Source of the DNA: Alloascoidea hylecoeti
Lineage: Eukaryota
Direction of reading: 5' to 3'
Length of the DNA stretch: 25,418 nucleotides
Assembly (NCBI GenBank): GCA_001600815.1
Contig: BCKZ01000018.1
Coordinates: 186,001-211,418, forward strand
Shown: one piece after another, positions 1-25,418 of the stretch
Numbering within the stretch: position 1 is the first letter of the stretch
How the letters are laid out: each line of letters opens with the position of its first letter
The notes under the pieces: generated by a model
What the model saw: the letters and a program-made list of their open reading frames with translations, nothing else
Database searches by the model: none
What the model was told of the DNA's origin: nothing
Program-made: the position numbers and the translations under genes

Positions 1-558
1 GTTAGAATAAGCAAAAGGCTGATAAAGTGATGAAGTGGCAAAAAATAAAATGGTTAACGGTGGAAATGATAACGTAGCTAATAACAAGACAGATTAAATG
101 ACTTGAATAGTTAAATATTGACATGTGTTTCTATTAAGCATTTACTATATCTGACCCTGCGGCTAAGATTGCACCGATAGCCACCTATTGTTAATCCATG
201 ACCCTGTAAATAACGTTATCCATATTCACATGAATATGAATATTAATGTAAGTATTGATTCAGATATGGAATATGGTCATATATTTGGTAGGAAAACTTT
301 ATGATTCTATAATATTATAGTACTAGCGTCTAAAAATATATACGAAAAAAAACATGGACATAAGATAAAAAAATCAATATAAAACAAATAATTTAATAAA
401 TAATACATTATGAAACAAAAAAAAGATGATTGATGTGTAAAAAAAAGCTTATTATGAATAGTATAGTATAAACCAGCAATTAAAAGGACAAGTGAATAAA
501 TGATTAATAATAAATAGTAATGATAAAGGAGTATGATGATTGTAGAAAAACAATATAA

Positions 559-996
559 TTATCGTACATCACCTTTTAATTCAATTGATATTCCACCTTT
601 GTATGTAACAGATTCATTCAATTGTCTCTTCGGTAAATATAAAATTAGAAATGGTGCCTCATAACTAGCCATTATTTGTCTATTTTCAAATTGTGACCAT
701 TTTATTGGCAATGATTCAATTATATCATTTCTTCTTATAAATTTTCTTATTGTAAAGTTATTTTTATCCATTTGTTCATTAACTTCAGTTATTGTCATTG
801 CATCAATTGTAATTAATTGTGATTTTGGATATAATTGAATTTGAAAATTATTAAATATTTGATATGGTAAAAAAATTTTTAATGTATAATAAAATGATCC
901 TTCATTTTGAATATTCGAAACTTTTAAAGTTTCGGATTGACTTTGTGATTGCATTTGAGATTTTGATGATAATTTTAAAATTGTTTGGACAGCCAT
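559..996 (-). CDS. Divergent HSP20/alpha-crystallin-domain-like protein (~145 aa)
   Basis: ORF read from the ATG at 996 (MAVQTILK...). Alternating beta-strand pattern and C-terminal IMASYEAPFLILYLPK resemble the sHSP AxyxxGvLxixxPK motif, followed by an ISI (IxI-like) tail. The longer track ORF from 1122 adds an AT-rich, probably non-coding leader. Confidence 0.55.
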   Translation of the reverse strand: MAVQTILKLSSKSQMQSQSQSETLKVSNIQNEGSFYYTLKIFLPYQIFNNFQIQLYPKSQLITIDAMTITEVNEQMDKNNFTIRKFIRRNDIIESLPIKWSQFENRQIMASYEAPFLILYLPKRQLNESVTYKGGISIELKGDVR

Positions 997-1869
997 TGTG
1001 AAAGATTTTAATAATCGATGTATATTATAGGGGGTAAATAAGAGATAAGGGATGATAGAATAATGAAAATAAAAAAAAATGTAGGAATTGATGGCATTTA
1101 TATTTTCCTTTATTAATGCCATTATAATATTAATTACTATTATTAATAAATTATTTTATATTAGTAGTTATGAGTGTCATTCAATTTTCGAACTGCCACT
1201 TATACTCATTTTCAACGTTAAAAAGAAACTCAAAATCAATACAATGTACTTGTGCATATACTTGTATGTAAAAATATATATGACCGTTGCCAATGCCAAT
1301 TGTGTACCTTTATACAACCGAATTAATATGTATTTGTAATTAAGTTTTTTTTATCTTCTTATCGTCCTTCATTATTGAAAATTTTTCAATTACGGTACAC
1401 CCGACTACATCGTCCACGTGTAATTACTCATAATTAGATAGACCTCCTACATTTGTAAATATGAGATTAAATTTTTTTTGGTTTAATTATTAATATTACT
1501 ATTACCCAATTATTGTGTGAACCTTTTTTTAAAAAAAGTTATCATGATATGAGCCCACAAAATCATAATATGATATCTTTAAAGTCCGATTTAATTTACT
1601 TGTTGCAATTGATTATCTTTATTAATTATAAGTCTTGATACTCTAATCTAGTCGTTTTGTTTTATTAATATCTCTATATTATTAGGAGAAGTTTTGTTTT
1701 ATAATCAATTTCAAGTTATATTACATCTGTTACTATTAAACAGAAAAAAAACATATGTAATAAATTTCAGCGCTAGATTGCTAGCTGAGCGGATTTCCTA
1801 CAATTTCTACGAAGATCTAGACATAAAACGTATCTTTATAGCTATAAAATAGAATAAGTTATCAAGTCA

Positions 1870-3490
1870 ATAAAGGCGAGGTAAAGAGTCAACCGATATA
1901 AATATACCTTAATTAAGCTTTGTACTCTTAATTTCAATCGAGAGGAGGCGTTAGGTCCTTTAAAGACTTCTTTTATAATATGTGTTATTTAATAGAAGCT
2001 ACACTTATTCATAAGTTTAAAACAAAATACAACAGCTTATGTATAAATTTGTTGTATACAACAATTGTTTAGATCGAGATTATATATCAACTTGCTATCA
2101 AGCTCAAATGTCTCTAAGTTTTAGCTTCTATTAAGTCACTATCTAATTCCGATTCTAGTTCTCTTGAAGATAATTAAAACTCCGAATGTTCAGTTTCAAG
2201 TGGTGCTATTTATCTTATTAAGACATTATTACTAATAACAAACATACTGCCGCCTTTTTTATACTCCCCTCAAACCCCACTTTTCCACCTTTTAGTGTGT
2301 TTCAAAAGGCACGATTATGAATTACTAGCTTTCCAATTTCAATCAGTTGCATTATGCTTGATACTAATTATAATCTAATTATAATATAGGGGTATACCCT
2401 CTGCAAACTTTGCTCTTCAATATGAGATAGATTTAACAGTTATATTTTTATATAGTTACCTAGATAAATAAAATAGAGTTAAATTTCAACATCCGATTCA
2501 TACGTATGCCCTCTTTTAGTTGTCCATTCTCCCAAATAGCTATAAAATACATATTAACTCAGATGTGACTTATAAATCTAACTTCAAATGTTAAAAAAAT
2601 GGTGTATTGTGTGCGTAACACTCGATCCGTGGGAAGATTCTTGATATTGATGAAAAAATCAAACCCGAGACGCTTCACTGAACTTATGAGATAAGAATAA
2701 TATGTACTGGTACAGTAAACAATTTTAGGCTCTCGGTTCACAATATCTCCAAAAATTTAAACATCCCTCAATGCAGCGAACATGTTCTTCCCCGTGATTA
2801 AAAATGTAAAACTCTTATATTCGAGGTACCAAAAGTGATGGAGAAATTGATTTACAAGGCACTTAACAGAGTCAAAACATTTGTACTTTTTGACCATGAT
2901 TTTACAAATATCGCAAAACAATCTACTGCACAATTCCCAGATCCATATGCGTAAGATAGTCCGGATTTCAACCCAGTTGAAAAGGTGTGTAGCACGCAAA
3001 ATAAACCAGCCCTTATAAAATTACTCAGAAGCATAGAACCAAATCTATACTTTAATATTGTATCTTGAGTGCCAAAAGTGGTAAATTAACTATTAAAAAT
3101 GGTAGTGGCTATGACTGAGCCACGAATATTGATCCTAACAAACGTCATAATTAGAGAGTAGAGGTCATTTGTATTTTATTCCCTTGTAAAATCCTATAAA
3201 GTATTTTCCTATATACTTTTATGAAATTTGTATGATCTGTGAATGAGTTAATATCTAAGAGATGGGTGAACGAATGATTGATTTAACACTATTTTATCCG
3301 AACAGGATTAAAGAATCGAGCAGACCAAAACTGTTACATTTCAACCACGAATTGTAAACCGGCAACAAATATAAATTATTGAAAATATTATCACTAAAAT
3401 CTAATTTATCTTGTAAATCAGATAATACATGTTTGTTTTGTAAATATTGTTTTGTTGTTGTGTGAATGTTATTCTACGATATAGCGTATT
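1870..3490 (+). mobile_element. Degenerate pogo/Fot1-like DNA transposon, copy A (boundaries approximate)
   Basis: By-eye colinear similarity to 6130-7300, 5680-5868 and the reverse complement of 16335-17000. Shared blocks include ctgttaca...ccacga...aaacc.gcaacaaa and tcactaaaa.cta...gataa. NTTAY at ~2026-2040 resembles the DDE_1 PNTTxxLQPxD motif. Many stops and frameshifts. Confidence 0.65.
2187..2491 (-). mobile_element. Possible solo LTR (305 bp) inserted in pogo copy A
   Basis: Plus-strand termini TGTT...CAACA. Flanks tccgaa (2181-2186) and tccgat (2492-2497). Minus-strand TATAAAA near 2258-2264. Roughly accounts for the extra length of copy A relative to copy C in this interval. Confidence 0.45.
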
Positions 3491-3499
3491 GAGCTCAAA

Positions 3500-4222
3500 G
3501 CTCAACAACTCCATTCTTTATACGTAATTTGATTCATATTCGTCATATGGCAGTTATTTATTAAGATCATCTGAGAAGCTCTTAAATAATAGGAAAAATA
3601 TTCTGGTTTTCCATTCATCTCGAGAAAGTAATGGAATGGAAATGGTTCTACCAAGTACAGGAGCAAATGTATGTCAAGAGGTTCGAGTATAATTGTCAAT
3701 ACTCGACTTGAGCATGAACCCATAATCACTACATCATCGCAATATATTCCACCCAAAATTGAATTACAAATGGTAAATGAAGATATATTTGATCTATATG
3801 AGGAGAAATATTTTTTACCATTTTTATCATCTATCGATGAAGAGAGAATGAACAACTTGAGAGAAGATTACGCTGAGTTACTATATTATTGGAACTTTCC
3901 TTTCAGACGATTAGAGGTACTAAAATTCAATTACTCATCAGTACACGTTCATGCAGACTTACATCCCTTTAATATAAAATCTGAACGAGGAGTAGATTAT
4001 GAGGTTCATTTTGGATGGAGGACCCGAAACAATAAGACAAACAATGTCTGTTCTTTTTGTAATATAGTTGTTAAGAAAAGGGCATTTATCTGTATTAATT
4101 GTGAACATTTAGTGCATGCTACTTGTGCAATTGAATGGTGGAGAAATGATGTTGACGAATGTCCTAGTGGTTGTGGCTGTAATTGTCTTGATCACTTGTA
4201 TGATCAGCTGCAGTTGAACTAA
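3500..4222 (+). pseudogene. MTC5: 3' fragment of MTC5/SEA3 (WDR59, SEA/GATOR2 subunit), including the C-terminal RING-type zinc finger
   Basis: ORF 3671-4222 contains YAELLYYWNFPFRRLEVLKF and CSFC...CINCEHLVHATCAIEWW...ECPSGCGCNC, matching the Mtc5 C-terminus. Coding-like sequence extends upstream to ~3500 through a frameshift. The WD40 and RWD parts of the >1000-aa protein are absent; transposon DNA lies there instead. Confidence 0.85.
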
Positions 4223-4234
4223 TCAAGCTTATAA

Positions 4235-4683
4235 CTATGTATAATTGATCATATCTCAGAATGTTTTTTTCCTCTGTCATACATGTACCGGCGTGAATTG
4301 GTACGCTATATTTGCGACTTAGCATTTTCAATAACTTTCGTGCATTTTGTCACTTTCAGGATCTCACTTTCGCAATTTCCTTTTCCATTTGTAACACTTT
4401 GGTTTTACATGCCGATGAATCGGGGATACAGGGAATATAGTTAGTCCCGCTGCTTTATTTTGCTTAATAGAGAACTGTTACACCTCACACCCGAAGAGCA
4501 AGAGGTTTTCAGTAATTTTACGGATTGTTCAAATTCAGATTTATCTTCACTATTAGCTATAGTCACTTGTTTCTATTGTGTAACAATGACTTCATCAAGA
4601 GGAGATTTCTCCAATGAATCATGAACTCCCAAACCAATGCAGTCATTGAACCATTGGAAATCATCGAACTTCAATCTGTCCAT
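4235..4683 (-). pseudogene. Decayed small gene, unidentified
   Basis: ATG at 4683 gives MDRLKFDDFQWFNDCIGLGVHDSLEKSPLDEVIVTQ*KQVTIANSEDKSEFEQSVKLLK..., and after a frameshift KTKVLQMEKEIAKVRS*K*QNARKLLKMLSRKYSVPIHAG. Coding-like composition with several internal stops. Confidence 0.5.
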
Positions 4684-5027
4684 TCAAGTAAATTATATTT
4701 CAAAAATGTTTTGCTATATCAAAAAGTAACCTTTTTAACTAGTAGTAAAGGAATGCATGTATTACCAATTAAAGAGTAATGATAGATGAGGTATTATTTT
4801 ATGTTCTTTAAGAATAGTATATTCTAAATATGAGTGTGATTAAATGTCATATGATGTTAATGATCACATTATTAATAATCATAAATAAGAAAAAAAAAAC
4901 AAGGTTATACCTGTTCAAACATAAGAATAAAAATAATAAATTGAAAAAGTCATAAATGCTAACCAGTATAGTTCATAAATTTTTTTTTAAAAAAATGGAT
5001 ACACAAAATTTGAGGTGAACTTCTTAG

Positions 5028-5660
5028 TTAAAAGATTGTATACTGAGAATGAGTTGGAAGTGTTGTATTTTCATCACCAAGCATGGATTTTCTTCTGAAT
5101 TGTAATCCATTCCAACTGGCGATGTAAGCCCAGAAGAATCCGAATCAGATCGTAAAGGAGCATCATCAAGCATAAATCTAACTGAATTGGACACTTTGAG
5201 AATGGGGGAAGGTGTCTTATTTATCGAACCAAAGGGAGAAGAAGAGTAAAGGGAGTTAATGGTGAGTCAGGAACTGATTGACCAAATAATTATTTTGACG
5301 AGGCTGTTGAAGAACGGTTCTTTGCTGGCAATTTTGGTTCATAGGTTTGATGATCATTTGAAGGTTCTTCATTATCTGATTTATCAACATGTTCTAATGC
5401 ACAAACAAGTGATTTTCTTCTTTCGGTTGCTCTATTGTTGGTTGAGTCAAAATGTTCTGGGTCTTCTATTACTGCTCGACAATAAAGAAACAATTGATTC
5501 TTTACTATTCTTTTTTATGCCTCCATTTTCAGCAGAATTATCATTTGAAGTTTTGAATGTTTTTACAGGAACTGTTTGAATATTTGTCCATTGGGAATGA
5601 AGAAGACTCATGTCCATCCGAATAATTAGTTTTCACCGAACGATAAGAACTATTTCTTTT
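5028..5660 (-). pseudogene. Decayed 3' end of a Ser/Pro-rich protein gene, unidentified
   Basis: Frameshifted pieces read ...ATERRKSLVCALEHVDKSD..., LFGQSVPDSPLTPF, SPFGSINKTPSPILKVSNSVRFMLDDAPLRSDSDSSGLTSP and LQFRRKSMLGDENTTLPTHSQYTIF*. The 5' part is truncated at transposon copy B. Confidence 0.5.
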
Positions 5661-5679
5661 AAGTCTTTTAGTGCTATCT

Positions 5680-5868
5680 AAAGGATAGTTAGTTTCCCCT
5701 GAATCTCTGTTACAGCTGCCACGACTTACAAAACCAGCAACAAAAATATATTAATATAAATAATTTCACTAAAACCTACATAATCTCATAATTCTGATAA
5801 AATTTATTTAATACTCCCTTTTTGTATTTTCAGTTGGGGAGCTAGATGTTTTCTAAAACTTAGCGCAT
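5680..5868 (+). mobile_element. pogo-like transposon 3' subterminal fragment, copy B
   Basis: ctgttacagctgccacgacttacaaaaccagcaacaaaaatata...tcactaaaacctacataatctcataattctgataa...acttagcgc aligns with 3330-3490 and 7190-7300. Confidence 0.7.
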
Positions 5869-6099
5869 TGAGGTCAATAGATCTATTCATAAAACACACA
5901 GTTTCATTATGCCATGATTAGTTAGAAGCTGTCATATTGGTATCATATGATACCTCTAGGATCAAATAATAATTTAGGTATCATTTTAAATTGAATATCG
6001 TAGTGTAGCCCGAAAATTAAGAACTATAAATTCTGGACGAAAATACAAAATAATTCTTTAATCACTGCAACTCAAAAGTTACATTTTTAAAACAACCAC

Positions 6100-7388
6100 T
6101 AAATCACCACCAGAATTTAAAATGGCACATATAAGGGATTGGATGAATGAGAAAGACCATACAAACAACCTTAGATAGTCAGACATGGAATATAATCAAA
6201 ATCGACTCTTTACGATCACTTCTACAGTAAATTTGCGAAACAAGATACCCACCAAAATTAAAGGCTTCCACCTACTCTTTAAGACTGAGATAACATTTGA
6301 CTACTTTTGAATTTGTGTGAAAATTGTTGTTGCCGCTATTATGAAGCATTTTCGTGTGCGGCTTTATGAGATTATTGTGAACCGCGTGGAAGAACATAAG
6401 GAACGCCAAAACAAAGGATTATTGTTCCGCAAAACCCCATACACTAGTCATTGTGAGATAGTCTAAACTTTCCACTTCTCTTTAACAAACTCAGAAAATT
6501 CGAAGCGTACAGTAAAGTGAGGATCCAAAATATTTTCTTGAATGATGTTCCATTACTTCGAGCTTTTCGCAATATAACATTGCGAATCTCCAATATTTGG
6601 ATCTTTGATAGAACACTGCACAGTTAGTGCGTGCTATAGTCTTCATTTTACCGGCACTTATTGATCGGGAAATGTAAGGGACGGATGCTTCCAGCATTCG
6701 TTCACTAAAGAAGAGGTTGAAACAGATCTACGACGAGAAGCTTGTTAACTTCTGTATAAGTTACATGTTTGTTCCTCTCTCATGATCATTTGAGGGCAGT
6801 GGAGATTACATAAACGACGGACACGATCACGTCTGAACGAACACAAAGATGTACCACCTGGTACGCGTCTGGAAGTTTTATTTTAAATTATATTTTACGA
6901 TAAGTTCCGAATTGAAAGATGGCAAACCAGGTATATTTATCTTAATAGAAGACTTAGATCGAACACGAGAGGATTATTGGACACACTCTAAAAAGTAACC
7001 GTAGAAACCAGCACTAGTATTAACATTTAAGGATAAAGATTGATCATAAATTGAAAACGGCATTCTTTTACCAATCTTGATTCATATATCAAGTACCTAT
7101 ACAACGTCAGATCCATAGAGTCCGGACGGAACATAATTGATATTTTCAACTACTATTTTTTAACCAAAAACTAATATAAATTAAATTTAATACTATCACT
7201 AAAATCTATTTCATCTCGTCATTCTGATAATGGATTTTCAATATGCAATTTTTGTGTTTTCTGTTGTAAAGTGAGATTTTTTTTTTACCGACTTAGCGCT
7301 AATTAATTTTTGTAAATAAAGCTAATTAATTCTTAGACATCTCGCTAATTATTTTCGAAAATAGCGCTATTAGTAGGTGGAGGGACTG
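6100..7388 (+). mobile_element. Degenerate pogo/Fot1-like (DDE_1) transposon, copy C, with right terminal inverted repeat
   Basis: Remnant DDE_1 motifs in the expected order: DWMN (W at 6140), LYDHF (LxDN-like), IVVAAIMKHFRVRL (6323-6365; GIIxxFKxxYR-like). Ends ...gtaggtggagggactg|TA (7388|7389-7390), a CAGT-initiated TIR beside a TA target site. Confidence 0.7.
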
Positions 7389-8200
7389 TATAGCTATCAA
7401 TTTACTTAACGCTAAACGCCAGATATAATGTATAATTATTAATGATAACTGTACGGTCATTAAAGATTTTATATGGTTTCTCGGTTGAATATTTATTAAT
7501 TCCATCTATTTTCGGGAAAACAATTGAATAGTCAACGTTGGTAACCAGGAAAGCATTTTGTTTATGATCATAATTATAATTATATCAAGAATATGAATGA
7601 TTTGGATTGTTCTTTCAAGGTTTAGCTATAGGGCACACAAGTACTAAGTTTATTACCATGACCGGACTGTAAGTTTAACATAAGATAATAATATAAAAGT
7701 ATAGGCTTAGAATTCCGATATTTCAGATTAGGGTCAGAAAACGACTGAGCTAGAAATCTAATTAATTTTGGTTATTTGTATTTTTTTAGATCAATATTTA
7801 AATTTGTTCCTGATCTGCTAGATTCCCATCTAATAATAATAGAGATGGATATCTAGGCCTATAGTTATGTCAACTTGTTTTTGCCTATTCAAGCTCACTC
7901 CTACATAGTTATGAATAATTCTGAAATTCCAGAAATATATCATCATGTTACTTAAATTAGGCCATTTATTAACTAATTTCGTCGAGAATATTACCGTTAT
8001 GACCCGTCCTTATGGTTCTAAACTTGGCCGATAGTTAGTAATCATAATGGCTTAAATTAAGTGGAATTGCTGTATCATACACCACCACCACCAAATAGAG
8101 TAAATAAAATACATAAGACAAGCATTAAAATTTTTACCAACTCAAAAAGAATTACAAAATAATAATAATAATGATTCTAAAAATTCAACTGAAAAAATTT

Positions 8201-8241
8201 AAATTCAAATCAAAATTCAAATCAAAATTCAAATCAAAATC
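8201..8241 (+). repeat. 12-bp minisatellite (aaattcaaatca) x~3.4
   Basis: Directly visible tandem repeat. Confidence 0.85.
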
Positions 8242-9576
8242 ACAAGAAAATTTATCATCTAAAAATTAGAGACCATTATGATGCAAAAGTTTATGCAAAA
8301 GTATTAGAAATTTGTTCTTCGGGAAAATTTATAAAAATTTAGTTAAAATAGGTCAAGGAGCATCGGAAGGAATCAATTGCAAATGATTAGTTTTATCACT
8401 AATAATGTAGTAGTTAGTTATAAGTAATAGTGTTTTATACCATTAGCGCTATAATATACGAAGAATCATCTTCGTTATAACATATGCATCGATATCATTA
8501 ATATTGACGTGCAATTGAGAGTAATTCATTATAATTGTCAACATAAGTTACTTATAGATCGGTTATGATCCTTTCAGCGATAATATATATAATGGGCTTC
8601 GATTTTTCTAAAGAGACAGTATAAGATGAATGTAGATTCCTTATAATTAAATGGAAAATCCACCACCAAAAAATGCAATCCGTAATACTTAACTTCTCAC
8701 CGAAAACACCAATAACATTGAATATAAGTGGGAGAAGGACTATCGATCTTTGAGATTACATAGCTGCAATGTTTATGGGCTTATTCAATTTTCCACTTGT
8801 CTTCCCAATTAACTCTTGTGCGAGAACAGCTGACAACCCTTTAAAATTTAAACATGGTTTAATGGTCTAGAATAAGAGAGATATCTTCTTTTCTGGTAAA
8901 GATAGAGTAAATCGAGGACTTTTTGACTGTTTAGTTTTTGGAATTTTTATAGTTATAAGGAACTATCGCTATGGTCACTTCATTTTCGGAAGAAATAGCT
9001 GCTGGTTCAAATAAATATATCAAAGTTAATGAGCACACAACCAATAGAAGCCAAAATCACTGTATACCTAGATACTAAATCATTATTAACTGGTAATCTA
9101 GAATATAATTATAACCTTGTTAGATCATGTTATAATTATGTCAATAGATTTATTTGGTTATCTTGATGAATTTTTATTAAATTATGAATAATTACAAGCT
9201 TCAAATACATCATTATTAGCAACATCATTATTAGCAACTTCTTTATATGTTAGATTTCTTTCACAAAAAGCATTATTAGAAAAACTTTGTTCAATTAAAA
9301 ATTTAGATATTGATTCTAAAGTTGAAGGGTTTAGATTGTTATTGATTTACTTTAAACTGTACTTATTTTAGAATATTCAAATAAATTCAGAATTTTAGCT
9401 ACTGTCGATGTCACCGATGGATTAAATACATCTGTTGAATATCAGGAATTGGGAATTTATATATATATATATTTAAAATAAATAGATGATTAATAAATAG
9501 ATAATTGCAATTTTAAATGTTACCCGGATATCAAATACATTTTAATTATAACCAATCAACTTCTTTTATCATTAAT

Positions 9577-11651
9577 ATGAATGGTTACCAAGAGCAATTC
9601 TTAGAGCTTGAACGTGAACTCGAGAAACGTATTCAAGACCTGGAAAGTCGTTCGAATTCTAATGAACAGGGACAAATATTTGAAGACATAGTTCTCAAAT
9701 CATATTTTTGGGGACTTACATGAGATGAATAATCTGGATCGGATCAAGATTAGCGCTAATGATGAAGATATCATAGCCAAGTATAGGAACGGCGGAAGTT
9801 TCGCCAATAACATATTATTCAATCTACCATTAGTTGGTTTTTTTGAATTGCCAGGATCTCACAGCAAGGCTACATCAATATCGAGTAGGAAACAAAATAG
9901 AGTTAGCGGAGAATTCAAACAGATGAAATTTTTGCTGACAAAAGAGTTTGAATTCATCGAGGAAATTAAATGGCTAAANNNNNNNNNNNNNNNNNNNNNN
10001 NNNNNNNNNNNNNNNNNNNNNNNNNNNNNNNNNNNNNNNNNNNNNNNCACAGCAAGACTACAACAATATCAAGTAGGAAACAAAATAGAGTTAGCGGAGA
10101 ATTCAAACAGATGAATTTTTTGCTGGCAAAAGAGTTTGAATTCATCGAGGAAATTAAATGGCTAAAAGAACAATTGGATAATGGACGTGGAAGAGGAACT
10201 ATCGGGGGGGAATTACATAGAATATTCCACCAACCTTTCACTATCGTACAAAAAGTTGACGAAACGGCAGTATCAAAATTTATGACAGCAAATCTATTGG
10301 ATCCAGCATGTGGCTTATACAATTCATTTATTGGATCTAGTCGAGCGTTACAGCTGATTAGTCAAGGACCCTCCTACTTATCACATTTCAAACCAGACTA
10401 TACTTATGAGTTTGAAAATCGTTCAATTATTTCAATTGAGTTTAAAAAATATATGTTTGAAAATGTGATATCAGAAATTAATGGTGAATATCAATTCACG
10501 AATCCAATANTTGAGGAAAAGATCAATGAAGTATTGCACCAGTGTCTCCTCATGGACACACCATTCGGCCTGTTGTCCGATATGAGGATCATATTGATGT
10601 TTCAATTCACATATTCAGNAGGTGATCTTCTTCAAGAAAAAAAGCTTAAGTTAAAATTTAAATGCCTAAAATACACAGATCCAGGAGTTTTAAAAACATT
10701 TCTGTTATTTATACACAAAAGCGTTACATATTTTGGAAAGGAACGAAGTGAAATACAATCCGAAATGAAGGAGCTTGGTAATTGTATTAGAAACAAGAAA
10801 TTTATTAGGAACCAGGACAAATTAAGGAAAGATATGAAACAACTATTTGAAGAAGAATGTGTCGATTTTGGAAGGACAAAAACAATTATTATCCTGAAGA
10901 GGTTATAGAACTTGATAAGATCAGTGAAGAAAACAGATTACAATTTTCANAAGAAAAAGGTAGATGGAATTCATTTGTTTTTAAATTTGATAAAGAAAAT
11001 TTAGACAAACATACGACAATAGGACGACAACTTAAAAAGGAAGGAAATGATGATCATCAATATGTGCTGAAGCTAATAGATCCAGCTTTGACATATCAAC
11101 ATGATCACCCAAAAAAGGATATGCCGTTATTTTGTTTTAATAGCTTTATTGCCGAACTTGAGGCGTATAGAACTATTATCGCAAATGATTTACAAGATTA
11201 TATTCCCAAAATTTTTGCCGTCGGGTTTGCAACTCTATGTAAGGACAAAGAACCATACTCATCAGGATTATTTATGATAATTGAACACATCAAAGGATGT
11301 CGTCCCGATTTCAAGAAACCTGAAATACAGAAAAAAGCCTGGGACATCTTGAACAAGCTACGTAAGATTGACATTCATCATGGAGATATTCGAGGTTCGA
11401 ATATGGTATTTAATGGTGATAAGNTAATATTATATGACTTTGGTTTCAGTTATTCCGGTAAATTAAACAATTTGGATCCCTCAAAAAATAAAACGTCGAA
11501 ATCTCCTAGGTCTAAAGATGTTGAAAAATTGAATATAATGATCTCTAGTGTTTCTGGGATCACTAATGTACAGGTGGAACCCATTTTTGATGAACCTATT
11601 TCTGATGAACCCATATTTAAGAGGCTTAGATCAAGAAAACGAGAGTTATAA
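9577..11651 (+). CDS. Coiled-coil + PD-(D/E)xK nuclease + protein kinase fusion (CR-REase/kinase effector or Spok-like), ~628 aa after correcting 2 frameshifts and an assembly overlap; may be a pseudogene
   Basis: Four track ORFs join into one frame by removing one T from T5 (9705-9709), collapsing the duplicated 119 bp around the N gap, and adding one T to T4 (10866-10869). Motifs: heptad-like FLELERELEKRIQDLES; KPDY (10390-10401)...IEFKK (E at 10438)...HQCL...FGLLSD; kinase YVLK, AELEAY, IPKI, MIIEHI, HGDIRGSN (11379), DFG (11436); basic tail KRLRSRKR. Confidence 0.8.
9860..10166 (+). repeat. 119-bp direct duplication (9860-9978 and 10048-10166) flanking a 69-N scaffold gap; probable unmerged contig overlap
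   Basis: The copies abut the gap exactly and differ at 5 positions. Confidence 0.9.
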
Positions 11652-11711
11652 TGTTAGTGATCTATTTATTTAAATTTATAATCCTAACATGAATATTAAT
11701 CAATAAATTTC

Positions 11712-11750
11712 CAATTCCAAATACAATTCCAAATACAATTCCAAATACAA
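11712..11750 (+). repeat. 12-bp minisatellite (caattccaaata) x3
   Basis: Directly visible tandem repeat between two convergent stop codons. Confidence 0.85.
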
Positions 11751-11793
11751 ATTCAATCTCCAATTTATAAATTATAAATTCCTTATAATTAAT

Positions 11794-12200
11794 TTATAAT
11801 CTTGGACTATTTTGCCTCTTAATAACACCTTTATTGTCATCATCAATAACATTCACTCCAACAAGAGGAATCAGATTCCAAATGCTACTAACATATTGAA
11901 TATCGACATCTAATTCTTGTGTAATAAATTTTTCGCCATCCAATTCTATTACTTTTGTTACACCTGCTAGACGAGCACCATGTATGTCATTTCTCCAGTC
12001 AATGCTGAATCACTTGGAACAGGTGTTTTAGTTAATAGAGATGAAAGTGTCATTGTGATTGCTGGACCAGCACCAGCACTAGCACCAGCACCAGAACCAG
12101 GTCTATCTTTTGGATCAGCACTTCCCATGTGTGCAAGACCATTAACAAGTCCCATTCTATGATACCTATAACTTCATAGAAAAGTCTGATGTTTCTTTAT
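11794..12200 (-). pseudogene. Internally deleted 3' fragment of peroxisomal Lon protease (LONP2/Pln type)
   Basis: Reads GLVNGLA...PKDRPGSGAG...ITMTLSSLLTKTPVPSDSALTGEMT, then after a frameshift HGARLAGVTKVI...ELDVDIQYVSSIWNLI...SPRL*. These match Lon protease-domain motifs (GxVNGLA, PKDGPSAG, AMTGE, GAxxAGV) and end in a PTS1-like tripeptide. Confidence 0.8.
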
Positions 12201-12604
12201 CACAAACTCCTTAGTAAAAAAATGAAGGTCCTTGTGACTTGTGAATCTGTGAGACTAACCCCAAACCTCGAAAAAAGTTGAAACACAAAACTTCTTTCTC
12301 TTTTTACAACCACCAAATCAATAATTAAAATGGCGAGTAAAAGAACTTTAAACAACGAGAAGAAAACAAGCTCATACCCCCTGGTGTTGAATTCAAAAAG
12401 AGAAAATAAGCAGGTGTCTTGCGTGAAAATTGGGTATAGTCGATCTTTTAATTCTGCTCGGACTCTTAGTTGGCTCCGTCCAGGACTCCAGGATAATGAT
12501 ATTCATAATATAAAACACATATTTTCTCATAATTTCCATATATAGACCATATATAGTAGGATATAAAATAAATATAAATATAAATATAAACAATTAAATT
12601 AAGT

Positions 12605-15031
12605 TTATATCTTTGGTCTTTGCCAAGTTATAATTTTCCCCTTTGAACTAACAACACTAGTTAAAGTATCACTAAACACAACCTGTGTTAAAGGTCCATC
12701 ACTTACTTTTTTACTCATTATTGGTTGAATAAAAGGTGTTTCTTTCCTACTTCTAAAATGATGTAAAACTTCTGTTGGTTCTTCTGATTCTTTGATATTT
12801 TTAGGGGTATTGTTATTATTGTTTGATGATGTATTACCAGTTATACTTGGTGCTCCACGATAACCACTATAAATTGATAAAACATCTGTTTCTGTAACGC
12901 TTATACTTCTATTCATACTACTGCTTAATTTATCTTTCGGTCGACTTATAGTCCTTGGTAAAAAATCCCATAGTAATAATCTTCCATCATCACCAACACT
13001 ACCAATTCTATAACTATAATAAACATCTGTTGAATTATTATTATTATTATCATTACCACCATTAATTGATTGTGGTGGTGGAGAAGGAGAAGGAGAAGAT
13101 TCAAAAGCAGGATTTAGTTCACATCTTTTTAAATCAATTTTAACATCTCTTATAAAACTATGATGACCTTGACAATAAGCAATTAATTTTTTATTTGAAA
13201 ATGAATAAATTGATAATAAATCATCTTGACCACCAGTTATAATATATTTACCATCAGGTGTCCAACAAGAACATAATAATCCACCAAAGAAAGATGGGAA
13301 AATATCAATTAATGTTTCTTTTTCAATATTCATAATTCTTAAAAATCCATCATCTGATGTAATTGATGAATATTTCCCATTTGGTGAGAAATTAATTGAT
13401 GTTAATGGTTGTTTACCAATTCTATAATAACCAATTGGATTACTATATATTGATTTACCATTAAATAAATAACTTTCTTGTGTACTTTTATAAATTTTCA
13501 TATATTTTAAATTTCTTTTTTTATTAACTTGTGATATAAATGGTGAATGAAGATTATGTGATCCACTTGCTTCATTATTTCCATTAGTTGGAGTAGTACC
13601 ATCACCATTATTTGTATTATTGTTATTATTAGGATTATGTTCATCTTCATCAATACCAGCAAATGGAGTCCTTGCTAAATAATTAACTTCATCTTCATTA
13701 ATTGATTTTTCTTTATCAAAAATTAATAAAGAACCATCAGAAAATAAACCAACAATTAAATTTTTTGAATTTGGTAACCATTTTAAATCTAATAAACAAT
13801 TTTTATTTAATATTCCATTTTTATTAATTCTTGAATATTTTGAATTAATTAAATCATACCAAATTATATCACCAGTTGCAAAACCAATAATTAATTCAAT
13901 TGAAAATTCATTTGAATTTTCTCCATTGTTATTATTATTATAAAAAATTTGAATATCATGGGATGTAATAACAGATTTTGAAAATAAAACCCTTAATAAT
14001 GTTGATGCTTCATCTTTGAAATTTGTAAATAAATCGATCCAATTTATTAATCTACCAATATTACCAAAAAAAAAACTAATTTCTTCATTTAATGATTTAT
14101 TTATTTTATCTTGTAATTTTTTTGAAAAATTATCAATTGTTAAAACTTTTGATATAAATGTACTTGAAGTTTTTAAAATTGAAGTTTTTGGTTTTAATGT
14201 TTTTGATGATTTATTATTATTATTACTATTATTATTAATGTTATTATTATTATTGCTATTACTATTGATTTTCATTAAGTTTAATTTTTGAGTTTTTGGC
14301 TTTTTTAAATGAGACCAGTTTGAAAATGATGATGATAAATTAGGATTTAAATTAGTTTGATCGGATTCAAATTCAGAATTAGATCCAGTATCATAATCTT
14401 GTTCAGATGCTACTGATGGTGAACCTCTTCGGAGTAAGTTTATACCGGTTAATGGGGCCCGCCGTAAATTTAAACTGCTTGAATGCGTGTGGAATTTAGG
14501 AATGCAACTAACTTGGCAAGCCTTAATTAAATGCTGATATTTTAAAAGATGTGGAGCTAGTGGATTATTCATAGATGCCAAGGTTTGTTCCAAAGGAGTT
14601 GGAGGAGGAGGAGCGAGACACACCATCGAATGAAAAATGTAACTTCCTTCTGTAGCATTAAAACCTTCGAGATCCAATTCATTGATGACATTCCAATTTA
14701 ATGTATTCATCTTATTTGGTCCGCTTCCTATGTTGAAGGCCATATTTCCGACAGCTGATGTTGTATTTCCATTTCCATTTCCATTTCCATTTCCCGTGGA
14801 GTTCCCATTGGCGTTCTCCTGAGTCGAGGAAGTATTTCCATTGTTGTTGGTAGACTCCTGGCCATGAAGAGAGTTTGAGGTGGGTTTCCCCACTCTCACA
14901 AGAGCCTGGTCCAAATTCAGGACTAAATTAGGGTCAAGTTCCTTTTGAATGTTGTAGTTGAGATTCGCACCATATGGATTATTCGCATTGTACAAATGTG
15001 GATATTTTGGAGGAGGAGGAACAATAAACAT
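12605..15031 (-). CDS. creC: WD40-repeat protein, CreC/WDR20 (DMWD, Bun62) family; deubiquitinase cofactor / catabolite repression protein
   Basis: 808-aa ORF from the ATG at 15031 (MFIVPPPPKYP, like the CreC N-terminus). Conserved blocks IIGFATGDIIWYD...KYSRINKNG, SFFGGLLCSCWTPDGKYIITGGQDDL, CQGHHSFI and YRIGSVGDDGRLLLWDF; poly-Asn insertions. Confidence 0.92.
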   Translation of the reverse strand: MFIVPPPPKYPHLYNANNPYGANLNYNIQKELDPNLVLNLDQALVRVGKPTSNSLHGQESTNNNGNTSSTQENANGNSTGNGNGNGNGNTTSAVGNMAFNIGSGPNKMNTLNWNVINELDLEGFNATEGSYIFHSMVCLAPPPPTPLEQTLASMNNPLAPHLLKYQHLIKACQVSCIPKFHTHSSSLNLRRAPLTGINLLRRGSPSVASEQDYDTGSNSEFESDQTNLNPNLSSSFSNWSHLKKPKTQKLNLMKINSNSNNNNNINNNSNNNNKSSKTLKPKTSILKTSSTFISKVLTIDNFSKKLQDKINKSLNEEISFFFGNIGRLINWIDLFTNFKDEASTLLRVLFSKSVITSHDIQIFYNNNNNGENSNEFSIELIIGFATGDIIWYDLINSKYSRINKNGILNKNCLLDLKWLPNSKNLIVGLFSDGSLLIFDKEKSINEDEVNYLARTPFAGIDEDEHNPNNNNNTNNGDGTTPTNGNNEASGSHNLHSPFISQVNKKRNLKYMKIYKSTQESYLFNGKSIYSNPIGYYRIGKQPLTSINFSPNGKYSSITSDDGFLRIMNIEKETLIDIFPSFFGGLLCSCWTPDGKYIITGGQDDLLSIYSFSNKKLIAYCQGHHSFIRDVKIDLKRCELNPAFESSPSPSPPPQSINGGNDNNNNNSTDVYYSYRIGSVGDDGRLLLWDFLPRTISRPKDKLSSSMNRSISVTETDVLSIYSGYRGAPSITGNTSSNNNNNTPKNIKESEEPTEVLHHFRSRKETPFIQPIMSKKVSDGPLTQVVFSDTLTSVVSSKGKIITWQRPKI

Positions 15032-15145
15032 AATACACAACTTTTTTAGTCAGACCGGAACACACAAATCTGATAAAACTGGAAATTTAAAAGACTGGAA
15101 AGTATCAAAGAAATAATTATAACATTATTGAAGTTAACATCCGTA

Positions 15146-16154
15146 CATCCGGGGTCAGCCTTAATCGTGAGGCCATGCAACGGTGAACTAGTTTAGTCCG
15201 AATTAATGTAAGGTTATTTATTGTTATATACTAAAAGGTGCCCTCTACATCCGCTGGACTAAGTTGGTCAGTATTCCATAAATTTAGACACTTCTTGACG
15301 CCTCCGACCCTTAATCCATGTGCATGCGGTGAGACCAGAATTGCGTAGTGCAGTTCAATGCATATTATTACATATTTGTGGACTAGTTAGTTCACCATTG
15401 AACATGGCCTAAGGTGGCTAAGCTTTATCACACAGAAAAGAGTAAATAGTTGATAACTGCCACACCAGCCCTCCAAACTTCAATATATTTATAGTGTAGT
15501 TATAGAGATCTATAGGTATTATGGTATGAGCTTCAATTTGGAAAGAAAATCGCAGTTCACTGTGTAGAGAGTGGTTGTGTATCCTAATACATGTACCATC
15601 CTAGCAGATGATCCCACACAAAACTTCTGAGAGAAAAGGCCCTTTGATGAGATTCCTGGAGGTCTCATATTCATGCAGGATAACACACCTATAAGTTACA
15701 TAAAGCCGGAACCTCCATGAATTGAGTTTCTTGTCAAGGAGATAGAACATAAACTTTATACAATTGAGAACATTTTAAATCTCTTCAAAAAAGTGCATCA
15801 CAAAGCAGGAATTGGGTGTATGAGTCTTCTAAATGGTGTAGAAGTGAAGAAAGACATACCGGTAATGTTCATTTCTTTGTCGAACTATTGGGACCTCAAG
15901 GATCATTAATAATGTGGTTGACTCCATCTCTCATGGCGGTCCGTTATAGCTAGGGTTAAGGGTCAACAGATTCAACATAGACTCAACACTACGTAACTTT
16001 AGGAAGCCATTTTATTTACCACTGATATAATTTCTAGTATTGATAGAACATTATGCATTATTTTAACAAAGTGCTTAGTCACTGGCTATAATGTTTACAC
16101 TTCTATTTGGAGTTGTATCCAAAAAAACTTAGCCACTTAAGGTGGTTCCGGCTG
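15146..16154 (+). mobile_element. Internally deleted Tc1-like (DD34E) transposon remnant with TIRs and TA target duplication
   Basis: Motifs GIMV*ASIW (15515; VMVWxxI-like), LIFMQDNTP (D at 15679)..HKAGTSMN, IENILNLFKK (15763) and VDS...KG. The right end reverse-complements to TA|CAGCCGGAACCACCTTAAGTGGCTAAG; the left end is TA|CATCCGGGGTCAGCCTTAA-[insert]-GGTGGCTAAG. Confidence 0.75.
15171..15409. mobile_element. Tourist/PIF-Harbinger-like MITE (239 bp)
   Basis: ~30-bp imperfect TIRs: GGCCATGCAACGGTGAACTAGTTTAGTCC versus reverse complement GGCCATGTTCAATGGTGAACTAACTAGTCC. Flanked by TGA and TAA; no ORF. Confidence 0.7.
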
Positions 16155-16431
16155 TATGTCCAAATAATCATATCATTGATACCCTATTTACGGTGCTTAA
16201 TTAACACACTTCCATTGTACTGAACATCTATTTGTACTTTAGCGAAATTCAGTGGAAGCTTGTAGTAAGTTATTACATCCAAACATAACAATAAGAGATC
16301 TGTGTTGAAAGCTTGGAGCTAGTGAGCTCTATAGGTTACATCGTTGAAGAACCCTCAGACTACAACAAAATTTACAAAAAAATATCGATTATATATTATC
16401 GGAATCATGAGATTAAGTGAAGTTTAGTAAA

Positions 16432-16506
16432 TGTTGTGATTCCCAACTGCACCAAAAGGCCACATGACCTCTTGTATGATTGCATTTAGAAGTGGACATT
16501 CCAACA
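16432..16506 (-). mobile_element. 75-bp solo-LTR-like insertion with 5-bp target duplication
   Basis: TGTTG...CAACA termini with GTAAA on both sides (16427-16431 and 16507-16511). Removing it restores alignment to copies A and B. Confidence 0.7.
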
Positions 16507-17069
16507 GTAAATACTATTTTTAATAATTTATATTCGTTGCTGGTTTTGCAATTCCTGATTGAAATGTAACAATTTTGGGTGACGCAGTTTGTTACCCAGC
16601 AATTACTGACAGTATACAAATTTGGGTGAACATTCTAACAATTTTAACAATTACTACCGTTTATTTTAACATTCTGTTCATTATAATGACCATGATCTCC
16701 ACCAGTAGGTTCCGTAGTTTGGCACACTGTTGAATTACCACTATCGTCATTCATCTCCATAATTTCATATGGATTATAAGGGCTTTCTTCCAGTTTGGTC
16801 TCTATATTTTTTATCATGAAACTCCTTCATCAGGTGCGATGTCTTTAGTCCGAATGTATTGATGTCGCGGTGGTCATTTGAAGTGACTTCTACTAGTATT
16901 TTGAGATATTCCAAAGCCATTCTCGTAAAACTTATATTTAGATCAGATCAGACATAGATTTCAATTCACTTTGAATATTATGCTGGTTGAACACTTCTTC
17001 AGTTTCGCGACATATTTCGTTATGCATATTCTCAAACCCTAGAATGTCTGCTCTTATTGTTCTTGCCAG

Positions 17070-17753
17070 TTAAGATAATTCCTGTTCAGCTGACACCAGA
17101 GTGGGTATTCTAGTGTTTAACTGTCGTTTTCGCGTAGATCGTGTATTAGGAGTTTGACTACTTAAAACGGTAACAATTTCTTTATCTTTTTCATTTTCAA
17201 TTGATACCTGATTATCTACAGCAGGTAAGTATGTATCTCTTTTCCCAGTTTGAATGATTAATCTTTCACATTTATTTGTATTATCATAGACGGAATCGAT
17301 TCCTGCTCTTTCTTTGAACTTCTTAAACCAAGTGGTGGCTTGATCACGAGTCATTCTGATATTAGTACGTGTATTTTTCAATTGTAAAACGTGCTCAATG
17401 AACTCATCCCGAGTTAAACGATTGTCTTTTGAAATCCGCTGATGAATAAATTTAATCAAGCCTTGTTCTTGTGCGCTTGAAAAATGAGCAATAGACTTTG
17501 ACAATGCTCCTTTGATATTACTAGTTTCTCTCTTCATCTGTGTCATAAAGGTTGAAGTGGGCAACTTCTGTTGCTCAGCGAATGCTCGACGAGAGATACA
17601 TGATGTTTTTGTTCTCTTTGCCTCCTTTTCGAGTTCCCGGTACTTTTTGATACCTTCTAGAATGAGTTGGTGCCTAACTTGGCTCTTTCTCATGCCATTG
17701 GGTGGACATTGATATTCAGCTCTAACATTGTTCCTATAGGTCCGCTTAGCCAT
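17070..17753 (-). CDS. Transposase-derived DNA-binding protein (psq-like HTH + CENP-B/Tc5 HTH), no catalytic DDE domain
   Basis: 227-aa ORF with ISRRAFAEQQKLPTSTF, FSSAQEQGLIKFI, LTRDEFIEHVLQL and TTWFKKFKER, typical of pogo/Fot1 N-termini. The frame continues for 43 codons past the TAA at 17070, suggesting a premature stop. Confidence 0.75.
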   Translation of the reverse strand: MAKRTYRNNVRAEYQCPPNGMRKSQVRHQLILEGIKKYRELEKEAKRTKTSCISRRAFAEQQKLPTSTFMTQMKRETSNIKGALSKSIAHFSSAQEQGLIKFIHQRISKDNRLTRDEFIEHVLQLKNTRTNIRMTRDQATTWFKKFKERAGIDSVYDNTNKCERLIIQTGKRDTYLPAVDNQVSIENEKDKEIVTVLSSQTPNTRSTRKRQLNTRIPTLVSAEQELS

Positions 17754-17817
17754 TACTTAACTTATGTGGTTGTGGTTAGTGTTTGTATAAGTTGAAGATA
17801 AGGGGTGGATGTGAGTA

Positions 17818-18032
17818 TGTGCCAATCTGGAACAAGCCAACCTGGAATGGACCTGTATCACCGGTAAGGTATGTTCGAGTTGTCTTTTATTCATTACTGG
17901 TAACTAGGTACCTTAGAGTAGCATAGTCATTACTGTGACACCCGGGTAAAACAGGTAGAGTAAATTGGTCTACGGGTGCACTGGTTTCTGTCCCAGCAGC
18001 TGTTCCAGGTTGGCTTGCTCTAGATTGGCACA
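17818..18032. mobile_element. TA-flanked MITE (215 bp, ~30-bp TIRs)
   Basis: Inverted repeat 17815-17847 / 18003-18035 (GTATGTGCCAATCTRGARCAAGCCAACCTGGAA, 2 mismatches in 33). TA at 17816-17817 and 18033-18034. Confidence 0.75.
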
Positions 18033-18840
18033 TACAGTCAGTTAGCTTTCTAATTTATCCTACAGTTGCAAATTGCAATTGGTGGGTGAGCTCATGGATT
18101 AAATTTTGTAGGATAGATGAGGCTGTATCTTGATACAATTGCGATGGCAGTGAAACAATTACAGTACTGTTTGCGTTAATATCTACCACTTGTTGTCCTT
18201 TATATTCGGCCAAATTTTAAATGAATAATTTGGGCATATGTTATAGTATTCAACCACTCATCACAAATAAGTTCGGTGATATTGGATTAAACTTTTGGCC
18301 ACCTTTATGCGCAACAGAACATGGCCAGCATCGATCTTTTATTAATAAATTCAGTTAAAGTCAAATTGCAGGTTTTAAAAACATTTTAAGTTAGATAAAC
18401 TTTGTAATACTAATTAGTTAATCATGATAAATAACAGAATAGTAATACTGAAGTCAATTGCAAAAGAATAAAAAATATTAAAAAATCGATAAGGCCCTTA
18501 TATATCATACCTCTTCAAACTTTAACAATTCATCATCATAATTATAGGTCTCTTCTATGATACATCATTATCATTATCTATGTGATGATTATTTTCATAA
18601 TCTTGTAGAAAACTTTCTCTAGGCTGGGCACTTGATGACCATTGCATTGCAGTCAGTCGGATCCGGGAAAAGTAAAACAAGACGAGACAATGTGGGCGAG
18701 AATTCCCTTAACTCCTGATGTGCAGATTACAAGAGCTTTAACAGTATGTCAACCATGCATAATTGAACCCTTCCGCGGTTATCGGAAATCTCCAATAAAT
18801 TGTATTAATGTCGTTAATATAAAGAATATAGGCCTATTGC

Positions 18841-18848
18841 TATATAAA
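18841..18848 (+). promoter_or_regulatory. TATA box upstream of the 79-aa ORF
   Basis: TATATAAA 70 bp before the ATG at 18919. Confidence 0.5.
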
Positions 18849-18918
18849 TATAAAACAGACATCTCAAGTTCTTTCATAATCATCATCAAAATTAAAACTC
18901 AGAATATAATTTCACATC

Positions 18919-19158
18919 ATGTCTAAATCTATTAGCAGACGATTTATTTTACTTCCAACTGAGCCACAAACATCACGTCTTCAATATACAGAAGGTAAAA
19001 ACGGATCATTGCATTTATCACAACCTCAATTTCAAGTAGTAAGAAAATCACACAAAACTCGGCCCGGGGCAATAAAATCCTTCATAAAAGCAGTAATTGA
19101 TGAACACGAAAGATCAAAATTGTGTAAAGTTTGTCAATCCCCAAAGTGTTATTGCTAA
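18919..19158 (+). CDS. Small basic orphan protein (79 aa) with C-terminal CxxC-x4-CxC
   Basis: ATG in good yeast context (atcATGtct), upstream TATA box, A-rich leader; ends LCKVCQSPKCYC. Confidence 0.55.
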   Translation: MSKSISRRFILLPTEPQTSRLQYTEGKNGSLHLSQPQFQVVRKSHKTRPGAIKSFIKAVIDEHERSKLCKVCQSPKCYC

Positions 19159-19425
19159 GCGTTATAAGGATTAATATCGATATAAATCTTGAGGGAGAAT
19201 ACAAAAACGTTGAATGCCAAGTTTTAAGGTGGGTTGATTTATGGTGTCATAACAGAATCTAATTATAATAATTTACATGATTATGAAATCATGATCAATA
19301 ATAATTTACATGACTATTAATATCAATAATTCTATAATATTGTAATCAGCAAATTGGTTTTATGAATACTTCAAAAAAGTCTCAGCGGCACTATATTTAC
19401 GGGTGATTCTCACATCAGCGAATAG

Positions 19426-19459
19426 AGAAAATATTAGAGAAAATATTAGAGAAAATATT
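19426..19459 (+). repeat. 12-bp minisatellite (gagaaaatatta) x~3
   Basis: Directly visible tandem repeat. Confidence 0.85.
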
Positions 19460-19650
19460 GGTATGCAAGTTATTGTCTAAAATAATGACAATTGAGATAA
19501 GGACAAACAGTTAAAATGGTTTACAAGATGAATTACATGACCTAAATTATAGTGATTCACGATACTCAGAACATGGATAATAAGCTATCTTTTGATTTCT
19601 TTAAGGTTCACTAGTAAAGATCGATGGTAATTGTAAATGATTTTCACATC

Positions 19651-19981
19651 TGTTGAAGTGGAACTACGGAAACAACGGAGATATCTGGATTTTAGAAAAT
19701 TACAGTTAACTGTATTAGAGATATAAGCTAATCGGATGTATGTATGATATGATTTTTTGAGTATATGAGACCAGAGAAGTGAGATGAGCTTATTCCTTTT
19801 AGGAAGGTCTGATCACATGACTATGATCATGTGATATGATTTGATCCCATATTCGTACTTCTACACCTACATAAGCATTGCTAAACAAGTAAATATCCCT
19901 TAAACTTTTAATGGAACCAATTCATTCTTATATGTATTTTCATCCATTATATTTTGTTGTAGATTATGAATGATCTTTCTA
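19651..19981 (+). mobile_element. Possible solo LTR (331 bp)
   Basis: Starts TGTTGAA and is bracketed by ACATC (19646-19650 and 19982-19986). Ends TA rather than the canonical CA; length typical of yeast Ty LTRs. Confidence 0.4.
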
Positions 19982-20614
19982 ACATCAATATTATGAGATA
20001 TATAATCACAATAGATTATAAGTTGTGTAATATGGGGCAAGGTCGGAAATAAAATCAAGCTTTTTCGTAAAAGCATATTTGCATGCGGCCATTGTGAGTG
20101 TAACAGAGTGTTTCTCAACCATAATTAAATGGATCTGGAATTGAAAGTTAAGCAATACATGAAACTGGATGTTCTCTTTTATTTGGCATTATACTATTAT
20201 TATAAAATGATTAATAGATGTTTTTTTTAATGATCTCAGAAATGTCATTTTTTGTTGCATGGCCCCAGAAGAGAAACATTTAAATTTAGCATGATGCAAT
20301 ACATTTCCAATTACTAGGTTTATTTGTGAGAACCTCGGTCAATTGTAACATAAATTGCCACATAAATCATCATAACAAATGGATTGACTCATTAAAAACA
20401 ATATAAACTCATATGGGGTGGCTATGGTTGAAAGGTTCTGAAACATGTAACAGAAGTAGAAAGGCAAACCCAAAAAGTATGAATGTTATATTATAATTGG
20501 CTGAGCGCTGATAACGTTTTCTTACAACATTATTATTACTTCGGATTGCTGGTCAGGTCAAATTTCATGGCCCGAATACTAGATCATGGCAATGCAGATC
20601 AATTTATGCACGCA

Positions 20615-20636
20615 TATATAAACCCCCGGCCCCCCT
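20615..20636 (+). promoter_or_regulatory. TATA box and adjacent STRE-like CCCCT
   Basis: TATATAAA at 20615-20622 and CCCCT at 20632-20636, 75-95 bp upstream of the ATG at 20711. Confidence 0.5.
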
Positions 20637-20710
20637 TCTTTTTCTTTCTCCATCAATTGCTTCTTTTGACGACTCAATTACATTACTAAACTACTACTAC
20701 TACTATTACA

Positions 20711-21013
20711 ATGGGTGAAGCTGATTCTTTCTACGGTTCCTCTTCTAGAGATGACAACAGAGGTCAACAACAACATTCTCAAGGTCAACAGCAAGGCCAA
20801 GAACAAGGTGATGGTGAACGTGGAATCGGTGGCGCTATCGTCGGAGGACTTGCCGGTGGTGTCCTTGGTAAGCTTACTGGACACACCAAATCCGGTGCCG
20901 CCGCTGGTGCTGCCTTAGGCCTCTTTGATGACAAGATCAAGGAAGGTTTCCAAAAATTATCAAACAAGCACAACAATAATAATAACCAACAAGGTCCAGG
21001 TGGCAAATGGTAA
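20711..21013 (+). CDS. Small hydrophilic glycine-zipper protein (100 aa), probably stress-induced
   Basis: GIGGAIVGGLAGGVLG...GAAAGAALG GxxxG repeats with Q/G/N-rich flanks. Codon choice typical of highly expressed yeast genes (GGT, GCC/GCT, AAG, TTC); TATA box; acaATGggt context. Confidence 0.85.
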   Translation: MGEADSFYGSSSRDDNRGQQQHSQGQQQGQEQGDGERGIGGAIVGGLAGGVLGKLTGHTKSGAAAGAALGLFDDKIKEGFQKLSNKHNNNNNQQGPGGKW

Positions 21014-22749
21014 AGAATTTTCCAATTTGGTTCCTTGTGTCTTTAGATTTATGATTTGATTCATTGCAATTGTCATTTAATAGTTGTGGTCTTCTATGGA
21101 TGTTCACATTGAATTGATAATTTATAATTATATATTTTAAATGAAATTATATTATGTTTATTGTATCTTTCTCTAGTAATTTGGTCTTGTGTTTAACATT
21201 GACTCAGCAATTGGGATCAAATAGCTGATGATCCACTATGGCGTTTGTATCTTTTTGTTTGATTGCAATTGTTCTGTCACCAGAAATCTAAAAATGTAGA
21301 CCGGTGCTCGGAAGCTCGGATCGCTCGCCAGTTACTAGCTACTTAACATGAAGATTGTCTTAGGATTAATTAACTAAATTCATGATTAACTTTCCATTTT
21401 AGCTTACAATTGTGGGAGTCCAATTGAGAATAAAAAGTTTCATAATACCCTCGAGCTCGGAGAAAGGTTCAGGCTTTCTTTCTTGGTTATAAGCGGGCCC
21501 GGGAGAGCGTTTTTAGACCTCGGAAGAGACTGGAAATTAAATCCATGTACGGATAATTATAATTAAGGTAAAAAAAGGCTTCAAAAGAAGAAAATGTAAA
21601 TGTAAATGTAAATTGATTTCTCATGAATTATAATCATAACTTCATAAGTAACATGTTAAAACTATTCTTCGTTTTGTGTTAATTGACTCTTAGCGCCGTT
21701 AATGAATGGCGTTCTATAAAGTAAAGTATGACAACTCCCCAAATTCCAGCCTATACTATAATACTTTTAGACCCAGACCTTCTTATGTTATAAATAATAA
21801 ATAATTTGAAGTTCAAAGGCCCGGGCTGGTTGTTTTAGGGACACATATCTATGCTTTCTCGGATCCGGATCATGTAACGCCGATGATCCCAAACGTCCCG
21901 AGACAATTCCAATCTGCATTTAGACCATCTTGATACATTCAGTTTCTTTGGTTTTTAACATTCGGAAAGGGCCTTTCACATACAGAAATTGTTCTATATC
22001 CTTGTTTTTTCTGAAGGGTTCTAACTTAGAGTGGTCTTTGGGGTGCCCGAAATTAGAACTGCGGTCGTACTAACTGAATTCATCAATTGGTCTATTCACT
22101 TATTATGGAGTCTGAAATCACATATATATTAATATTAATACAAGATGAACTTAAGGAGGAATGAAACTACTGTGGTCAGATTTACGCCACAGCCCAAGAA
22201 TTAGACTGTGGATCTAGCTGTATGCTCCTAGCTAATTAATGGAGTGATTAAAGCATGGCATTTCATTTTTGACTTATAAGTGTATTATCAAACAAACAAA
22301 AACAAAAAACTCATATAAAATTAAATCATTCCATTTAAACCCAGTGTATAATGATTGATTATAACTTATTTATCAATTTATTCTAAGCCCCACATAATTC
22401 CAATTGAGATATTGATCTTGCTTGTGTATAGTATAGATTTAACTTCTTCAAATACCACAGTTGTGATCTTTAAGACAGTTGGTAAAACGTTATGCCCACT
22501 CTTAGGGGTCTCATCAGACAGTTTATTCAACAAAACATAAAAAACCCTAAGATTTGTGCATCATGATGTTATTTGTTGCTAAACCAGGTTTGAACAATAC
22601 ATAATTTTTTTTAAATTAAAATTGTGTAATAACTGTCATCCCGTACTTTTTTTGTTTTCAAAAGTATATGTATATTTATTTTGTAGCAATAACTCATGTT
22701 ATTATGAAATTGAAAGAAGGGTTGAAAATTTCAAGATATTGATTCTAGA

Positions 22750-23547
22750 TCAGTGTCCTCTATGCCGTCTTGATCTTTCACGGTCATAGTAATCATCATC
22801 ATATCGTCGTCTTCTTTCCACTTTTTCAGATTTACTTGATTCCCGATATTTATCATGACTTTCTTTACTTTCTCTAACTCTCTCAGAACTTCTGGACCTT
22901 GGTCTTTCACGATGATAGCGATCTGTATACCGTTCTCTTCGTCCTTTTTTATCATCTTTATTTGAGCCCCGATATCTATCTATACTTTCTTTACTTTCTC
23001 GACCTCTATCTATACTTCTAGACCTTGTTCTTGATCGTCTATGCCTATCATGATGTTTATGCTGCCGCCTATCGTCGTTATTTTCTCTAGGATGTGATCT
23101 TTTAGTACTGTTTTCGTTCACAGAGAAAGGTTCATAAGACCTTTTACCCTTCCCTTGTCTTTGTAATCCTCTCTCTTTTCTAGCTTCTTCTCTTTGGCGT
23201 ATTCGTTCTTTAACTTCATCATCCTTATCATTCCCTGTAAACGTATTAACGCCAAGTTCCTTCTCCATGATTTCTTTTTCAAGTTGTTTCATTTTTAACA
23301 CTTCATCATAATTCTTGGAACTTCCTTCATCTACTATATTTTCTTCATCATTATCATTTTTTGTTTTATCATTATCATGTGTATACCACATTAAATCCTT
23401 CCCATTTTGCCATCTTCCAACAGGCGCCATCACACTGTTTCCTAAATAGTTTTCTCGATACTTATCATTTTTAACATCTTCCCAATTGAAATTAGCAGTT
23501 CCTCCTCTTACAGAAGCAGGTTTGAATGAACGACCAACAAGATCCAT
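22750..23547 (-). CDS. MMtag-domain protein (multiple myeloma tumour-associated protein 2 homolog) with RS/RE-rich tail
   Basis: [43 protein letters not shown] is the MMtag family signature; Arg/Ser/Asp-rich C-terminus. Confidence 0.92.
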
Positions 23548-24056
23548 TTGTTTAAAGTTGTTGTGATTATAAAAGGAAAAAAAGGTGTTGATGGGGGGAG
23601 GTTATTTTACGTTTTTAACAACATTACATTTTTAGCTGCAATTATATTAATATCATGAATCTTGGAATCAAACAAATACTATTGACTATGATGATAAGAT
23701 CTACATCAAGTAGAAACTTAGCTACCAAGTCTCCTAAACACATATTTTCTTTGTAGGTAAATAGTAGACATTCGGGCCAAATATCTATTATGTATTCGGT
23801 GACTACCGGTTTTGCGATGTCACATGATGTTGAATAACAATTGCAATTATAAATATTAGTGTCTCCAATATTAATATTCATACACATATCTATCTTGGGT
23901 TCTACAATTGCACTTAACTTTCATCATTTCATTATTTACTATTTTCACCGGGCTGATATTCGATAACTTTAGCGCTGCATAGCTACGTTCCACCCCATTC
24001 ATAACGACTAATACTACTACTTCATCACTTTTTATATAAAATTTAAACAATTCCCA

Positions 24057-24668
24057 ATGAAGAATCACCAATATAGATTTCAAATTCGATCACCTTCAAA
24101 TTCAAGATCCGTGTCTTCACCTGTATCTGGACCTCCTATCGAACCTAGATCTAGCCCACCTAGTCCTAGCCCTAACCCCCCTAATCTCAGCTATGAAAGG
24201 TCCAATCGTTTCGGGGTAGCTGATGAAGAACACCCAAGGATTATACGACCTCCACGTCAATACGGGCCATACCCTCCAGGATACAGAGAATATAATGAAA
24301 AGATAGAGCGATTTGATCCTGAATCGGCAAATACCTCACAATATATCTCTTCAGCTGGTTCATCGTCCAATACAGCTAACGCTTTACCCGAACCGAGACA
24401 TACTCATACCCGAAATACACAAATGCAACCGATTTCAAATAGCTTTTCAGCCCCCTCTTCACCTACACCCAATTCCTCTGATACGTATAGGTCCACTCAT
24501 GGTCGACGGCAACTTTCGGAGAGAGAGATTAAAATGAGAAAAGAAGAGGTTAGGAGATCACTTTTTTTCCGTATATCTTCGGGAATCCAACATCATAATC
24601 GACGGCTGGAAGTCTTAGAAATTGAAGCACTTATTGGCTTGTTTTTTCTTAAATATGGTGGTTTATAG
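24057..24668 (+). CDS. Pro/Ser-rich orphan protein (203 aa)
   Basis: Uninterrupted ORF, GC-richer than its flanks, with a disordered N-terminal region and helical-looking C-terminus. No recognisable domain. Confidence 0.55.
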   Translation: MKNHQYRFQIRSPSNSRSVSSPVSGPPIEPRSSPPSPSPNPPNLSYERSNRFGVADEEHPRIIRPPRQYGPYPPGYREYNEKIERFDPESANTSQYISSAGSSSNTANALPEPRHTHTRNTQMQPISNSFSAPSSPTPNSSDTYRSTHGRRQLSEREIKMRKEEVRRSLFFRISSGIQHHNRRLEVLEIEALIGLFFLKYGGL

Positions 24669-25060
24669 CCATACAGTTTGCTTATAATACCTTGAATTCG
24701 AATGCTTTAAAATTATAATTCATAATCAACTAGCATACCCAGAGTATACCATTCAATTAGCTACATATATATTTAAGCTTTATATTTCTAAACATATAGG
24801 TTATATAAGTCACCGTTGGAAAAATTTAGATCCATGCAAAGTCACCTTCATGCGTTGTCGTCCGCATGCATCTGAATATGATAAATCTCACGTTTGAGTC
24901 CATCCGTATCGCAGGACGGAACGAGATATTCGAATTTAGAATTCGGTTTGCATTTTACGAGTTTTCGGTTCGGATTGTAAAATTTATTATTATTAAAATT
25001 TATTAAAATTTATTAAATATTATATAAAATATATAATTAAATAGATATATACGTGGCTTT

Positions 25061-25418
25061 AAAAATCCCCAAATTTAACCGCATTTACCTAAACACACCG
25101 AACAAAATGATATCGACATTGTTAACACGAACATATACCCTCCTTGAATTCATCTGCGACTGAAATTATAAATCTACTGAAATTAAATTAACCAACAATT
25201 ACCTAAACAGTTTCATTTGATCGTTAGATGATATCGATATTGATAATGATACATATATAGAACATACCCCTTATTTATTCTTGTTAAATTTCGAGAACTT
25301 CTTCAACGAAACTTTAGGAAATCTATTGAAATTAAATTAACCAACAATTACCTAGACAGTTTCATTTGATCGTTAGATGATATCGATATTGATAATGATA
25401 CATATATAGAACATACCC
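25061..25418 (+). repeat. 149-bp-period tandem repeat running off the window end, preceded by a shorter diverged unit
   Basis: 25171-25269 matches 25320-25418 with 2 substitutions. 25061-25170 shares ttacctaaaca, atgatatcga.attg and cata..ccc. Confidence 0.9.

Follow-up and report, generated by a model that had tools for sequence, protein, structure and literature searches.

The window analysed here, a stretch of 25,418 nucleotides from Alloascoidea hylecoeti (contig BCKZ01000018.1), contains four open reading frames in succession on the forward strand, and the question arose of whether these are parts of one gene and, if so, what kind of protein it encodes. A first-pass annotation, made from the letters only, had fused the four fragments into one protein of ~628 aa and had taken it for a possible Spok-like poison/antidote gene. 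The read-through product amounted to 629 aa (with an X at the break), and the motifs KPDY...IEFKK, HQCLL, FGLLSD, VLKLID, AELEAY, HHGDIRGSN and YDFGFS as well as the tail KRLRSRKREL were all read as claimed. Among 1.84 billion representative proteins the sole match was an intact protein of 482 aa (P0001), to which both the middle piece and the kinase piece align (Table 1). Since P0001 is colinear with both halves, contigs of other sequencing runs are free of the frame breaks and the flanks of the gap in the window are duplicated, 9577-11651 on the forward strand is a single real protein-coding gene of ~629 codons.

Table 1 Features of the gene in the window. Positions are those of the window.
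Feature	Position	Strand	Remark
ORF 1	9517/9577-9723	+	ORF listing
First 43 codons, ATG at 9577	9577..9705	+	heptad-like segment at residues ~4-31 (FLELERELEKRIQDLES)
Five-T run, first frame break	9705..9709	+	four T in other runs joins frame 1 to frame 2 (...KSY|FGDLHEMNNLD...)
N-terminal region (domain 1), 51 codons	9707..9859	+	no Pfam family at E up to 1
ORF 2	9725-10114	+	ORF listing
Duplicate 9860-9978, 69-N gap 9979-10047, duplicate 10048-10166	9860..10166		assembly artefact; segment present once in the true gene
ORF 3	9970-10908	+	ORF listing
End of domain 1, nuclease-like domain and linker, 269 codons	10048..10854	+	aligned to P0001 residues 10-226, E 5e-15
D211	10396-10398	+	candidate PD-(D/E)xK residue
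E225	10438-10440	+	candidate PD-(D/E)xK residue
K227	10444-10446	+	candidate PD-(D/E)xK residue
Q259	10540-10542	+	candidate PD-(D/E)xK residue
Second frame break, 4 bases (ATGA) absent from the window	10855..10856	+	with ATGA, frame 1 continues into the kinase frame
ORF 4	10857-11651	+	ORF listing
Kinase piece, 264 codons and stop	10857..11651	+	aligned to P0001 residues 238-456, E 1e-16
Degenerate glycine loop GRWNS	within 10857..11651	+	sequence reading
Lys437	11070-11072	+	conserved in P0001
Helix-C Glu465	11154-11156	+	conserved in P0001
Catalytic loop HHGDIRGSN, D542	11385-11387	+	conserved in P0001
Catalytic-loop N547	11400-11402	+	conserved in P0001
DFG D559	11436-11438	+	conserved in P0001

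The Ns of the whole window are confined to this gene: a run of 69 and single Ns at 10510, 10619, 10950 and 11424. The run is flanked by a direct duplication of 119 nt, the copies of which are 96% identical. A contig of another public run (X5) starts at 10048 and its loose end resembles the sequence upstream of 9860; therefore, the duplication is regarded as an assembly artefact. The frame breaks were compared with the contigs of four other public runs, X1, X2, X4 and X5, the last of low coverage. At 9705, contigs with one T fewer make up 130.5 of a total depth of 130.5 in X1, 306.2 of 613.4 in X2 and 90.9 of 197.1 in X4, so that about half of the depth in X2 and X4 is without this frame-joining deletion; X5 has no cover there. 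The bases ATGA were found behind 10855 in all four runs, in one contig each, with a depth (with ATGA/total) of 161.7/161.7, 207.1/207.1, 92.5/92.5 and 4.16/4.16 in X1, X2, X4 and X5. That the loss of T and the gain of ATGA join neighbouring frames follows from frame arithmetic. An intron behind the break at 9723 was ruled out, because a 1-base difference in the other runs joins the frames. The gene, first described as hidden and fragmentary, is indeed broken in the window, but this is largely a matter of the assembly, as there are run contigs with neither frame break, and it may be intact in the other runs. Given the poor local assembly and the position of one break in a T homopolymer, sequencing error is at least as likely as real breaks.

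The start at 9577 was favoured over a possible alternative, the in-frame ATG at 9517, because a contig of X1 has several indels at 9537-9545. As read from the sequence, the product consists, in this order, of a short heptad segment, domain 1 of ~170 aa, a D...ExK...Q domain of ~150-200 aa, a linker of ~100 aa, a minimal kinase and a basic, NLS-like tail. An N-terminal heptad segment had been proposed earlier; residues 4-31 gave the highest value in the protein with an a/d-occupancy score, which is crude and uncalibrated. The basic residues noted at the C-terminus are there (KRLRSRKR at 11619-11642), and P0001 is basic-tailed as well. The genome around the gene is low-GC, intron-poor and yeast-like. 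Transposon debris, in which the gene had been said to lie, did not turn up: a scan of 30 flanking ORFs yielded neither a transposase nor a reverse-transcriptase domain, and the surroundings hold instead a ~115-nt repeat family and one orphan ORF with a RING domain only. Neither tRNA genes nor Rfam families were found in the window. The core of the middle sporulation element, CRCAAAW, occurs 23 times in the window with 19.9 expected, which is not evidence of regulation; one copy lies at 9262-9268, ~310 nt upstream of the gene. With respect to the genetic code, the residues of P0001 opposite four aligned CTG codons are L, I, T and I, a weak fit to Leu.

The C-terminal part had been described as a minimal kinase with Lys, alphaC-Glu, HGD..N and DFG intact; all of these are kept in P0001, and both Bud32 and Pkinase models are matched. 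In detail, the kinase piece found Bud32 and Kae1-Bud32 chains in the PDB by phmmer (E 1.1e-3 to 3.9e-3), Bud32 models in NCBIfam (E 1.5e-6) and PD-T4-6 kinase models in PADLOC (E 4.9e-5), and P0001 matched Pfam Pkinase with an E-value of 1.3e-7 and a score of 31.7 bits, which equals the gathering threshold. When a profile of the gene family was searched against the PDB, 380 distinct sequences came up to an E-value of 1, and the best 60 of them are all protein kinases. These sequence matches show the C-terminal domain to be a minimal, Bud32-like protein kinase; it has no C-lobe beyond the DFG region. Bud32/PRPK of the KEOPS complex is the best sequence match, over the catalytic loop and the DFG region (E 1.5e-6 in NCBIfam, 1.1e-3 for PDB 8unk), and like the domain described here it is devoid of an activation segment and of most of the C-lobe. 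However, the match spans only ~60 residues, the best score is 28.1 bits compared to a cut-off of 174 (NF011462) and Bud32 does not have an N-terminal extension of 400 aa. A Bud32 orthologue was therefore rejected, the NCBIfam equivalog score being far below the cut-off.

For the middle domain an intact restriction endonuclease (REase)-type active site had been claimed. This stood as far as the residues are concerned, since D211, E225-x-K227 and Q259 are invariant in P0001, but a nuclease fold was recognised by no profile library or PDB search. The four residues had been named before any homologue was known, and all of them are invariant at an overall identity of 25%; the QxxxY motif is without its Tyr, as this gene reads QCLLM and P0001 QCLNL. 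Seven library searches were done, by single sequence and by a 2-sequence profile. The domain was without a match in Pfam at both E-value limits, 1 and 10, gave only chance rows among PDB sequences (Csy1 with E 0.11 and a decarboxylase with E 0.18), 0 families in PADLOC and NCBIfam, and a single unknown family at E 0.21 in PHROGs. AlphaFold2 models were calculated for P0001 from a 3-row alignment (mean pLDDT 36.4) and for 10231-10854 of the window from a 2-row alignment (mean pLDDT 37.5). In both of these low-confidence models D and ExK are placed on a strand-strand hairpin that is followed by helices, the second of which contains Q, and then by strands. Foldseek returned 0 matches to the PDB at E <= 0.001 with models too poor to bear on the fold. 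From the sequence, the assignment of the middle domain as a PD-(D/E)xK nuclease is unproven. As a general observation, D-x(n)-E-x-K occurs commonly in proteins rich in Lys and Glu.

In sum, the gene is real, rare and fast-changing, with a layout that resembles a REase-kinase pair and is analogous to SPOK proteins and Crinkler effectors. By this analogy, the explanation that we put first, tentatively and at somewhat less than an even chance, is one REase-kinase-type gene in which the middle domain would be a nuclease restrained by the kinase of the same chain, possibly a single-gene poison/antidote element. The nuclease would act on nuclear DNA, and the kinase would restrain or counteract it, as has been proposed for SPOK and for the REase-kinase C-termini of Crinklers. 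The weakest step is the last one, by which the protein could serve as a single-gene poison/antidote element; toxin-antidote action and meiotic drive are what we purely infer. The alternative that survives best is an orphan, lineage-restricted atypical kinase with a role in ordinary signalling or elsewhere and no toxin, whose N-terminal two thirds would be regulatory or scaffolding and whose D...ExK...Q would be structural in another fold. The invariance of all four pre-named residues at 25% identity counts against this, and the hairpin, helices and strands predicted with low confidence would fit a PD-(D/E)xK core; on the other hand, the kinase alone has statistical support, neither the seven sequence searches nor two fold searches (on models with pLDDT 36-38) returned a nuclease match and the Tyr of QxxxY is absent. 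Furthermore, a housekeeping kinase would be less rare, and the N-terminal part of P0001 gave a lead to SPOK2_N clusters (see below). We consider an atypical kinase unlikely on balance, albeit with a real chance of being correct; if the middle domain is no nuclease, what is left is an orphan atypical kinase at a locus that was badly assembled.

The reading as a REase-kinase pair was further compared with known proteins of related layout. In Crinkler (CR/CRN) C-termini, e.g. CRN8 of Phytophthora infestans, a REase-superfamily domain is followed by a kinase, as may be the case here, where the REase is only putative. The headers of Crinklers carry the motifs LxLFLAK and HVLVxxP, but neither LFLAK nor HVLV was found in this gene by regular expression, and unlike Crinklers it lacks a secretion or host-delivery signal. 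The N-terminal header of Crinklers is described as a Ubl domain, a REase domain is reported to be joined to a kinase in about one sixth of CR C-termini, the REase being held responsible for toxicity, and in this type the kinase is described as the regulator, the REase is thought to be toxic and the site of action is nuclear (PMC5289972, citing Zhang et al. 2016 for the coupling and the toxicity). A second relative that was considered is FunK1: Pfam PF17667 (Pkinase_fungal) did not match at E up to 1 with any of the four pieces or with P0001. In the ESM Atlas, the piece from the window was close to clusters with Pkinase_fungal (38% of members) and DUF6826 at 0.83-0.84, values which are below 0.9 and therefore leads only.

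These comparisons bear on a second alternative, according to which the gene would be a REase-kinase conflict gene but no meiotic driver, with a role e.g. in allorecognition, in defence against viruses or plasmids or in damage signalling, and kin to Crinkler-type REase-kinase C-termini or FunK1-like kinases rather than to SPOK. The coupling of REase and kinase in so many CR C-termini (PMC5289972), the two kinds of Atlas clusters and the absence of the SPOK cysteine cluster are in line with it; the missing header motifs, the lack of a Pkinase_fungal match and the low Atlas scores are not. We regard it as improbable.

The preferred reading, a nuclease restrained by its own kinase, takes its logic in part from SPOK, the single-gene spore killers Spok1-4 of Podospora anserina, in which killing depends on the nuclease and resistance on the kinase. 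As compared by published description, this gene has its parts in the same order, the coiled coil and the nuclease domain being putative here. SPOK proteins are described to consist of an N-terminal coiled coil (~first 40 aa), a domain of unknown function, a nuclease motif, a later conserved Q and a kinase that is short (~160 aa) and closer to atypical (ELK-like) kinases, with a basic signal of nuclear type (PMC6660238, PMC4022471, PMC9972908). The PD-(D/E)xK-type motif of SPOK3 is given at 219-240 (PMC6660238), and D211...K227 of this gene lie almost equally far from the N-terminus; a short C-terminal kinase domain with its catalytic Asp (D542) is present as well. In contrast to SPOK, the QxxxY motif has no Tyr, the linker is shorter by ~125 aa and the DNA is from what looks like a budding yeast, homologues of Spok being described only from filamentous ascomycetes (PMC4022471, PMC12930445). 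A further difference concerns the cysteine cluster C-x3-C-x13-C-x5-H-x7-H, which in SPOK is located upstream of the kinase and described as needed for resistance (PMC6660238). It had already been noted as not evident, and a regular-expression search of the read-through protein and P0001 bore this out, with no Cx3C, no Cx2C and no cluster.

A search of the ESM Atlas by language-model features with residues 1-235 of P0001 gave Ascomycota clusters at 0.90-0.91. Of 30 matches, 5 belonged to clusters in which PF27653 (SPOK2_N) occurs; the highest of these reached 0.90 and shared 184 of 256 features. The corresponding search with the window's own piece reached 0.89 with 143-147 shared features, a recognition value below the mark, and contained no SPOK row. 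Pfam at E up to 10 gave no match to a SPOK family, but the library searched may lack PF27653. As a weak lead, the N-terminal part of P0001 may thus be related to SPOK2_N clusters; SPOK membership and drive are hypothetical for this gene. The boldest form of the preferred reading, a Spok-type, single-gene poison/antidote spore-killer family in a budding-yeast lineage whose nuclear PD-(D/E)xK killer would be neutralised by a minimal kinase without the cysteine cluster, is accordingly one we hold to be quite doubtful.

Next, distribution and variation were considered. A patchy occurrence, as opposed to a conserved, syntenic yeast orthologue, was the pattern found: with one match in 1.84 billion representatives the distribution is very sparse. 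Among longer proteins, 0 of 940 candidates were confirmed for the kinase piece at E <= 0.001, a protein search started from P0001 returned only itself, and the search with the 3-row alignment returned P0001 and seven generic kinases (E 0.014-0.49) and nothing else. Two metagenome scans gave 283 and 93 pattern matches, none of which was confirmed, and tblastn and blastn revealed no second copy of the gene within the window. In the other runs, many short contigs match a stretch of 2.6 kb with 88-100% identity (129 in X1, 151 in X2, 70 in X4 and 8 in X5). Over parts of the gene the summed contig depth is 2-4 times that of the flanks; as depth summed over contigs does not measure copy number, this is only a hint of a multi-copy gene. 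Of the 28 best-supported coding differences, 19 are nonsynonymous and 9 synonymous. In-frame indels occur among the run contigs, e.g. 18 nt behind 10387, and some contigs have an extra 1-base deletion at 10228 (29.1 of a depth of 159.2 in X1, 176.2 of 358.4 in X2). Variants of the gene thus exist among the runs. Sparse distribution, many divergent contigs, raised summed depth, Ns in this place only, the 19:9 substitutions, in-frame indels and basic tails are typical traits of genes in conflict, and this family is like the Spok homologues in its patchy occurrence, its variability and the occasional broken frame.

A decaying pseudogene of a once-active family, with no present function, is very unlikely to be what the window contains: it would account for the two frame breaks, the absence of the T deletion from about half of the X2 and X4 depth at 9705, the 1-base deletion at 10228 and the near-neutral substitutions (9 synonymous to 19 nonsynonymous), and Spok homologues are described as "often present as pseudogenes" (PMC4022471), but the catalytic residues are all intact, contigs of other runs have neither break and the assembly is poor exactly here, with Ns and a duplicated gap.

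Under the preferred reading of a REase-kinase-type gene, the interest of the locus lies in what it would add to the Spok genes, in which it is clearer than anywhere else that killing and protection can reside in a single protein. In a literature search, no report of a Spok-like driver in Saccharomycotina came up. A Spok-type killer in a budding yeast, if true, would be the first known to this report, and it would be in an organism open to tetrad dissection. A yeast gene with the layout of SPOK but without the cysteine cluster would offer a small, tetrad-analysable system for the mechanism of the REase-kinase pair, and the range of this class of selfish genes would, if the reading is true, extend beyond the filamentous ascomycetes.

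Both frame breaks of the gene (9577-11651, forward strand), one in a homopolymer and the other a 4-base indel, are absent from other sequencing runs. Four overlapping or abutting ORFs are present in 9517-11651, as the first-pass annotation had claimed, and reading through them with X at the break gives 629 aa from a 629-codon gene, in accordance with the proposed fusion protein of about 628 aa. Every ambiguous base of the window falls within the gene (a run of 69 N at 9979-10047 and one N each at 10510, 10619, 10950 and 11424), and the N run is bordered by a direct duplication of 119 nt (9860-9978 and 10048-10166, 96% identical). Public runs were searched for the stretch; 7 of 12 contained part of it, with at most 0.49 of the words sampled, and four were compared: X1 and X5 are wood-decay metagenomes, X2 and X4 stem from an organism coded A. 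In all four, ATGA was found behind 10855 in one contig each at full depth, which by frame arithmetic connects the frame of the nuclease-like middle piece (10048-10854) with that of the kinase piece (10857-11651). One T of the run 9705-9709 was absent at all depth in X1 and at about half depth in X2 and X4 (X5 has no cover there); this loss connects the 9577 frame with the 9725 frame. Further, the sequence that an X5 contig starting at 10048 carries upstream of that position resembles the one before 9860, showing that the duplicated segment occurs only once in the real gene. The breaks are largely an assembly matter: the window copy either was assembled wrongly or represents a broken allele or paralogue.

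A HMMER search of 1.84 billion representative proteins with the middle piece revealed a sole match at E ≤ 0.001, the intact 482-aa protein P0001 (E 1.7e-7). The middle piece corresponds to P0001 residues 10-226 (E 5e-15) and the kinase piece to residues 238-456 (E 1e-16); the two alignments are colinear, which lends independent support to the halves belonging to one gene. The P0001 cluster has two members. Neither word-based protein searches nor two metagenome scans gave further relatives, and a search of the window found no second copy within its 25,418 nt. With one homologue and no further relatives, the family is very thinly represented in public databases, contrary to what a conserved syntenic orthologue, which would have spoken against a selfish element, would show.

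The minimal kinase read from the window, with intact Lys, alphaC-Glu, HGDxxxxN and DFG, was borne out. Among PDB chains, the kinase piece matched Bud32 and Kae1-Bud32 (E 1.1e-3 to 3.9e-3). It also matched NCBIfam models of Bud32 (E 1.5e-6, with a score far short of the family cut-offs) and PADLOC kinase models (E 4.9e-5), and P0001 matched Pfam Pkinase (E 1.3e-7, exactly at the gathering score). With a profile of the two proteins, the PDB gave 380 distinct sequences (E up to 1), the best 60 of which were all protein kinases. Lys437, Glu465, D542, N547 and D559-F-G are conserved between the window protein and P0001. With only about 70 residues between DFG and the C-terminus, the kinase is minimal and Bud32-like. 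By sequence comparison, the identity of the C-terminal domain as a kinase is established. For SPOK kinases, too, short length and a closer relation to atypical kinases have been described (PMC6660238).

Of the restriction-endonuclease-type active site, the residues stood: P0001, with an overall identity of 25%, shares every one of D211 (10396), E225, K227 and Q259, which had been picked from the window sequence by itself. Two AlphaFold models, both of low confidence (mean pLDDT 36-38), place D and ExK on a predicted strand-strand hairpin, followed by helices (Q in the second) and more strands, which is the element order of the PD-(D/E)xK core. Just ahead of D211, the candidate catalytic Asp, the loop length is variable: X2 has an 18-nt in-frame insertion at 10387, which a loose end of X5 also shows, and P0001 has 9 additional residues. 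No family recognising the domain was found in library and PDB sequence searches, and the Tyr of QxxxY is absent. The nuclease reading is plausible, and we consider the chances for and against it to be even.

SPOK3 is described to have a coiled coil in the first 40 aa and then an unknown domain, a PD-(D/E)XK motif (219-240), QxxxY (294-298), a cysteine cluster needed for resistance and a kinase with catalytic D667; K240A abolished killing and D667A was toxic (Vogan et al. 2019, PMC6660238). A SPOK1 protein carrying the corresponding kinase mutation is described to cause DNA damage in E. coli and S. cerevisiae (PMC9972908). The predicted parts of the yeast protein follow in this order, and its candidate PD-(D/E)xK motif lies about as far from the N-terminus, but the linker is about 125 aa shorter, and the cysteine cluster, already not evident to the first-pass annotation, is absent. 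Since the cluster is a defining SPOK feature, the gene was not filed as a SPOK member. In the ESM Atlas, P0001 residues 1-235 matched Ascomycota clusters at 0.90-0.91, and 5 of 30 matches fell in clusters in which 76% of the members carry Pfam SPOK2_N (best 0.90, 184/256 shared features), a score of 0.9 being reached by chance in 4-10% of shuffled queries with a method uncalibrated for protein parts. For the X-free piece of the window itself, the score was 0.89, few features were shared and no SPOK row appeared. The P0001 match is the only homology lead to SPOK, and kinship of the gene with SPOK is possible rather than probable. Judged by the titles listed, literature searches on budding yeast and Saccharomycotina gave no paper on a Spok homologue of budding yeasts, and such homologues are described as a matter of filamentous ascomycetes (PMC4022471, PMC12930445). 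In Crinkler effectors, REase plus kinase is likewise described as a frequent layout of the C-terminus (review PMC5289972); a regex search of the yeast protein gave no Crinkler motif.

Long uninterrupted ORFs and a G+C content of about 23-39% fit a low-GC, intron-poor yeast. The "transposon debris" assumed around the gene was not confirmed, as none of 30 flanking ORFs scanned belonged to a transposase or reverse-transcriptase family. Upstream lies a gene-poor stretch, in whose roughly 5 kb no more than four stop-to-stop frames reach 70 aa; this is unusual for a compact yeast genome, and none of the four has a Pfam family. Copies of a repeat without coding signal are scattered through it; they may have been left by solo LTRs or by a small mobile element. 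RINGs of the zf-RING_16 type usually stand at the end of much longer proteins and, therefore, the RING ORF, which has no forward-strand ORF of at least 70 aa upstream, looks like an orphaned gene end. No repeats directly flank the gene, and the same flanks border it in other runs (contigs spanning 9300-9736 and 11588-11900). The repeat region just 3' of the stop codon differs among runs; loose ends are numerous there, and one X4 contig shows 24 gaps.

Features of the window around the gene
Feature	Position	Strand	Remarks
808-aa WD40 protein			long uninterrupted ORF
MMtag protein			long uninterrupted ORF
Glycine-zipper protein			long uninterrupted ORF
~115-nt repeat, four diverged copies	3339-3453, 5714-5828, 7144-7258; 16511-16578	+; inverted	60-89% alike
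183-aa ORF	3671-4222	+	only recognisable part C-terminal zf-RING_16 (PF17120, E 4.2e-20)
Gene-poor stretch	~4300-9500		
Repeat region	11690-11780		short CCAAATACAATT-like units
227-aa basic ORF	17070-17753	-	no Pfam family; adjoins the inverted repeat pair
Inverted repeat pair	17815-17847, 18003-18035		33 nt, 94% complementary, 155 nt apart
100-nt direct repeats, very end of window	25170-25269, 25319-25418		98% alike, 149 nt start to start

Over a 2.6-kb stretch, whose flanks are single contigs, short contigs numbered 129 in X1, 151 in X2 and 70 in X4, in identity classes ranging from <90% to >99%, and 8 in the low-coverage X5. The summed depth in X2, which is no copy number, was about 220-260 in the flanks, 750-960 at 10170-10343 and only 207 at 10779-11126. 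Among the 28 best-supported coding differences between window and runs, 19 are nonsynonymous and 9 synonymous (77 further differences, coding or not, stand outside this tally), and some contigs carry an additional 1-base deletion at 10228. Spok homologues are described as patchy and often pseudogenes (PMC4022471), which resembles the sparse, frame-broken gene found here. Contig number, depth rise, residue-changing differences and the extra deletion are only suggestive of a gene in conflict; selfish behaviour of the gene is a hypothesis judged unlikely.
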